The notes below the pieces were generated by a model. That model worked only from the letters and a program-made list of their open reading frames with translations. It did no database searches and was not told the DNA's origin. Of a DNA stretch of 64,000 bases, positions 1 to 64,000 are shown piece after piece. The position numbers were made by a program, and so were the translations under genes. The stretch is from an uncultured delta proteobacterium (GTDB taxonomy: Bacteria; Desulfobacterota; Binatia; Bin18), in assembly GCA_963733195.1 (NCBI GenBank), contig CAVTCR010000003.1:1-64000 (forward strand), given 5' to 3'. Positions within the stretch are counted from its first letter, which is position 1; every line of letters begins with the position of its first letter.

Positions 1-912
1 CAGTTCCCGCGGCGGCTTCAGGTTTCGTCCGCGGATCGAGTAGGACACCTCCGCCACGTAAATGTCGCCATGGGAATCCACGGCAATGCCGTGCGGGGCA
101 ATGAATTGACCCGGCCCTTCTCCCTCTTCGTCGGCACCGAAGCGGCAGACCATGCGACCCTTCAGATCATAGATAGAGACACGGTGTCCCAAGCCAGGGG
201 CGTCATCCACGCCCCCCATGCCGTTGAGTTCCCCCACGTAGATATGCTCCCCCCATAGCACCATGGCATCGGGCCGATGGATATTATTCCACATGGTGAT
301 GAAGGCGCCCTGCGGATCAAAGATCTGGATGCGGTGCGCCTCGCGGTCCACGACATAGACCTGGTCGTCGTCGTCAATGGCGATATTGTGCGGCCGGATG
401 AATTGGCCGGCATCAATGCCAGGGCGACCCCAGGAAAATTTGTACTCGCCTGCACCCGTATACACGTGGATCCGGGAGTTGCCATAGCCATCGGACACGT
501 AGACGTCGCCGGTGCGCGGCCTGATCGCGGCTGACGTTGGCCGGTTGAACGGTTCGCCACTCCATTTTTTAGCAGGGGCGTTACGTTGGCCGATTTCCAG
601 CAACTGGCCACCGTCCGTGGTAAACTTCTGGACTGTATGAATGCCGTCGTCCGCCACCAACAGGGAACTATCATGGGCGATATACAGGCCATGGGTACGG
701 TCGCTAAAATACCCCTGGCCGAATGAGCGGAGGTAGGTTCCCTCGCGGTTGAACACCATGATTGGATGCTGACCGCGGGTGAGCACGTAGACATTGTCCC
801 GCGCATCAACGGCGACGCCGGGGCATTCGTGAAAGGTGACGCCCGCGGGCAGCGTGCCCCAGCCCTCGACATACTCATAGCGAAAGTCTCCGATTCCGTA
901 CACTTCACGCAT
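1..912 (-). CDS. NHL-repeat beta-propeller protein (peptidyl-alpha-hydroxyglycine alpha-amidating lyase-like); runs off the window edge; one apparent frameshift near 860
   Basis: Manual minus-strand translation gives MREVYGIGDFRYEYVEGW, then ECPGVAVDARDNVYV, FNRPTSAAI..GDVYVSDGYGNSRIH, GQFIRPHNIAID and GQFIAPHGIAVDSHGDIYVAE (NHL repeats). GGAGG RBS upstream. Confidence 0.85.
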   Translation of the reverse strand, partial: MREVYGIGDFRYEYVEGWGTLPAGVTFHECPGVAVDARDNVYVLTRGQHPIMVFNREGTYLRSFGQGYFSDRTHGLYIAHDSSLLVADDGIHTVQKFTTDGGQLLEIGQRNAPAKKWSGEPFNRPTSAAIRPRTGDVYVSDGYGNSRIHVYTGAGEYKFSWGRPGIDAGQFIRPHNIAIDDDDQVYVVDREAHRIQIFDPQGAFITMWNNIHRPDAMVLWGEHIYVGELNGMGGVDDAPGLGHRVSIYDLKGRMVCRFGADEEGEGPGQFIAPHGIAVDSHGDIYVAEVSYSIRGRNLKPPREL

Positions 913-977
913 CGCGCGCCTCCATTCGTAGCGGATATAGACTCAACTCGGCTCCGCCGGACCGGTAATTAGCTCTC

Positions 978-3900
978 TTACGATAAAGCATCAAGTAGTG
1001 CCTTGGCCTCTTGCAAATCTTTGGTGTCAAACCCTTCCGTGAACCAGTTGTAGATCTCGGACAACATCTGGTGAGCTTCGGCCTTCTTGCCTTGCTGCTG
1101 CCAGAGGCGAGCCAAGCTCATCACTGCTCGTAGTTCCAGCGACTTCGCCTGCTGCTGCGGGCAACTCAATGGCCTTCAGAAAACACGCTTCGGCTTCGCT
1201 TTGGGTATCGGGCACGGGGCTCGGGGTTCAGTAATGTTTCACGTTGCCCATTGCCTGTGACCTGTTGCTTTCCCGTTGCAGCGTCAGTTCGCCTTTCAGC
1301 CGGTGGAGTTCGGCTTCGTAGAAACGTTCCCCCGTTCTCTCCACTAGCCGCCCGCGCCTCCACCAGTGCCGTCAACCCTTCCTCTACCTGTCCGGTTTTT
1401 CCATACGCCTCGGCCAGCAGAGCGAGACTATAGCCGTCGCACTCCGCCCCTGTGGCCCGAAGGCGGCCAGGCCCTGGTGTATCTGCTGGATGCCTTCCTC
1501 TTCCTGCCCCTGCATGGCCAGTGCCCAGCCATGCGCGTATGATGGCCACCTGCAAAGAACCCGAAAACCCCTGCTCGTGACAGAGACGCTCAGGGCTTCG
1601 GCCCGCTGCTCGACGGCCTGTATCTCGTGCAGGAACTCATGGAGCTCAGTAGTAAAGGCCCAGGCCAAAGTCGTGCTAAAAGGGAGAGTCATCTCCTGAG
1701 CTCGGGTCAGCGCTTCGCGACTGCGTTCCCTGGCCTGATCCGGATATCCCAGCATCCACAAGACCTGAGCCAGAGAGGGGAAAGCATGACACCCATATCC
1801 GGCCCATAGCGATGCATTACAGCGCGCTGCTGCGAGGATCGCAGAGGGCAATCCCCTGTTCGAAGTGTTCCCGGGCCGAGCCAAGCTCACCGAGCAAGAA
1901 CAAGGGTGCCCCAACGGCAGATGGGCTTCCACGAGGAGAGCCGGGTCTTGTACGCTCTGGGCCAGCCGCAGCAGTTGTTCCCCCAGCTCCGGCGCTGTCT
2001 GTAACTCTCCCTGTGCCGTATAGAAAGTGCGCAGCCCCGCGAGCACTGGGAAGAGCTGCGGCGTTTCCCCCACCTGCCGACATAACGCTAATGCTCGGGC
2101 ATAGACTGTGCCCACTTCCGGGGCCGCAAAGCCTTTGGTCGCCATCAGCGAGTGCCCAGGGCAAGTTGCAGGGTGAGTTCTTGTTGGGCGCGCTCGGGGG
2201 TATCAGGAAGCGTGTTCAGCAGCTCCAGTCCTGTGGTGAGGTGGTTGAGCGCTTCCGCATGAGCCGACCGCTGCATTGCTTGTTGTCCCGCCTAGCTGCA
2301 GATACTCGATGGCTTTCCCCGCATTGCCACTGCGCGTGTAGTGATGCGCTAGCTCGCTGTAGTGCTCGTCCAGCGAGGTACGTACAGCGCTTCTATCGCT
2401 TGGGCGGTTCGCTCATGTAGGGCTTTGCGCTGTTCGTGGAGCACCGTGCCGTAGGCCACTTCCTGTGTCAGAGCGTGCTTAAAGAGATATTCCACTTCTG
2501 GAAACGCGGGCTGTTCGTAGAGAAATTCTTTGCGCTGCAACGAGGAGAGCAGGCGGTACAATTCGTCTTCAGGTTGAGGGATGACATGGCGCATCAAGCT
2601 CAGCGGGAACTGCGCGGCCAATGACAGCGAGCTGTTGAAGCAGAGCTTTTTCGTCAGGCGCAAGTCGGTCGATACGGGCCGCGAGGACGCCTTGGACCGT
2701 CGGCGGAATATGCAGGTCGGTTGGCAGGGCACGGCGAGCCGTGCCCCTACGCATCGCGGCTGAGAATCCCTTGCTCAAACAATTCCTGCACCACTTCTTC
2801 CATGAAGAACGGCGTGCTTTCGGTCTTGTCCAGAATCAGCTGTTTGAGGGCTGTAGGGGCGCACCTGTGTGTGCCCTTGTGGGCCGAACGCCGGTCGGCC
2901 CCTACAGGAAGCCTAACAGCATATCAAGAAATTCTTCCGCCTCGGCCTTGCCAAATGGCGCAAGGCGGAGTTGGGTGTAGTAGGTTTCTGCCCCCACTCG
3001 TGCCGATACTCGGGCCGGTAATTCACGAGCAGCAAGAGTTTCGCGGAAGCAATACCTTCACTCAGCGTGTCTAAGACGCCTTGCGTCTCACTATCAATCC
3101 AATGCAAGTCCTCAAAGATCAGCATCAGTGGTTGGTTGAGACTCTCTCTCAGAAACAGCTTCTTCAGCGCCTCAAACGTCCGCTTGCGTCGAATCTGCGC
3201 GTCCATCTGCTGCAACGGCGAGGCTGTTCCTCGATCCCCAGCAGGGTAAACAGATACGGCAGCGTGTCTTCTAAGCTGCGGTCCAGGATCGAGACCTTCC
3301 CACCGACTTTCTCTCGGCGTTTGCGTTCATCGTCTTGAGGCTGGATCTCGAAGTAGCTCTTGAGCAGTTCGATCACGGGCAGATACGGCGAGGCTTTGCC
3401 ATGGGACACCGAATAGGCTTCGAGCACCAGCAGGCGCTATGGCGTGCGTCGCTTGAACTCATAAAATAACCGCGATTTGCCCAACCCCGGCTCGCCCATC
3501 ACGCCCACGATCTGGCCATGCCCGGCCTTGGCTTGCTCTAATGCCCGCTGTATCTGCTCCATTTCACTCTGCCGACCGACAAAGCGCGTAAACCGCGGCG
3601 GGCAGCGACTTGTAGCCGGGTGCGTAACGGTCCTGCCCCAAGCACTTCGTAGACGTTGAGTGGCTCTTCCACTCCTTTGATCTGCGTCTGTCCCAAGTCT
3701 TTGAACGCAAAATAGCCTTCCGTGAGTTTCCGCGTGTAGGCCGTAATAAGAATCGACCCGGCGTGGCCAATCTGTTCCATGCGTGCCGCGAGGTTGGTTG
3801 AGTGCCCCACCGGGACATAATCGGCATGCAAGTCATCTTTGCGAATCGAGCGCACCACCACTTCGCCGGTATTGATCCCGACCCGCATCAGCTAGCGGTG

Positions 3901-4546
3901 GATAGCCTTTCAGCCGCAGAGTGATCACTATAGCGGCGCATCTCGTCTTGCATCCGCAGCGCGGCATACAATGCCCGTTGGGGATGATCCTCATGGGCAA
4001 GGGGTGCCCCAAACAAGGCAAAGATGCCATCGCCCAGCGCTTGGGCGACATAGCCCTCGTAGCGATGCACGGCATCCATCATGAGCTGCAGGGCCGGATC
4101 AATAATCGCCCGCGCCTCTTCGGGATCGAGCCCTTCGATCAACGCCGTCGAGCCTTTGAGATCAGCAAACAGCGCGGTGATCGTCTTGCGCTCACCATCA
4201 CTTGCTCCCCGTGCTTCCAGCGCCGCTTGTTCGGCCCGAATGCGCTCGGCCAGGTGTTGCGGGGTGTAAGTGACTGGTTTTGACTCCGGCCTCCGGACTC
4301 TGAACTCCGAACTGTCTTTTTCGCCGTTTCCCCTTTTCGCCTTTTCGACCTCTGGTCCGTGCCGACCACACCAAGCACCTTGCCGTCTTCATCGACGGCG
4401 ACTCGCTCCCCTTCAATTAGTTCTTCTCTCAAAGCGTCCATTGCTTCATTATCCAGCTGGAACTGTGCCTTTAGCATCCGGTAGGTGATGCGCCCCTTCT
4501 TTTGTAACAAATCCCGGGCTTGGTCTAAAACGTTCATCAGGTCCAT
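978..4546 (-). CDS. Class III adenylate/guanylate cyclase - STAND AAA ATPase - TPR protein, copy 1 (multiple apparent frameshifts)
   Basis: Consecutive fragments give [46 protein letters not shown], Walker [32 protein letters not shown] and a C-terminal [27 protein letters not shown]. Confidence 0.9.
2722..2750 (-). repeat. GTAG-type REP palindrome inside the cyclase CDS
   Basis: Minus strand reads GTAG-GGGCACGGC-TC-GCCGTGCCC. Confidence 0.7.
2853..2906. repeat. Inverted GTAG-type REP doublet inside the cyclase CDS
   Basis: gtaggggcgcacctgtgtgtgccc ... gggccgaacgccggtcggcccctac. Translates as [18 protein letters not shown], in frame with [11 protein letters not shown]. Confidence 0.75.
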
Positions 4547-4762
4547 GTTATTCCCCTTGCCTGAGCGGATTATAGGCGAGACGAACCGAGACGACTATAG
4601 GAATTCTTCGTGTAACCTTTGACCGAGATACCACTGCGCGTTATGATTTCGCGTAAGAAGACATAAAAGGAGAGATACCTCGCTCCGCGATCACATATAC
4701 GTAGCGCCGACCACAGCGCCTGCCTTCAACAGTGAGGTCAGTGATTGCGCAGAGGTCACATT

Positions 4763-5188
4763 ATGAGTGAGTCAACCGTAGCGATTCATATGCCCGACCT
4801 GTTATATCAGCGTCTGCAACGGTTAGCAGAGCTCACCCAACGTCCGCTCGAAAGTCTGGTGTTGCAAGCGCTGGATGCCAATATCCCACCGCTGTTGGAG
4901 GATATGCCCGAACACATACGGGCGGATTTAGCTGCGCTGGAAAAGCTTGATGACACAGCACTGCGACACGTTGCCCAAGGAAGCTGGAGTGCAGAACAGA
5001 GTGCCCGGTACACCGCGCTGTTAGAAAAAGAGAGAGTGAGCACGCTTACGCCGGTAGAGCGCGGAACGCTGGAAGGACTGTATCAAGAGGCCAACTCTCA
5101 TATGCTCCGGAAAGCGTATGCCAATGCGCTGCTCAAATGGCGCGGCCATCAACTGCCGACCTTGGCGCAACTTGAAGCCGCTCAATAA
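4763..5188 (+). CDS. Small protein with RHH-like N-terminus; putative antitoxin or regulator of the HNH gene
   Basis: MSESTVAIHMPDLLYQRLQRLAELTQRPLESLV (beta strand plus two helices). Its stop overlaps the next start (TAATG). Confidence 0.6.
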   Translation: MSESTVAIHMPDLLYQRLQRLAELTQRPLESLVLQALDANIPPLLEDMPEHIRADLAALEKLDDTALRHVAQGSWSAEQSARYTALLEKERVSTLTPVERGTLEGLYQEANSHMLRKAYANALLKWRGHQLPTLAQLEAAQ

Positions 5189-5613
5189 TGACATCCTACA
5201 TCCCGGCGACACTCCAGCAGCAGGTCCGCGAAGATGCGGGTCGGCGCTGCGGGTATTGCCTCAGCTCGGAAATGGTCACCGGCATTCCGCTCGAAATCGA
5301 GCACCTGATTCCCGAATCGGCAGGAGGACCGACAGCGCGAGAGAATTTGTGGCTCGCGTGCCATCGCTGCAACAAGTTCAAGGGCAATCGAACTGACGTG
5401 AGGGACTCGGTCACGCAAGAGATGGTGCCATTGTTCAATCCTCGTGTACAAACCTGGCGTGAGCATTTTCAGTGGAGTGTGGATGGGACCCGGGTGACCG
5501 GTGTGACTCCTTGTGGTCGTGCAACCGTAGATGCACTACAAATGAATAACGATTACGTTGTTGAAGCCCGACGGTTCTGGGTCTTTGCTGGTTGGCATCC
5601 TCCGCTGGAATAG
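5188..5613 (+). CDS. HNH endonuclease (CxxC..EH..N..CxxCN type)
   Basis: RCGYC, EIEHLIPESAGG, ENLWLACHRCNKFKG, LFNPR. Confidence 0.9.
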   Translation: MTSYIPATLQQQVREDAGRRCGYCLSSEMVTGIPLEIEHLIPESAGGPTARENLWLACHRCNKFKGNRTDVRDSVTQEMVPLFNPRVQTWREHFQWSVDGTRVTGVTPCGRATVDALQMNNDYVVEARRFWVFAGWHPPLE

Positions 5614-5691
5614 CAGCCTTGATAGGATGATCTTACTCTTCAATCCTTACAATGCTGCACTGTTCTGCTGACTCCATAGACCCAAGAGGCT

Positions 5692-8600
5692 CTATCGACT
5701 CAACGACTCCAAAAGCGCCTTCGCCTCTTGCAAATCTTTGGTATCAAACCCTTCGGTGAACCAGTTGTAAATCTCGGATAACATATGGTGAGCTTCGGTT
5801 TTCTTGCCTTGCTGCTGCCACAGTCGCGCGAGGCTGGTCGCGGTGCGCAATTCCCAGGACTTCGCTTGTTGTTGGCGGGCCCAGTCAAGTGAAGCGAGAT
5901 AGTTTTGCTCCGCACCTTCCAAGTCGCCTTGGAGCGTCAGCATCCAGCCCTTGAGCCGTAACACCTCAGCAAGGTGCGAGCGTTCTTCCCAGCCCGGCCG
6001 CGCAATCTGGGCGAGACTCTCTTCGAGCAACCGCAATCCGCCCTCGATGTCACCGCTCAACGCCAAGCCTTCGGCCAGGACCGCTCGATAGTACGGCATC
6101 CAAAGCTTGCCGCCATGCGCGTTAAACGCTTCCAGTGCACCCCGCAACTGCGGGATACCCTCGGCGAGGCGCCCGGCCCGCAGCCACGCAATTCCCTTCC
6201 AGCATCTGCGCCAGCACTTCGGAGATAAAGGGCAGACTGTGTGCACGGCCCAGCCGTTCGGCCTCCTCGACCCGCGCCAGCATTTGCTCGGGTTCGCAAC
6301 GGTAATCCCAAACCTGGCTGCCCAGAGTAAGCGCAAAGCCGAGGTCGAAGGGATGGCCACGCCGGCGTGCGTGGGCAGCGCTGGCCTCGCTCACCTGCAC
6401 CGCACGATCCGGATAGCCCAGCATCCAGGTTCCCAGAGGAGCCGTAGACGCCGACAGTCGTCTTCGGGTCGATGTTCATCAGGTCTGCGAGGTGGCGGTG
6501 CTGCTCCTCGTCATACAGCGCCAGCACCTGGTCGCCATGCGCGCGGGACTGGGTCAAATCTCCCCGCCAAAAGTGGGTCGCGCATGCCGCCCGGTGTGCC
6601 TCGATCAACAGATCTGGATCGCCACTGGCTTCAGCAGTCGCCAGCATGTTCATTGACCCAGTCGAGGGACTCAGCGACACGGCCCTGGACCATCACGCTG
6701 CACCCACAGTCCGTAGTAGATCGGCAGTAACGCGTCGTGGCGGCCGAGGGACTTGGCCAACCCCAGCGCCGGGTGGAGGCTGGTCCACACCTCAGGCGCT
6801 GCCCAGCCTTTGAGCGCTATCCAGGCCGTACCAAGCGGCGTGCGCAGGTCCAGTTCTTGCCCGTCGCGCTCTGGAGACGGCGGCAGCGTGCCGATGAGCG
6901 CCATCCCCTGGTTCAGGTGCGCAATCGCTTCGTTGAGCGCAAGACGTTTCAATGCTAGCGTGCCTGCCTGCTGCCAGAACGGAATCGCTGCCGCGGCCTG
7001 CCCCGCTGCCGTCAGGTGATGCGCCAGCAGCTCAGGCTCGGTAGCAGTAGTCTGCGGAAAGTCTGCTGCCAGTACCCGTGCAATCGTGGCGTGCAGCGTT
7101 TGTCTACGGCTCTTCAACAGCGAGTCGTAGGCCGCATCCTGCACCAACGCGTGTTTGAAGGTGTAGGCCGCCTCGGGCGGGGTGCCGCGCCGAAACACCA
7201 ACCCAGAGTCGGTCAAATGTTCGAGCGAGCGATCGAGCTCGGGCTTGGGGGTGGAGGTTACAGCAGCTAGCAGCGTGTAGCGAAACTCTCGCCCAATGGC
7301 TGCGCCTATCTGCGCGATCTCTTTCGCGGCCCCAAGCCGATCTAGTCGAGCCATCAGAGCATCCTGCAGCGTTGCAGGAATTGCTAGTTGGAGGGGCGTG
7401 GGGTGGGGCGACTCGTTAGACTCCTGAGACTCGCTTGACTCAACAGACTCCAAGACGGTTTTCGTGAGTTCCTCCACAAACAACGGCACGCCATCCGTTT
7501 TACTCACAATCTGTTGTACAGCCTCTTTTGACAGTGCCTTGCCGCTGGTAAGCTTGGCAACGATCACACCACTTTGTGCACGTGTGAGCTTGGAGAGGTT
7601 GAGCACCGTGACATGGCCATGCGCCGACCAGCGCGGCTGAAACTCAGGCCGATGGGTCAGCACGAGCAGCAGCGGTGTGGTCCGGACTCGGTCGATCAAC
7701 AGATCAAGCACCTCCAGGCTGGTGGGGTCGGCCCAGTGGGCATCCTCGAATACCATCACCGTCGGGTGCTTCCTGGCCGCCGCTTCGGTAAGATCGACGA
7801 GCGACCGCAGCGTCTCATCTTTGTGTTTTTGGGGCGTCATGGCACTGACCCTGTAGCGCTCCTCACACGGAATCGACAACATCGCGGCGAGGAACCTGAC
7901 ATCGGTGAGCGGCTGGCCATAGTGGGTAACAACCAACGCTTCGAGCTTATCGAGCTTGGAATCAGCCGTCTCGTCGCGCCCGAATTTCAGCGCTCGCTCG
8001 AAGTTGTCGATGATCGGATAGAGCGCGCTGTTGACGTAGTAGGGTGAACATTGGAAACGTAACGATACAGTGCCTGCGCCCCCTGGCCTTCCAGGCGTTC
8101 CCACAGCGCACTCACAATCCGACTCTTGCCGATGCCGGGCTCACCCGAGAGCAGGACGACTTGCCCTTCACCATCCTGTGCCAATTGCCAGCGCTCCAGC
8201 AGTAGGGCGATTTCATGTTCCCGCCCGACTAACGGTGTCAGTCCGGCTTGAGTCGCCGCCTCAAAACGACTCTGAACCTCACTTTCCCGCACAACCCGGT
8301 ACAGCGTGAGCGGAGCGCTGATTCCCTTCAACGATTGAGCACTCACATCCTGATACTCGAACAATCCTTGTACCAAGCGACGTGTGGCTGCGCTAATGAC
8401 GACGGTATCTGGAGCGGCCACCTCTTGAATGCGTGCCGCAAGGTTCGGCGTCTCGCCCAAGGCTAACTGCTCATGGCGACTGCCATCGCCTATCTCTCCG
8501 ACAACGACTAACCCGGTGTGGATACCGATGCGGACGTGGAGTTGGGCTCTCACCCTGTCCTCTCTCTGGCTGGGGCGAAGGGACCTGAAATTGTAGCACC

Positions 8601-9163
8601 TGGATAATCTCTAACCCCGCCCGTACTGCTCGCACGGCCTCATCTTCATGCGCACGGGGATAGCCAAAGTATACGAGAATGCCATCACCGAGATACTGCG
8701 CGATGTGGCCGTCGTAGCGCTGAATCACCTCCGTACAAGTCTGTTGATACTGCTGCACGACGTTGCGCAGGTCTTCCGGATCAAGCTGTGCAGAAAGCGC
8801 CGTGGAGCCCACCATGTCAATGAACATTACCGTCAGTTGGCGGCGTTCCGCCGCCTGGGGCTGGGTGTTAGGGGCTGGGGATTGGGGACTGAGAACTGAC
8901 AACTGAGAACTGACAACTTCTGCTGTCTTATCCTTTTCGCCTTTTTCCCCTTTCCCCTTTTCGCCCCCGGTCCCAGTTGAACTGTCCGCAAGATCAGCGA
9001 CTGCTTTCATGAGCTTCTTGCGGTGCCCGAGCGAGACGCCCAATTCTTGTAGTTCTCTGTCGTTGAGGAGCCGGAGCGCCTCAAGGTCGACGTCGTTGTC
9101 AGCGAAAACTTGAGCGTACCGATCCAGGCCTAGGGATCGTAACCAAGTGAGGAAATCTGTCAT
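5692..9163 (-). CDS. SAM - class III cyclase - STAND AAA ATPase - TPR protein, copy 2 (apparent frameshifts)
   Basis: SAM: [26 protein letters not shown]. Cyclase: [35 protein letters not shown]. ATPase: [17 protein letters not shown]. Ends in [21 protein letters not shown]. Confidence 0.9.
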
Positions 9164-9262
9164 GATGAGTCACTATACTACACGCGGACACGGACTGTGC
9201 TTTTATACGCGGGCATCAATGACACTGTTGGCGAATGTTTTCCTCCCACTCTCAGCACTGCT

Positions 9263-9369
9263 AAATCCCCCCGCGCTACGCGCGGCCCCCTTTTCCAAAG
9301 GGGGCATTTAGGTTCCCTCCTTTGGCCTGCCACCGGCCACAGGTGGAAAAGGAGGGATAGGGAGGATTT
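9263..9369. repeat. Palindromic REP/MITE-like element (CCCCCTTTT..AAAGGGGG family)
   Basis: aaatcccccc ... ccccctttt-ccaaagggggc ... ccctcctttgg..aaaaggaggg ... ggaggattt; nested inverted repeats in an intergenic gap. Confidence 0.7.
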
Positions 9370-9399
9370 CGCCAGCAGTATCTACGATCAGTCCCAGTC

Positions 9400-10731
9400 T
9401 CACTTCTCCACGCGCTCTTCACTAAATACTAAATGCCCAGCTTTCTCTTGTGCATCGATGCGGGCACGAAGGTCTGATGGTAAGTCGATCTTGCGCTCGC
9501 CGGGAAATTTGTCTTCAAACAGTGCCGGGCGCAGAAAGAACTCTTCCGGGCTGTTGACGTCCGCCTGACTTTTTATGTTGCCAATGAACCACACCCGCCG
9601 AAGAAAATCGGGATTAAAGTATGCCTTGCGATCTTCTTCGCTCCACTCGCGTAACTGATGCCCGTCGTGCGCGGAGTACGTCATCAGATCGGTCGTCAGA
9701 TCCCAATAGAGGTCAAGCTGCATGCCGTAGCCGCGGTCTTTCAATTCTGGGTTGCGCAGCTCTGCCACGCGCGTCTCGATAAAGATCAGTTTGCCCTCGC
9801 GATCGTACTCTTCAATACGTAATGGATAGAAGGCGTGTTGATCGAGCCAGTAAAGAATACGTGGCGCGTAGTAACCCGGCGACCAGTCCTCGCGCGATTT
9901 TGCCTCAACCACGTAGCAAGGAACCCCACCGTCAGAAGTATAGGCAGGATAGTCTTTCCCCATCGGTTTGATCTCACTCACTGGCGTATCGTGTAACTGC
10001 CCGTTTGCATCGGTGAGCGTTATCGACTTACGGGTGTTGGGAAAACGCAGCGTCTGGTAGATCACGTCAGTACCAATGATCCGCCACGACCATTCCCAGG
10101 CATCACGGCCAAAGGTGTCATCAAAGGTAAAAGCTTGATTAGGAAAACGATCACTACGGCGAGGCTGTGGCTGACGTCGCACCCGCCGCAATCCGTTTGT
10201 GTAGACGAACATGTCAATCTTCTTGGTAAACGTTTTATCGGTGCGATAGCGAGAAAAGAGCGACTGATTACCGTATTTCTCCGCTGGTGCCGTATCTTGT
10301 GAGAGTGAGGTCACAAAGCTTTCACCAGGAGTCGTATCGTAGATTTCCGTCTTCAACCCCTGTCCCCCATTGTAGGCAACTAACCCGACCGTCTTGCTCT
10401 GGACAATGAGATGACCCCAGTGGTCAATGGTGGCACCGGCGTCCGCATATACGCACGACCAACGTGGCTGATGGGGAAACTCCATCGAGCGAAATCCCAT
10501 TTCCTCTGCTGTATACGGCGGGGTAAACGGGTACGGTTCTGCTGGCAGATATGGAAACTGCGCATGTCGTGGTGTATCAGCTGATAGGTTGATCCGCTCG
10601 CGCTCCTTGGGGGACATTTCGGCGATCGTCTTCCACGTCTTGGCACCACTGGAAGGACTTTGCGCCCAAGAGCGCGCTGGCTGATCTCCGAGCGTCAAGA
10701 CTGTCATCAGAACAATCAGTCGCACGAGCAT
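9400..10731 (-). CDS. DUF1329 / outer-membrane lipoprotein-sorting-like secreted protein
   Basis: Signal peptide; FVYTNGLRRVRR, CYVVEA, YWLDQHAFYPLRIEEYDREGKL. Confidence 0.75.
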   Translation of the reverse strand: MLVRLIVLMTVLTLGDQPARSWAQSPSSGAKTWKTIAEMSPKERERINLSADTPRHAQFPYLPAEPYPFTPPYTAEEMGFRSMEFPHQPRWSCVYADAGATIDHWGHLIVQSKTVGLVAYNGGQGLKTEIYDTTPGESFVTSLSQDTAPAEKYGNQSLFSRYRTDKTFTKKIDMFVYTNGLRRVRRQPQPRRSDRFPNQAFTFDDTFGRDAWEWSWRIIGTDVIYQTLRFPNTRKSITLTDANGQLHDTPVSEIKPMGKDYPAYTSDGGVPCYVVEAKSREDWSPGYYAPRILYWLDQHAFYPLRIEEYDREGKLIFIETRVAELRNPELKDRGYGMQLDLYWDLTTDLMTYSAHDGHQLREWSEEDRKAYFNPDFLRRVWFIGNIKSQADVNSPEEFFLRPALFEDKFPGERKIDLPSDLRARIDAQEKAGHLVFSEERVEK

Positions 10732-10841
10732 ATCCCCTCCTCTGCTATACGTGCTGCGCCGGTTATAGATGAAGGAGGCGTATGAAGCAAAGCCGGACAG
10801 GGAAAGCTACTTGGCTCATGTCTGAAATCTGTGCGCCGCCC

Positions 10842-10880
10842 ATCCTTCGACTTCGCTGACGCTACGCTCAGGACGAGCGG
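10842..10880. repeat. Short palindromic repeat (CCTTCGAC..GCTCAGG family)
   Basis: atccttcgacttcgctgacgctacgctcaggacgagcgg. The reverse-complement motif cctgagcgtgtcgaagg occurs at about 16849. Confidence 0.6.
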
Positions 10881-10998
10881 GGTAGGAGGACTCGCATAAG
10901 TCTCCTACATAAGCCAGCCGCTTTCCTCTTTTTCCTCCACTGTGCTATGTCCTGCAAAGGGGAGAAAGCAAAACATACTGCAAAAGGAGGGTAATCAC

Positions 10999-11302
10999 AT
11001 GCCATTGTATCTGGATGAGATCTGGTTGAATGCGTCACCACCTGAGAACGCAAAAAAACTACAGGCTATGTTCAAAGATGTGCTCTCGGGGAAAGAGTGG
11101 ATTCCCGCCTGGCGTCACGCTGAAAGCTGGCCCGTGGGCCTCGAATGAAGAAGCAAAGATGATTCTCGTCTTAGACATTCAGGATCATGCAAAAACCTTT
11201 GTTCCCTTTGCCACCCTTGTTTCGCAAGGATTGATAGCCAAACGGCGACTCACACCGATTGTCGAGTGGAGCGCCGTAGATGAGGTAGTCAAAGGACTGT
11301 AA
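10999..11302 (+). CDS. Small hypothetical protein (DUF3303-like); one apparent frameshift
   Basis: AAGGAGG RBS. MPLYLDEIW..GK joins GFPPGVTLKAGPW..RLTPIVEWSAV in the adjacent frame. Confidence 0.55.
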
Positions 11303-11310
11303 CGGTAGGA

Positions 11311-11407
11311 ACAATGAAGAATTAAGAATTAAGAATGAAAAATGAAGAGTGAAACTAGAATGAAAAATCTTTTCCATTCTTAATTCTTCATTCTTAATTC
11401 TTAATTG
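11311..11407. repeat. Inverted arrays of AT-rich heptamer repeats
   Basis: (aattaag/aatgaaa)n followed by (ttcttaa/ttcttca)n. Confidence 0.8.
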
Positions 11408-11456
11408 TGACACCCCACGCTTTCTCCCACACATTTCCGACTCACGATAAGGAGGG

Positions 11457-12944
11457 ATGTTTATGTCGGCCACGCACGTGTCAAAATCTACCGAGGTACG
11501 CAAGCGGCTGAGTCATCCGGTGATCGACTCCGACGGTCACACTGTCGAGTTCGAGCCTGGCGTCATGGACTATCTGCGCAGCATCGGCGGGCCCAGCATT
11601 ATTGAGCGCTACAAAACTGAACGGACCCAAGGGATGATATCCGGTTTAGGTGGGATGCTGAGTTGGCACCGCCTCTCACCGGAGGAGCGTCGTAATCAGC
11701 GAGTGACAGTTCCGCCCTGGTGGGCGCTACCGGCTAAGAACACGCTTGATCGCGTGACCGCGATGTTACCCAAGCTCCTGTATGAACGGTTGGATGACAT
11801 GGGGTTGGATGTCACAGTCGTCTATCCGACTTTCGGCCTTCTCGCTCCGCATCTCGACGACGAAGAGATCCGCCGCGCCGCCTGTCGCGCGTTCAACTCG
11901 TATCATGCTGACGTGTTTCGCGAATACAATGACCGCATCATTCCAGTAGCAGTGATTCCCATGCATACCCCGCAAGAAGCGGTTGAAGAACTTGAGTATG
12001 CTGTGACGACGTTGGGAATGAAAGCGGTAATGTTGGCTGGCCACGTACTTCGCCCTGTGCCGCATGTCGCACACAACGCGCCGGACATGGCGAAATATGC
12101 CTACTGGCTGGATACGTTCTGTCTGGAAAGCGAATATGACTACGATCCAGTGTGGGCAAAGTGTGTAGAGCTGAAAGTGGCTCCCACCTTCCATTCGGCG
12201 GGAATGGGCTGGGGGCATCGCACGTCGATTTCAACCTACATGTATAATCACATCGGTCATTTCGCCGAAGCCGGCGAAGCGCTGTGCAAGGCGTTGTTCT
12301 TTGGTGGTGTCACAAAACGTTTTCCGACTCTCAAGTTTGCGTTCCTAGAAGGTGGCGTGAGTACCGGCGCGCGACTGTACGCTGATCTCATCGCTCGCTG
12401 GAAGAAACGTAATCCTGAGGCCATTGAAAATTACAATCCGGCGAATCTTAACATGGAGTTAGTCGTGGACCTATGCCGAAGGTATGGCGGTCGCGTGACA
12501 GAAGGGAAGCTTGAGCAATTAAGCACAGCCAGCGGTGCGACGATTAACACCAAGGCCGCGCCGGCCAACACCAACGACTTTGCGCGCAGTGGCGTGACCA
12601 AAGAAGAGGACATTCGCGACCTCTTTGTCCCGCACTTTTATTTTGGCTGCGAGGCAGATGATCCGATGAATGCGACCGCGTTCAACACCAAAGCGAACCC
12701 TTTTGGTCAAAAGATTAAAGCCGTGTACAGCTCAGACATTGGCCATTGGGATGTGCCGGACATGACCGAGGTCACCGAAGAAGCGTACGAGCTAGTGGAA
12801 CATGGTGTGATTACAGAAGACGATTTTCGTGATTTTGTCTTTACTAATCCGACGACACTGTGGACTGGCATGAATCCTGATTTCTTCAAAGGGACGATCG
12901 TCGAAAAGTCGGTGAACCAGTTGATGGCGGCTGGTGCGCAGTAA
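11457..12944 (+). CDS. Amidohydrolase family protein (Amidohydro_2)
   Basis: VIDSDGH, YDPVWAKCVEL..PTFH, FAFLEGG, SSDIGHWD. Confidence 0.9.
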   Translation: MFMSATHVSKSTEVRKRLSHPVIDSDGHTVEFEPGVMDYLRSIGGPSIIERYKTERTQGMISGLGGMLSWHRLSPEERRNQRVTVPPWWALPAKNTLDRVTAMLPKLLYERLDDMGLDVTVVYPTFGLLAPHLDDEEIRRAACRAFNSYHADVFREYNDRIIPVAVIPMHTPQEAVEELEYAVTTLGMKAVMLAGHVLRPVPHVAHNAPDMAKYAYWLDTFCLESEYDYDPVWAKCVELKVAPTFHSAGMGWGHRTSISTYMYNHIGHFAEAGEALCKALFFGGVTKRFPTLKFAFLEGGVSTGARLYADLIARWKKRNPEAIENYNPANLNMELVVDLCRRYGGRVTEGKLEQLSTASGATINTKAAPANTNDFARSGVTKEEDIRDLFVPHFYFGCEADDPMNATAFNTKANPFGQKIKAVYSSDIGHWDVPDMTEVTEEAYELVEHGVITEDDFRDFVFTNPTTLWTGMNPDFFKGTIVEKSVNQLMAAGAQ

Positions 12945-13034
12945 AGGCTGTTCTACAAAGCGCGAACGCTTAGTCGTTCGCGCCAGATTCTTCTGGGGGT
13001 AAGGACTTTATCAGAGGTCGCAGAACCGCTTCAC

Positions 13035-13381
13035 TCATAACCGTATACCTTCTTCCTGAACTTCTGCATGTATTGGTAATACGGTTAACAGGCCTTCATC
13101 CCACGTAGGTTGCTCCACCACCAAACCACTAAGGTTAGTGTCGTACTCTAAATTAATGTCTAGGAGCAATCGGGAAATTTGATTGCGCACTAGATGATTC
13201 GGGAAACTCCCGGAGAACAATCAGCAAATCCTACATCAGACTCCTCATCCGCTTCTCCTCGCACGACTGAGCCAAAGAGCACAATACGATCAACGGCAAA
13301 CTCTGCAGAGATTCGCCTTTTTGTCTCTTGGAGTGCACCCCATAGCTGCTGCGGAAGTTGCAGGTCTGAGAGCGCTTTCAT
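13035..13381 (-). CDS. Minimal nucleotidyltransferase (MNT antitoxin-like); apparent frameshift
   Basis: IVLFGSVVRGEADEESDV (GS..DxD motif) and a C-terminal IHAEVQEEGIRL. Confidence 0.8.
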
Positions 13382-13471
13382 CAAAGATTTCTCCTCAGAG
13401 ATCGGTGATCGCTGGCTGCTGTATCGGCGTGATTGATCGGGGCGGTCTGCAGACCGCCCCGATACTCTTCC

Positions 13472-14581
13472 TCAATTCAACTTGTAGAGCTGTATCGCAC
13501 TTTCGGCCAACACTTGCCGCCGATACTTCTTCGGCAATTTATCGGCAATCATCTTCGGCGCGCCAGGAAAGAACCCATCAGGATGCGGATAGTCGGTCGC
13601 CCAGAGAATCCGATCTGGACCAAGGTAGTCGGCAAGCACCGACAAGCTGCCTTCCACCGGCTCGAAAGCAATCCAGCACTGCCGCTTGAAATACTCGCTC
13701 GGCAGCATCTTCAGCGTCGTGTCATTGAAGACCCCATTGTCATCGAAGTGACGATCCATGCGATCGAGCCATGGTGCAATCCAGCCGCCACCTGATTCGA
13801 GGAACGCGAAGCGTACTTTTGGGAACCGTTCACAGACGCCACCCCAGATCACACTCAAACTGGCGAGCATCATCTCGACTGTGTGAGAAACAATGTGTTT
13901 GGCGCCCGGGCTCTCGAAACGCTCGACACCCGCCGCTGGCATGCCACCAGTGCCTTCATGGATGCCAATAGCAAAATCAAGCTCCTGCGCTTCGGCCCAG
14001 AACGGATCATACGACGGGTCACTCAGCATGCGATTGTTGTAGGGATTAGGACGAAGGAAACCGCTACGCATGCCTAACTGCTTGCGCGCGTACTTCATCT
14101 CTTCGATCGCCAGTTCGACTGATTGCATCGGCAGCATCGCCACGCCAAAGAGGCGATCAGGATACGGCTTGCAGTAATCTGCCAGCCAACGGTTGTAGGC
14201 GCGGCAAACAGCGGCAGCCAGCAGCGGATCTTGAATCGCACCAGACAGTAGACCAAGCGTGGGATAGAGAAACACGGCGTCAATGCCATCGAGGTCGAGA
14301 TCAGGAATACGCGCATGCGGATCGAACCCACCTTTTCTGCCTTCGACATAGCGGATGTCCTGCCTAGCGGCACCTTGGCGCGCACCAATAGCTCCGGCAA
14401 AGCCAAGTCCTTTTGCACCACCAATCATACGGCCTTCGATCAGCAGGCGCTCTTTGCCATCAGCATCGACTTTGAGTTGTGGTGCACGGTCGCGGAACTG
14501 CGGGTCCAGGTACTCTACCCAAAAGTTAGGCGGCTCCAATACATGTCCATCGGAATCAATAACGTTGTACGTTCGGCCCAT
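13472..14581 (-). CDS. Amidohydrolase family protein (Amidohydro_2)
   Basis: VIDSDGHVLEP, AYNRWLADYC, FLESGGGW, ATDYPHPD. Confidence 0.9.
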   Translation of the reverse strand: MGRTYNVIDSDGHVLEPPNFWVEYLDPQFRDRAPQLKVDADGKERLLIEGRMIGGAKGLGFAGAIGARQGAARQDIRYVEGRKGGFDPHARIPDLDLDGIDAVFLYPTLGLLSGAIQDPLLAAAVCRAYNRWLADYCKPYPDRLFGVAMLPMQSVELAIEEMKYARKQLGMRSGFLRPNPYNNRMLSDPSYDPFWAEAQELDFAIGIHEGTGGMPAAGVERFESPGAKHIVSHTVEMMLASLSVIWGGVCERFPKVRFAFLESGGGWIAPWLDRMDRHFDDNGVFNDTTLKMLPSEYFKRQCWIAFEPVEGSLSVLADYLGPDRILWATDYPHPDGFFPGAPKMIADKLPKKYRRQVLAESAIQLYKLN

Positions 14582-14875
14582 GTGTGTCCCCTCCTTTTTA
14601 CTCGACGTATTTTTATGTTTAGCGTCCTACCATCTTACATTCGGCGAATCTATATTGCTGGGGTCAGAGTGTCTGCCTATTCTCGATAACATTCACACAA
14701 CCACCACGCAGGTCAGCTCTTGGAACTTTGCAACGGGTCATTTCACTGAGCAGTACTTTCTGCCCCCATATCCCCCTTTTCTCTTTCGAGAGGTGACAGG
14801 GTGTAACGACGTCTTCTTCGCAGTGTCCATACCGTAGGAAATGCCCTAGACGAGATAGCCAAAGCGCTTTAAGAG

Positions 14876-15017
14876 CAATGGAAAATGGAGAATGGAGAAT
14901 GGAGAATGGAGAATGAAAAGAGACAGTCTTTCATTCGCAACTCTTCATTCCTCATTCTTAATTTTCCATTTTTAACTCTTCTTTTTTACATTTTTAATTT
15001 TTCATTCTTAATTTTTA
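14876..15017. repeat. Inverted arrays of heptamer repeats
   Basis: (aatggag)x4 followed by pyrimidine-rich ttcattc/ttaattt complements. Confidence 0.8.
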
Positions 15018-15029
15018 CTTGCGACGACT

Positions 15030-15587
15030 ATGCTTTCTCCCACTCCTTCTCGCTCGCTCTCCCTCACGGTGTACTGTGCTTCGAGTAAACGCGTCTCACA
15101 GAACTATCTCGATGTTGCAACCGAAATGGGCCGGTTGATCGCACAGCGCGGCCACACGCTCGTGTATGGAGGTGGTAATATCGGGCTCATGGGGGCGTTA
15201 GCCCAGGCCGCCCTTACGCATGGGGGGAAAGTCAGAGGAGTTATTCTCGCGGAGTTTATCGAGAAAGGATATGCCCAAGACGGGCACGAAATGCATTCGG
15301 TAGATGACATGCGATCCCGTAAGCGCGGTCTTGACGAATTTGGCGACGCCTACATCGCTCTTCCCGGCGGCTTTGGGACACTCGAAGAAATTCTGGAAAT
15401 GATTTCGTTTAAGCAACTCGGCTTTCATCACAAGCCCATTGTCTTTGTGAATACCAATGGATACTTTGACGGCCTGTTACGACAGTTCGAGCGCGGGTTC
15501 GCCGAAGCGTTCATTCATGAGCGATTTCGCGACTTGTATATCGCTGTCGCCACACCGGGAGAGGCACTCGCCGTCATCGAACAATAA
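15030..15587 (+). CDS. LOG family phosphoribohydrolase (TIGR00730)
   Basis: LVYGGGNIGLMG, ALPGGFGTLEE, HHKPIV. Confidence 0.92.
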   Translation: MLSPTPSRSLSLTVYCASSKRVSQNYLDVATEMGRLIAQRGHTLVYGGGNIGLMGALAQAALTHGGKVRGVILAEFIEKGYAQDGHEMHSVDDMRSRKRGLDEFGDAYIALPGGFGTLEEILEMISFKQLGFHHKPIVFVNTNGYFDGLLRQFERGFAEAFIHERFRDLYIAVATPGEALAVIEQ

Positions 15588-15610
15588 TCACAAAAGGAGA
15601 TTCTTTCTGT

Positions 15611-16540
15611 ATGGTACAGCCCCAAGCCGGGATTGTCCCCAACCCAAGCCCTAACGCACTGTTCCTCGTCTTGCGAGTACGCAATGCTGCCACCAACGGG
15701 AAAGCGGTCGCCAAAGTCGCAGCCAGCGTACCAGCCCTTACTGCCAAGGTTGGCGAGATCGATCCCCATGCCAAGCTCGTCTGCACAGTGAGTTTTGGCT
15801 CCCAGTTCTGGGATGCCATTTCGCCACAGAAACGACCAGCCGGACTGCGTCCCTTCAAAGCTATCAGCAATGGCAGCCTCAGTGCGCCAAGCACTGGCGG
15901 TGATCTTCTTTTACATATTCTCTCCAAGCGGCACGACTTGAACTTTGAACTCGCTATGCGTATTCGGACGCAACTCGGTGACATGGTCGAGGTCATGGAT
16001 GAAGTCCACGGTTTTCAGTACCTCGACTCACGTGACTTGACTGGCTTTATCGACGGCACAGAAAATCCCAAAGGCAACAAAGACCGAACCGAAGTCGCAT
16101 TGATCGGCAAAGAGGACACAGCCTTTGCCGGGGGAAGTTACGTCTTCACTCAGCGCTATGTCCACAACTTAAAGAAGTGGGCAACCGTTCCGCTGCCAGA
16201 ACAAGAAGGAGCTATTGGTCGCAAGAAAAAAGACAGCAAAGAATTATCAGATAAACTTAAACCAGCGACCGCGCATATCAGCCGTGTTGTGATGGAAGAA
16301 AACGGCCAGGAGCTGGAAATCGTGCGCCATAGTTTTCCGTATGGCACGGTGTCGGAATCCGGCCTGTTCTTTATCGCCTATACAAAAAACCTCGACATTC
16401 CAGAAAAAATGCTCAGGCGCATGTATGGCACGGCTGGGGATGGATTACACGATCAGCTGATGGACTTCGCCCAAGCAGTCACCGGTGCGACGTTCTTTGC
16501 TCCATCACTGCCAATGCTGAAATCGCTTGGGTCGCGATAA
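15611..16540 (+). CDS. Dyp-type peroxidase (YfeX/DypB-like)
   Basis: RDLTGFIDGTENP, proximal His in AHISR, IVRHSFPYG, TGATFFAPS. Confidence 0.92.
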   Translation: MVQPQAGIVPNPSPNALFLVLRVRNAATNGKAVAKVAASVPALTAKVGEIDPHAKLVCTVSFGSQFWDAISPQKRPAGLRPFKAISNGSLSAPSTGGDLLLHILSKRHDLNFELAMRIRTQLGDMVEVMDEVHGFQYLDSRDLTGFIDGTENPKGNKDRTEVALIGKEDTAFAGGSYVFTQRYVHNLKKWATVPLPEQEGAIGRKKKDSKELSDKLKPATAHISRVVMEENGQELEIVRHSFPYGTVSESGLFFIAYTKNLDIPEKMLRRMYGTAGDGLHDQLMDFAQAVTGATFFAPSLPMLKSLGSR

Positions 16541-16621
16541 TCACAAGGGAACATGAAGTCTTCAGTGTGGCCTGCCTGCACCGCACTAGACGGCCCGCCA
16601 TGGCATGAAGTTACGTCGGAT

Positions 16622-16880
16622 GTCATTGCGAGTCTACCCATAGTGCGGCGCTAAGCGTGGAGGGAGAAACTGATGCTCCTGGATTCCGGGTCTCGCGCGC
16701 TTGCCCGGAATGACGGGCATGTGTTGCGTCATTCCAGCGAAAGCTGGAATCCAGGGAGGCAGTGGGCGGAGCATTTTGTTTCTGAGCAGCGACCCACAAG
16801 AGCGAAGCAATCTTTGCCTTCCTGAGGGGATTGCTTCGCGAAGTTTATCCTGAGCGTGTCGAAGGGCTCCTCGCAATGAC
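16622..16880. repeat. Nested palindromic MITE/REP mosaic
   Basis: Outer ends gtcattgcgag / ctcgcaatgac with an internal gaagcaatc / gattgcttc pair. Nested inside: ctggattccggg..cccggaatgac, gtcattccagcgaaagctggaatccag and cctgagcgtgtcgaagg. Confidence 0.8.
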
Positions 16881-17072
16881 TTAGACTCTGTAACTTAACA
16901 GCGTTGAACAGCCTGCTCTTTGCCACATTGACCTCCTGGGACTGGTCCTTTATTCTCCCGGCACGGGCATTCAGGACAGAGGGTATCTAAATTGAATATT
17001 CCCGCTTATCAGGCAACGACAGGGGGTATTTATGCTCCTAATATCGAACAGAATTCCTACAGGAGGTTTGTA

Positions 17073-19625
17073 ATGTCGTTTTTGACCCTTGGAGTACGTA
17101 TCCTAGGCCGCAGTTGTACGTTTCCGCAGCTACGATGTGGCGGACAGCATGAGAACGCTTCGAGTTGCTGGCAACAGAGTTTCGTCGGGATAATTCGCAG
17201 TCTCCTCACATTTGCTCTGCTCTTGGTCGCGTCTGCTGCGTCGGCCAGCGAGATAGACCTCGTTTTGCCTGATCTGTCCACTGCCGAGTTCTTCGGGATG
17301 GAGGGTAATTCATTCCTCATGCTCGGCCTCCTTGTCTGCGTCGGTGGTATGATCTTCGGGTTGAAGATCTATAAAGAACTGGAAAACATGCCTGTGCATC
17401 GCTCGATGCGCGAGATTTCGGAACTGATTTACGAGACCTGTAAAACCTACCTGATCACCCAAGGAAAATTCATCCTTGTTCTCGAGGTGTTGATCGGCGC
17501 TATCATGGTTGTCTATTTCGGCTTCTTGGAGCACAACCCCGCCAGCCAAGTGCTGATCATCCTTTTCTTTAGCCTTGTCGGCATCGCCGGTAGCTATGGT
17601 GTCGCCTGGTTCGGTATCCGCATCAACACCTTTGCTAATTCGCGCACTGCGTTCGCCGCACTCGCCGGGAAGCCATTCCCCTGCTACTCCATCCCGCTTA
17701 AAGCAGGCATGAGCATCGGCATGCTTTTGATCAGCGTTGAGCTGTTCATCATGCTCTGCATTCTTCTCTTCATCCCAGGCGATATGCCGGGTCGTGCTTT
17801 ATCGGTTTTGCCATCGGTGAATCGCTCGGTGCTTCGGCCTTACGCATCGCCGGCGGTATTTTCACCAAGATCGCTGACATCGGCGCTGACCTGATGAAGA
17901 TCGTCTTCAAAATCAAAGAAGACGATGCGCGTAACCCTGGCGTGATCGCCGACTGTACCGGGGACAACGCCGGAGATTCCGTCGGTCCCAGCGCGGATGG
18001 CTTCGAGACGTATGGTGTTACAGGTGTCGCGCTCATCACTTTCATCCTCCTCGCCATCGAGCCTGAATATCAGGTGCTATTGCTCGTGTGGATCTTCATG
18101 ATGCGCATTGTCATGGTCATCGCCTCTGGGGCCTCATATGCTCTGAATGAAGCGATCGCGAAGGGGCGTTACGGCACTGTCGACCACATGAACTTTGAAG
18201 CGCCGTTGACACAACTGGTGTGGATCACTTCGATTGTCTCGGTCGTGCTGACTTACCTTGTGTCACTGGTGCTCATTGGCAACATGGGTGACGGCACGCT
18301 CTGGTGGAAGCTCTCCACGATTATCACCTGTGGCACCCTCGCCGGGGCAGTGATCCCGGAAGTGGTTAAGATCTTCACCTCAACCGAATCCGGCCACGTC
18401 CGCGAAGTCGTCACCGCCTCACGCGAAGGCGGAGCCTCACTGAATGTGCTCTCCGGCTTAACCGCGGGCAATTTCAGCGCCTATTGGATGGGTGTAGTAA
18501 TCGTCAGCCTGATGGGAATTGCGTACTTAGTGAGCGGCGAAGGGACTTGGGGTATTGATGAGGAGTTCGTTCTCTATCAACCCAGCCCCAGTCTTTGCCT
18601 TCGGTTTGGTCGCGTTTGGCTTTCTTGGGATGGGACCGGTAACGATTGCCGTCGATTCCTACGGTCCGGTGACCGACAATGCTCAGTCAGTCTACGAACT
18701 CTCGCTCATTGAGAATATCCCCGACATTAAGGAAGAGATCAGACGTGACTTCGGCTTCTTTCCAGAATTTGAAAAAGCTAAGCAGTACCTCGAAGAAAAC
18801 GATGGTGCAGGGAATACATTCAAAGCAACGGCAAAACCAGTGCTGATTGGCACGGCAGTAGTCGGTGCGACGACGATGATCTTCTCGATTATCGTCCTGC
18901 TCACGGGCCTAAGGGCAGAAAACATGGCGTTCCTGTCCTTGTTACATGCGCCGTTCCTTCTCGGTCTTATCAGTGGCGGAGCGGTGATCTTCTGGTTTGC
19001 TGGCGCGTCAACCCAAGCCGTGTCAACCGGTGCGTATCGCGCCGTCGAGTTTATAAAAAATAACATAAAGTTAGAGGGTGTCGAGAAAGCCTCGGTGGAA
19101 GACAGTAAAAAGGTAGTGGAGATTTGCACCCAATATGCGCAAGCCGGCATGATTAACATCTTTCTCACCATTTTCTTCAGTACCCTAGCCTTCGCCTGCT
19201 TAGAGCCGTATTTCTTCATCGGCTATTTAGTCTCAATTGCGCTCTTCGGTCTCTTCCAAGCCATCTTCATGGCGAATGCCGGTGGCGCGTGGGACAATGC
19301 CAAGAAGATCGTCGAGGTTGAACTCAAAGAAAAAGGGTCAGACCTCCATGCCGCCACTATCGTCGGCGATACCGTAGGTGATCCGTTCAAAGACACCTCG
19401 TCGGTGTCAATGAATCCGGTGATCAAGTTCACGACGCTCTTTGGCCTGTTGGCAGTCGAACTCGCCATTACAATGGACTCAGGAACGGCACACATGCTGG
19501 CGGGGTTGTTTTTCGTCGCCTCACTCGTTTTTGTGTGGCGGTCGTTCTACGGTATGCGGATTACTACAGAGAAAGGACACCAAAATGCGAGGGGTGAAGT
19601 GTCTACGGTCTCGCATTCCGCTTAA
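17073..19625 (+). CDS. hppA: Membrane-bound H+-translocating pyrophosphatase, K+-independent divergent type (apparent frameshifts near 17785 and 18570)
   Basis: [71 protein letters not shown]. Confidence 0.93.
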
Positions 19626-19673
19626 GTGAGTAGAGCCCAGGTGAGAACTGGGGGAACCAACAAAATGGGACAA

Positions 19674-19775
19674 CAGATAAAGGAGAAGGGAGAAGGGCAA
19701 GAAACGTGAGGACATTCTCTCTCCTCATCCCATTTCGTTCTTTATCCTTTGCCCCTTATCCTTTATCCCCTCCCT
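19674..19775. repeat. Inverted heptamer arrays
   Basis: ataaagg/agaaggg units followed by cctttat/ccctttg-type units. Confidence 0.6.
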
Positions 19776-19845
19776 CACCTCTTGTGCTCCTTTCATAATT
19801 TAGGTAGATTCTTCTCAGTTCCTACCATCCTTAAGGAGGAAACTG

Positions 19846-20709
19846 ATGGCAAATGCAACTCTTTCTTCGCCCGGACAACGGGTAACGTACAAAACTGATG
19901 CAGGACTCAACCTAGTTGGCGACGCTTGGGGAGATCCCGTTCACCCTCCCATTTTATTCCTGCATGGCGGCGGACAGACGCGTTTTGCCTGGGGCGGCAC
20001 CGCCCGCACGTTGGCAGCGCAAGGCTGGTACGCCGTTTCGTTAGATCTTCGTGGCCATGGCGAGTCAGACTGGGCACCAGATGGCAACTATATAATCGAC
20101 TCGTACGTCGCCGACATTCGCTCCGTATTGCGCCACTTCCAGAAGAAACCGGTCTTCGTCGGAGCCTCACTTGGTGGCATCACTTCATTAATCACCATTG
20201 GTGAGTCTTCTGAACCTGTCGCTTCAGGCGTTGTGTTGGTTGACATTACTCCGCGCACAGAAACCGAAGGGGTCGACCGCATTCGTGCCTTTATGACCGG
20301 GAACCCCAACGGCTTCGCCAATTTGGAAGAAGCGGCTGACGCGGTCGCAGCCTACATTCCCCACCGTCCACGGCCGAAGGACCTCACCGGGCTCGCCAAG
20401 AATCTTCGCTTAGGCCCTGATGGTCGCTATCGGTGGCATTGGGACCCGCAGATGATGAACCCGGCGCGTTTCCGGCGTGACCCAGAGCGTTTGCTCGCCG
20501 CTTCGCGTGCACTGAGCGTTCCTACCTTACTTGTGCGTGGCAAACTCAGTGATGTTATCAGTGATGAAACGGTGAAAGAGTTTCTTGATGCGGTTCCGCA
20601 TGCCCAATACGCTGATGTCACTGATGCCGGCCACATGGTCGCTGGTGACCAGAATGACATCTTCAGCAAAGCGGTGATTGATTTTTTAGCGGGCGTGAAG
20701 CCGATCTGA
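19846..20709 (+). CDS. Alpha/beta hydrolase
   Basis: LHGGGQ, DLRGHG, nucleophile GASLGG, AGHMVAGD. Confidence 0.9.
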   Translation: MANATLSSPGQRVTYKTDAGLNLVGDAWGDPVHPPILFLHGGGQTRFAWGGTARTLAAQGWYAVSLDLRGHGESDWAPDGNYIIDSYVADIRSVLRHFQKKPVFVGASLGGITSLITIGESSEPVASGVVLVDITPRTETEGVDRIRAFMTGNPNGFANLEEAADAVAAYIPHRPRPKDLTGLAKNLRLGPDGRYRWHWDPQMMNPARFRRDPERLLAASRALSVPTLLVRGKLSDVISDETVKEFLDAVPHAQYADVTDAGHMVAGDQNDIFSKAVIDFLAGVKPI

Positions 20710-20711
20710 AA

Positions 20712-20955
20712 AAAGTAGTCAGTAGCCAGCATTCAGTAGTCAGTAGGGACAGAGATAAAGGATAAACGGCGAAACGAGAAAATGGAGAAAAGGTAGCACC
20801 AAGGCGAAATGATAAAAGAAAAACTCCTCCCTGTGTCGCCTTTTCCCCTCTTTGCCCTTTCACTTATCTTCGCCTACCTTTCCTCTTTCCTTACTTTTGC
20901 CTTTTGATTTCCTTTCGCTTTCCCCCCTTAACCTTCAGCCTGAGGCCTATAACCT
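20712..20955. repeat. Mosaic of 7-8-mer tandem repeats in inverted arrangement
   Basis: agtagtc/agtagcc units, then aaacggcg-type units, then ttcgcc/ttttgcc/cttttcc complements. Confidence 0.6.
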
Positions 20956-21036
20956 AGCTTCGTGTCTTGTCCCCGCCCTCCTCTCCATGTAGAGTCCTGC
21001 CCATTCTGTACCTCGGTTCGCCACAAGGAGGGGAAC

Positions 21037-22329
21037 ATGGCGTTGCCGGTTCGCTACCATATGATTGGGCTACTGTTTCTGGGCTCAGTTGTTAACTATG
21101 TCGATCGCGTCAATATCTCCGTCGCCGCCCCAGTCATGATGAAGGAACTCGGCTGGACAAAGGATGAGTTCGGCTGGGTGTTCTCTGCGTTTCTCATTGG
21201 CTACGCGTTGCTACAAATTCCCGGTGGAGTGATTGCCGACCGCTGGAGCGGGCGAAAAGTCCTTGCCCTCGCCTTTTGCGGATTCTCTGTGTTTACCTTT
21301 CTGACCCCATGGGGGGCGAATGCTTTTTTTCTGCTTTTGGCTATGCGTTTCTTCGTTGGCGTTTTTGAGTCGATGACGTTTCCCGCTACTGCCTCGATTA
21401 ACTCCCGGTGGATTCCACGACCGGAGTTTGGTCTCGCGCATACGTTTAGCATCTCAGGAATTACGGCTGGCCAGATGGTCGCCTATCCGCTGACGACCTG
21501 GATCATCTTACACAGTAACTGGCAGACTGTCTTTTACGTCAACGCCGTGTTCGGTCTTGTCTGGGTTGCGGTGTGGTTGTGGTACGCCCATGACACACCA
21601 GCGTCTCATCCTCGCGTAAGCCAAGCGGAGCGTGAGTACATTGAATCACAGATTCCACCACGACCGGCAACCGATCTGCCATTACAAGTGGTCTTTACCA
21701 ATCTCCCCTTATTGACCATCGCGTTCGGCTACATGTGTTTCGCCTACGTCGGCTGGATGTTCCTCTTCTGGATACCAACCTATCTCGTGGAAGCACGAGG
21801 GTATCCACTCGGCATCATGGGGATCTTGGGCATTCCGCTACAAGGCAGTGCGTTTATCGGCCTCGTTGGTGGCGGCATGCTCGGTGATTGGCTGTTACGC
21901 AATGGATGGAGTTCTCAGTTCGTTCGTGCGCGTATGGGTGGGATTGGCCTCGCGCTCTCGATCCCGTTTCTCCTTGCTGGCGCCTTGGTTCCCTCTGCCT
22001 CCCTGTGCGTGATCTGTTTGATTATCTTTTACGGATTATTTACCAGCGCCCTGTCGTGCTATTCCACTGTGGCAATCGAGTTTAACCAACACCTCGCCGG
22101 AGCGATCTTTGGTCTGATTAACACGCTCGGCACCTTCGCTGGGTTTCTTGGGCCACTCACAGCTGGTTATATGTTGACTGGGAGCGGTGGCAACTGGCTT
22201 ATTCCCTTTTTTGTCGATGCAGCAATCGCCGCTGTCAGTGCCCTGATTTTACTCACCGTCCCGGTCCGCCCGATCAAAGTCGAAGGCATCTCTCCGGCTG
22301 CTGTCCCTGTAGGGGGAATGGCACATTGA
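21037..22329 (+). CDS. MFS transporter, anion:cation symporter (ACS) family
   Basis: NYVDRVNISVA, QIPGGVIADRWSGRK, about 12 TM segments. Confidence 0.9.
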   Translation: MALPVRYHMIGLLFLGSVVNYVDRVNISVAAPVMMKELGWTKDEFGWVFSAFLIGYALLQIPGGVIADRWSGRKVLALAFCGFSVFTFLTPWGANAFFLLLAMRFFVGVFESMTFPATASINSRWIPRPEFGLAHTFSISGITAGQMVAYPLTTWIILHSNWQTVFYVNAVFGLVWVAVWLWYAHDTPASHPRVSQAEREYIESQIPPRPATDLPLQVVFTNLPLLTIAFGYMCFAYVGWMFLFWIPTYLVEARGYPLGIMGILGIPLQGSAFIGLVGGGMLGDWLLRNGWSSQFVRARMGGIGLALSIPFLLAGALVPSASLCVICLIIFYGLFTSALSCYSTVAIEFNQHLAGAIFGLINTLGTFAGFLGPLTAGYMLTGSGGNWLIPFFVDAAIAAVSALILLTVPVRPIKVEGISPAAVPVGGMAH

Positions 22330-22384
22330 ATGTTCTTTGTAGTAGAGAAGCACTGATCGCGATTTTCCACAGGAGGAGGATCAT

Positions 22385-23255
22385 ATGAAACATCTTGCCT
22401 TAGGCGATATTAACATCTCACGAGTTGTTGAAATGGAAGGCCCGTTCATGCAACCGCAACAGCTTCTGCCAGAAGCGAAGAATGAAGTGATTGAATCGCA
22501 CAAGCACTGGCTTGCGCCCAATTTCCTCGCCACAGACGGGATGTTCATCATGAGCATCCATACCTACGTCATCCGCACGAAGCATCACACTATCCTGGTC
22601 GATACCTGTGTTGGCAACGACAAGGAGCGTGCCCTCTTCCCCGGTTGGAGTAAGATGCAGGGACCGTATCTGCAAACACTGGAGCAAGTCGGTGGTGTCA
22701 AGCCTGAACAGGTTGACTATGTGTTATGCACGCACCTGCATGTCGACCATGTCGGCTGGAACACCCGGCTCGTCAACGGCAAGTGGGTACCGACCTTCCC
22801 CAATGCGAAATATCTTTTCGCTCGTAAAGAATGGGAGTTCTGGAAACAGGAAAGTGAAACAGACAAAAGCACTGGGGACGGCTCCATCGTTGACAGCGTT
22901 ATTCCGATTGTCGAAGCCGGCAAAGCAGTGTTAGTCGAAGGCGACCACGCAATCGATGACCAAGTCTTTCTTGAACCCACACCTGGACATACTCCTGGGC
23001 ACGTCTGCGTACACGTAAAGGGTGGTGGCAAAGAGGTCATTATGACTGGCGATCATGATGCATCATCCCGTGCAAACTGCCGAGCCACAGTGGAGTAGTG
23101 GATTTTGCTCTGACCCAAAAGCGTCAGCAGCGACCAGACGTGCGTTTCTCGAACGGAATGCTGACACCGGTCGGATGATTTTGGCTGCGCATTTTGCCAC
23201 ACCAACCATCGGGACCATTGTTCCATCAGGAAATGCGTTTCGTCTGAAGGTGTAG
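22385..23255 (+). CDS. Metallo-beta-lactamase-fold hydrolase (YtnP/lactonase-like); frameshift near 23050
   Basis: THLHVDHVGW, TPGHTPGH, GD..HHP, AAHF. Confidence 0.88.
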
Positions 23256-23327
23256 AGGCTGAACGCCCTTTTTTGATTCTGCGGCTTGACGACCCAACGG
23301 TATCCCGCGTGTAGTCTAAGGGAGAAC

Positions 23328-24128
23328 GTGCCTGTGCAGGTGTATTTTCCTCCCCTGTTCGCCGGTCTCGCCGCCATCTTAGCGGCGGTAACTCTCGTGT
23401 GGCTCCTGAGTCTTGTGAAGCGGGACGTCAGTATTGTGGATATTTTTTGGGGTCTCGGTTTTGTCGGCCTCACCTGGTTCTATCGCATCCTGGGACCAGA
23501 AATCACTGCTCGTCACTGGTTACTTCTGGCCCTGGTGACAGTATGGGGATTTCGTCTCGCGCTGTATCTCTTGTGGCGTAATTGGGGCCACGAGGAAGAC
23601 CCGCGCTACCAGACTATGCGGGCATATCGTGGAGACAATTTCTGGTGGATGAGCCTATTCACCATTTTCTTTCTGCAAGGAATATTGATCTGGGTCATTG
23701 CCACTCCCCTGTTTGTCGTCCAGCTAAGCGCAGGTCCGCCATTGTGGACCTGGACGGATATCCTAGGGCTACTGTTCTGGGGCATCGGCTTCTTCTTCGA
23801 GACCGTTGGCGATTGGCAGCTCGCCCGTTTCAAAGCCGATCCCGCCAACCGTGGGCGCGTTATGCGAACCGGGCTCTGGGCCTATACGCGTCATCCCAAT
23901 TACTTTGGCGACGCCATGGTGTGGTGGGGATTCTTTCTCCTCACGCTTGCGGTCCCTGGCAGTCTCTGGACGATCCTCAGTCCATTGATGATGACCGTCC
24001 TACTCCTCAAAGTCTCAGGCGTGGCGCTGCTGGAGAAAACGATCACCGAGAGGAGACCCGACTACCGCGACTACATCACCCAGACGAACGCTTTTCTCCC
24101 ATGGTTCCCGCGTAGAAGCTCGTCATGA
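23328..24128 (+). CDS. DUF1295 / steroid 5-alpha-reductase-like membrane protein
   Basis: SIVDIFWG, EDPRY, GLWAYTRHPNYFGD. Confidence 0.88.
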   Translation: MPVQVYFPPLFAGLAAILAAVTLVWLLSLVKRDVSIVDIFWGLGFVGLTWFYRILGPEITARHWLLLALVTVWGFRLALYLLWRNWGHEEDPRYQTMRAYRGDNFWWMSLFTIFFLQGILIWVIATPLFVVQLSAGPPLWTWTDILGLLFWGIGFFFETVGDWQLARFKADPANRGRVMRTGLWAYTRHPNYFGDAMVWWGFFLLTLAVPGSLWTILSPLMMTVLLLKVSGVALLEKTITERRPDYRDYITQTNAFLPWFPRRSSS

Positions 24129-24337
24129 GAGGTCGGAAGATTCGTCCTGTCTACGGATAACGCAGTCAAAGGAGAATCTTCACATGTCGCATCACGTTGC
24201 GTACCAATAGAGCAGATTATAGTTGGGTTTACCCCGGATCTTATCCTCCCAGCACTTTCCAGTACGAGAACGCCCCCACTGGAAAACCTGAGGGCAGCGG
24301 CGCTAAGCTGTGGGCCGCTCGCCAAGGAGGGACCGAC

Positions 24338-26696
24338 ATGACGAGGAACGGTGCATTACAAGATCTCCGGGTTATCGATCTCACCGACGACACCGGACGC
24401 TTCGCCACTAAACTGCTCACCGAAGCCGGTGCCGATGTTGTCCGCCTCGGCCACGGCTCACCAGGGGTGCCAATGAGCGGGGACGCGGGTAAGCAGGGTG
24501 GTCTTCTTGACTGGTGGTACGACGGCGGGAAACAACGGCTCGCTCTTGACCTTGACTCCGTCGCAGGACAAGAGCATTTCGAAGCTCTTGCCGCACGGGC
24601 TGACCTCTTGATCGAGACCGAGCCTCCTGGACGACTCGCGCAACTGGGAATCGATTTCCCAGAGCTTCATAGACTCAACCCACGCTTGGTCCATGTTTCA
24701 CTCACTCCGTTCGGTCGCCAAGGGCCGCGAGCGCAGTGGCAGATGAGTGATCTCGTCGCTGCTGCTCTTGGTGGCGTATTGTCGATCACGGGCACACCAG
24801 ACGCACCACTCAATGGTTGGGGTAGACAATGTTTCAATACCGCTGGCCTTTTCGCCGCTATTTGCGGCTTGCAGGAGTGTACGCTGCACGAGCAACTGGC
24901 CGCGGCCAACATATTGATCTCTCACTCCAACAGTCTGTGATTGCCTGTACCGAACAGATGTTGATGTTCTGGTTCTTTCGCCAAAATGTTTCCTCTCGCT
25001 GTTGCCCCACGGCAAGCATCACTGCACTGGAGCGGTGCGTTCGAGGTTATGCGGTGCGCAGCTGGATACGCGATGGTTACTCCCGGTATGCATATGCCCA
25101 CGATGGTCGAATGGCTCGATAAAGATGGCATGGCCGGTGATCTCAAAGAGCTTGATCTCTCGGAGATGCTGAAGAGTTCTCCCGCACGTTCCGCATATCA
25201 TGGAGATCCTGCGGGCGTGGGCAGCTGACAAAAGATGCGCACGAATTGTTCCTTGGTGGGCAACAGCGACATCTCCCGTTCGGCGAAGTGCTGACTCGTT
25301 CCGGACATCAGTCAATAATGACCATTTTCAAGCGCGCGAATTTTTCCGCTCAGTGGACTGGAATGGTCCCACAGTGAAGATTCCAGGACCACTGTTCCGT
25401 ACAGAAGCTACTCCTGCACCGCCACCGCTGCCACCTGCGGCTACCCCTGTTGACCCTGCTACCGTGCTACAACGTTGGACGCCTCCACCAACACCAACCT
25501 TCCACCTCTACCGGACAAAAACCGCTCACTGGCATTCGCATATTAGACTTTACCTGGGTCCTCGCCGGTCCGTATTGTACGCGCGTGCTCGCTGATCTCG
25601 GTGCTGAGGTCATCAAGTTACAAACCGAAGAGCGCTCCCAAGGCGTCAACGGCAACGCCTTTCCCTATTTTGCACTGTGGAACCGCAACAAACGTAGTGT
25701 CAGTCTGAAGATGAAACATCCACAGGCGGTGGACATCTTTCGCCGCCTGGTCGAACAGGCCGATGTCATTGTTGAGAACTTCAGCGTCGGTGTGCTCGAA
25801 CGCTGGGGCATTGGCTATGACACCGTCCGCCAGTGGAACAACAAGATCATTTACATGAGTATGGCCGGTGCAGGCCAAAGTGGTCCGTGGCGCGACTTTG
25901 TCACCTATGCGCCGACGATTCACGCCTTGTGTGGCCTGACATATCTCACCAATCCGCCGGATCGACAGGACATTGGTCTCGGCTGTGCATATACCGACCA
26001 TCTCAGTGGCCTCTCCGGTGCACTGGCATTGCTCGAAGCACTGGAGGCACGCAGACGTACAGGCATCGGTCAACGGATTGATCTCTCACAATTGGAGGTC
26101 GGAGCATATCTGGTTGGCCCGTGCGTTCGCCGACCTGCTGAGCAACGGACGAGAAGCGCATCCACAGGGAAATCAGGATGCTTTCTGCGATTATGTGCCG
26201 AACAATGTCTATCGTTGCCTGAATAACGAATGGTTGGCACTCACTTGCTCGTGATGATTCTGAATGGAGTCGTCTATGTCAAGCAACCGGCCACCACACG
26301 CTTGCCAATGATACCCGCTTCGTCTCGGTTGAAGGGCGACGAGTGCAGCGAGCTGAAATCGATCATGCCATCGGCTCCTGGGCAGCGCAGCAAGACGCCG
26401 AACAAGCCATGCGTCAACTCCAAGCCGCAGGTATTCCCGCTGGTAAGGTTTGCACCATGCGTGATTTCACTGAACGTGACGAGCAACTCGCCGCACGGCA
26501 GTGGCTCGTCGAAGTCGAGAACAAACTCCTCGGTCGCCATCAACTGGAACGCTTTCCCGCTGTCTTTAGCGATGCAACGTTCGATTACACCCCAGCACCC
26601 TTCCTCGGCGAGCATAATTTCGAGGTGTATAAGGAGTTATTAGGAATGTCTGAGGAGGAAGTTGCAATTGCTATCGGCGACGGGCTGTTTACTTAA
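24338..26696 (+). CDS. Family III CoA-transferase (CaiB/BaiF), two domains fused; several apparent frameshifts
   Basis: LQDLRVIDL..LTEAGADV in domain 1. PLTGIRILDFTWVLAGPYCTRVLADLGAEVIK, NRNKRS and APFLGEHN in domain 2. Confidence 0.85.
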
Positions 26697-26790
26697 GAGA
26701 ATAAGACGTAAAGCGTAAAACGTAAGAGAACAATTAGCAGGGTTCACGCATCTACCGTCACTTCACGTTTACGTTTTACATATTACGCTG
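26696..26790. repeat. Inverted heptamer arrays
   Basis: acgtaaa/gcgtaaa units followed by ttcacgt/tttacgt units. Confidence 0.65.
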
Positions 26791-26827
26791 TTACATGATC
26801 CCGCACAACAGCTGAAGGAGAACAACC

Positions 26828-27803
26828 ATGAAAGCCATCCGTATTCATGAATTCGGTCCACCAGAAGTGCTGAAACTCGAAGACGTGCCAGACCCCAAGC
26901 CAGGTCCCGGACAAGTGGTGGTAAAAATTCACGCGGTGGGTGTGAACCCAGTCGAAACCTACATTCGCTCTGGCATCTATCCCAAACCGCCAACACCCTT
27001 CACACCAGGTGCGGACGGGGCTGGTGTGATCGAAGCGATCGGCGAAGGCGTTACACGGGTCAAAGTTGGCGACCGCGTATATACAGCCGGTTCACTGACT
27101 GGCACCTATGCCGAGAAAGCGCTGTGCAAAGAGACGCAGGTACGTCACCTCCCCCAACGCGCCTCCTTCGCTCAAGGCGCGGCAATGTTCGTGCCCTATG
27201 GCACGGCGTATCGCTCTCTCTTTCAACGCGCACACGCGGTCCCTGGTGAAGTCGTCTTCGTACACGGTGCCAGCGGTGGCGTTGGTATCGCGTCAGTGCA
27301 GCTTGCCCGTGCCGCGGGAATGACGGTGATTGGTACCGGCGGCACGGAACAAGGGCGACAGTTAGTGATGAAAGAAGGCGCGCACCACGTGCTTGATCAC
27401 CGCGCCCCCAACTATCTTGCAGGAGGTGCTGAAACTCACCAACGGACGTGGAGCCGATGTCATCATGGAGATGCTCGCTAACGTCAATCTGGCCAAAGAC
27501 CTGGAGATCGTTGCTCCTGGTGGGCGTATTGTGACAATCGGCAATCGCGGAGAGAACAATCAAGGGACAGTCGCAATTAACCCGCGAGCAGCGATGATGA
27601 AGGATGCCTCAATTCTGGGGATGAGTCTGATGAACACCTCTCCGCCTGATATGGAAAAGATCCATGCGGCGTTGATTGCCGGGCTAGAGAGTGGCGCATT
27701 ACGTCCAGTCATCGGCAAGGAGATTCCGCTGGCGGAAGCGCCCCGCGCACATCATGAGGTGATCGAATCGACCGCATATGGCAAGATTGTGTTGATTCCG
27801 TAA
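26828..27803 (+). CDS. NADPH:quinone reductase (zeta-crystallin/MDR family); frameshift near 27415
   Basis: GVNPVETYIRSG, TPGADGAG, HGASGGVG, GKIVLIP. Confidence 0.9.
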
Positions 27804-27894
27804 TGGTTCACTGAGCAAGATGGTCAACGTAGGTTGGGTAAAAGCGGAAGCGTTGCAACAAAGGAATCAACCGACACAAGAGGAGGGGATACCA

Positions 27895-29368
27895 ATGACC
27901 GCAACTCACAGCTTCAAAATCGGCCGCTGTTCGTGCTCGGATCAATCATCCGGTCATCGACTCAGACGGTCACATGATCGAATTTGAACCCGGTTTCATT
28001 GACTATCTCAAGAGAGTTGGCGGTCAGACGATGGTCGACCGTTTCTATTCTGACGAGCGCAACACCGGCAGTTGGGGACGGCTGTCGCGCTGGTATCGTC
28101 TCTCGCCTGAGGAACGTCGTGCACAACATCAGACGCGTGCACCATGGTGGGCCTTGCCAACCAAGAACACGCTTGACCGTGCCACGGCAGTCTTACCAAA
28201 GCTGTTGTATGAACGCATGGATGATATCGGTCTCGACTTCACCATACTGTACCCAAGCCTCGGGTTATCATTTCCGCACTTTGAAGATGAAGAGCTGCGT
28301 CGCGCCACCTGTCGGGCCTTCAACATGTTCTGTGCCGATTATTTTCGTGAGTATGCTGATCGTATGACACCTGCGGCTTGCATTCCCATGCACACGCCGC
28401 AAGAGGCCATCGAAGAACTGGAGTTCAGCGTTGGTCAGTTAGGGTTCAAGGCCATGATGATGGCCGGTCATGTCCAACGCCCGATTCCTGAGGCGCTTCG
28501 TAAAGATCCCGACGCCCTCTTCCATTACGCATTCTGGCTCGACAATTTCTGTATCGACAGTGCCTATGACTACGATCCAGTATGGGCTAAATGTGTCGAA
28601 CTCAAAGTGCCACCCACGTTTCACTCACCGGCAATGGGTTGGGGTGGCCGCACAACTTCTAACTACATGTACAATCACACCGGGCATTTCGCCGCTGCAG
28701 GCGAGGTCGTCTGTAAAGCCTTACTCTTTGGTGGTGTCACTCGCCGTTTTCCGACACTAAAGTTCGGTTTCTTGGAAAGTGGCGTCGGCTGGGCTTCCGA
28801 TCTCTACGCTGGTATCATCGCTCGCTGGAAGAAACGCAATCCACACGGCTTAGAGAATTACGACCCCGCTAATCTAAACAAAGAGTTATGGCTTGAGCTT
28901 CATCGTAAGTATGGCGGACATCTTGTCCAAGACAAACTTGCAGAACTCCCCAAAGGGGGATTGCTCGGCGGCACCAAAGAGGATGCAGCAACTCTAGATG
29001 ATTGGCATGCATGTCATGTGGAAAAAGCCGAAGACATTCGTGACCTCTTTGTCCCTAACTTCTACTTTGGCTGCGAGGCCGATGACCCGTTGAATGCTAC
29101 AGCATTCAACCGCAAGATGAATCCGTTCGGTGCACAGTTGGGCGCGATCTTTAGCTCCGACATCGGCCACTGGGATGTGCCGGACATGACCGAAGTTCTA
29201 GAGGAAGCTTACGAACTTGTAGAACATGAAGTGATCGACGAGAATAACTTTCGCGATTTTGTTTTTACTCATCCGGTTTCGCTGTGGGCAGGCATGAATC
29301 CAGACTTCTTCAAGGGAACGGTGGTTGAACAGGCGGCAGCCAAGGCGCTCGCCAACGGCATGCACTAA
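27895..29368 (+). CDS. Amidohydrolase family protein, close paralog of 11457-12944 (frameshift near the start)
   Basis: NHPVIDSDGHMIEFEP, YDPVWAKCVEL, FGCEADDP, SSDIGHWDVPDM. Confidence 0.9.
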
Positions 29369-29377
29369 GGAAATTCT

Positions 29378-30757
29378 ATGATTCTCACTGATTGCTACGG
29401 ACTCCCCATCACTACAAGCTCACATGAAGCGCTCGACTGGTACAATCGTGGCATCCGTGGGCTCTTAGGGTTTCACAAAGATACCGCGGAATGTTTCGAG
29501 AGGGCGTTAGCGCTCGACCCAAACTTCAACATGGCGCGCAGTCATCTGGGCATGGCGTATTTTCTTGATGAAACCGCCGAACAAGTAGCAAAAGCCAAAG
29601 AGTGCTTTACCCAATCCTGCACGGCAATGGATCACCTCACTGACCGTGAACGTGACGTACTGGAAACTGTTCTCATGTGGGCACAGGGAAAAGCCCGCGA
29701 GGCACTTGAACGCATGCATACGACACTTACCGCTCGTCCAGGCGAAGTCACGCTGCTACAGAAGCTCTACTTCGCGTATTTCATGCAAGGGATGGCCGAC
29801 AAAATGCGTGACACCGTTGCCTCGGTTGTTTCTCATTATCCCAACGATTCTTATGTCCTTGGCATGTACGGTTTTAGCCTTGAGGAAACTCGCGATTTCG
29901 CTCGCGCGTTTGAGTTCAGCAACAAAGCTCGCGCGCTCAATCCGACTGATGCCTGGTCGTTACACGCCTTAGCGCATTGTCACTACGAGACCGGCGCGTT
30001 CGCCGGCGGCGTGCAATTGCTGAACGAAGCGTTGCCACAGTGCGACAATGTCGGTTTCTTTCGTACTCATCTCACCTGGCATCATGCCTTGTTTCTCTGG
30101 GAGCAAGGAAAGAATCAACAAGCGCTAGCGATCTATCACCAACTGTTTCCTGATAACAGTGTGATGCTGCCACCGAATTTCGCTGATGCCGTTACGCTCT
30201 TATGGCGTTTGAACCTTACTGGCGTCTCGACTCCCGCTGAATGGCAAGCGTTGACTCCTTCGCTCGATCAATTGCGGACATTACCCACCTATTTGTTCAA
30301 CCAGATGCATGTAGCGCTAGGGCTCACAGGCGCTCGTCGCACCGAATGGGCAACCGTGTATCTCGAGGGTCTTCGTTCACGGGTTCGCCCAGACCGACCT
30401 GGAGTGGTCGGCGAAGTCGCAGTGCCTGCGATCGAAGGGCTACTTGCCTACAGCAAGGAAGACTATCGTCGTGCGGTCGACTGCCTATGGCCGATCCGCG
30501 ACCGCATTGTCGGCATTGGTGGCAGCCATGCGCAGCGAGAAGTCTTTGTCGATATACTTGCTGACGCCTGCTTACGTTCTAGCGCGTACAAAGAAGCCGT
30601 CGAGCTGTTGGAAGCAAAACGACAGAACCGCCCGGATCGTCCACTCGCACTGGCAGCGTTAGAGAAGGCGTATCAGGGAACAAATGAGACGGCAAAGCAA
30701 CCGATGCTCGTACATCTGCGCAACGGCTGTGGCAGACAATGGGAGCGGATGAAGTAG
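29378..30757 (+). CDS. TPR protein, TTC38-like
   Basis: GMYGFSLEE, DAWSLHALAH, HLTWHHAL, IGGSHAQREVF. Confidence 0.8.
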   Translation: MILTDCYGLPITTSSHEALDWYNRGIRGLLGFHKDTAECFERALALDPNFNMARSHLGMAYFLDETAEQVAKAKECFTQSCTAMDHLTDRERDVLETVLMWAQGKAREALERMHTTLTARPGEVTLLQKLYFAYFMQGMADKMRDTVASVVSHYPNDSYVLGMYGFSLEETRDFARAFEFSNKARALNPTDAWSLHALAHCHYETGAFAGGVQLLNEALPQCDNVGFFRTHLTWHHALFLWEQGKNQQALAIYHQLFPDNSVMLPPNFADAVTLLWRLNLTGVSTPAEWQALTPSLDQLRTLPTYLFNQMHVALGLTGARRTEWATVYLEGLRSRVRPDRPGVVGEVAVPAIEGLLAYSKEDYRRAVDCLWPIRDRIVGIGGSHAQREVFVDILADACLRSSAYKEAVELLEAKRQNRPDRPLALAALEKAYQGTNETAKQPMLVHLRNGCGRQWERMK

Positions 30758-30940
30758 ATAAAAAAGTATAGGCTGTAGGGCCGTAAATCCGGCTTAAAGC
30801 GCATACATGGGATGACGTGAGAATCGTGTTCACGTGATGCGTACACTCGGCGACTCCTCCTTTGGACTTTCAACTTGGTACTTTGGACAGAGCTCTCTTG
30901 CCCTAAGCCTGGGAGCTCGAACGCTAGCCCCAGAGAAGCT

Positions 30941-31897
30941 TTACCCCACCGCAAAAATCTGCTCTGGTCCCTTTGGCACGATACCGTTGGGATTGAGCCG
31001 CGTAATGCTGTAGTAGGTGCGTTTGATGTGGTGAAAATCCACCGTCTCTTTAACTCCCGGAACATCATACAGTCGCTTGAGATAAGCTGACAGTTTGGGA
31101 TAGTCCCTCACACGCCGTAGGTTACATTTGAACAAGCCGTGATAGGCAATGTCGAAACGAATCAGTGTCATAAAGGCCCGCCAGTCGGTTTCGGTGATCC
31201 GCTCGCCAAGTAAATACGGTTGTCCTGCCAGCCTCTGTTCTAGTTCATCAAGACAGGCGAAGACCGCGGTGACCGCCTCTTCATACGCCTCCTGCGTTGT
31301 TGCGAAACCAGCCCGATAGACACCGTTGTTCAAGCCGTCGTAAATGCGTGCGTTCAAGGCGTCGATCTGCGTACGCAGCTCTGGCGGATAGAAGTCTACC
31401 GAGGCATCACCAAAGGCATCAAACGCGCTGTTGAGCATGCGAATGATCTCGGATGATTCGTTGTTGACTATCGTGCCTTGGACTTTATCCCACAGCACCG
31501 GTACAGTCGCGCGACCGGTGTAGTGGGGGTCGGCGCGGGTATACAGTTCGTGTACGTAACGAATGTTATACAGCGGATCGGGAATCGACCCCGGATATTC
31601 ACCAAAACTATAGCCCTGGTCGGTGACCGTGGGAATCGCGATCGACACCGAGATGACATCATCGAGTTTCTTCAATTTGCGAAACACCAGCGTGCGGCAC
31701 GCCCACGGACAATTGAGCGCGACATAGAGATGATAGCGGCCAGGTGCAGCCTGAAAGCCGCCGATACCCGTTGGTCCCGGCGCACCGTCGGGAGTCACCC
31801 AGTTACGAAATGTCGAGTTCTGCCGGACGAAACGGCCCTGACTGTCCATTGCTCTGCGGAGCTGCGAATCACCTTCCCATTTGCCATTGACGAGCAT
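30941..31897 (-). CDS. yqjG: Glutathionyl-hydroquinone reductase (Xi-class GST)
   Basis: GRYHLYVALNCPWA, TVPVLWDK..IVNNESSEIIRM, NNGVYRAGFA. Confidence 0.92.
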   Translation of the reverse strand: MLVNGKWEGDSQLRRAMDSQGRFVRQNSTFRNWVTPDGAPGPTGIGGFQAAPGRYHLYVALNCPWACRTLVFRKLKKLDDVISVSIAIPTVTDQGYSFGEYPGSIPDPLYNIRYVHELYTRADPHYTGRATVPVLWDKVQGTIVNNESSEIIRMLNSAFDAFGDASVDFYPPELRTQIDALNARIYDGLNNGVYRAGFATTQEAYEEAVTAVFACLDELEQRLAGQPYLLGERITETDWRAFMTLIRFDIAYHGLFKCNLRRVRDYPKLSAYLKRLYDVPGVKETVDFHHIKRTYYSITRLNPNGIVPKGPEQIFAVG

Positions 31898-31951
31898 AGC
31901 GCCCTCCTCTCTGTCGAATATGAAGACCTTTTAGTTGAGTACGGTTGGCTA

Positions 31952-32851
31952 TCACACAAAAAGCTTTTGTTGGGCTGCCTCGGAGATTGCCACCACTGCT
32001 GGATGTTTGAGCTTGCGTTCGACCGAGATCGCGTAAAATCGCTCGCGCACCTCTTCTAAGCGTCCAACCGTCTGCACCCCATACTGTCTTCGTACTTCCC
32101 CCTCAATGACAGACGGCGCAGGAAAGAGACCCGCACCACTTTGGCCGAAGACTTCCAGCAGTGCACTGTCCTCAACTTCACCAACAACAAACGGACGTAT
32201 GCTTTTGGATTCACACCATTGGTCAAACGACCGTCGCAGGGAGGTAGTTTCCGTAGGCAGAAGCATCGGCGCTCCATCGAGAGATTGGGGAAACCGACGA
32301 CGATACTTTGCTGCTAACTTCGCTGGGCCAAAAATAGTCACATCACTCTCGCCTAACAAATGATTAAATGCACGCACCTTCACCATCGGTCCTATCGGAG
32401 CATCACTCAAAACCAGGTCTAGTCCATGAACTGCAAGCTCGGCTAACAACTGCTCAGGCTTACCTTCATGACAGACCATGCGGATTGGATCGGTCAACTG
32501 TAGCGCCGGTTGCAACAAGCGATAAGCAACAAGCTTGGGCAGCACATCCGCAATCCCGACAGTAAAACGTACGGGCCGCCCCACAGAGCGCCCTTTTAGC
32601 GTATCTGTCAATTCCCGCCCTAAGGAGAAAATCTCATCAGCATAGCGGAACACGACCCGGCCCATCTCCGTGAGCGTGATATTGCGACCAGTCCGCGCGA
32701 ACAGTTTCTCTCCTAAAGATTCTTCGAGCGCGCGAAGCTGTGCGCTAATCGTCGGCTGGGCAAGATACAACTCTTCCGTTGCCCGCGAAATACTGCCATG
32801 CCGCGCCACCGTCCAAAAATATAACAGATGATGATAGTTCAGCCATTCCAT
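31952..32851 (-). CDS. nhaR: LysR-family transcriptional activator, NhaR-like
   Basis: MEWLNYHHLLYFW..QPTISAQL and ERKLKHPAV, typical of NhaR. Confidence 0.85.
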   Translation of the reverse strand: MEWLNYHHLLYFWTVARHGSISRATEELYLAQPTISAQLRALEESLGEKLFARTGRNITLTEMGRVVFRYADEIFSLGRELTDTLKGRSVGRPVRFTVGIADVLPKLVAYRLLQPALQLTDPIRMVCHEGKPEQLLAELAVHGLDLVLSDAPIGPMVKVRAFNHLLGESDVTIFGPAKLAAKYRRRFPQSLDGAPMLLPTETTSLRRSFDQWCESKSIRPFVVGEVEDSALLEVFGQSGAGLFPAPSVIEGEVRRQYGVQTVGRLEEVRERFYAISVERKLKHPAVVAISEAAQQKLFV

Positions 32852-32861
32852 ATAATCCTAG

Positions 32862-32905
32862 TATCGATTTTTTCTATAGATCAGCTCAAATTTATCTATT
32901 TGCCT
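32862..32905. promoter_or_regulatory. Putative LysR (T-N11-A) binding region of the divergent nhaR/terC promoter
   Basis: atcgattttttctat..tttatctattt lies directly upstream of nhaR in an AT-rich divergent gap. Confidence 0.5.
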
Positions 32906-33031
32906 AGAAGTCAATACAACCTTATACATGATTCAACAACAAGCAAGAAGACGCAGGTTCGGCATTAGCCAGGTAAAGCGACTTGAATAGCGTACACGCC
33001 CGACACACGACAGGAAGGGAACTCTCTCATA

Positions 33032-33990
33032 ATGGAAACGATTGGTACTCCAGGCCTCTGGATTGGTTTTACCGCATTTGTGCTGGCGTTGCTTGCGCTC
33101 GATCTCGGTGTTTTTCATCGAAAAGCACAGGCAGTAACCACGCGTGAGGCGCTCACCTGGAGTGTTGTCTGGATCAGTCTGGCGCTCCTCTTTAACGGAG
33201 GTATTGCCTACTGGTTTGGTGCGAGAATACGGCATGGAGTTTCTCGCTGGGTTTCTCATTGAAAAAGCCCTGGCTGTGGATAACATTTTTGTCTTCGCCG
33301 TCGTGTTCTCGACTTTTGCAGTTCCACCCGCGCTCCAGCATCGAGTGTTGTTCTGGGGAATCCTTAGGCGCCTTAGTCATGCGGGCTATCTTCATCGCCA
33401 TTGGGGCGGCTCTGTTGCAACAGTTTCATTGGGTCATATACATATTTGGCGGGTTTCTGGTGCTGACAGGAATCAAGCTCCTCGTGCAAGGAGAAGCTGA
33501 GATGCACCCAGAACGAAATCCGTTGGTTCGTTTGTTCACGCGCTGGATGCCTTCAGTCTCAACTTACCATGGCTCCCGATTCTTCATTACGAAAGAAGGG
33601 CGGCGCTATGCCACACCGTTATTGTTGGTCTTAATCGTCATTGAGGTCACTGATCTTATTTTCGCGGTCGACTCGATCCCGGCAATTTTTGCGGTGACTA
33701 GTGATCCGTTCATTGTGTACACATCAAACATTTTTGCCATCTTGGGTCTCCGCTCCCTCTACTTTCTCTTGGCGGGGGTTATGGGCCAGTTCCACTATCT
33801 GAAGGTCGGCCTTGCTCTGGTGCTGGTATTTGTTGGGATAAAGATGTTGGTGGTCGACGTATACAAGATTCCTATTACATTTTCTCTCGGAGTGATTACG
33901 ACCTTGATCGGCGGAGCAATCTTTGCCTCTTGGCTACGTCCTCGCCCACAGCCTGAGGAAAAGCCCGCGATAGTCACCCAAGCTGCATAA
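33032..33990 (+). CDS. TerC/Alx family membrane protein (apparent frameshifts)
   Basis: [53 protein letters not shown]. Confidence 0.9.
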
Positions 33991-34089
33991 TAGACAGTCA
34001 ATCATCTTTGCTCAGAGGCGGAGGGCAATCAGACAACTTTGGTGAGATCATCCTCCGTCGCCTCGATAACGCACGAAAGGAGAAGGCTT

Positions 34090-34371
34090 ATGTTGTGTCC
34101 ACACTGTACTACGACAATGCGCGAGGTCACGAAGTCAGGTGTCCTCATTGATGTCTGTCCCGACTGTAAGGGAACGTGGCTTGATCGCGGTGAACTCGAA
34201 AAGGTTCTCAACCGGGCCCGTGAGGTGGAGCAGGAGTGGGAAGATGAGCGCTCTCACTATGCCCGGCCTTCACGAGACTACGATGACGATGATCGACATG
34301 AGCGTCGCTACGATCGCGACAGGCCACACAGAAAGAAACGCTGGACGGAGATTTTCGACATTTTTGATTAG
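34090..34371 (+). CDS. zf-TFIIB zinc-ribbon protein
   Basis: CPHC..IDVCPDCKGTWLDRGELEK; charged tail ending KKRWTEIFDIFD. Confidence 0.85.
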   Translation: MLCPHCTTTMREVTKSGVLIDVCPDCKGTWLDRGELEKVLNRAREVEQEWEDERSHYARPSRDYDDDDRHERRYDRDRPHRKKRWTEIFDIFD

Positions 34372-34500
34372 AGGAAGGAAATCGACAGGGAGGACGAAGC
34401 TTTGCAGCAGGCGTAGCTTTTTTCGCTCACAATGCACTGGCCCATACGAACGAATTGTGCAATGAACAGAGACCGAAGACGGCACAGGAAAGGACCCCCT

Positions 34501-35472
34501 ATGAAAGCGATGCGTGCGGCGCAATTCGGTGGACCGGAGTTATTGCGCTATGAAGATGCACCAGAACCGCAACTCAAAGACGGCCATGTCCTCATCCAGG
34601 TCAAAGCTACAGGCATCAACCCGGCAGACTTGGTGAGGCTCTCTGGTCGCTACCCACAAGCCCTATGGCTGCCCTACACTCCTGGCACCGATGTCTCGGG
34701 TATCGTTGAAGCTGTTGGCAACGGAGTCTCCCATGTCAAAGTCGGCGACCGGGTCTTTGGTCGTTCACTGAACGGTGGAGGCTATGCAGAGAAGGCGTTG
34801 ATACCTGCGAATGAAACGATTCCTCTACCCGCGAATCTGTCATTTGCCGAAGGAGCAGCGATCCCCGTGCCGTTCTACACTGCGTATGTCGCGCTGCATT
34901 ATAAAGCGGCACTCAAAGCCGGAGAAACCGTACTCGTTTCCGGTGGTGCTGGTGGCGTTGGTGTCGCCGCAATTCAACTAGCCAAGGTCGCCGGTGCACG
35001 CGTCATCACCACAGTGGGTTCGCAAGAGAAAGCAGCCAGGACGCGCGAGCTTGGTGCCGATGTCACAATCAATTACAGAGAACAAGATTTCGTCGCCGAA
35101 GTACAAAAGGAGACGAACGGTATCGGCGTAAATGTCATCATCGAAAATGTCGCCACAGACAACCTTGCCAAAGATTTTCCTGCGCTGGCCCGCTCTGGGC
35201 GAATCGTACTGATCGGTACTGGCACCGGGAAATCACCGGATGCAACGTTCGCAGTGACAGCAGCTTTGATGAAAGACGCAGTCATTTATGGCATGGTGCT
35301 GGGCAATTCTGTCGAACGGATTCCCGAGATGGCAAACACGCTAACGAAACTTTTTTCACAAGGAAAGATCAAAGCGCTCGTGAGTCGAACTTATCCGCTG
35401 CCAGAAGCACGCCAGGCACTGGCGGATTTATTGGCAGCAAAGGTAGTTGGCAAGTTGGTACTGACACCGTAA
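34501..35472 (+). CDS. NADPH:quinone reductase (MDR family)
   Basis: GINPAD, PGTDVSG, GGAGGVG, GKLVL. Confidence 0.9.
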
Positions 35473-35507
35473 GACTGGAGGGTGACTTCGGCAAAGGAGG
35501 TTTGTAT

Positions 35508-35990
35508 ATGGACTATAAAGTCAAAAAGTCAGACGAAGAATGGCGTGCGCAGCTTACACCCGCGCAGTACGCAGTAAGTCGACAAAAAGCCACCGAACGA
35601 CCATTTACTGGGGAGTATTATTTCAAAAACGAAGAGGGCACATATAAGTGTGTCTGTTGCGGTGCTGACCTGTTTACATCTGCAACCAAATTTGACGCCG
35701 GTTGTGGCTGGCCGAGCTTCTGGGAACCGCTCAAGGCAGAAAACATCCAGGAGGAAGTGGATGACAGCCACGGCATGAAGCGGGTTGAGGTCATGTGTAG
35801 TTCCTGTGGCGCCCACCTTGGCCATGTGTTTGAAGATGGCCCCGAGCCAACTGGGCTACGCTATTGCATCAATTCAGTGTCGTTAACGATGGAGAAAGAT
35901 GGAGAAATGATCGGATCGTGGACAAGGGGCGTCAGGCCCCTTGTCTTTTCGCTAAGGGCGAGATCTGCCCTGCTGAGCCGTACGCTTTAA
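35508..35990 (+). CDS. msrB: Methionine-R-sulfoxide reductase
   Basis: [34 protein letters not shown]. Confidence 0.95.
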
Positions 35991-38900
35991 TCCCCAACCG
36001 GATCTTCTCCAACCCGTGACGAACCGGAACAGGCTGCCGTCGCCAACGTTCGGGCAACCTACGCATAAACGCTATCAGCCGTGCAACCCGCACTTCTAAG
36101 TCATCAAACAGTGAGTACGCAACCGGAGTCATCAAGAGTGTTAGTAACAAACACATACTCTGTCCACCGATGATGACCACAGCGATCCCACGATGACTTT
36201 CTGCCGCTGGTCCTTGTCCCAAAAGAACTGGGAACATGCCAGAAACCAAGGCAAGCGTCGTCATGAGAATCGGACGCAGACGTTCACGGTTGGCCGTAAG
36301 AATGGCCTCGTCTCGTGGCAATCCTTTCGCACGCAGATTGATGGTGTGATCAACTTGCAGAATCGCATTCTTTTTGACAATTCCAAACAGGAGAAGCACC
36401 CCAAGAATACTAAAGATCGCAAGAAATTGGTCAGTCAGCCACAACGAGAGCAGTGCAAACGGAATCGCCAACGGCAGTGCAAGCATAATTGTAATGGGGT
36501 GAAGAAAACTCTCAAATTGTGCAGCCAGAACCATGTACATGCCAATGATCGAAATCAAGAATGCCAGCTTGAAACTGCCCATCATCTCAGCAAACATCTT
36601 GCCCATGCCGGTCACACCGGTGGTGTAGCCGGGCGCCAAGCCCATTTTTTTTACTTCAGCATCAATGTCCGCCAATGCATCTCCCAACCCATGTCCTTTC
36701 GCCAGATTCGCAGTCAATGTGATCTGTCGTTGTCGCTCTTGTCTATCGATCTGGACAGGGCCAGTTCCAGGGACCATATTCACTAGGTTATCCAAGCGCA
36801 CTTGCCCAACCGTATCTGAGGGAATAGTCACTGCCTGAATTACCTCGGCGCGGTTTCGCGCCTCAGGCGTCAGCCGTAAGCGCACATCGTACAGCTCATC
36901 GCCTTCGCGGTAGGTAGTAATTTTATCTCCCGCCACCATTACGCGCAGAGTCGACGCAATATCAGCAGCTTCGATACCGAGGTCGGCAGCTTTACGACGG
37001 TCAATCTTCACTTGCAACTCTGGATTACCACCTTCGAAAGTCGAGTCGATGTCAACCAGGCCGGGTAATTTTCGTGCCCTCACTTTCAGCTCGTCAGCAT
37101 ACTTTTGTAGCACCGTGAGTTCCGGACCACGAAGATTGTAGGAAACATCAACGTTCTGCACACCGCCACCACTCACAGGCAGAATATTGTCGACACTTAC
37201 TCGCAGTTGTTTGAAGGCGTTTACCTTCTCACGCGCCAAGGCCATCACTTGCTGTTGGCTAATAGTCCGATGTTCATATTCTTCAAGTTTGACGATAATC
37301 GATGCCCGTGTCACAGTTTCCCCAACCGTACTACCGACCAACGACAATAGATGTGCCACTCCAGGGAGTGAACGAACCTCGTTCTCAATCTCGCGTGCGG
37401 CCGCATCCGTTTGAGTAAGTGCGTATCCAGGTGGGGCTTTAATGTTTATTTCAAATTCGCCGCGATCATCGTTTGCCATCATACTGGAACGAACATGTTT
37501 ACCAATCCACGGCGTTGAGGCAATGATGCCAATCACCACACAAACAATCACCCAGCGATGACGGAGTGACCACCGCAACATCGCCATATAGACACGGTCG
37601 ACGACTCCGTAGAATCGGGACTCACGCGAGGAGTGAGCATGCTCCGCCAGTTTTTTGGGTAAAAAGCGAGAACAGAGCATCGGGGTCAAAGTAAACGCCA
37701 CGAGCAGCGAGACCAAGATTGCGAAGGCCATAGTGAAGCCAAAGCTGCTGAGCCACATACCGATCGTGCCTTTGAGAAATCCGACCGGAATGAAAATCAC
37801 AATGAGAGAGAGTGTTGTCGCACTTACCGCCAAGCCGACCTCAGCTGTCGCTGCACGTGCTGCCTCGAACGCACTCATCCCCTTCTCTTCGACGTAGCGA
37901 TAGATGTTCTCCAGCACCACAATCGCATCATCGATAACGATACCAACCGCTAACGTAAGCCCGAGCAGCGTAATACGATTCAGTGAATATCCCGCTGCCG
38001 CCAGCAATGAGTAGGTCGCAATAATCGACACCGGAATAGACACAGCGGCAATCAACGTCGAGCGCAAGTTGCCGAGGAAACAGTAGACAATGATGCTCGC
38101 AAAGAGCGCACCCAACCAGAGATGCTTCTGGACTTCATTGACCGACTCACGGATGAAGTTCGATTGGTCACGCGTGATCAACACCTCTACGCCGGGAGGG
38201 AGGAGTTTTTGCACCTCGGTAAGACGTTCCCGCACAGCATCAACCGTGGCAACGGTGTTGGTGCCGGATTGCTTACGCAGGATCAGAGACACTGCATTTT
38301 TTCCATCGAAGCGTGCCACGGTACGCGGCTCCACGACTCCATCTTCTACGCGTCCGATGTCGGCGATGGTGATCGGCACTCCTTTGTTATTTGCAACCAC
38401 AATGTTTTCGAACTCACGCACTGAATCGATACGACCAAGCGTCCGCAGCACGGTTTCTCCGTCAGTCCGAGTGATACGCCCACCAGGGAACTCAACATTT
38501 TGTTTGTCCAGGGCAGTCGCAACGGTTTTGATAGAGAGCCCGTAGGCTTTCAGGCGTTCGGGATCAATCAGCACCTGAATCTCGCGTTTTTGCCCACCGA
38601 TAATCGAAATCGCGCCTACTCCGGAGATTGACTCCAGTGGTTCTTTCACCTTCTTCTCAGCGATCTCGGTCAACTCCTTGATACCCTGAAACCCCGAGAC
38701 CGTGAGCGTCAGCACAGGAGTGGCATCGACGTCGAACTTTTCAACCACTGGAGGGTCGGCATCTTCAGGAAGCTTCGCCAGAACGGTGCCGACCTTGTCA
38801 CGCACTTCCGCAGCCGCAACGGCGAGATTCTTCTCTAGCTTGAATTGGACAATAATCTGCGACAGTCCTTCACGAGTTACGGAGCGCAGCTCATCAATCC

Positions 38901-39126
38901 CACTTACCGTGTTGATCACTTCCTCGATCGGCTTGGTCACTTGTGCTTCCATCTCTTCAGGACCTGCGCCTGGAAGCGTAGTGGTGACGGTCACCACCGG
39001 CATGTCGACCTTCGGAAAGAGATCGAGTGTCAAACTCTTGTAGGAAAACCACCCGGCAACCACCAACGTACCAACCAACATGGTGGCAAACACTGGACGC
39101 CGCACACATACATCAGCGAGGATCAT
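35932..39126 (-). CDS. RND efflux permease (AcrB/MdtC family)
   Basis: [38 protein letters not shown]; 1064 aa. Confidence 0.95.
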
Positions 39127-40278
39127 TTGGCCTCCGCGAGTTGAGGTTGGACGGTCATCCCGTCAGCTAAGCGATCGATCGCGGAGACTGCCACTTGTTC
39201 GGACTCCGCCAGCCCTTCGGCAATTTCAATGAAATTTCCTTCTTCGATGCCAGTTTTCACCTCACGAGAAGTGACCTTATTATCCTGAACGATAAAGACC
39301 CGTTCGACACCGGCATAACGGTAGACCCCGGAGCGAGGGATAAAGAGCACCGTTTCTTCCCCCATCACGCCAGTGACGTGAGCAAAGTACCCTGGACGCA
39401 GCTTCCCACTGGGGTTGGGAATCTCTGCCTCGACCAACAAACTGCGGGTCGCATGATCCACTCCAGCCGCGATGCGGGTGAGCTTGCCGTTAAACTTTTC
39501 TCCAGGCAGCGCATCGACCTCGACCTGCATTGACAAACCAATACGAGCCAGACGCGCATATCGTTCAGGGATAGGCGTCCGCAGTTTGAGTGGATGCACA
39601 TCAACTACTTCTAAGAGTTTCGTCCCAGCAGCCATGTACTCACCTGGATTGACGAAGCGCTGCTGGACAAAGCCATTCACTGGAGAGGTGATCCGCGTAT
39701 CCTTCAGCCGCTTTTGCGCTAGGGCGATTGCTTTCTCTGCCGAGCGAACGTTGGCTTCGGCAACTTTGAAGTCAGCCTCAGCGGCATCACGTCGTTGCGG
39801 AGGGATCAATTCCTCGGCTGCGAGTTGCTGCGCACGTTCGTAATCGCCTTTCGCGCGAATATGGTTTGCCTGTGCTTGTTTCAGCGCACTCTCCGCTGCG
39901 TCCACCTGTAATTCGAGTTCTTCCCGTTCGATCTGCACCAAAACCTGGCCGACTTTCACACGATCACCGAAGTCAACCACGATATTGCTCACATAGCCGG
40001 GCATCTTGGTCGCCAGCACCACACTCTCCTTAGCAAACAACGCACCTTGACCTTGCGCGGTTCGCTGGATCTTCTTCCACAGCGGTTTTGCCACTTGCAC
40101 TGTCAATCACTTGTGGTTCTGTTGGGAAGCTTGTTCAGATGCGGTTTCGCAGCCTCAACCTCTGAAGAAGAGCCCTTACAGCCAGTGAAGGCGAGCACAG
40201 ACTCACAGGCTTAAAAGAACGACGGTCGATCGCAGGTGACCGCATTGAAAGGGAAAGACGATTCCGAAAACAGCTCAC
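39123..40278 (-). CDS. RND membrane-fusion protein, probably a lipoprotein (5' part frameshifted)
   Basis: VDFGDRVKVGQVL, coiled-coil hairpin, LRPGYFA. An upstream frame contains a lipobox-like AFTGC. Confidence 0.85.
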
Positions 40279-40934
40279 GATAATTGCTCCTTGTAGCGAG
40301 GGTCCAAAACTCCATGAAAAAACAAATCTAACAACATGTTTGCGTCTTCGGCAGCGGTACGGCTGGTGAGTCCGAGGGTCCGTTGTTGAAAACACCCACG
40401 CATGGCTTCGTTCAGCGCAAAGGCTGACGCTTCGACATCATGGGCTCGCAGCACCCCGGCATCGACTCCTTCTTTAATGATGCTGGCGATAAAGTTAATG
40501 TAGCCGAGGTAGAGGTCAAGCATCTGAGCAGCTTCAGGATGGTTTGGAGCGGCGGCAAGAAAATTTCGCTCCAGCAGAAGCATCTTGAAGAAATCGCGTT
40601 GCGAATCGCTCAATTCCATGCTTGCTTCAACTAACCGGCACAGCTTCTCTAGGGGTTGAGTGACCTCTTCGACTTCCGCACGAATCTGATTGGTGAAGTT
40701 CACCATGCCCTGCTCGACCGCCGCCTTGAGCAGTTCTTCTTTGGTATGGAAGTAAAGATAGACAGTGCCTTTGGCGATTTTTGCTTCCTCAGCCACCCGA
40801 TCGATCGTTACCCCCTGAAATCCATGGCGAGCAACCACACGACGTACCGCTTCGAGGATTTCACGGACACGAAAGTCCCGGACTAACTCTTCTTTGCCGT
40901 TTGTGACTGAATTTCTAGTCATATGACTGACCAT
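40275..40934 (-). CDS. TetR/AcrR family regulator
   Basis: GFQGVTIDRVAEEAKIAKGTVYLYFHTKEEL. Confidence 0.93.
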   Translation of the reverse strand: MVSHMTRNSVTNGKEELVRDFRVREILEAVRRVVARHGFQGVTIDRVAEEAKIAKGTVYLYFHTKEELLKAAVEQGMVNFTNQIRAEVEEVTQPLEKLCRLVEASMELSDSQRDFFKMLLLERNFLAAAPNHPEAAQMLDLYLGYINFIASIIKEGVDAGVLRAHDVEASAFALNEAMRGCFQQRTLGLTSRTAAEDANMLLDLFFHGVLDPRYKEQLS

Positions 40935-40942
40935 ACAGTCAT
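40904..40942. promoter_or_regulatory. Tandem palindromic operators TGACTG-N6-YAGTCA (probable TetR auto-operator)
   Basis: tgactg-aatttc-tagtca (40904-40921) and atgactg-accata-cagtcat (40923-40942). A minus-strand TAGAAT lies at 40946-40941. Confidence 0.7.
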
Positions 40943-41291
40943 TCTAAAGACAAATTCAATCCTCGTTTTCGCAAAAAAGACTTATGTTGATCTACAGTTG
41001 AGATTATAGGGAGATTTGGGACAGCACAGTGACACGCCTTTGATGAATTACCATTTGCCTTCGACGATCTGTCGATGCTGTCGACGTATACAGCGCGAGC
41101 TCAATCTCTGAGAGGGTAGCAAGTGGGGAAACCTTAGGATGTCCGCGTACACAGGTATGATGAAGCTGAACCCACGAAAATCACGCTGACAGAGTGCGAG
41201 AATTCGCTTTCGTGGTGAGTATTGCTTCACTGTGCCAGGGTTGTCAGCAACCACCGAGTACGCCCTGTTCGCTGTTCTCCTACCGCCTTTT

Positions 41292-42716
41292 TCAGCCCTT
41301 GTTCTTCTGTTTCAGCAGATCTCCCAATGTCATCCCAAACCCACCGCCCTTCTGCGATCCCTTGATATAGGCTTGGGTTTCGGCTTGTTCTTCTTGGGCA
41401 AGCACCTTGGAACGCGAGAGCCGAATGCGTTTGCCGCCTTCTTCAATCGCTGCGACTACCACTTTCATTTCGGTCCCTGGGCCAAAATCCTTGCGATGAT
41501 CGGTGTTACGCGGGGTGCCCATTTCTGCGTTAGGGATCAATCCTATTTGTCCAGGGCCAATCCGCACAAACACGCCAAACGGCTCGACTCGCTCGACGGT
41601 ACCAGTGATGACTGCCCCTACCTCTGCGCCCTTGACTTCTTCACCCGCGGTTGCCCCTTCTGGTGCCAGAGCGAGGGAAATTCGCTTCTTCCTCGGGTCA
41701 ATACCAAGGACCATAATGGCGATCTCAGCGCCACCGGCTGCGGCTTCTTTCAGTTGGCCTTGTTGGCTGCGGGGAATTTCGCTCATGTGCAGCAGCCCAT
41801 CGACTCCAGGCAGCAGTTCAACAAACAAACCAAAGTCCGTCGCGCGAACGATTTTTCCCGTCACAATTTGTCGTTCGCGTAACTGCCCAGCCACAGTCGC
41901 CCAGGGGTCTCCCTCAAGAGCTTTCAAACTCAGAGTGATTCTCCCTTTTTGTTCATCAACTTTGAGGATTTTCACCGATACTTCTTGACCGATGCTCAGG
42001 CGATCCGCAGGTTTTCCCACGCGCGAATGCGACAGTTCCGATAAAGGAACAAGTCCTTGAATCCCCCCCAGATCAATGAACGCACCGAAGTCAGCCAGGG
42101 AAGCCACTTTGCCTTGCAGGATCGCATCAGGAACGATTCTCTTCCGTGTTTCTTCTGCTGCCTTAGCTGCTTGTTCCTCTAGTAATTGCCGTCGCGACAG
42201 GACAAGATTCCGCCCGTTTTCACCGTACCGTGTAACGCGGAACTCAAGCACTTGTCCAAGGAAGGCATCCGACGAAGCCACTCGACGCGTATCAATTTGG
42301 GAAAATGGACAAAAAGCACGAAGGCCTGCGACCGCCACTTCATATCCGCCTTTGATCACCCCTGCAACTCTCCCCTCGATCGGCAGACCGCTCTCTACCG
42401 CCGCCTCTAGCATCGCTCGAGCTTGGGCTCCTTTGAGTAATTTGCGCGAAAGGCGAATCTCTCCATCCGTTGAGAGCACGGTTGCTTCAATTTCGTCGCC
42501 AATCGCAACCTGTAGCGTCCCATCGTCGTTCTCTAACTCGGCGCGGTTCATCAGCGCCTCGCCCTTTCCTTGCACATCGACGAACACGCTATCTGCACCG
42601 ATCTGCAACACCCGTCCCTTCACTATCTGACCAGTCTGTAAGGTCGGGCCAGTTTTTTCACGGGCAAGTAGCGTGGCGAAATCTTCTTGATTTGCCACTC
42701 CCTGTTCTTCACTCAT
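41292..42716 (-). CDS. Ribosomal protein S1-like multi-S1-domain protein
   Basis: About 5 S1 repeats (AFCPFSQID, DFGAFIDLGGIQGLVPLSELS, DFGLFVELLPGVDGLLHMSEI, PFGVFV); ends GMTLGDLL. Confidence 0.85.
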   Translation of the reverse strand: MSEEQGVANQEDFATLLAREKTGPTLQTGQIVKGRVLQIGADSVFVDVQGKGEALMNRAELENDDGTLQVAIGDEIEATVLSTDGEIRLSRKLLKGAQARAMLEAAVESGLPIEGRVAGVIKGGYEVAVAGLRAFCPFSQIDTRRVASSDAFLGQVLEFRVTRYGENGRNLVLSRRQLLEEQAAKAAEETRKRIVPDAILQGKVASLADFGAFIDLGGIQGLVPLSELSHSRVGKPADRLSIGQEVSVKILKVDEQKGRITLSLKALEGDPWATVAGQLRERQIVTGKIVRATDFGLFVELLPGVDGLLHMSEIPRSQQGQLKEAAAGGAEIAIMVLGIDPRKKRISLALAPEGATAGEEVKGAEVGAVITGTVERVEPFGVFVRIGPGQIGLIPNAEMGTPRNTDHRKDFGPGTEMKVVVAAIEEGGKRIRLSRSKVLAQEEQAETQAYIKGSQKGGGFGMTLGDLLKQKNKG

Positions 42717-45700
42717 TGTTTTTTCCCTTTCTCATGCGTAAACCAACGGGTGTAACACGCACGAATCGCTTCCCGTTGTCGCTGATACTCAGCGAGGAGT
42801 CGGGCTGGCGCCTCCTCGCCTTCATATCCTAATCGGCGGGCAACAGAAAAGAGTTGCTCACCGCTGCTCTCCAACGCTTCGACAGGTTGGTCGCGTTCAA
42901 TCCGGAGACGGTTCTCTAGTGTCCGCAAAAACCGATACCCCTGAGTTAATAATTGAAAGTCCTCCGAAGGCAGTACCAGACTGGCCTGCAGCGCTTCAAG
43001 TGCTGGTAGCGTCGCCCGTTGTCGTATCGCTGGATACTGTGGGCCATAGCGCAATTGCAGCATTTGTACAAGGAACTCAATATCAACAATCCCACCACGA
43101 CCAGTCTTGATATTGAATCGTCCCTGTCCTTCTTGCGCGAGTTCTTGCTCCATACGGCCACGGAGGCGGTCAATTTCCGCCACTCCGGCAGAGTCAGTTC
43201 CCCCACTATACGCGAATCGCTCCAGTGCAGCTTCAATCTGGGGGTATAAGGCGGCATCACCAGCCACCATTCTTGCTTTAATCAGGGCCTGTCGCTCCCA
43301 CAATTGGGAGCTAGTTTCGTGATAACGCGTAAACGCTGCGAGTGAGGAGACAAGCGAGCCTGAGCGACCCGAAGGTCGCAGGCGAGTATCAATCTTGTAG
43401 ACGTATCCTTCGCGAGTCTGCACTTGGAGCACGGAAATCAGTCGTTGCGCTAACCGAGTGAAACACTCCTGTGCACCGAGCTGGCTAGTTTGGTCCTCTG
43501 CCGTTGGCTCATACAGAAAGATCAAGTCGAGGTCAGAATTATAGTTCAACTCCCCGGCTCCGAGCTTTCCCATGCCGATAATGGCTAGCCGTCCGGGAAG
43601 GACAGATAATTCAAGTTGTCGTAGGAGAGCAGTCTGCGCAATAGCAGAAGCCCCAACTAAACACGCTTCCGCCAACGCTGAGAGTTGGGCACTTGCTTCG
43701 GTGAAGTCGAGCAATCCATTACTATCATGAATACCGATACGTAAGAATTCCTCCGTCCGATAGCGCCGCAAGATGTCGAGCTGATCTTCGTATTCGTCCA
43801 CTTCTTCGAGGCGCGCATCAAGTTCAGTTTGCATTTCTTTGCGTGTCTTCTGTACGCGGACAAGGTCGGCCCGAACTAAGCTATCAAGTAACTCAGGGTG
43901 ACGGAGAAAAATCTGCGTCAGATACTCACTCGTCCCGAAGAGTCCAATCAACGTGCGCAACGTCGCGTCATTCTCACGGAGGAGCGAAAGAAAACTCGAC
44001 CGTGCACCAATAGACGCGATCAAATTCGCCATCGCCGCCAGCGCACGATCGGGATCGGCAGCACGGGACACTTCATGAAACAGTTTGGGAGCTAAAGCGT
44101 AGAGAAGCTTCCGTCGTTTCGGAGACGCCGGTGCATGAGGTGGTCCATCGTGGAGGAGCTTCAGGTGCTCGTAACTCTCCGGCAGATTACGAAAGCCAAG
44201 TTGTTGGAGATGCCACATCGCCCGCTCTTCCTGGCGTAACTCTTGCAAGAGAGACGGAATCCCCGGATCAAGCTCTTCCTGCGCTTCCTCAGGAGCATGA
44301 AACAACGAGTGAAATATCTGATGAACAGCATCGGTATGCGCATATAATACCGAGCGGAAGTGCGCAACTTCGTCTTTCTGAGGGTCAGGGGTCGGGGGTC
44401 GGAGGTCGGAGGTGTCTGAAAGTCCGGCGTCCGGCGTCCGGCGTCCGGCGTCGCCCGGAAGGTCCGCATTTTTTAAGCTTGATTTCTCTAATTCTGCATT
44501 CTGCATTCTGCCTGCCCCCTCCGTCGGGGGGCATTCTGCATTTTTTTCCAGGCGGAGCCGTCGCGCCAATGCTCGCAGTCCTTCCTCATCACTCGGGAGG
44601 GTATGCGTTTGCCGGTCCTGGACCACCTGCAGTTTATGCTCAACATGACGGAGAAAATGATACGCCTCACGAAGGACATCGCGGTCTGTTGCCGACAGAT
44701 ATTTCCCCTCAACTAAACGGTCGAGCGCAGGTAAAGTGCTCCGGTGACGAACATGCGGATCTTTCCCCGCATGAATTAGCTGGAGAGCTTGCGCGACAAA
44801 CTCAACTTCACGAATCCCGCCGCGGCCAAGTTTCACATTGAGCGCGGCACGGTCCCCGCTACGCAGTGCACGCTCAACACGGGCTTTCATCTCTTTAATG
44901 TCTTCAACCGTAGAAAAATCCAGATACCGACGAAACACAAACGGGGAGACCTCACGTAAGAATTGTTCGCCTAATGCAAGGCTCCCAGCAACGGGACGCG
45001 CCTTGAGGAGCGCTACACGTTCCCAGGTTTGCCCCCAGGATTCATAGTACAGCAGCGTATTAGGCAAGGAATTGACCATCGCACCATTCATACCATCCGG
45101 GCGAAGCCGTAAATCAACGCGAAATACACGGCCTCCGGCAACGAGATCACTTAAGGTTCGGGTCAGCCGTTGAGCCAGTTGGGTAAAAAAATTGCGTGGC
45201 TCAGTTTTTCCCTTGCTCCCACCAGTAGTCGGGCCGGCATCTTGTTCATATAAATAGATAAGGTCGATATCAGAACTGAAGTTCAGCTCCTCACCACCGA
45301 ATTTTCCCATGCCAAAGATAACAAAGCCGAGCGGACGGATCTGGCCGTTTTCCTCAACCACGGCCTCACCGTACTCCGCACGGAGGTGGGTACGCACATA
45401 TTCGTAAGCGATCTGGACAGCGGCTTCAGCCAGATGGCTCAGGTCTTGAACCGTATCCTCTAATGTCGCTTTTCCTAAAAGGTCCCGCGTCCCGATCCGA
45501 AGATACTCGCGGTTACGATACACCCGAAGACCACGAAGAAACTCTTCTTCTGAAAGGTCTAATGTAAGTTGCATCCGCAACGTCGCAAGATGATCTGCGA
45601 CCGACTTGACGGTGGAGGTATGATCCGAACAGAAAGCATCTTCCCACCCGGCTTCTTGATGCAAAAGCACGCCGGTCAGATGTTCACTCGCTCCGAGGAG

Positions 45701-45913
45701 AAACAAGAGGTCGTGGCAAAGCTGTGGAGAACCCACAACCTCAGCTCGTCCAATGCCATACTCAACCAAACGACTGAAATTCGCGGCAGCAAGGGAGGGA
45801 TCTGGAGCCGCTGCTACCCCAGCCAGGATGTTCTCCCAGTGAGTTTCAAGCAAGACGCGATGGGGAAGAAGGGAGTGGAGGATGACAGACGAAAGATCTG
45901 TAGCAACCGACAT
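42713..45913 (-). CDS. glnE: Bifunctional glutamine synthetase adenylyltransferase/deadenylylase
   Basis: Two NT domains: GMGKFGGEELNFSSDIDL..RVDLRLRPDG and GMGKLGAGELNYNSDLDL..IDTRLRPSG; KLGRGGIREVEF. Confidence 0.96.
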   Translation of the reverse strand: MSVATDLSSVILHSLLPHRVLLETHWENILAGVAAAPDPSLAAANFSRLVEYGIGRAEVVGSPQLCHDLLFLLGASEHLTGVLLHQEAGWEDAFCSDHTSTVKSVADHLATLRMQLTLDLSEEEFLRGLRVYRNREYLRIGTRDLLGKATLEDTVQDLSHLAEAAVQIAYEYVRTHLRAEYGEAVVEENGQIRPLGFVIFGMGKFGGEELNFSSDIDLIYLYEQDAGPTTGGSKGKTEPRNFFTQLAQRLTRTLSDLVAGGRVFRVDLRLRPDGMNGAMVNSLPNTLLYYESWGQTWERVALLKARPVAGSLALGEQFLREVSPFVFRRYLDFSTVEDIKEMKARVERALRSGDRAALNVKLGRGGIREVEFVAQALQLIHAGKDPHVRHRSTLPALDRLVEGKYLSATDRDVLREAYHFLRHVEHKLQVVQDRQTHTLPSDEEGLRALARRLRLEKNAECPPTEGAGRMQNAELEKSSLKNADLPGDAGRRTPDAGLSDTSDLRPPTPDPQKDEVAHFRSVLYAHTDAVHQIFHSLFHAPEEAQEELDPGIPSLLQELRQEERAMWHLQQLGFRNLPESYEHLKLLHDGPPHAPASPKRRKLLYALAPKLFHEVSRAADPDRALAAMANLIASIGARSSFLSLLRENDATLRTLIGLFGTSEYLTQIFLRHPELLDSLVRADLVRVQKTRKEMQTELDARLEEVDEYEDQLDILRRYRTEEFLRIGIHDSNGLLDFTEASAQLSALAEACLVGASAIAQTALLRQLELSVLPGRLAIIGMGKLGAGELNYNSDLDLIFLYEPTAEDQTSQLGAQECFTRLAQRLISVLQVQTREGYVYKIDTRLRPSGRSGSLVSSLAAFTRYHETSSQLWERQALIKARMVAGDAALYPQIEAALERFAYSGGTDSAGVAEIDRLRGRMEQELAQEGQGRFNIKTGRGGIVDIEFLVQMLQLRYGPQYPAIRQRATLPALEALQASLVLPSEDFQLLTQGYRFLRTLENRLRIERDQPVEALESSGEQLFSVARRLGYEGEEAPARLLAEYQRQREAIRACYTRWFTHEKGKKQ
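44380..44547. repeat. Heptamer repeat mosaic inserted in frame in glnE
   Basis: (ggtcggr)n, (gtccggc)x4 and (ttctgca)n, with a nested hairpin gcccc-ctccgtcgg-ggggc. Confidence 0.85.
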
Positions 45914-45917
45914 AGAG

Positions 45918-46000
45918 GTGAGGCTAGAGGCTAGAGACTAAAGGCTAGCAAAAATGGCTCATTCCCACATTCCTCCAAGCCCCAAGCCCTCAGTCTCTAC
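45918..46000. repeat. Inverted heptamer arrays
   Basis: (gaggcta)n followed by ccaagcc/ctcagtc units. Confidence 0.65.
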
Positions 46001-46011
46001 CTTCATCATAT

Positions 46012-46623
46012 TTACGCTGCCTGTGGCGTTGCGGCACTCATGGTTTGGCACGCCTCAAGCAGCCACTTGATACTCGACATTTCGTCATCAACGAACGACT
46101 TCAAAAGTTCTTTGCTTTGTTGGTCCTCCTTGATCTGCGCAATGACATCCGTGATCGGTTTCAAGGCCGCAGCAGGATCAGTGAGACGGCTCGCAATTGA
46201 CTGGAGTTTCTCGAGATCCTTCTTCTCCGCCGAAGCATAGAACGGAAGCTCTTTGTCACGCCGCTCCTGCGGAACCGTACATTGCGGCACTCCACCAAGT
46301 TCACGCAACCGCGCTTCTAAAATCTGGGCATGGAAATTTTCGCGTTGCTGAACCATTCGTATTCCACCCTTCACACACTCTTGGTCGCTGACCTCAACCC
46401 AACGATTAAAGTATTCAGCTGCGAAGTTTTCCGCGCAGCGGGCTTCATCAAGCAGATGCATGATCATTTCGCGCTCGGTCGCGTGCGTCTTGCCATTATG
46501 AATATAACTCTGCCCGTTGCCGTTTTTGACCTCACTCATCTGTTGTTCGAACAGTTCGTCGGAAATCAATCCTTTGCGGTATGCTTTGAGGAGCTGCTTT
46601 GTTTCAAAATCTGCAGTCGCCAT
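46012..46623 (-). CDS. Ferritin-like four-helix-bundle protein with a short SHOCT-like N-terminus
   Basis: E..CAE, RENFH and DDEMSS carboxylate pattern; N-terminal LLKAYRKGLISDELFEQ. Confidence 0.55.
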   Translation of the reverse strand: MATADFETKQLLKAYRKGLISDELFEQQMSEVKNGNGQSYIHNGKTHATEREMIMHLLDEARCAENFAAEYFNRWVEVSDQECVKGGIRMVQQRENFHAQILEARLRELGGVPQCTVPQERRDKELPFYASAEKKDLEKLQSIASRLTDPAAALKPITDVIAQIKEDQQSKELLKSFVDDEMSSIKWLLEACQTMSAATPQAA

Positions 46624-46921
46624 ATAACTCTCCTTTCACAATAAGAGACAAGTATTTGATTTTTCCCAATACATCCTAAGAATACGGCAGAAACTACGAA
46701 ATTGGATGCGCGCTGTCAACCAAGAAACGAGCAGAGGCCATAGCAATTTTCTGGTCACGCCATAGCGCCTTCTTTATGTCGCGAATTCTGCTACACCCCA
46801 AGCCAGGACAATCTCTTTAAAAATGACCTGTGCTCAAGTGCGTATTTTTATGTATCTCTTCGAAATGAAACTGGTTTTCCCTGATCGAGTTCTCACGCTC
46901 TAGGCTCTTTCACTCTCTTGA

Positions 46922-48190
46922 ATGTCGATACATCACTCGGTATATTTTGTTCCTCCTATGGTTGTGGCGGCTGTTATTGTGGGACCTGGTGGTAGAGCCC
47001 CCTCTCCACTTACTCAATTCGGTGGACTCTCTCTGATCAAGAGAGCTGTGTTCACTGCCCAGAAGGCGGGAGTGAAAACGTGCTATCTCTATTTTGACCA
47101 AGAGCAGGAGAAGATCAAACACGAATTGCAGAATGATCCCCGAGTCACAAGCCAGCTTGTTTGGCTCTCTTCAATGCCGAGCCAAGTTGCTCAGTGTGAC
47201 AAACAAGGGAAGTGCCTCATCTTCGCGACCGACACAGTTTTTCGTCATTCGACAATTCAGGCGCTTGCTCACTTCTCTCCAGAGCAGACGTCCGTTGTTA
47301 TTGAATCCACAGGCACACCGACCCTTGCGCTTGTTCCGATCTCGACTCTGCCTCTTGTTATCGCCGAAATACAGCAAGGAAAGCCCTGGCACGAAACGAC
47401 CCCAATGCATCAGAGCGCACGCATCCAGCCTCCGTCTGGTCGTGGAATCTTTCTGCAGCGGTTAACTGCAACGACACAGAATGTTACTGTTGAGCGTGAA
47501 TTACTCTTATCGCTAGAAAACCCACGCGATGGGCAAGTCGATACCTATTTCAATCGCAAATTGTCACGCCCTATTACTCGTTGGCTGTTACAGACACCGC
47601 TCACTCCTAACCAAGTCACGATACTCTCCTGCACTGTTGGACTACTCGGTGCGCTGTGCTTTTTCCCCGGCGACTATTGGGGACCGGTGTTGGGCGCATT
47701 CCTCCTCCAGTTCTCGGTAGTCCTTGATTGCTGTGACGGTGAGATTGCTCGCGTCAAATTCATGGAATCTCCGCTGGGGGATTGGCTGGACATTGTTTGC
47801 GACACGATCGTAAGCATCGCTATTTTCCTTGGTATCGGCGTCGCAGTCTGGCGTGACGGCACTGCTCAACACGCGTTGCTACTGGCAAGTCTACTCGCTG
47901 TTGGCGGCGCACTCTCCTTTCCCTTTGTAACGCTTGCCGAAAAGACCGAAGCGATGGGAGAGCGTCGCAAAGGATGGGAAGATCACACTATCAAGAAACT
48001 ACTCTCCAGCCTAACGACCAGAGATTTTTCTGTCGTGGTGGTTGCCAGCGCTATCGTCGGCAAGCTTAACTGGTTTTTGTGGGGTGCTGCGCTTGGTGCG
48101 CATGCCTTTTGGTTATTCTTGGCATGGTTATTATTCCGTGCTGGACGCTTTGTCGAACTCGCAAACGTGTGGGGGCGAAAGGGAATATGA
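46922..48190 (+). CDS. CDP-alcohol phosphatidyltransferase with a degenerate N-terminal NTP-transferase-like domain
   Basis: TPNQVT and DCCDGEIAR..SPLGDWLDIVCD signature; N-terminal PLTQFGGLSLIKR. Confidence 0.85.
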   Translation: MSIHHSVYFVPPMVVAAVIVGPGGRAPSPLTQFGGLSLIKRAVFTAQKAGVKTCYLYFDQEQEKIKHELQNDPRVTSQLVWLSSMPSQVAQCDKQGKCLIFATDTVFRHSTIQALAHFSPEQTSVVIESTGTPTLALVPISTLPLVIAEIQQGKPWHETTPMHQSARIQPPSGRGIFLQRLTATTQNVTVERELLLSLENPRDGQVDTYFNRKLSRPITRWLLQTPLTPNQVTILSCTVGLLGALCFFPGDYWGPVLGAFLLQFSVVLDCCDGEIARVKFMESPLGDWLDIVCDTIVSIAIFLGIGVAVWRDGTAQHALLLASLLAVGGALSFPFVTLAEKTEAMGERRKGWEDHTIKKLLSSLTTRDFSVVVVASAIVGKLNWFLWGAALGAHAFWLFLAWLLFRAGRFVELANVWGRKGI

Positions 48191-49038
48191 AACAACAGAC
48201 AAACACATGGCAGAAGACCTTCATAATATGGTTTTTCGTTCTGCTGGTCACTTCTGTGGCTGCACATGCTGAGGGGGAAAACCATGATCCCTCTCACAAC
48301 CACAAAGCTGAGGTGGCCCAGGATGATGGAGAGAACCACTCGACGCATCATCACGAAACTGGTGGCACTGAGGATTCGGCAACAACGCCCTCTTCACAAG
48401 AGCGACAACCTGTGAATCTCATCGCTCCGTCAGGCCATCATCACCATCATCGCCCACCCCTGCTTCCACCCAGATCAAGATCAAGCCTATTCCGAGTTGA
48501 ATCACCATATCGCTGGAGTGTTTGTTTTCTCGCAGGAGGATTAGCGCTATTGGCATCAGCCGACAGTGTCCGGTTTTCCTGGGCACGGTTTGGGTGGCCT
48601 GGCTTCTTTTTTCTGCTTGGTGTGTTTCTGCTGGTTCGTCACGATCCAGAGTCATGGCCCGTGGGGCCGCTATCACTTCAGGAAAGTCTAAGTGACGCGC
48701 AAGTCGTCCAACACGTCATCTTCGCGTGTATCGTTCTTGGTATTGGCATTATCGAGTGGCTGCGATGTCGTGGGACGCTGACCCATTCAGCATGGAGTTT
48801 GGTTTTTCCGGCACTTGCCGTCTCCGCAGCATTTATGTTGTTTGCGCACAAGCACGGGGAAGGCCCATCCGCAGATAAGATCTATCGTCACCACATCATT
48901 ATGGCGATCGCCGGTGTGATCGCAATGATCGCGAAAGTAATCGCTGACCTTCAGCTTGTGAAGGGAAAATTTAGCGATTATCTATGGACGGGACTGATGA
49001 TGTTCATTGGCCTGATGCTTTTGCTTTACACAGAGTGA
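48187..49038 (+). CDS. His-rich secreted/membrane protein, CopD C-terminal-like (compensating frameshifts near 48470-48530)
   Basis: Signal peptide and His-rich linker; alternate frame YSELNHHIAGVF; HDPESWP, VQH, HKH, RHH in TM helices. Confidence 0.55.
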   Translation: MKQQTNTWQKTFIIWFFVLLVTSVAAHAEGENHDPSHNHKAEVAQDDGENHSTHHHETGGTEDSATTPSSQERQPVNLIAPSGHHHHHRPPLLPPRSRSSLFRVESPYRWSVCFLAGGLALLASADSVRFSWARFGWPGFFFLLGVFLLVRHDPESWPVGPLSLQESLSDAQVVQHVIFACIVLGIGIIEWLRCRGTLTHSAWSLVFPALAVSAAFMLFAHKHGEGPSADKIYRHHIIMAIAGVIAMIAKVIADLQLVKGKFSDYLWTGLMMFIGLMLLLYTE

Positions 49039-50072
49039 GCTTTCTGCGGTAAGAAATTTCGTCCCATTTGCATAAGGGCCGCAAGGCCGATTCCATTGTG
49101 TATAGTTTCGCGAGCACGCCTAAGTGCCATCAACGTCAGTCCGGCGCCATCATCAATCCCGAGTAAACGACACAGGAATACTCCACCAGCTTCCTGCACG
49201 CCTAAGGCACCAGGAATAATCAGCGCAGCCACAGTCAATGGTTGAATCATGGCCTCGATAATAAGGGCGTCAGTGGGAGCCGCAGGCACCCCCATAAGAA
49301 AAAGAAAGACGAGTAACTCGATCGCTCCAAACAGCCATCCGCCAAAATGGTAGCAGGTAGACACGACAAACCCGCGCGTGTTGCCGTCGTAAAAGTGCAA
49401 CAGATGAGCATCGATGTCTCTGGCACGTTCCTCCCACCGCACAAGCCGCCGCCATCGAGGCAGCAATCGCCGGAGGAAGCGAACGATCGTACTCATCAAC
49501 CCACGACGTTGCCAACGAATGAGAAGCAGAGTGAAGCCATACGCCATCAGCAAAAGCGGGCCTAGTATCCACCATCCCTGCTGCACCCATCCTAACCGAT
49601 GTAAGAAGAATGGAATCCCAAGCAGAATAAAAACTATCTGTGAGATGGTCAGCGCGGTTTTAGCAACGACCACTGAGGCTAAGCCCGCTTCCGTGGGAAG
49701 CCCGTGTGCGCGCAGCATATAAACTTTCACTGGCTCGCCACCGAGGTTGGCGGTTGGTGTTAAGTTATTCACCGCCTCACCGGCTAAGCGCGCCAGCGAC
49801 CAACGCCACAACGGAATATGAGGAAGCCGTACGGTGGAGGGCAAGGCACAGGCCCATCCTTTTGCATCGCACAAGGCAATCACGACTGACGGAAGCAGCA
49901 GCAACGGCGCCAACCACCCAATGCGTTCTACATAGCCGAGAATCTCACTGACTCCGACTTCCCACACGAGGAAGCCGAGGAGACCCACGCCAGCCAGTCC
50001 CGCGACGATGTTCAAAAGGAGACGTCGATTAGGACTTCCAGAATGTGTACGGTCGTTGGATGATTCCGTCAT
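49026..50072 (-). CDS. Lysylphosphatidylglycerol-synthase TM / flippase-like protein (HpnL-like)
   Basis: RLAGEAVNNLTPTANLGGEPVK, IPGALGVQE, RRARE. Confidence 0.85.
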   Translation of the reverse strand: MTESSNDRTHSGSPNRRLLLNIVAGLAGVGLLGFLVWEVGVSEILGYVERIGWLAPLLLLPSVVIALCDAKGWACALPSTVRLPHIPLWRWSLARLAGEAVNNLTPTANLGGEPVKVYMLRAHGLPTEAGLASVVVAKTALTISQIVFILLGIPFFLHRLGWVQQGWWILGPLLLMAYGFTLLLIRWQRRGLMSTIVRFLRRLLPRWRRLVRWEERARDIDAHLLHFYDGNTRGFVVSTCYHFGGWLFGAIELLVFLFLMGVPAAPTDALIIEAMIQPLTVAALIIPGALGVQEAGGVFLCRLLGIDDGAGLTLMALRRARETIHNGIGLAALMQMGRNFLPQKAHSV

Positions 50073-50121
50073 TGCTGCATTTTTTCATTGAATCAAGGAA
50101 CGAATGAGTCAATGAATCAAC

Positions 50122-51000
50122 TCACGCACCTAAGAGTCCACGCAGTGTTGCGAGGTTCTCAAGGTCTTCATGACAGTCGTCACTTTTGGGAGTTTCCAAA
50201 CACATGGGTAATCCCCAGAAGCGCTTGTCATTCATCAGTAGTCGAAACGCTTCCAGGCCGATAAATCCTTTGCCGATGTGTTCGTGACGATCGACCCGAC
50301 AGCCGAGATCCTTCTTTGCGTCGTTTAAATGAAACGCGACCAAGCGCTTGAGACCGATGGTCTCATCAAACTCAGCAAATGTCCGATCGTATCCCTCTTT
50401 CGTGCGCAGGTCATAACCAGCTGCAAACGCATGCTCGGTGTCAAAGCAGACACGTAATTGATCAGGATTTTTGCTCGCATCGATGATCTGTCGCACGTGT
50501 TGAAAGCGATAGCCTAAGGTCGACCCCTGCCCTGCGGTAATTTCAATGGCCAGTTTAGTTTCGTAGCCAGGACAGGCTTTATGCATTTCATCAATCGACT
50601 TGACGATCGTTTGGATCCCGACTTCCTCTCCGGTGCCCACATGCGCACCAGGATGAGCGATGAGATAGACGATGCCAAGCGCTTCGCAGCGTTCCATCTC
50701 ATCGATGAGTCCAGCGACTGACTTCTTTCGTAGCGCATCATCAGGAGCAGCGAAGTTATAGAGATATGAGTCGTGGGCCACGACCGTCGTGAGACCGGTC
50801 TCCTTTTTTGCCCGGTGAAAGCGAGCGATTTCCTCTGTGCTAAGCGGCTTGCTCACCCACTGACGCGAGGACTTGGTGAAGAGCTGTACCGTATCACAGC
50901 CAACCTCTTGTCCCTGGAGCACCGCATTATCGACCCCACCAGCGATCGACATGTGCGCCCCAAGTAATGGACCTTTATGAGCAGTCGCTTTTTTGGCCAT
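50122..51000 (-). CDS. nfo: Endonuclease IV
   Basis: LGAHMSIAGG, HDSYL, HPG, EITAGQG, CFDTEH, HLND, DRHEHIG, LETP. Confidence 0.95.
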   Translation of the reverse strand: MAKKATAHKGPLLGAHMSIAGGVDNAVLQGQEVGCDTVQLFTKSSRQWVSKPLSTEEIARFHRAKKETGLTTVVAHDSYLYNFAAPDDALRKKSVAGLIDEMERCEALGIVYLIAHPGAHVGTGEEVGIQTIVKSIDEMHKACPGYETKLAIEITAGQGSTLGYRFQHVRQIIDASKNPDQLRVCFDTEHAFAAGYDLRTKEGYDRTFAEFDETIGLKRLVAFHLNDAKKDLGCRVDRHEHIGKGFIGLEAFRLLMNDKRFWGLPMCLETPKSDDCHEDLENLATLRGLLGA

Positions 51001-51032
51001 GACACTTCTTTAAGGGAGGAGCATATACAGGT

Positions 51033-51929
51033 CTAGGGGGTCCCTGGAGGAAGAGCCGCAAGCTCACGGACAACCGTAATCAAAGCGCCCCAATCTAACT
51101 CGCCACGTCCATTGGCAGCTGCGGCACGAAGATGTTGGTGAGCAAGATCTGCAAGCGGCAACGGTGCTTGCACTTGATCGGCTAATTTCCGCATGAGCCC
51201 CACGTCTTTCAACCCAAGCCGCAATACAAAGCCTGGTGGGACAAACTCGTTGCGCGCCATGCGTGTCCCATACCCTTGAAAGAGCGGAACCGGCAGCAGT
51301 GCTTTGATGACTTCGAGAACCGTATCAACCTTGAGCCCTGACTTCTCGGCCAAGGTAAAGGCTTCACTCAGTGTTTCTATCGCCGAGATGACAAAAAAGT
51401 TGCCAACCAATTTGAGTACACTGGCGAGGTGGGGGTCTGTACCGACAACGATCACGCCTTGCCCCATCGCAGTAAACAATGGACGACATTGTTCGATTGC
51501 GCCTGCTGGCCCAGCCGGGCAGATCCATAACTTGGCCGCGGCTGCAGCTTCAGGTCGGCCAAAGACTGGTGCCGCAATGAAATGAGTCCCTCGCGTACTG
51601 TATTCTTGGGCTAACCGCTTGGTCGTGTCAGGAGAGACAGTGCTCATATCAACATGAATGCCACCTTTCTGTAGCCCAGCGAGAACGCCTCGTTCCCCTA
51701 GCGCAACATCTTCAAGCGCAGCGTCATCAGCAAGAATGCTCAGAACGATAGGAGCCTGTTCGCTAACGGCACATGGCGAAGATTCCCATCGCGCCCCCTG
51801 AGCAAGCAAACTCTCCGCCCGAGCCGCAGTACGATTAAAAACATGTAGTGCGTATCCAGCTTTTAACACATTCTGCGCCATCGGCAGCCCCATGTTACCA
51901 AGTCCGACAAACCCAACTGTCGTAGTCAT
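51033..51929 (-). CDS. NAD(P)-dependent oxidoreductase, beta-hydroxyacid dehydrogenase family
   Basis: VGFVGLGNMGLPMA, DMSTVSP, APVFG, KLVGN, LGLKD. Confidence 0.9.
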   Translation of the reverse strand: MTTTVGFVGLGNMGLPMAQNVLKAGYALHVFNRTAARAESLLAQGARWESSPCAVSEQAPIVLSILADDAALEDVALGERGVLAGLQKGGIHVDMSTVSPDTTKRLAQEYSTRGTHFIAAPVFGRPEAAAAAKLWICPAGPAGAIEQCRPLFTAMGQGVIVVGTDPHLASVLKLVGNFFVISAIETLSEAFTLAEKSGLKVDTVLEVIKALLPVPLFQGYGTRMARNEFVPPGFVLRLGLKDVGLMRKLADQVQAPLPLADLAHQHLRAAAANGRGELDWGALITVVRELAALPPGTP

Positions 51930-52065
51930 GATTCCTCCTTTCAGTAGAGTAAGAACCGGATGCAGTTCTTTTCGCCCTTGCGGCTTACTATGGGGCTGAA
52001 AGGAGCACAAGAGAGGGAACGTCTGGCGAGAAACCGAGCTGAAAAAGGTTGGTGAAGGATCTGGC

Positions 52066-52105
52066 GGGGAGTCGCCTCGTTCGGTCGACGAGGACCAACT
52101 CCCCG
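52066..52105 (-). terminator. GC-rich hairpin downstream of the Tyr-rich gene (possible terminator)
   Basis: ggggag..cctcgt-loop-acgagg..ctcccc. The U-tract is not immediately adjacent. Confidence 0.4.
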
Positions 52106-52127
52106 AATTGAGGTGGAGGTAAAAGGG

Positions 52128-52505
52128 TTAGTAGCGAGGAATTAGGAGATCCCACCAGGGGAAGTTCCCGGTCTGAGGATAGGAAGAACCACCATAGTAA
52201 CCGTTGTTAGGATAGTAAGAACCGCCATAGTAACCGTCGTTATAGCGCGGCTGGCTGTAGGTGCGGCGACGGTAATAGTCATCATCGTCATAGCGATTAT
52301 AGTAGCGATCGTTGTAACGCCCACGACTATAATAGGAACGATCACGGTTATAGTACGGGCGATTATAATAGGAGCGGTCGTAGTACGATTGACCGTAGCG
52401 TGGCTTACAGTGTTTGTATTTCTTGGCAAAGGCCGATGGGGTCAAGAGAAAAACTGCCATAAGGGGAACAATAAGGAAAAACAACTTTTTCATCTTGGTC
52501 TTCAT
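52128..52505 (-). CDS. Secreted low-complexity Tyr/Arg/Asp/Gly-rich protein
   Basis: GGAGG RBS; signal peptide MKKLFFLIV..SAFA; repeats YYDR/YYNR/GYYGGS. Confidence 0.7.
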   Translation of the reverse strand: MKTKMKKLFFLIVPLMAVFLLTPSAFAKKYKHCKPRYGQSYYDRSYYNRPYYNRDRSYYSRGRYNDRYYNRYDDDDYYRRRTYSQPRYNDGYYGGSYYPNNGYYGGSSYPQTGNFPWWDLLIPRY

Positions 52506-52636
52506 AACGACCTCCTTATGAAGGAGAAAAACACAAAACGCGTGCAGAAGTCGCGCATACAAACTCAGACCACCCGAATCCTGTGAGGGAAGGCTTTCTC
52601 TAGAATTGACTTCTTTTGTTCCCACCCATAGTAAGG

Positions 52637-53293
52637 ATGCGACTCGAAAGGAGTTTTTCCGTGCAAAGACCGAAGCGTGAGTCTGGAAATGAGGCGGAGT
52701 CCTTCCCCTGCGACGAATGCCTCTCCCCTCGAAGTCTGAGTCGCCGAAGCCTACTGAAATCTGTGCTTGGCGTGGGCCTCACGCTTTCCTTCGTCGAGCA
52801 GACTGCACATGCGCAGACCGATCCCAAGAAAGCACGGCCACAAGTAGGAGATCATTTCGTCTTTGCCCTGGGAGACCGTAGCGGGCAACTCATTACCCAG
52901 CAAGATGTGCAAATCGGTGGCCCACCGGTAACCGCATACCCAAAAGACCCTACTACCCAGATCGTGCGTGACGGATCACGGCTCAACCGCGTACTACTGG
53001 TTCGGCTGGCACCGGAGACACTCACTGAGCAGACGCGCACGGTCGCCGCTGAGGGCATCGTCGGGTATTCTGCGGTCTGCACACATACAGGATGCGACGT
53101 CGTGGGATGGGAAAATACGACGCAGCACCTAGTTTGCCCTTGTCACACCTCAGCCTTTGACGCGAAAGATCGGGCTCGGGTTGTCAGTGGCCCAGCACCA
53201 AAGTCACTCGCCGCGCTGCCGCTACAGGTCGTTGATGGCAAGCTCACCGTCGCAGGACCGTTTTCAGGCCGTGTCGGCGCTGAACAGAAATGA
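52637..53293 (+). CDS. Tat-exported Rieske [2Fe-2S] protein (start uncertain)
   Basis: SRRSLLK twin-arginine motif; CTHTGC and CPCH; GPAPKSL. Confidence 0.9.
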   Translation: MRLERSFSVQRPKRESGNEAESFPCDECLSPRSLSRRSLLKSVLGVGLTLSFVEQTAHAQTDPKKARPQVGDHFVFALGDRSGQLITQQDVQIGGPPVTAYPKDPTTQIVRDGSRLNRVLLVRLAPETLTEQTRTVAAEGIVGYSAVCTHTGCDVVGWENTTQHLVCPCHTSAFDAKDRARVVSGPAPKSLAALPLQVVDGKLTVAGPFSGRVGAEQK

Positions 53294-53302
53294 GGAGAGA
53301 CC

Positions 53303-55153
53303 ATGTCTCAGAGACTATGGAAGCATTTAGGAATCGAGTCATTGCGAGCGAAGCGAAGCAATCTCTGTCCTCAAAATAGATTGCTTCGTCGCCTCCAGCT
53401 CCTCGCAATGACACTTGTCCCTACTTTTCAAACCGGTGCGAAGACAATCACTTTTCTCACTGCCTTCGTCGTTAGCATATTCGCTAACCTAGCGTCCGCT
53501 CAACCCTTGAAGACATATCAACCTGTGACCAGTGAGCGGCTTTTGCATCCAGAACCGCAGAATTGGTTGATGTATCGTGGCACCTACGACAGTTGGGGTT
53601 ATAGCTCCCTAAACCAAATCAACCGCAAAAACGTGAGACGCTTAGTGCCAGTGTGGACATTTTCTACAGGCGTAGGGGAAGGTCATCAGTCTCCTCCTAT
53701 CGTTAATAACGGCATCATGTTCATCACCACGCCACAGAACCAAGTGCTCGCATTGGATGCGAAGACCGGCGACTTATTGTGGCGCTACAAACATGAGTTG
53801 CCAGAAGACCTGTTCCAACTCCATCCCACCAATCGTGGCGTTGCTTTGTATGGAGACAAGGTCTACCTGGCGACGGTTGACGCCCATCTGGTTGCCCTGA
53901 ATGCTCGTACCGGCGAGGTAGTGTGGGATCAGACAGTTGAGAAGTATCTCACCGGCTATTACATGACACTCGCTCCACTTGTTGTACGCGGCAAGGTCAT
54001 GGTCGGTGTGTCGGGAGGAGAGTTCGGCATTCGTGGCTTCGTACAAGCGTTTGATGCCGAGACTGGCCAATCTGCTTGGAAGACCTACACTGTCCCTGGC
54101 CCCGGCGAGCCTGGAAACGAAAGCTGGCCTGGGGATACGTGGAAGAACGGCGCGGTTCCCATATGGATCACTGGGAGTTATGACCCCCAGCTCAACCTTA
54201 CGTACTGGGGGACAGGAAACGCTGGACCGTTCATGGGAGAGACACGTTCGGGGGATAACCTGTACGCGAACTCCGTTATCGCTTTGGATGCTGATACTGG
54301 AGCGCTGAAAGCTCACCATCAGTATCACTGGAACGACTCATGGGATTGGGATGAAGTCTCTGCGCCGATTCTGCTCGATGTACAGCGCAATGGGCGCGCG
54401 ATCAAAGCGTTGGTGCATCCTGCCCGTAATGGCTATCTATGGCTCCTCGAACGCAGCGCCGACAAGATCACCTATGTCCATGCCGAACCATTCGTGAAGC
54501 AGAATGTCTTCACGAAGTTGGACCCCGAAACCGGACGACCAACATACAATCCCGAACGGATTCCAGGGATCGGTAAGCGCGCAGAATTTTGTCCATCGGT
54601 CTGGGGTGGAAAAGACTGGCCACCGGCAGCCTACAACCCAACGACAGGCTATCTCTATGTTCCTGCCAATGAAAATCTGTGTAGCGCCTTAAAAGGAAAC
54701 CCAGCGACGTACACACCGGGCCAGTTGTATATTGGTCTTGAAATTACGGATATCGAGCTTCTCCCGCAGAAGGGAGCGAAAGATCATATTGGTGAATTAC
54801 AAGCGTGGGATATGAACGCCGGAAAGAAAGTGTGGACGAAAACGTTCAAGTCTCACAATTGGGGACCTGTACTCACTACCGGTGGCGGACTCGTGTTTCT
54901 TGGTGGTACCAATGACCGCTACTTCCGTGCCTTTGATGCCAAGACCGGAAAGTTGTTATGGCAGCAACGCACCAACTCCGGCGTTACCGGGGTGCCGAGC
55001 ACATATCAAGTCGATGGCGTGCAGTACATCGCGGTCCAATCCGGCTGGGGTGTCGATGCCCAACGCAAACAAGAATTACTCGACAAAGCCTCTGGTACCA
55101 AGACGTTTGTCCCGCAAGGAGGAGTGCTGTGGGTGTTTGCGTTGGGGAAGTAA
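53303..55153 (+). CDS. PQQ-dependent dehydrogenase, methanol/ethanol superfamily, atypical clade
   Basis: Trp-docking repeats (ALDAKTGDLLW, AFDAETG), SGGEFGIRG, GTGN, WDWDE, GGKDW, YQVDGVQY. Confidence 0.92.
   Translation: MSQRLWKHLGIESLRAKRSNLCPQNRLLRRLQLLAMTLVPTFQTGAKTITFLTAFVVSIFANLASAQPLKTYQPVTSERLLHPEPQNWLMYRGTYDSWGYSSLNQINRKNVRRLVPVWTFSTGVGEGHQSPPIVNNGIMFITTPQNQVLALDAKTGDLLWRYKHELPEDLFQLHPTNRGVALYGDKVYLATVDAHLVALNARTGEVVWDQTVEKYLTGYYMTLAPLVVRGKVMVGVSGGEFGIRGFVQAFDAETGQSAWKTYTVPGPGEPGNESWPGDTWKNGAVPIWITGSYDPQLNLTYWGTGNAGPFMGETRSGDNLYANSVIALDADTGALKAHHQYHWNDSWDWDEVSAPILLDVQRNGRAIKALVHPARNGYLWLLERSADKITYVHAEPFVKQNVFTKLDPETGRPTYNPERIPGIGKRAEFCPSVWGGKDWPPAAYNPTTGYLYVPANENLCSALKGNPATYTPGQLYIGLEITDIELLPQKGAKDHIGELQAWDMNAGKKVWTKTFKSHNWGPVLTTGGGLVFLGGTNDRYFRAFDAKTGKLLWQQRTNSGVTGVPSTYQVDGVQYIAVQSGWGVDAQRKQELLDKASGTKTFVPQGGVLWVFALGK
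53338..53412. repeat. 75-bp palindromic element in frame in the PQQ dehydrogenase N-terminus
   Basis: gtcattgcgag..gaagcaatct..agattgcttc..ctcgcaatgac; same ends as 16622-16880. Confidence 0.85.
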
Positions 55154-55247
55154 AGCTGCATTCGACCATTGATGGGTCCGATCTTAGGGTCATTAAGCGC
55201 ACCCGCGCCTCTGCCGGGCTTGATCCACTTTATTTGATACTGCTTGA

Positions 55248-55823
55248 TCAGCGCAGCACGCCAGCGGCTTTTGCCGTGTGCGTCGCAATCGCATCCATCA
55301 ACGGCGGAGATAAACAATCATAGGGTTCGAGGCCAAGCTCTCTCACTCTGGCTCTGATCGCGCTCATGTCATTGGGGTTGGCTCCGGACTCGATAATAGA
55401 AGAAACAAAAGCCGCGAATTCCGGTGGTGCCCAACCTGCATCGGCTGAGAGTTCTGTGTGAATAAAATCCAAGCCGAAGAACGGATGCTTGTCGTTATCG
55501 ATGCGTCCGTACATGTGCACTCCGCACTCTTTGCAAGCGTAGCGTTTGATGACTGCGCTCGGATCCACGACTTTTAACTTGTCCTCATTAGCTGTCACTT
55601 TGAGGTTAACACGCGGCACCACTGCCACCTGCGAGAACAGCGCACCTGCTGGCTTCCAGCACTTGGTGCATCCACAGATGTGGTTATGAGCGCACTGGCC
55701 GGTAATCGCTACTGCGACCTTCTTGTTAGAGCAATGGCAGGATAGCGTCCCGCCCGCGAAGTTTGCTGCAGCAGGTTTCGCACCCTGATCGACCGCTGGA
55801 TGTATGGCAATAGTTTTGGACAT
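55248..55823 (-). CDS. gfa: Glutathione-dependent formaldehyde-activating enzyme
   Basis: [45 protein letters not shown]. Confidence 0.92.
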
Positions 55824-55989
55824 GACTGATTCCCTCCTTTTCGGTCATTTCCTATCGACTTTTTTACGAGGTTGCACTCAAGTTTCCGCGCATCCTTCTG
55901 TAGCCATTAGCAGAAACATGCCTCAATCGGTAGACCGAACCCCACGATGGAGCGGATTCTCAACCCTCATGACGTGAGCTTAGCCACTA

Positions 55990-56595
55990 CTATGCTGCCG
56001 TGCTCGGACGCTGCTGTATCGCGTTATACCAGCGGTCGAGGTGCCTCCACGCTGGATCGAGCCTAAACTGCGACGCAGCAGCGAAGTCAATTCCGACAAA
56101 CAGTGTAATATCAGCAAGTGAGAACAGTCCGGCGACCCACTCGTGCTCTTTGAGCTGATTGTTGATCAGCGCCAGACGATTGCGCAGCACCTGTCCAGCC
56201 TCTTCTACCACCTTCGCGTTCTGCTCGACCCGTGTGGCAAAAAAGGGGTTGGAATGAAAGAACCGCCGAGTGGCCTGCAGGAACACCCCCAACTCACAGC
56301 GACGTTCCCATGCCCGTACCAGCGCCCGGCTCACCAGGTCTGTTCCCAACAGCGGCGGCTCCGGATGGAGTTCCTCGATGTACTCGATGATTGCCAGTGA
56401 CTCCGGGATCACAGTACCATCATCAAGCTCAAGAATGGGAACCGCCCCAAAAGGATTACGTTGTAAGAACTCGGGTGACTGCTGTTCTCTAGACAGTAGA
56501 TTCACCGGCTCTACTGGCACGGTCAGTCCCTTTTCAGCCAGATATATGCGCACTTTGCGACAGTTGGGTGATTGAGGAAAGTCGAAGAGTTTCAT
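55990..56595 (-). CDS. Glutathione S-transferase
   Basis: SPNCRKVRIYLAEKG, NPFGAVPIL, ESLAI, FSLADI. Confidence 0.9.
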   Translation of the reverse strand: MKLFDFPQSPNCRKVRIYLAEKGLTVPVEPVNLLSREQQSPEFLQRNPFGAVPILELDDGTVIPESLAIIEYIEELHPEPPLLGTDLVSRALVRAWERRCELGVFLQATRRFFHSNPFFATRVEQNAKVVEEAGQVLRNRLALINNQLKEHEWVAGLFSLADITLFVGIDFAAASQFRLDPAWRHLDRWYNAIQQRPSTAA

Positions 56596-56639
56596 CGTCG
56601 TCTTATCCTTTCCTGCCAGTGTGTCGTGCTGTGCCCAGG

Positions 56640-56900
56640 TCACGTGCCGTACTTCTTGGAAGGCTTCTCGCGCACGGCCAGCGGCGCGGTCGATGCGGTG
56701 ATGCCCTCCAATACTACCGACGGCAGCTTCCCAGCGCCTAAAACTTCCTTGGCGTCCAGAATCTCGATGCCCACGAGCTTTTCGCCCTTGCCGATATTGA
56801 GGGCAATTTCCTCGTTCAACCGCACAGTGCGGCACTCGTGCTTGCCTTCGATCAGGCGAATGTAGAGGGCGTCAATTTCGGAATCGTAGCTAATTCTCAT
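56640..56900 (-). CDS. DUF2283 family protein (antitoxin-like)
   Basis: MRISYDSEIDALYIRL..LVGIEILDA. Confidence 0.85.
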   Translation of the reverse strand: MRISYDSEIDALYIRLIEGKHECRTVRLNEEIALNIGKGEKLVGIEILDAKEVLGAGKLPSVVLEGITASTAPLAVREKPSKKYGT

Positions 56901-57150
56901 GGCTCGCCGGCAAGACAGACTCATTTTGCATAAGGGCGCGCGCGTGCGTAATCTCGCGCTTGCCTACCGCACGCACCTGCGATGCTTCCACAGTCACCAC
57001 TGCGGCGGTCTTGCCTTCGAGAGTCGTGAACTCCACTTCATAAGCGCCGCCGTCCCGATAGACATGCACCACTGTTCCCACATCGCCCGCCTCCAACCCG
57101 ACGGAAGGGACGGGTGCCTTCAATACCACTCGATCATGTTCCTTGATCAT
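56890..57150 (-). CDS. DUF4926 family protein
   Basis: IKEHDRVVL..GLEAGDVGTVVHVY..AYEVEF..EITHAR. Confidence 0.85.
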   Translation of the reverse strand: MIKEHDRVVLKAPVPSVGLEAGDVGTVVHVYRDGGAYEVEFTTLEGKTAAVVTVEASQVRAVGKREITHARALMQNESVLPASHEN

Positions 57151-57158
57151 ATTGTCTC

Positions 57159-57409
57159 TCACTCCTCATAAGGATAAGCCGTGACCAGTCGCGGCATGTC
57201 CGCCCCGCGCTCCACAATCCAAATGGTTTGCACCATCGCCACTCTACCGCTCGGCGATTCAATTTTGCCAACTATAACATATCACGCTGAAACCCGAGTC
57301 CCTCGAAAAACTGTGCTTTGCCGCCATTGTCGGGATGACCAGCGTTGAGCAGGTAGCTAACGATCTTGTCACGCTCCACCACGGTATTGTCGGCGTTGGG
57401 CAATTTCAT
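57159..57409 (-). pseudogene. DUF6883-like protein with an internal deletion/frameshift
   Basis: MKLPNADNTVVERDKIVSYLLNAGHPDNGGKAQFFEGLGF jumps frame to YVIVGKIESPSGR..TIWIVE..PRLVTAYP. The central helix appears to be missing. Confidence 0.7.
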
Positions 57410-58681
57410 CTCTGCCCGCTCTCCTCCACCAGCTTGATTTCTTCAGGCGTCAGGTCGTAGAGCTTATACACAAGCTGGTCAATCTCCCGCTCCAGGGCCG
57501 ACACGTCCGCCACTGGCGTCGCGCTTGCTTAGCCGCCAACACCCGCTCCACCAAGCCCACCAATACCGCACGTTCCACAGGCGAGGCAGGCGGAATGGGA
57601 ATCTGTTCGACATACTGCGTCCAAAAGCGCAGATAGCCGCCCCGGATTTGGGCGCTCAGGTTGACGTAGAAGTGCTGGACCGCCTTCGCATTCAAAACGG
57701 CCAACAAATACAAATCAGCGGTGGCTGCGCAGTAGGCTGTGTTGCTGAAAAACGCGCCCTTCGTATCCAGGGCGAAGCGCAAATCGTTCGCGATGTCAGG
57801 GAAGATGATTTTCGGCTGAGCGTAGGCGGTGGTGAATTTCTCCTGCGGCTGCTGGAGTTCATACCACGCTTGCTCAGTGGCGCGGCCTTCGAGTTGTTTT
57901 CTGAATGGGCGGAGGTGGTCAAGCACGGCATCCAAGCCCTTCGTTGAAACGCCGTGAGGCATGTAGAGCATCCACTGATCGGGAGCTTCGCACACCCATT
58001 TGCGGACGTGCTTGCCGCCGAGGTAGGGCTTGATGATTCCGGCAGCCTTGGGCGACTCGGTAATGAGCGCGGCTCGTTGCAGTCCGTCGATGATGAAAGC
58101 TTCATTCAAGCCGCTCTTGATGCCCATGAAGATTTTGCCGTCGATGTGTTTGCCCAAAGGTGTGCCGGTGGCTTTCATTTTCTCCAGCAAGCGCAACGTT
58201 GCGGGGGATTCTAGCCGCCAAGCGAAGCCTTTCTGCGGTAATACTGTGGTTGGCAGATGGGCGAAGCGTGGCAGTTCGGCTTCGGTTCTGACGTTGAGCG
58301 TTTGAAAGTAATGGTTCTTCTCCGGCTGGCGGTTGCGGGCGATTACGATGCATGGGTAGGCGGTGGCCTTGAAGATGGGCAAGTCGCCAAAATCTATCAC
58401 TGCGCGCAACTCGGTCTTCGCCGCCAGGAATTCTCTGAGAGGCTCGCCGTAACCAGCGCGGAAGAACTTGTTGGAAGTGATGAAAGAAAGCACTCCGCCT
58501 CCGGCCAGCAGTTGGAAAGCGCAGGCGTAGAAGTAGCAATACAAGTCGGCCCGATCGCTGTGGACGTGGGGATAGCGGGCGCGGAGTCCCGGCTTGAGGT
58601 CTTTGAAAAGTTCCATCCGCACGTATGGTGGGTTGGCGATCACGACATCGAATCCACGCTTCTTGTCAAACACCTCTGAGA

Positions 58682-60137
58682 CTCGACTTTGGCCATTGTC
58701 AGATAGCAGGAGGGGGAAGTCTTCTCTAGGATAGAGTTGCTGTTCCACGGCAAACTCGCACTCTGGAGGTACTCCATGCCCTCACTGCCCGTTGAGATGA
58801 TAGTGCTGCTGGCCCCCTTTGCGCAACTCTTTGCGGACCGGGTCTGGCTGCACGCCCAGGTGCTCGTGGTTGGGGCGATTTTAGCGCCAGGCAAACGCAC
58901 GGTCAGTAGTTGCTTGCGGGTGATGGGGTTGAGCGGGGAGGCGCACTTTACCAACTATCATCGGGTGTTGAACCGTGCGCAGTGGTCGACGTTGCAAGTG
59001 GGGAAGATCATGCTGGGCCTGCTGGTGAGGGCCTTCGTGCCGCCGGGAGCTGTGATCGTGCTGGGGGCGGACGATACGGTGGAGCGGCGCAGCGGGCGCA
59101 AGATCAAGGCGAAGGGCTGTTATCGCGATGCCGTGCGGTCGTCCAAGAAGCACGTGGTGAAGTGTTTTGGGCTGAAGTGGGTGACAATGATGGTGTTAGT
59201 CCCAGTCCCCTGGGCGCAACGCGTGTGGGCGTTGCCCTTTTTGACCGTCCTGTGCTGGCCGCCCAAGTCGCGCCACAAGCGTCGGCACAAGAGTAGTGTG
59301 GACGGAGTCAGGCAGATGATGCAGCAAGTGCGGCGCTGGCTGCCGCAGCGGCTGCTCGTCTTGGTGGTCGATGGTGGGTTTGCCGCGGTGGCTTTAGCTT
59401 TGGCCTGCACCGCTAGTGAGGTGGTGATGGTGAGTCGCTTGCGGCTGGATGCGGCGCTCTACCACCCGCCCGAGCCCCGCCCGGCAAATGCGCCGGGGCG
59501 CAAGCCGACCAAGGGCCCGCGCCAACGGAGTCTGAAGGTCTGGGCGGCACGGACGGATACCCCCTGGGAGTCCGCGGTCGTCGACTGGTATCACGGGGAG
59601 CAGAAAACGCTACAGGTCTTCTCCCGTACGGCGCTGTGGTACACCTCGGGCTGGGCCCCGGTGGCGATTCGCTTTGTGTTGGTGCGCGATCCTGAAGGAC
59701 GGCTGGCGGATGCGGCCTTCTTCTGTACTGACCTCCAGGCTACCCCGATCCAGATCATCGAGTGGGTGGTAATGCGCTGGTCAGTTGAGGTGACATTTGA
59801 AGAGGCCCGCGCTCATCTGGGGCTGGAAACCCAACGTCAGTGGTCCGAGAAAGCGATTGCCCGAACCGCCCCCGTCCTGCTCGGCCTCTTTTCCCTGGTC
59901 ACGCTCCTGGCGCTGCGGTTCTGCCCCACCGGCCACATCCCAGTAGAGACCTCGGCGTGGTATCAAAAATCGACCGCCACCTTCACTGACTGTCTGACTT
60001 TGGTACGGCGCCATCTCTGGCGTGCTCGGTATTTGAACAACTCTGCTCTCCAAACCGACCTCGTGCAATTGTCGCGGGAAGCCTTCGAGTGCTTGCTGGC
60101 GGACCTCCCTCTAGCGGCCTAAATGGTCAAAGTTGAG
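58682..60137 (+). mobile_element. 1456-bp IS element (IS701-like) with 16-bp TIRs and a 5-bp TSD
   Basis: TIRs ctcgactttggccatt / aatggtcaaagttgag (14 of 16 match). TGAGA is duplicated at 58677-58681 and 60138-60142. Confidence 0.93.
58776..60122 (+). CDS. DDE transposase (IS701-like, DDE_5)
   Basis: GADDTVERR, VVDGGFA, RWSVEVTFEE; intact ORF with GGAGG RBS. Confidence 0.9.
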   Translation: MPSLPVEMIVLLAPFAQLFADRVWLHAQVLVVGAILAPGKRTVSSCLRVMGLSGEAHFTNYHRVLNRAQWSTLQVGKIMLGLLVRAFVPPGAVIVLGADDTVERRSGRKIKAKGCYRDAVRSSKKHVVKCFGLKWVTMMVLVPVPWAQRVWALPFLTVLCWPPKSRHKRRHKSSVDGVRQMMQQVRRWLPQRLLVLVVDGGFAAVALALACTASEVVMVSRLRLDAALYHPPEPRPANAPGRKPTKGPRQRSLKVWAARTDTPWESAVVDWYHGEQKTLQVFSRTALWYTSGWAPVAIRFVLVRDPEGRLADAAFFCTDLQATPIQIIEWVVMRWSVEVTFEEARAHLGLETQRQWSEKAIARTAPVLLGLFSLVTLLALRFCPTGHIPVETSAWYQKSTATFTDCLTLVRRHLWRARYLNNSALQTDLVQLSREAFECLLADLPLAA

Positions 60138-62166
60138 TGAGAAATAGACCTCGAAATCAAAGCTTACCTCATAGCCAAGGCTTCGCTTGGATGCAGCGAA
60201 GCACTCGATGAGTTTTTCATCAATCTGCTTCTTGAGCTTCGCTTTGGCGTCGTGGTCCGATTCGTCGAAGAACTGAAGTTTCAGTTTCTCGATCTCATAA
60301 AGCCTTTGAGATTTGAATGGGAAACCAATTAGCGAATTCCCCGCTACGATCTTGTAGTCCAGATTCGGCAGCGGCTTGATCTGCTTCACGTCTTCCTCGT
60401 CCACGACGAGCGAAAGCCAGAGGCGGAGCTTGGCGATCTCGACCGCGCCAGCGTCAATGTCCACGCCGTAGAGGCAGTTCTGGATGGCGTGGCGCTTGAA
60501 GTGGTAGGGCGTGCGTTCGTGAACGTCGTTGAAGTATGGAGTAAGCGCGGAGCGGGCGCGAACGATCTCGGTCATCATCCCCACCGGGAACGCGCCGGAC
60601 CCGACAGCGGGGTCGCAGATGGTAATCTCGGCCAGTTTTTCATCAATCAGCCGGGCGTGTTTCTCGATGCTCTTGGGCATCTTGATGCGATACTTCGTCT
60701 CGACCGCTTCGTAATGGGAGATTTGCTCGCCGAGATGGACGAACGTTTCGATGTCGGCACGGGGAACAACTTCCTCATACACCGTCGTCTTGAGTGCAGC
60801 TTGCTCCGGCTCGGGTTCGCCAAAAAGTTTGCTTGCTTCGGTTTTCCAGGACGAGGTTCGGCGGTGTTGAGGGCGGTATCGAGGTAGTTGATGAGGCTTT
60901 CCTGACACATGTAGTGGACGATCTCGCGCGGGGTGTAGAATGAGCCGAGACCTTTGCGGCGGTTTTCCTCGATCAGATTTTCAAAGACTTTGCCGAGCAT
61001 TTCGGGGTCAATCGCCACTTCTTTTTCCAGCGGCTCGGCTTCGTTGACGGTGAAGTTGTAGCGGTCAAACACGTCGAGCATGCCGGTGCCGGTAATGCCT
61101 TCCTCGACGAACTCGGTGTTGGTGAACAGTTTGTTGGGCAGGATGATGTCGGTCTTGCGCCAGTCGTAATCGCCGAGCGGCTCAAACAGGCCGCCGTTGA
61201 GGAACGGGATGCGGCATTTGAAACGGTTGCACCACGCTTCGTGGCCGCGGTCGGTGGCAAGCGTGTCGTAAAAGAGCGGTTCGAGGATGTCGTTGAAGAA
61301 ATTGTCGTATTTCCCGTACTCGCCATTGGCCAGCCGCCGCAGGAAGTCGCGCGGGCCGCTGCCCCAGTCCTGTCCCTTGGCGACGCCGAGCCAGCCTTTC
61401 TTCTGGAGGAAGTAGAGGAACACGATCTGGCCCATGAGTTTCTTGGCGAAGTCCACGGTGTTGACGCCCTTGGCCTGTGAACTCGCTCGCCGATGGTCTT
61501 GTCCTTGACGACCAGTTTTTCCAGCGCCTTGTGGATCTCCCCGAACAGCTCTGCGTATTTTTTGAAGAATTCTTTGGTGACGGCCTCGACGCTGAACGCC
61601 TCTTCGATGTCCGCCAGCGCCGGGTCAGTCTCAGTATCTTGAAGCAAATCGAGAAATCGGGTCTGCGCGGTGTGGCAACTTTCGCCTTCGCCGACGATGT
61701 AGGAAAAACGCCGCGCCGGAGTGAGGCGCGTTTCCACACCAACTTTGCCGGAGTCTTTTTCGACGGTGGCGTATTCCATTTTGACGTAGGAGAACCGCCA
61801 CGTCGTTTCCGAAGGCGAGACGAACGCCACGAGGGCGGCATCCTTTTCGTCGCGGGTCTTGAGGTGGTCGGCCACGAAGTTGCGGATGGCGGTGCGGGCC
61901 CGTTCCAGTTTGGACTCATTGGTGAGGTGGACAATCAGAACGTCGAGCTTCTCCTTTTCGGGCGACGTGTACGTGCCGAGGCGCTCGTAGCGTTGGACGT
62001 GGTCCTTGAAGGCATCCTTCACGTACTGGCTGTTCCATGACGCTGCCTTGGACTCATCTACGTGGTTGAGAAGATTCTGGCTGAAGTGAGAGAAACGGTT
62101 CTTGTCGAACGCATGGGTGAATGTCTGACGAATGAGATTGACTGCCTGTTTCTTGTCCATGATTAT

Positions 62167-62514
62167 CTACAGATTGTTGATCCAGTTTTTGAGACTTGCC
62201 ATGACACGCGTGAGCCGAGCCGGTTCCAAAGATCCGATTGCGCCTTGCAAGAGAGAACCTTCAACCACCGCCAGACGACAGACTCGGATCACGCTGGGCA
62301 CAACCAGGCCGGTTCCTGCGAAATCCGGGTCGCTCGAGTTCACGAGTTCATCAAGTCCGGGCGTGGCTTGATGCAGGCGGGAAGAGATGGGGCAGATGAG
62401 CCAGTCGTCGAATTTCCCCGGGCACTTGCCAAGCACAAGGACCGGCCTATTCTTGCCTTGAGAAAGATCGCTGTTCGGCATCTTGACGTAGGCGATATGT
62501 CCCGCCGCAGGCAT
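62167..62514 (-). CDS. PemK/MazF family toxin
   Basis: GHIAYVKMPNSDLSQGKNRPVLVL..ICPISS..TGLVVPSVIR..IGSL. Confidence 0.88.
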   Translation of the reverse strand: MPAAGHIAYVKMPNSDLSQGKNRPVLVLGKCPGKFDDWLICPISSRLHQATPGLDELVNSSDPDFAGTGLVVPSVIRVCRLAVVEGSLLQGAIGSLEPARLTRVMASLKNWINNL

Positions 62515-64000
62515 CAGTAGGGTTCTTTCACAGGAATATTGTCATAGGCTGAAAAGTCCTCATCCTCCATTCCGCGAAATGCAGACTGCAACGCGAACTG
62601 GGACCATGCCTGATCAGTTCCATCTTCGTGGTTGCCGTTGGATACGACCAGCCACGAGGAAAGGATGACTTCACGCGGACTGAGCGTATGGGCAGTCTGT
62701 TGGGCGCGGGTCGGTTGAAATAACAGTGAGGGGATATCTCGCCGGAGAATGCCTAGCACCTTCAGCGGTTCGCTCTCCTTTTTCAACGCTTCGGCGACTG
62801 TTTTGGTAGTGGGTTTGGGGAGCGCGCCGTCAGTCAGAAGTTGAATCACCTGTTGGATGTATGCTTCGTCGTCCTCGGTGAAGCCGTGATAGCGGCGGAT
62901 TTCCTTAGCCTTGAGCCGCTTCAAGATATAGGCGTCGTTCGCGCCGCCTTTATGCCTGGGGATGGCGTCGTCGTTTTCGGGACTGGTGGCGATGGTAAAA
63001 GCGTCCTTGTTTCTGTCGAGCAGAGTATAGAAATCCTGCGGGATTGTCTGCCGCTTCTCTGATGGGTCACCGGGTTTGAGAATTTTGACGGCAGTCAGAA
63101 AATCCAGTTCGGCAGAGTCGGTTGCGCCTTGCTGGGCCAGGTAGAATTTGTCGAGTCGGCCCTGACGGAAGTAGGTCAGCAACGACGGGAACTGTTTGAC
63201 CACGGCGTCCGGCGCAGTGGGGAGCAGTCGGGTGGACCGGGCCTTCTTCGGCAGACGTTTGATGCGGGCAAAAAGCTCGGGGTCCTTGTCGCGGACTTCC
63301 CGGATCTCGGTGAGATACTCCAATTCGCTCTCTTCCTCTTCATCCTCGCCCGTGATGGTCTTCTTGGAGTTCAACTTGGCGAACAAATCGTGTGATTTGA
63401 CTTCTTCGCCCTCGGTCAACAGCCGCGCGTCCGCGCCGAGCATTTCGATGAAGGCATGGATCTTCGCCTCGGCTGCCTCCCTGAGTTTGATGAGGTCGTT
63501 GCTCTCCTCGGTGGGGAAGAAGTTGTAGGTATGGATCGTGTCGAACTTGGTGTCCACGCGGTTCACGCGCCCGACGCGCTGGATGAGACGGGTTGGATTC
63601 CACGGGATGTCGTAATTGATGACGATGTTCGAGCGATGCAGGTTGACGCCTTCGGAGAGGACTTCAGTGCTCACGAGAATGCGGAAATCATCACGCGGGC
63701 GAAAGGCGTTAGCGTCGAAATTCGCAATCACGTCTTTATGGGCCTCTTCGCTGGATTGCCCCGTGAAGAGGATGACCTTGGGCTCGACCTCTTTAGCAAT
63801 CCGGTCGGCAAGATAGGAAGCCGTCTCTTGCGACTCGGTGAAGATAATCAGCTTCCCTTTTTTCAACTTGGGTTGCGAGTTGAGGACTTCACGAAAGGCC
63901 TCCCATTTCGGATCGCGCCCGATCTTCGCCCAGAGTTCCTGAACCTTGCGAAGAATGTTGAAATCGCTCTTGAGGTCGCGAAGGAAATCGGCCGAGAAAT
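62514..64000 (-). CDS. SF2/SNF2-type helicase C-terminal half (RM-associated), 5'-truncated by the window, with an antitoxin-like tail
   Basis: KLIIFTESQETA, STEVLSEGVNL, NYDIPWNPTRLIQRVGRVNR; tail WSQFALQSAFRGMEDED. Confidence 0.9.
   Translation of the reverse strand, partial: FSADFLRDLKSDFNILRKVQELWAKIGRDPKWEAFREVLNSQPKLKKGKLIIFTESQETASYLADRIAKEVEPKVILFTGQSSEEAHKDVIANFDANAFRPRDDFRILVSTEVLSEGVNLHRSNIVINYDIPWNPTRLIQRVGRVNRVDTKFDTIHTYNFFPTEESNDLIKLREAAEAKIHAFIEMLGADARLLTEGEEVKSHDLFAKLNSKKTITGEDEEEESELEYLTEIREVRDKDPELFARIKRLPKKARSTRLLPTAPDAVVKQFPSLLTYFRQGRLDKFYLAQQGATDSAELDFLTAVKILKPGDPSEKRQTIPQDFYTLLDRNKDAFTIATSPENDDAIPRHKGGANDAYILKRLKAKEIRRYHGFTEDDEAYIQQVIQLLTDGALPKPTTKTVAEALKKESEPLKVLGILRRDIPSLLFQPTRAQQTAHTLSPREVILSSWLVVSNGNHEDGTDQAWSQFALQSAFRGMEDEDFSAYDNIPVKEPY

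Follow-up and report, generated by a model that had tools for sequence, protein, structure and literature searches.

A PQQ-dependent dehydrogenase without the vicinal Cys-Cys ring and the Rieske protein encoded beside it, its probable electron acceptor

A vicinal Cys-Cys disulfide ring next to the PQQ is considered characteristic of the PQQ-dependent alcohol and methanol dehydrogenases and as their route for electrons to cytochrome c, the acceptor of the studied relatives being cytochrome cL, XoxG or c550. To our knowledge, all characterised periplasmic members pass their electrons to haem, carried by a separate cytochrome c or by a domain fused to the enzyme. We analysed 64,000 nt from an uncultured delta proteobacterium (GCA_963733195.1 CAVTCR010000003.1:1-64000; this whole stretch is called the window, and positions are counted from its first letter), in which the gene for a dehydrogenase of this family lacking the ring follows a gene for a Rieske [2Fe-2S] protein.

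The structures 6ZCV and 6ZCW, titled "Quinoprotein ethanol dehydrogenase" and which we take to be PedH / ExaF, resemble the window enzyme in the eight-bladed PQQ propeller (E 1e-109), in the Glu, Asn and catalytic Asp, in the extra Asp and in their periplasmic location. Unlike them, the window enzyme has a His-Pro-Thr loop with a one-residue deletion and no Cys-Cys, its gene is linked to a Rieske gene and to none for the cytochrome c-550 PedF, and it falls in a clade separate from the PedF-linked enzymes. The XoxF-XoxG and MxaFI-MxaG systems likewise pair a periplasmic PQQ enzyme with a one-electron acceptor of its own, encoded alongside, and XoxF (4MAE, 6DAM) shares the Asp-x-Asp arrangement; the putative acceptor in the window is an iron-sulfur protein and not a haem protein, and neither xoxJ nor xoxG is present. 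In AioAB, a Tat-exported Rieske protein of the disulfide type takes electrons from the catalytic subunit in the periplasm and delivers them to soluble acceptors. The window pair would work alike, and AioB is a detectable relative of the window Rieske protein (E about 6e-08), but this sequence similarity is weak and AioB works with a molybdoenzyme carrying a 3Fe-4S cluster where the window has a quinoprotein.

Candidate type 6a enzymes (Keltjens) are two Cys-less dehydrogenases encoded on plasmid pMaq22A_1p of Methylobacterium aquaticum 22A, which share 62% and 52% identity with the window enzyme and whose genes each follow a Rieske gene; one of the two enzymes groups within the window-enzyme clade in a tree built without the Keltjens reference set. 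Solely from positions that fit the locus-tag numbers, we infer that the two ORFs are Adh4 and Adh6, which are type 6a members. In the papers on this type, Cys-Cys is described as missing in some type 6a members (PMC8561711), type 6a enzymes are called uncharacterised (PMC7356819), and the word Rieske has no occurrence (both papers). Full-text literature searches returned no statement of a link between Rieske proteins and PQQ dehydrogenases, although supplementary tables might still list the neighbour, and look-ups of the terms in PMC11996626, PMC10875860, bioRxiv 10.64898/2026.07.10.737718, PMC7356819, PMC8561711 and PMC10715153 found none.

The Rieske gene, the spacer and the dehydrogenase gene

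The Rieske gene was assigned by Pfam PF00355 and by its match to 1NYK (E 1e-34). Its longest ORF (52616..53293, plus strand) encodes 225 aa, and the probable start is the GTG at 52661, before which we read a GGAG at 52650-52653. A Tat signal read from the translation (52742..52813, plus strand) comprises R43-R44 within SRRSLLK, a short hydrophobic core and a cleavage-type site between AHA and Q; both arginines are invariant across the 31 Rieske orthologues of alignment A2, and an RR motif is present in 75/78 orthologues. This signal implies a soluble, periplasmic protein predicted to have no membrane anchor. A CxxC motif in the Tat n-region (PCDEC here) was considered as a family feature and dropped, only 12 of 78 orthologues having one. 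Further along, the cluster boxes C155-T-H157-T-G-C160 and C174-P-C176-H177 (53078..53146, plus strand) were located from A2, from the 1NYK alignment and from the predicted interface. C155, H157, C160, C174, C176 and H177 are all invariant in A2, and CTHTGC/CPCH align with CTHLGC/CPCH of 1NYK, so that none of the four cluster ligands or the two disulfide cysteines is missing, which places the protein in the disulfide-bearing (bc1/b6f/AioB) type.

The nearest solved relative is the Thermus thermophilus Rieske protein (1NYK, 3FOU; match over residues 70-223), with which the window protein has the cluster boxes and disulfide in common. The Thermus protein forms part of a quinol-cytochrome c reductase, whereas the window protein carries a cleavable-looking Tat signal and its gene has no apparent cytochrome b neighbour. 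The two also differ in an SRLN motif at the predicted dehydrogenase interface, which is specific to the clade and nearly invariant in window-type Rieske proteins. We considered and rejected a respiratory bc1/b6f Rieske subunit on the Tat signal with its AHA site, on the lack of a cytochrome b neighbour and on the best NCBIfam match, QcrA, which scored below cut-off (111.6 bits against 275). The window copy is the only close copy of the Rieske gene in its own genome.

Between the two genes lies a palindromic dispersed repeat (53335..53416, plus strand), identified by folding and by genome matches, which forms a REP-like hairpin (-37 kcal/mol, z -4.83) and has 47 matches in its own genome with both strands counted (about 40 copies). 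The earlier note had given a gap of 9 nt between the genes; this figure holds for the longest ORF only and is an artefact, because that ORF adds the repeat to the N-terminus of the dehydrogenase. The spacer is probably ~114 nt long, counted from the likely ATG start at 53408. Many unrelated RNA-library contigs match 53378-53414 alone. Stretches of the dehydrogenase gene and the 5' portion of the Rieske gene are matched by other short RNA-library contigs with 0-4 differences (4 runs from 3 studies; such libraries can contain DNA); none in these runs bridges the two genes, and the uncovered parts carry no meaning.

The dehydrogenase (longest ORF 53303..55153, plus strand, 616 aa) belongs to the methanol/ethanol family of PQQ-dependent dehydrogenases, with 598.5 bits against TIGR03075 (cut-off 480.05), 286 bits against PF01011 and E 1e-109 against 6ZCV. 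Its probable start at 53408 corresponds to M36 and is followed by a Sec-type signal ending with ASA before Q at residue 66; homologues are ~572 aa long and most begin about 35-44 codons after the longest-ORF start. In place of the Cys-Cys ring, the alignment to 6ZCV shows the loop E165-G179 (ELPEDLFQLHPTNRG; 53795..53839, plus strand), the docking site for the Rieske cluster loops in the complex model described below. Here LFQL-HPTNRG aligns with IRPCCDVINRG of the PedH-type 6ZCV, both cysteines being absent and the loop one residue shorter, and L166, P167, D169, H174, P175, T176, N177, R178 and G179 are invariant in alignment A1 of dehydrogenase homologues. The vicinal Cys-Cys is missing throughout the clade of the window enzyme.

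The metal ligands were located by alignment to 6ZCV and 4MAE: Glu240 in GGEFG (54020..54022, plus strand) is nearly invariant in A1, and Asn306 in GTGN (54218..54220, plus strand) is invariant, as is Asp348-Trp-Asp350 (54344..54352, plus strand), comprising the catalytic Asp and a lanthanide-type Asp. WDWDE aligns with WDFDG of 6ZCV and with WDYDG of XoxF (4MAE and 6DAM), the second Asp at the lanthanide ligand of PedH and XoxF, and lanthanide dependence of the window enzyme is predicted from this. The genome can make PQQ, since it encodes the synthesis genes pqqC (328 bits) and pqqE (518 bits). The earlier note had read from the DNA a Tat Rieske gene with extra disulfide cysteines, a dehydrogenase that keeps the Glu and Asn ligands without the Cys-Cys, and a lanthanide-type Asp, and the Pfam assignment, the translation and the alignments to 1NYK, 6ZCV and 4MAE agree with it on all of these. 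A XoxF methanol dehydrogenase was rejected as an identification: the window enzyme branches off from the XoxF-like paralogues of its own genome (in a tree without named XoxF references), and no cytochrome gene lies nearby. These paralogues have Cys-Cys and WDYDG, and no Rieske neighbour.

Conservation of the pairing

We drew 80 loci of Cys-less dehydrogenase homologues from genome contigs, spanning Rokubacteria, Binatia, Bryobacterales, Thermoanaerobaculia, Entotheonella and many Gammaproteobacteria. A Rieske homologue lies upstream on the same strand at 74/80 of them, a count that gauges conservation inside the clade and not frequency among all PQQ enzymes, the loci having been selected by patterns including HPTNRG. 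The pairing foreseen in the earlier note for homologues without the Cys-Cys is thus conserved. HPTNRG occurs in all clade members, and WDWDE in all but one (L051, with FDWDE, which keeps Asp-x-Asp). As a control, 27 loci of Cys-Cys PQQ alcohol dehydrogenases were taken from 40 relatives, and none has a Rieske gene within 1.5 kb, while the two HPTNRG loci in the same sample of 40 both have one; none of the three dehydrogenase paralogues in the window's own genome has a Rieske neighbour. Two of three Cys-Cys enzymes at 40-42% identity lack a Rieske gene and have the gene for PedF (cytochrome c-550) nearby.

At five of the 80 loci (L031, L060, L080, L082 and L089) a Rieske gene is absent within 5 kb; three of these five genomes have a homologue elsewhere, with no second dehydrogenase beside it in 3.5-kb loci, and two have none. 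A sixth locus without a nearby Rieske gene (L017) offers only ~1 kb of upstream sequence and is uninformative.

The phylogeny, rooted with own-genome paralogues and plasmid genes as outgroups and containing no named XoxF, MxaF or ExaA references, groups the Cys-less Rieske-linked enzymes as one clade (SH-aLRT 99). In Alteromonas macleodii pTE101a and Paracoccus alcaliphilus, the Rieske gene follows the gene for a Cys-less dehydrogenase of 48% identity, so the link outlives rearrangement, the sister clade retaining it with the gene order reversed. Two observations limit what the pairing entails. Deinococcus aetherius has a Cys-Cys-containing enzyme with a Rieske neighbour gene, and therefore loss of the Cys-Cys is not required for the pairing and the two do not correspond one to one. 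The Rieske-linked group also includes Asp-x-Ala (Ca-type) enzymes, and therefore the pairing as such does not imply lanthanide use.

The pair is often plasmid-borne and is found in unrelated phyla, as would be expected if it were a mobile cassette, or if the adjacency were driven by expression with no physical or redox interaction between the products. We regard this as very improbable, given that adjacency persists to 48% identity and through the reversal of gene order, that the Cys-Cys paralogues scored 0/27 and that the complex model is strong relative to its controls.

Other genes at the locus

Downstream of the dehydrogenase by 95 nt, and convergent with it, lies gfa, encoding S-(hydroxymethyl)glutathione synthase (55248..55823, minus strand; TIGR02820, 331.7 bits, cut-off 234.55), followed by a glutathione S-transferase gene (55990..56835, minus strand; GST_N and GST_C domains from residue 80, probable start M81 at ~56595). 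The earlier note had linked both to the dehydrogenase and had suggested a formaldehyde-releasing substrate, which amounts to a lanthanide enzyme for methanol or a formaldehyde releaser that is functionally tied to gfa and GST. The gfa gene is bona fide and its position fits, and methanol is a frequent in vitro substrate of lanthanide-type PQQ enzymes. Against this, neither gfa nor GST occurs within 5 kb of the dehydrogenase homologue at any of the 80 loci, including that of a 91%-identical relative (L012), an outcome that the earlier note had itself counted, for gfa, as refuting its reading, and in the window the two genes border a restriction-modification region split by a transposase. Neighbours that hint at the chemistry elsewhere encode an aldehyde dehydrogenase or oxidase (Azoarcus, Paracoccus, Roseomonas), and PMC7356819 attributes methanol growth of M. 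aquaticum 22A to MxaF and XoxF1 alone. We consider a formaldehyde-related function improbable, and gfa and GST, which stand outside the module, are unrelated chance neighbours of the Rieske-dehydrogenase pair. The tempting but unsupported tie of the window to formaldehyde metabolism is thereby removed.

Clustering of the flanking ORFs of the 80 loci revealed no universally conserved further neighbour. It gave only families confined to a sublineage: the di-haem CCP/MauG type discussed below (17 loci), a Tat-signal protein of glyoxalase fold (11 loci), a YtkA-like protein (11 loci) and a dicarboxylate symporter (10 loci).

Predicted complex and proposed electron route

We modelled the complex of the Rieske protein and the dehydrogenase, the structure prediction proposed in the earlier note, and obtained direct docking at the Cys-less loop with ipSAE values of 0.86, 0.88 and 0.86, the best of three controls reaching 0.00 (these are model confidences, not measurements). 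Partner pLDDT was at least 91 and contacts agreed between runs by at least 83%. This level is attained by 116/157 solved complexes and 2/215 mismatched pairs, counts that are only approximate here since custom alignments and a riding 2Fe-2S were used. In the model, dehydrogenase residues 165-173 and 175 face Rieske residues 154-161 and 173-178, which sets the cluster loops of the Rieske protein on the loop replacing the Cys-Cys ring. At the interface, D169 of the dehydrogenase is invariant, and R122, L123 and N124 of the Rieske protein are nearly invariant in the family.

From these observations, the Rieske protein is probably the one-electron acceptor of the dehydrogenase in place of cytochrome c. 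The Sec-exported PQQ enzyme would oxidise an alcohol or aldehyde, its His-containing loop occupying the position of the Cys-Cys ring. The Tat-exported soluble Rieske protein would dock on this loop, over the PQQ pocket, through its cluster-binding loops, and accept the two electrons of PQQH2 singly, the role played elsewhere by cytochrome cL, XoxG or c550, before handing them to a periplasmic acceptor. We put at roughly 70% the probability that the two genes form a redox module in which a PQQ enzyme with predicted lanthanide-type ligands hands electrons to a docked Rieske protein and to which gfa and GST are unrelated; it is its electron transfer, lanthanide use, substrate and downstream acceptor that we infer. 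The Rieske-coupled lanthanide quinoprotein of the earlier note is thus supported as far as the pairing, the docking model and the Asp go, with the refinements that Cys-Cys loss and Rieske linkage do not go one to one and that the linked group includes Ca-type members.

The dehydrogenase might instead reduce a c-type cytochrome or cupredoxin encoded at a distance, with the Rieske protein as a bound small subunit of structural, maturation or sensing function. A dedicated partner gene need not adjoin, a di-haem CCP/MauG-type gene lies nearby at 17/80 loci (all in one gammaproteobacterial sublineage), and the Deinococcus enzyme has its Rieske neighbour despite an intact Cys-Cys. We nonetheless judge this unlikely: the model places the cluster-binding loops, and no other face, on the active-site loop, the cluster ligands are invariant in all 31 orthologues, and the ring that leads to cytochrome c in this family is missing. 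Moreover, 55/80 loci have no ORF with a CxxCH motif within 5 kb, and in the window no ORF of at least 70 aa has one between positions 44000 and 64000, in keeping with the earlier observation that no cytochrome c gene is adjacent.

Reduction of the Rieske protein by the dehydrogenase would, if true, constitute a second, previously undescribed electron exit from quinoproteins, from PQQ to a Rieske cluster. We further lean, with somewhat less assurance, towards a clade of PQQ dehydrogenases spanning phyla that uses a dedicated soluble Rieske protein and not cytochrome c, and in which Asp-x-Asp and Asp-x-Ala versions can coexist in one organism, as they do on the M. aquaticum 22A plasmid with its two Rieske-linked copies; such coexistence would resemble the metal switch of MxaF/XoxF and PedE/PedH. 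Genes that soil and ocean surveys take for "XoxF-like" or lanthanide-type would then be read differently. Cultured carriers make the system testable, namely M. aquaticum 22A (pMaq22A_1p), Azoarcus sp. KH32C (pAZKH), Roseomonas marmotae (p1318-3), Alteromonas macleodii Te101 and Paracoccus alcaliphilus; for M. aquaticum 22A, mutants deleted for adh4 and adh6 and strains retaining a single gene are already at hand (PMC7356819). Among one-genome-per-species contigs, we confirmed at least 694 stretches of the clade, which is common in Binatia, Rokubacteria, Acidobacteria, SAR86, Porticoccaceae and Pseudohongiella.

Sequence features and start sites of the gene pair

The Rieske ORF (52616-53293, + strand; Pfam PF00355) lies upstream of the PQQ dehydrogenase ORF (53303-55153, + strand; TIGR03075, 598.5 bits for a cut-off of 480; PF01011), and two convergent genes follow on the - strand: gfa (55248-55823; TIGR02820, 331.7 bits for a cut-off of 234.55) and a GST gene (55990-56835; GST_N and GST_C domains). 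No CxxCH motif was found in any ORF of at least 70 aa between 44000 and 64000, in line with the earlier note's statement that no cytochrome c gene is adjacent.

The nearest solved structures of the dehydrogenase were the quinoprotein ethanol dehydrogenase entries 6ZCV and 6ZCW (E 1e-109), which we take to be of PedH type, followed by XoxF 4MAE and 6DAM. The alignments to these structures bore out the residues read from the sequence: 'LFQL-HPTNRG' stands opposite 'IRPCCDVINRG', with neither cysteine present and a one-residue deletion; 'GGEFG' and 'GTGN' match the Glu and Asn metal ligands; and 'WDWDE' stands opposite 'WDFDG' and 'WDYDG', so that its second Asp aligns to the lanthanide ligand. 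We infer lanthanide use by the enzyme. Both HPTNRG and WDWDE were invariant in 14 aligned members, and pqqC and pqqE are encoded in the same genome.

The 9-nt gap between the two genes in the earlier note holds for the longest ORF only. Most dehydrogenase homologues are about 572 aa long and start 35-44 codons downstream of the longest-ORF start, with a Sec-type signal. A hairpin at 53335-53416 (-37 kcal/mol, z -4.83) is a dispersed repeat with about 40 genome copies (47 matches, both strands counted), and many unrelated metatranscriptome contigs match 53378-53414 only, the repeat's 3' arm, at high depth. Judged by the hairpin, its dispersed copies and these partial contig matches, the apparent N-terminal extension is an intergenic REP-like palindromic element translated in frame, which adds about 35 codons to the ORF. 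Translation probably starts at ATG 53408, leaving about 114 nt between it and the Rieske gene; ATG 53303, with GGAGAG directly upstream, may serve as an alternative start. The same false extension is present in database protein P0001.

For the Rieske protein, the nearest solved relative was the Thermus respiratory Rieske protein 1NYK (E 1e-34), with which it shares, in alignment, both cluster boxes and both disulfide cysteines. Its N-terminus combines a twin-arginine SRRSLLK with a short hydrophobic segment and an AHA|Q site, so it reads as a soluble periplasmic protein with a cleaved Tat signal; the best Shine-Dalgarno sequence is at GTG 52661. In 31 orthologues neither the twin arginines nor any of the four ligands or two disulfide cysteines varied, and an SRLN motif was nearly invariant; the RR motif was present in 75 of 78 orthologues. 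A Cys-x-x-Cys (or CPC/CC) in the n-region of the Tat signal (PCDEC, 52700-52715) was seen in 12 of these 78, from several phyla. Box II, CPCHTSAF, keeps the Ser and has Phe at the position of the hydrogen-bonding Tyr of bc1 Rieske proteins. In the light of mutational work, this points to a potential in the intermediate to high range, which would be thermodynamically suitable. The genome has a single close Rieske copy. The only other Rieske-like match (31% identity; locus L137, contig C12, 58359-58550) is preceded by genes for a molybdopterin oxidoreductase (a fragment) and a 4Fe-4S subunit, and its product has an N-terminal membrane-anchor-like segment.

Conservation and phylogeny of the Rieske link

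Close relatives of the dehydrogenase number in the thousands, and the 120 listed were all at least 68% identical. A pattern scan using one genome per species yielded at least 716 matches and at least 694 confirmed relatives, from which 80 loci were kept. In 74 of the 80, a homologue of the Rieske gene preceded the dehydrogenase gene in the same orientation, so the pairing, which the earlier note had proposed to check in Cys-less homologues, is conserved. The six other loci include L017, with only about 1 kb of upstream sequence (the Rieske gene of its closest relatives is about 1.4 kb away), and L031, whose dehydrogenase is frameshifted. Five genomes without a nearby Rieske gene were informative: three encode a homologue elsewhere (49-51% identity) and in two none was found. 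In a control sample of 40 relatives, a Rieske gene was found within 1.5 kb at none of the 27 loci of Cys-Cys PQQ dehydrogenases and at both HPTNRG loci. The three full paralogues in the window's own genome have the Cys-Cys pair and WDYD, and no Rieske gene.

A protein search of plasmids brought up wider relatives in cultured carriers. An upstream Rieske gene was found in Roseomonas marmotae (dehydrogenase identity 65.9%), Azoarcus sp. KH32C (61.2%) and M. aquaticum 22A (60.5%). Alteromonas macleodii Te101 and Paracoccus alcaliphilus (48%) have Cys-less enzymes with the calcium-type Asp-x-Ala; their Rieske gene lies downstream, and behind it comes a conserved gene (about 150 aa; L098, 5994-6455; L099, 5944-6390) whose product had no Pfam match. 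Enzymes at 40-42% identity have Cys-Cys and no Rieske gene, and in Azospirillum and Novosphingobium a gene for the PedF cytochrome c-550 lies close by. In a quick IQ-TREE of 30 sequences, all Cys-less Rieske-linked enzymes formed one clade (SH-aLRT 99). The enzyme of Deinococcus aetherius (L100, pDAETH-2) branched immediately outside that clade (support 83); the PedF-linked enzymes lay further out. This Deinococcus enzyme has Cys-Cys and WDYDG and a Rieske gene directly upstream, and on this evidence the Rieske link may be older than the loss of the disulfide.

Plasmid pMaq22A_1p of M. aquaticum 22A carries two Rieske-linked dehydrogenases (L139, 144084-145799; L095/L138, 449317-450984), one HPTNRG/WDWDE and the other, also Cys-less, FHYTNRG/WDWAA, so this strain has both the Asp-x-Asp and the Asp-x-Ala versions. 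The two copies may be a lanthanide enzyme and its calcium counterpart, in analogy to XoxF and MxaF. Their coordinates are compatible with locus tags 1p32165 and 1p30675, which makes them putatively Adh4 and Adh6.

Full-text literature searches, with term look-ups in the main text of selected papers, found no link between Rieske proteins and PQQ dehydrogenases. PMC8561711 describes some minor members of groups including 'type 6a' as lacking Cys-Cys; in PMC7356819, type 6a is uncharacterised and MxaF and XoxF1 alone are credited with methanol growth.

Modelled complex and proposed electron transfer

The mature dehydrogenase and Rieske chains were co-folded with their own alignments and a 2Fe-2S cluster. 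The complex reached an ipSAE of 0.86, 0.88 and 0.86 (best of three controls, 0.00); the partner pLDDT was 91 or higher, and 83% or more of the contacts recurred between runs. In benchmarking, 116 of 157 solved complexes and 2 of 215 mismatched pairs reached the ipSAE mark, counts that apply only roughly to a model with own alignments and a riding ligand. The predicted interface involves dehydrogenase residues 165-173 and 175, the loop in place of the Cys-Cys ring, and Rieske residues 154-161 and 173-178, that is both cluster boxes with both His ligands, together with residues 121-123 of the SRLN motif. It is, as modelled, the interface predicted if the Rieske protein is the acceptor, and the model supports rather than demonstrates binding of the two proteins. 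To our knowledge no Rieske-quinoprotein complex has been solved, and a score owed to a memorised structure is therefore unlikely.

Comparison of loci and the complex model thus make the Rieske protein a well-supported candidate for the dehydrogenase's electron acceptor. The cluster would dock over the active-site funnel and reoxidise PQQH2 in two one-electron steps, and the reduced Rieske protein would then hand electrons on to an oxidase or to a soluble carrier in the periplasm, by analogy with AioB of arsenite oxidase. In 17 loci of one gammaproteobacterial sublineage (among L044-L088; e.g. L049, 4230-5513, - strand) the opposite strand carries, 0.5-3 kb downstream, a gene of the di-haem cytochrome c peroxidase/MauG family. 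Genes for a Tat-signal glyoxalase-fold protein and a YtkA-like protein often accompany it. The di-haem protein may be the next electron carrier, or unrelated.

Substrate and neighbouring genes

The earlier note's lanthanide quinoprotein passing electrons to a Rieske protein is strengthened as to the acceptor, with metal use and the transfer itself still inferred; its formaldehyde-releasing substrate, drawn from gfa and GST, is not supported. Neither gene occurred at any of the 80 homologous loci, L012 (91% identical) among them. Both are real genes and chance neighbours, adjoining an Eco57I/MmeI-type restriction-modification methylase gene (pieces at 57450-62160, - strand) split by a DDE_5 transposase gene (58737-60122, + strand). 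In other carriers, those neighbours that suggest a chemistry encode aldehyde-oxidising enzymes: Azoarcus and Paracoccus have aldA, and Roseomonas has an enzyme of the molybdenum aldehyde-oxidase type. This would fit an alcohol-to-acid route and not C1 metabolism.

Divergent from the Rieske gene, 52128-52625 (- strand) encodes a small secreted protein with YYNR-type repeats and a high content of Tyr, Arg, Asp and Asn. Neither Pfam nor NCBIfam gave a match for it, and L012 is the only other locus with a homologue, at the equivalent position. Elsewhere in the window, an H+-pyrophosphatase spans three consecutive ORFs (16992-19625, + strand; profile positions 3-137, 182-382 and 375-644), which indicates frameshifts or assembly errors, and two neighbouring ORFs (24197-24940 and 25450-26226, + strand) are partial family III CoA-transferases, each matching the first half of the profile only.

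Follow-up and report, generated by a model that had tools for sequence, protein, structure and literature searches.

Toxin-antitoxin pairs are known from restriction and BREX-like loci, and in several described systems a toxin is kept silent by a defence protein. The anticodon nuclease PrrC, whose gene lies within a type IC restriction locus, is silenced by the restriction enzyme, presumably through association with restriction proteins, and PMC12707154 documents PrrC as a guard of EcoprrI. CreTA, a pair of CRISPR-regulated toxin-antitoxin RNAs, leaves cells addicted to Cascade: as PMC9458426 describes, the presence of the defence effector is what keeps the toxin silent, and the gene for it therefore has to be retained. 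PMC13069673 describes ietHAS, DarHTG, and type II Gabija (the MazF-like GajC with the GajB helicase), in which the function of a helicase is linked to that of a toxin; the SNF2 helicase of ietHAS has an antitoxin-like effect, and its mutation makes the system toxic. Finally, "Type-2 BREX-related" systems place an N-terminal HKD nuclease–Swi2/Snf2 helicase next to an adenine methyltransferase, with DUF499 and DUF3780 as defining partners. Such loci also contain embedded HEPN, PIN, and Schlafen RNases, while PemK and MazF occur 0 times in the main text of the source (PMC12839542).

The locus described here lies in a 64,000-nucleotide stretch of DNA from an uncultured delta proteobacterium (hereafter, the window). 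It comprises genes for an HKD-SNF2 helicase, a PemK/MazF-family toxin, and an adenine methyltransferase, all on the minus strand. On the strength of homology and a modelled complex, the helicase probably keeps the adjoining, putatively RNA-cutting toxin in check. As in EcoprrI, a candidate RNase gene sits inside a restriction-modification operon, here and in 13 other loci. PrrC, however, is an ABC-ATPase/HEPN-type nuclease unrelated to PemK; the window toxin has no homology to PrrC or RloC (ABC-type ATPase plus anticodon nuclease) and matches PemK_toxin only. Any resemblance would be functional, not familial. Furthermore, PrrC is silenced non-covalently, without an antitoxin-derived peptide, and its trigger is T4 Stp, whereas the predicted silencer here is a grafted antitoxin peptide. 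CreTA differs in relying on RNA-guided transcriptional repression by Cascade, where we propose protein-protein neutralisation through a fused peptide. The helicases of ietHAS, DarHTG, and type II Gabija are separate proteins without a recognisable antitoxin segment, and the role of toxin falls to a protease, an ADP-ribosyltransferase, or a split MazF-like nuclease. The window locus and its relatives share with Type-2 BREX-related systems both the helicase and methyltransferase pairing and the kinds of RNase inserted in the locus. In contrast, DUF499 (PF04465) has no match in the window genome (93% complete), and the genes flanking the locus are unrelated.

Canonical PemK/MazF modules with DUF2281-type antitoxins, here the sister clade (L016, L029, L030, L032, L035-L039, and a pair on contig C29 of the window's own genome), share the toxin family (43-56% identity), the C-terminal antitoxin motif, and an antitoxin coding sequence directly 5' of the toxin start, which it overlaps or abuts. 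There, the antitoxin is a free protein of 64-77 amino acids with an N-terminal DUF2281 domain; here, the motif ends an 1111-residue helicase. Our search of article texts found no published description of a large defence enzyme bearing an antitoxin of which only the toxin-binding peptide remains, and no paper combining PemK, Snf2, and an antitoxin.

Anatomy of the locus

Table 1. Features of the helicase-toxin-methyltransferase locus, in window coordinates.
Feature	Position	Strand	Basis or remark
HKD(PLD)-SNF2 helicase gene, 3' part	62514..64000	-	gene runs beyond window end
Helicase C-terminal tail, 47 codons: linker and antitoxin-like motif	62517..62657	-	helicase homologue alignment, antitoxin HMM, pN/pS
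Core motif W-S-x-F-[AS]-L-x-x-A-[FLM]-R-G-M-E-D-E-D-F-S-A-Y	62544..62606	-	alignments with free DUF2281-type antitoxins; predicted toxin-contacting helix
TGATG, helicase stop overlapping toxin start	62512..62516	-	identical in 14/14 fused loci
PemK/MazF-family toxin, 115 aa, intact	62167..62514	-	PF02452, E 1e-10
Type-IIG-like N6-adenine methyltransferase pseudogene	57409..62160	-	Eco57I, N6_Mtase, TaqI_C domains
Insertion sequence, 1461 bp, inside methyltransferase gene	58677..60137	+	DDE_5 transposase, Pfam E 1e-29

The full helicase gene on the contig spans 62514..65849 (-), with its start at 65849, and no stop interrupts its frame between the window end and the TGA at 62514-62516. An N-terminal PLD/HKD nuclease domain and an SNF2 core lie in one polypeptide (Pfam PLDc_2, E 3.7e-9; SNF2-rel_dom, 1.1e-7; Helicase_C, 5.9e-21), which also matches the PADLOC profile "HKD+Snf2" C3a139 (E 8.6e-49). 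The protein has the HxK, GSSN, and GLGKT motifs, and its motif II is DESQ in place of the DESH of 103 of 106 homologues. We found no clear sign that the helicase is degenerating: DESQ recurs in 2 other homologues, and a single singleton change falls at otherwise invariant columns, where other homologues have 0-4.

The toxin scores 42.2 bits against PemK_toxin (cut-off 23.1; profile positions 3-108 of 109), its sole family match; NCBIfam and PADLOC returned nothing. Its homologues form 30 clusters at 66-84% identity with 40 invariant columns, R23, S44, S45, and R46 among them; across 30-45 homologues, conservation of R23, S44, and S45 is complete or at least 90%. These three may correspond to the catalytic Arg and Thr/Ser of MazF RNases such as those of E. 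coli and B. subtilis. No relative was found when viral contigs were scanned with the toxin alignment.

The toxin gene overlaps the helicase by 1 nt and is separated by 6 nt from the methyltransferase, whose ATG is at 62160. The TGATG overlap points to translational coupling of helicase and toxin. A purine-rich, Shine-Dalgarno-like stretch lies just 5' of it, in the V-K-E codons of the tail, and most of the 14 fused loci have a GAAGGAG-type stretch ahead of the toxin start. The list of open reading frames at the locus contains no free antitoxin beside the toxin. This arrangement had been described correctly in the original prediction, made from the letters of the window alone: a helicase stop overlapping the toxin start, a methyltransferase beginning just past the toxin, and no free-standing antitoxin gene on either side. 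That prediction missed the state of the methyltransferase gene, which is broken by three frame changes and the 1461-bp insertion sequence.

The frame changes, near 61490, 60820, and 57520, leave four frame-shifted pieces, and the window thus has no intact N6-adenine methyltransferase with a target-recognition domain next to the helicase. The gene is intact in four fused loci (L015, L024, L026, and L027), where it encodes 1028-1082 amino acids with Eco57I, N6_Mtase, and TaqI_C domains. Contigs of relatives differ from the window by 1-nt indels at 61475/61486-7 and 57519/57522. Assembly error may account for the frameshifts, as a further gene of the contig is split as well. The transposase (DDE_5) of the insertion sequence is encoded at 58737..60122 (+). 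The element is absent from contigs of two other metagenomes, which join 58676 straight to 60138, and a third metagenome has it in different flanks. Helicase, tail, and toxin are intact beside the broken gene. None of the public sequencing runs contained more than 28% of the sampled words; a single RNA run (X20) covered the insertion sequence only (58674-59883), with no cover of helicase or toxin.

The helicase tail and free antitoxins

We find that the helicase extends well beyond the usual end of its family. Among its 120 best homologues, 95 end 5-9 residues past the conserved REVILS and 19 end after 10-26; the remaining 6, the window helicase included, carry a 47-residue tail. In the window this tail reads SWLVVSNGNHEDGTDQAWSQFALQSAFRGMEDEDFSAYDNIPVKEPY, with the core motif at residues 1082-1102. 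The frame had been predicted to run past REVILSSWL by ~40 residues with no ATG before the motif; both points hold, with the tail slightly longer, and the last 75 helicase codons contain no in-frame ATG, GTG, or TTG ahead of W-S-x-F.

Searches of Pfam and NCBIfam with the last 58 residues gave no match at E up to 0.1, as would be anticipated from the curated DUF2281 model, which spans the N-terminal domain only. An HMM built solely from 9 free antitoxins of other loci tells more. Among 142,495 six-frame open reading frames of the window's own genome, it ranks the helicase second (E 3.5e-6), behind the genome's own free paralogue. The likeness thus exceeds chance. Only HMM positions 31-68 align to the tail, and the N-terminal DUF2281 domain (PF10047), found in 5 of 7 free antitoxins scanned (E 6e-6 to 8e-4; one above the Pfam cut-off), is missing. 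The helicase is therefore not a member of the DUF2281 family; rather, it seems to carry only the toxin-binding end of that family's antitoxins, as had been supposed from the resemblance of the tail to an antitoxin C-terminus lacking its DNA-binding N-terminus. The motif lies directly 5' of its presumed cognate toxin, as in an antitoxin, but not on a small free-standing protein. In the alignment, MAFFT sets the native helicase end, REVILSSWL, against the DUF2281 helix of the free antitoxins, possibly reflecting microhomology at the fusion point.

The motif recurs in about 477 clusters of small free antitoxins. The carriers seen are proteins containing DUF2281, DUF433, HTH_23, or Unstab_antitox, together with the helicase. 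An exhaustive search of representatives returned only 38-159-residue proteins among its best 150 matches; it is uninformative about other large carriers, because representatives at 50% identity hide the tailed helicases themselves.

Selection has acted on this peptide. Across 11 loci, the tail has a pN/pS of 0.20 and the core motif one of 0.13, at a pS of about 0.70, showing that the tail is under purifying selection. A 48-residue open reading frame that overlaps the tail in another frame (62528..62674) can be discounted as the selected coding frame, since synonymous sites of the tail frame are near saturation and replacement sites are not.

Structure prediction also favors an interaction. Two toxin copies modelled with a 60-residue tail gave an ipSAE of 0.86 (best of 3 controls, 0.01), a mark met by 58 of 80 solved complexes and 2 of 110 mismatched pairs, and one that memory of solved MazE-MazF complexes can help a model to reach. 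The toxin is only weakly like solved chains, with MazF6 as its sole PDB sequence match (E 0.006). Three runs had at least 65% of contacts in common, with partner pLDDT of at least 66. The predicted tail contacts are toxin residues 19-24 (R23) and 44-46, and those of lowest error join residues 31-40 of the tail chain to residues 40-42 and 77-84 of both toxin copies. The model lays the motif across the groove of the toxin dimer, where it covers the conserved Arg23 and Ser44-45.

Recurrence and cassette-like distribution

The same helicase-tail/toxin junction occurs in 13 other loci from several phyla. The original prediction had named a one-off deletion, or a stop or indel splitting tail from helicase, as what would undo it. 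Instead, the fusion is recurrent and conserved, and contigs of two other studies show the window junction without indels. A tailed helicase precedes the toxin in 13 of 13 toxins at least 66% identical that have visible upstream DNA, while a small free open reading frame precedes it in 13 of 13 that are at most 56% identical. In addition, five tailed helicase clusters each have a longest contig equal in size to that of a toxin cluster. Co-occurrence of tail and toxin is thus strict within the sample, with one possible exception, toxin cluster P0139 and the tail-less helicase P0007, whose longest contigs are both 5195. The toxin is full length in 12 of the 14 fused loci. In one lineage (L033 and L034), the tail is kept and the toxin truncated, showing that the pair can decay.

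Toxins of the fused loci form a single clade (support 99/99). In contrast, the 9 tailed helicases are scattered over a 110-row helicase tree, requiring at least 6-7 changes. Thus, tail and toxin move together as a cassette. A near-identical contig from another metagenome joins 62136 to 62694 through 80 other letters, and so has neither tail nor toxin. In relatives, the helicase|methyltransferase junction holds other inserts: VapB-PIN (L044), MNT-HepT (L053), MNT (L051), and Schlafen AlbA_2 (L049 and L059). This junction of a widespread operon therefore looks like a hotspot for RNase modules. Neighbouring genes differ between loci.

Possible roles of the helicase-toxin pair

That the helicase carries an antitoxin is well supported in silico, because tail homology, strict co-occurrence, recurrence, conservation, and the modelled complex all point to it. 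Our preferred explanation, to which we give a probability of roughly 0.7, is that the tail is a DUF2281-type antitoxin peptide that neutralises the coupled PemK/MazF RNase, and that the two form a cassette with addiction as its consequence. The last ~45 helicase residues would be the toxin-binding C-terminal peptide of a type II antitoxin that no longer has an N-terminal domain or start codon of its own and is made solely as the helicase end. The toxin would be translated off the helicase mRNA, coupled via TGATG, and its dimer would be inactive while clamped on the tail. Tail and toxin would constitute a single-origin cassette that lies where helicase and methyltransferase meet in a two-gene, type-IIG-like restriction/defence operon, and recombination in the conserved flanks would have carried it from one such operon to another. 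Addiction would then follow automatically, the health of the cell depending on continued production of full-length, in-frame helicase: deletion, silencing, or truncation of the helicase 5' of the tail would remove the antitoxin and leave the toxin.

If the peptide does neutralise the toxin, it offers a simple natural means of making the open reading frame of a defence gene impossible to lose. This would bear on the persistence and spread of costly defence systems and would strengthen the idea that the C-termini of antitoxins can be exchanged as modules. Toxin, 45-residue peptide, and helicase make a small testable system. Against the preferred explanation, classical addiction requires an antitoxin more labile than its toxin, and a stable 125-kDa enzyme is therefore an odd antitoxin. 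Furthermore, the free antitoxin on contig C29, whose partner toxin is 46% identical to the window toxin, could cross-neutralise it in this strain.

A guarding role would extend the same core mechanism without excluding addiction, and we regard it as possible, though doubtful. The toxin would be parked on the helicase and freed once a phage has blocked, sequestered, or degraded the complex of helicase and methyltransferase, or once host proteases clip the tail during infection, with translation shutdown as for PrrC of EcoprrI. The helicase would then be a covalent guard bearing a portable toxin-binding peptide of ~30 residues on which a MazF dimer rides. Removal, truncation, degradation, or infection-time disabling of the helicase would unleash the RNase, so that the cell would be addicted to an intact defence gene and would undergo abortive infection upon phage attack on the restriction complex. 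The motif might, just as tentatively, be a transferable "addiction tag" that could render any fused protein indispensable and could serve gene-stabilisation or containment designs in laboratory strains. Consistent with guarding, a candidate RNase lies within a defence operon and is predicted to bind one of its proteins, other RNase modules occupy the same junction in relatives, and the "backup effector" layer of BREX-related loci (PMC12839542) would be matched, as would the PrrC precedent (PMC12707154). However, the cassette is kept where the methyltransferase is broken (the window, L013, L014, and L025), which fits addiction better than the guarding of a working system, and its scatter on the helicase tree resembles that of a selfish module. 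The original prediction, that the helicase itself neutralises the RNase within a guarded restriction system, is thus upheld for the antitoxin (homology, co-occurrence, and model), while its restriction-modification partner is a pseudogene here, making a working guarded system unlikely in this genome. Addiction, which it offered as an alternative, fits the data at least as well as guarding.

Other readings depart from neutralisation by the fused tail. It is improbable that the tail docks an uninhibited MazF dimer on a translocating helicase to cut RNA, such as phage transcripts or R-loops. A conserved covalent tether and coupled translation would give a fixed stoichiometry, and according to PMC13069673 a MazF-like protein takes the place of the nuclease GajA beside the GajB helicase of type II Gabija. 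Nevertheless, the small free antitoxins that share the motif have inhibition as their job, and the model covers the conserved Arg and Ser of the toxin groove.

Slightly less probable still is a separate small antitoxin, made from an internal translation start or freed by proteolysis, for which the fusion would be a shared frame only. Antitoxin tails are typically protease-sensitive, and a free 87-residue protein (P0173) with an HTH_23 N-terminus has a C-terminus 97% identical to the helicase tail, indicating that other proteins can carry a working copy of the peptide. In four of the 14 loci (the window, L013, L020, and L024), however, the 45 codons ahead of the motif are free of in-frame ATG, GTG, and TTG, and the in-frame start codons of the others are not at a conserved position, so that an internal in-frame start is rejected. 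Least probable is a neutral relic, an antitoxin remnant fused to the helicase by a deletion to hitch-hike with a weak or dead toxin on a mobile operon: the window locus is decaying and one lineage has a truncated toxin, but the junction persists in 14 loci, with synonymous divergence near saturation and a pN/pS of 0.13-0.20, and the toxins, mostly full length, keep their invariant columns.

The helicase operon and its antitoxin-like tail

All genes of the helicase-toxin-methyltransferase operon are on the minus strand (see table). The helicase carries an N-terminal PLD/HKD nuclease, an SNF2 helicase core, and a Helicase_C domain; PADLOC classes it as 'HKD+Snf2' (E = 8.6e-49), with partial DrmD-like matches as well. 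Its stop codon overlaps the toxin ATG (TGATG). The ORFs and domain matches thus bear out the original prediction of a helicase tail, a TGATG overlap, a PemK toxin, and then a methyltransferase. Beyond the window, residue 355 of the helicase (motif II) gives DESQ, where 103 of 106 homologues have DESH and two others share the Q; we find no excess of odd substitutions in this helicase.

Features of the operon and its surroundings
Feature	Position	Strand	Description
Helicase	contig start 65849; stop TGA 62514-62516	-	1111 aa; open frame from window end; good ribosome-binding site
Helicase tail	62517-62657	-	47-aa C-terminal extension
Motif in tail	62544-62606	-	antitoxin-like
Region of the native helicase end	62640-62680	-	includes REVILSSWL
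Toxin	62167-62514	-	115 aa; PF02452 (PemK/MazF family), E = 1e-10, 42.2 bits (cut-off 23.1)
Methyltransferase	57409-62160	-	large; begins 6 bases past toxin stop; Eco57I/N6_Mtase/TaqI_C; PADLOC REase_MTase_IIG
Methyltransferase frame changes	near 61490, 60820, 57520		relative to intact references
Insertion sequence (IS)	58677-60137		1461 bp; inside methyltransferase
DUF4926 and DUF2283 genes	56640-57162	-	small, overlapping; E = 1e-20 and 5e-12
Split histidine kinase	69297-70833 of the contig	+	PAS/HisKA ORF (L001:13298-14284) and HATPase_c ORF (14307-14834)

The tail is an addition to a helicase family that is strongly conserved across phyla (2736 homologues at E ≤ 0.001 among 7999 scored candidates). 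Among the best 120 homologues, 95 reach their stop 5 to 9 residues after the conserved REVILS, while 19 have 10 to 26 other residues past this point, including P0091, a protein cluster whose apparent tail is cut by the contig end. The 47-residue extension is present in six, the window's among them (SWLVVSNGNHEDGTDQAWSQFALQSAFRGMEDEDFSAYDNIPVKEPY). The 10- to 26-residue extensions mostly follow 'SSW', as in tailed forms, rather than 'SSY', and some start like the linker of the tail; they may be remnants left where the cassette was lost. Another HKD-SNF2 helicase, more divergent (P0228, 1132 aa), also ends in an antitoxin-like motif, which would mean either that the fusion extends past the tight group or that it had two origins.

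PemK matches number 11 in this genome. The paralogue nearest to the toxin (46% identical, E = 1e-37) is on another contig, C29, downstream of a free 72-aa ORF that resembles the helicase tail in its C-terminal third. As a non-circular test of homology, nine free antitoxins from other organisms were made into an HMM, with which every six-frame ORF of 30 aa or more in this genome (142,495) was scanned. The C29 antitoxin was the top hit (E = 1.3e-16), followed by the helicase ORF (E = 3.5e-6). The tail aligns to HMM positions 31-68 of 71 and the DUF2281 part aligns to nothing, in keeping with the earlier claim of an antitoxin-like tail that lacks the N-terminal domain. Pfam and NCBIfam give no match in the tail, as would be expected of a DUF2281 model that spans the N-terminal domain only. 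Pfam places DUF2281 at the N-terminus of five of the seven free antitoxins scanned (E = 6e-6 to 8e-4), with only that of locus L029 exceeding the gathering score and no match in those of L017 and L018. DUF2281 proteins have been documented as antitoxins to PIN toxins, with experimental validation for one pair (PMC4963859; PMC12654330).

MAFFT aligned the native helicase end to the DUF2281 helix of free antitoxins (E-V-L-x-F-V-x-Y-L type), possibly reflecting microhomology at the fusion site, or coincidence. At another locus, the ORF upstream of the toxin (L031:4714-4992) ends in the antitoxin motif but has a 60-aa N-terminus without a Pfam family and unlike DUF2281; this could reflect a further change of carrier or a wrongly called start.

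Conservation of the fusion and the modelled complex

Scanning with the toxin yielded 7 loci from a set of one genome per species and 21 from metagenome contigs. Where upstream DNA was on the contig, all 13 toxins at least 66% identical to the window's follow a tailed helicase (L013-L015, L020-L024, L026-L028, L033, L034), and all 13 that are at most 56% identical follow a small free ORF (L016-L019, L029-L032, L035-L039). L025 and L040, whose contigs begin inside the toxin, were left out of both counts. The motif W-S-x-F-S-L-x-x-A-M-R-G-M-E is plain in ten of the free ORFs and loose in that of L017; those of L018 and L019 are more distant. Two of the fused loci have identical tails and a complete helicase, with the toxin truncated at about residue 63, beyond which the sequence is unrelated (L033:3388-3600, L034:4642-4854). 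A toxin cluster of the fused clade (P0139) and a tail-less helicase cluster (P0007) both have a longest contig of 5195; if on one contig, they could represent an ancestral unfused state or a departure from strict co-occurrence.

The TGATG junction is identical in all 14 fused loci, most of which have a GAAGGAG-type ribosome-binding stretch within the V-K-E codons of the tail. Contigs from two other studies (data sets X1, record 6, and X3, records 22 and 23) span the junction at 62514 with 0 to 3 differences and without an indel. Thus, the fusion is no assembly artefact. A tail made separately, as a mini-antitoxin, is improbable: over the final 75 codons, no in-frame ATG, GTG, or TTG precedes the motif in the window, L013, L020, or L024, four of the 14 loci, and the start codons present in the others have no conserved position.

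Across 11 non-redundant loci, synonymous sites are close to saturated (pS about 0.70). The tail (42 codons) has a pN/pS of 0.20, the motif 0.13, and the linker 0.34, compared with 0.25 for the preceding helicase segment. The synonymous/replacement pattern in the tail frame rules out a 48-aa ORF overlapping it in another frame. The toxin is constrained as tightly as the tail, having 40 invariant columns in 30 clusters, R23, S44, S45, and R46 included. That the tail is a neutral relic seems very improbable.

We modelled two toxin copies (alignment of 45) with the last 60 helicase residues (alignment of 21). The complex scored an ipSAE of 0.86 (runs 0.84, 0.86, 0.88), against 0.01 for the best of three controls. 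Of 80 solved complexes, 58 attain this mark, as do 2 of 110 mismatched pairs; the calibration is only rough here because we supplied our own alignments and folded a 2+1 chain set. The runs share at least 65% of contacts, with a partner pLDDT of at least 66. The lowest-error contacts join W-S-Q-F-A-L-Q-S-A-F of the tail to toxin residues 40-42 and 77-84 of both copies. Toxin residues 19-24 (R23 among them) and 44-46 also belong to the modelled interface. The model supports binding of the tail to the toxin dimer. Memory of the fold is possible, since MazE-MazF complexes have already been solved; by sequence, however, the toxin is only weakly like any solved chain (best MazF6, E = 0.006). Such binding might also dock the RNase on the helicase as an active subunit, a reading we consider unlikely, if slightly less so than a mini-antitoxin.

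Movement of the tail and toxin

Careful tree building groups the 12 toxins of fused loci in a single clade (99/99 support), apart from the 11 toxins with free antitoxins. The tailed helicases are scattered. On a FastTree phylogeny of 110 helicases, built from the 700 aa preceding the tail, nine tailed rows require seven changes, at least six forced by starred branches, and they cluster no better than shuffled labels (mean 7.6 changes). The nearest relative of the window helicase is tail-less (P0004, 89%). Furthermore, in one metagenome contig, whose flanks are both more than 93% identical, 62136 is connected with 62694 via 80 other letters; this contig therefore represents a close relative without tail and toxin. 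Thus, tail and toxin have a single origin and have been moved or repeatedly lost together. Recombination in the conserved 3' end of the helicase and 5' end of the methyltransferase would move, or repeatedly remove, this cassette. A helicase homologue occurs in 17 of 400 further genomes from the window's phylum, none of them with the tail.

The motif is shared with other carriers. A 45-column motif profile matched 86 longer proteins at E ≤ 0.01 and, in an exhaustive search of 1.84 billion representatives, 477 proteins at E ≤ 0.001; these searches describe the family without proving homology, because the profile contains helicase tails. The best 150 of the 477 are 38-159 aa long, nearly all with the motif at or near the C-terminus. 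Most carriers have DUF2281; others have DUF433 (P0181, P0201) or an Unstab_antitox segment (P0192 and others), or are HKD-SNF2 helicases, including P0228. Judged by these carriers, the motif is modular. One 87-aa carrier on a 2635-nt contig (P0173) combines an HTH_23 N-terminus (E = 4.7e-8) with a C-terminus 97% identical to the window tail, apparently the tail re-attached to a DNA-binding domain or the form from which it came.

Proposed addiction, possible guarding, and methyltransferase decay

We propose, with a probability of about 70%, that the helicase-tethered antitoxin peptide neutralises the coupled PemK RNase, with addiction to full-length helicase synthesis in consequence. Toxin translation would be coupled to the helicase, and the tail peptide, still tethered to it, would neutralise the toxin, making the cell dependent on continued full-length helicase synthesis. 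Addiction is favoured because helicase, tail, and toxin are intact beside decayed methyltransferases, and because the cassette distribution looks selfish.

A guard function, leading to abortive infection, is compatible with addiction and is a tentative second reading, ahead of the docked RNase, mini-antitoxin, and relic. It draws on the helicase-methyltransferase junction, which is an insertion hotspot of this two-gene operon family for RNase/toxin-antitoxin modules, inside a defence operon. In other genomes of the window's phylum, the methyltransferase directly follows the helicase in nine of 14 informative loci, and the other five have another module there: VapB + PIN (L044), MNT + HepT (L053), MNT alone (L051), or a Schlafen AlbA_2/HATPase_c_4 protein (L049, L059). 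These modules agree with the 'backup' RNases described inside BREX-related loci (PMC12839542).

Among known systems, the closest are the sister DUF2281-PemK pairs, PrrC-EcoprrI (PMC12707154), and CreTA addiction to Cascade (PMC9458426); ietHAS, DarHTG, and type II Gabija, in which a toxin is linked to a helicase, are also close (PMC13069673). The literature accessible to us yielded no description of a defence helicase with a fused antitoxin peptide; the supplements of PMC12839542 might list such loci.

Intact reference methyltransferases are 1028-1082 aa long (L015, L024, L026, L027). Relatives have 1-nt indels at two of the three frameshift sites of the window's gene. Its IS is missing from the contigs of two other studies and lies elsewhere in a third. 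The split histidine kinase outside the window could be a second pseudogene or a sign of assembly indel errors; thus, some of the methyltransferase frameshifts may be assembly errors. Regardless of these, the gene is disrupted by the IS. Methyltransferases of other fused loci are broken by an in-frame stop (L013, 801-4019) or a frameshift (L014, 6355-9737), or retain the TaqI_C part only (L025, 320-1144), and the toxin is intact in all three despite the interruption. Beyond the window's methyltransferase remnant, the DUF4926/DUF2283 pair looks like another small two-gene module of the island.
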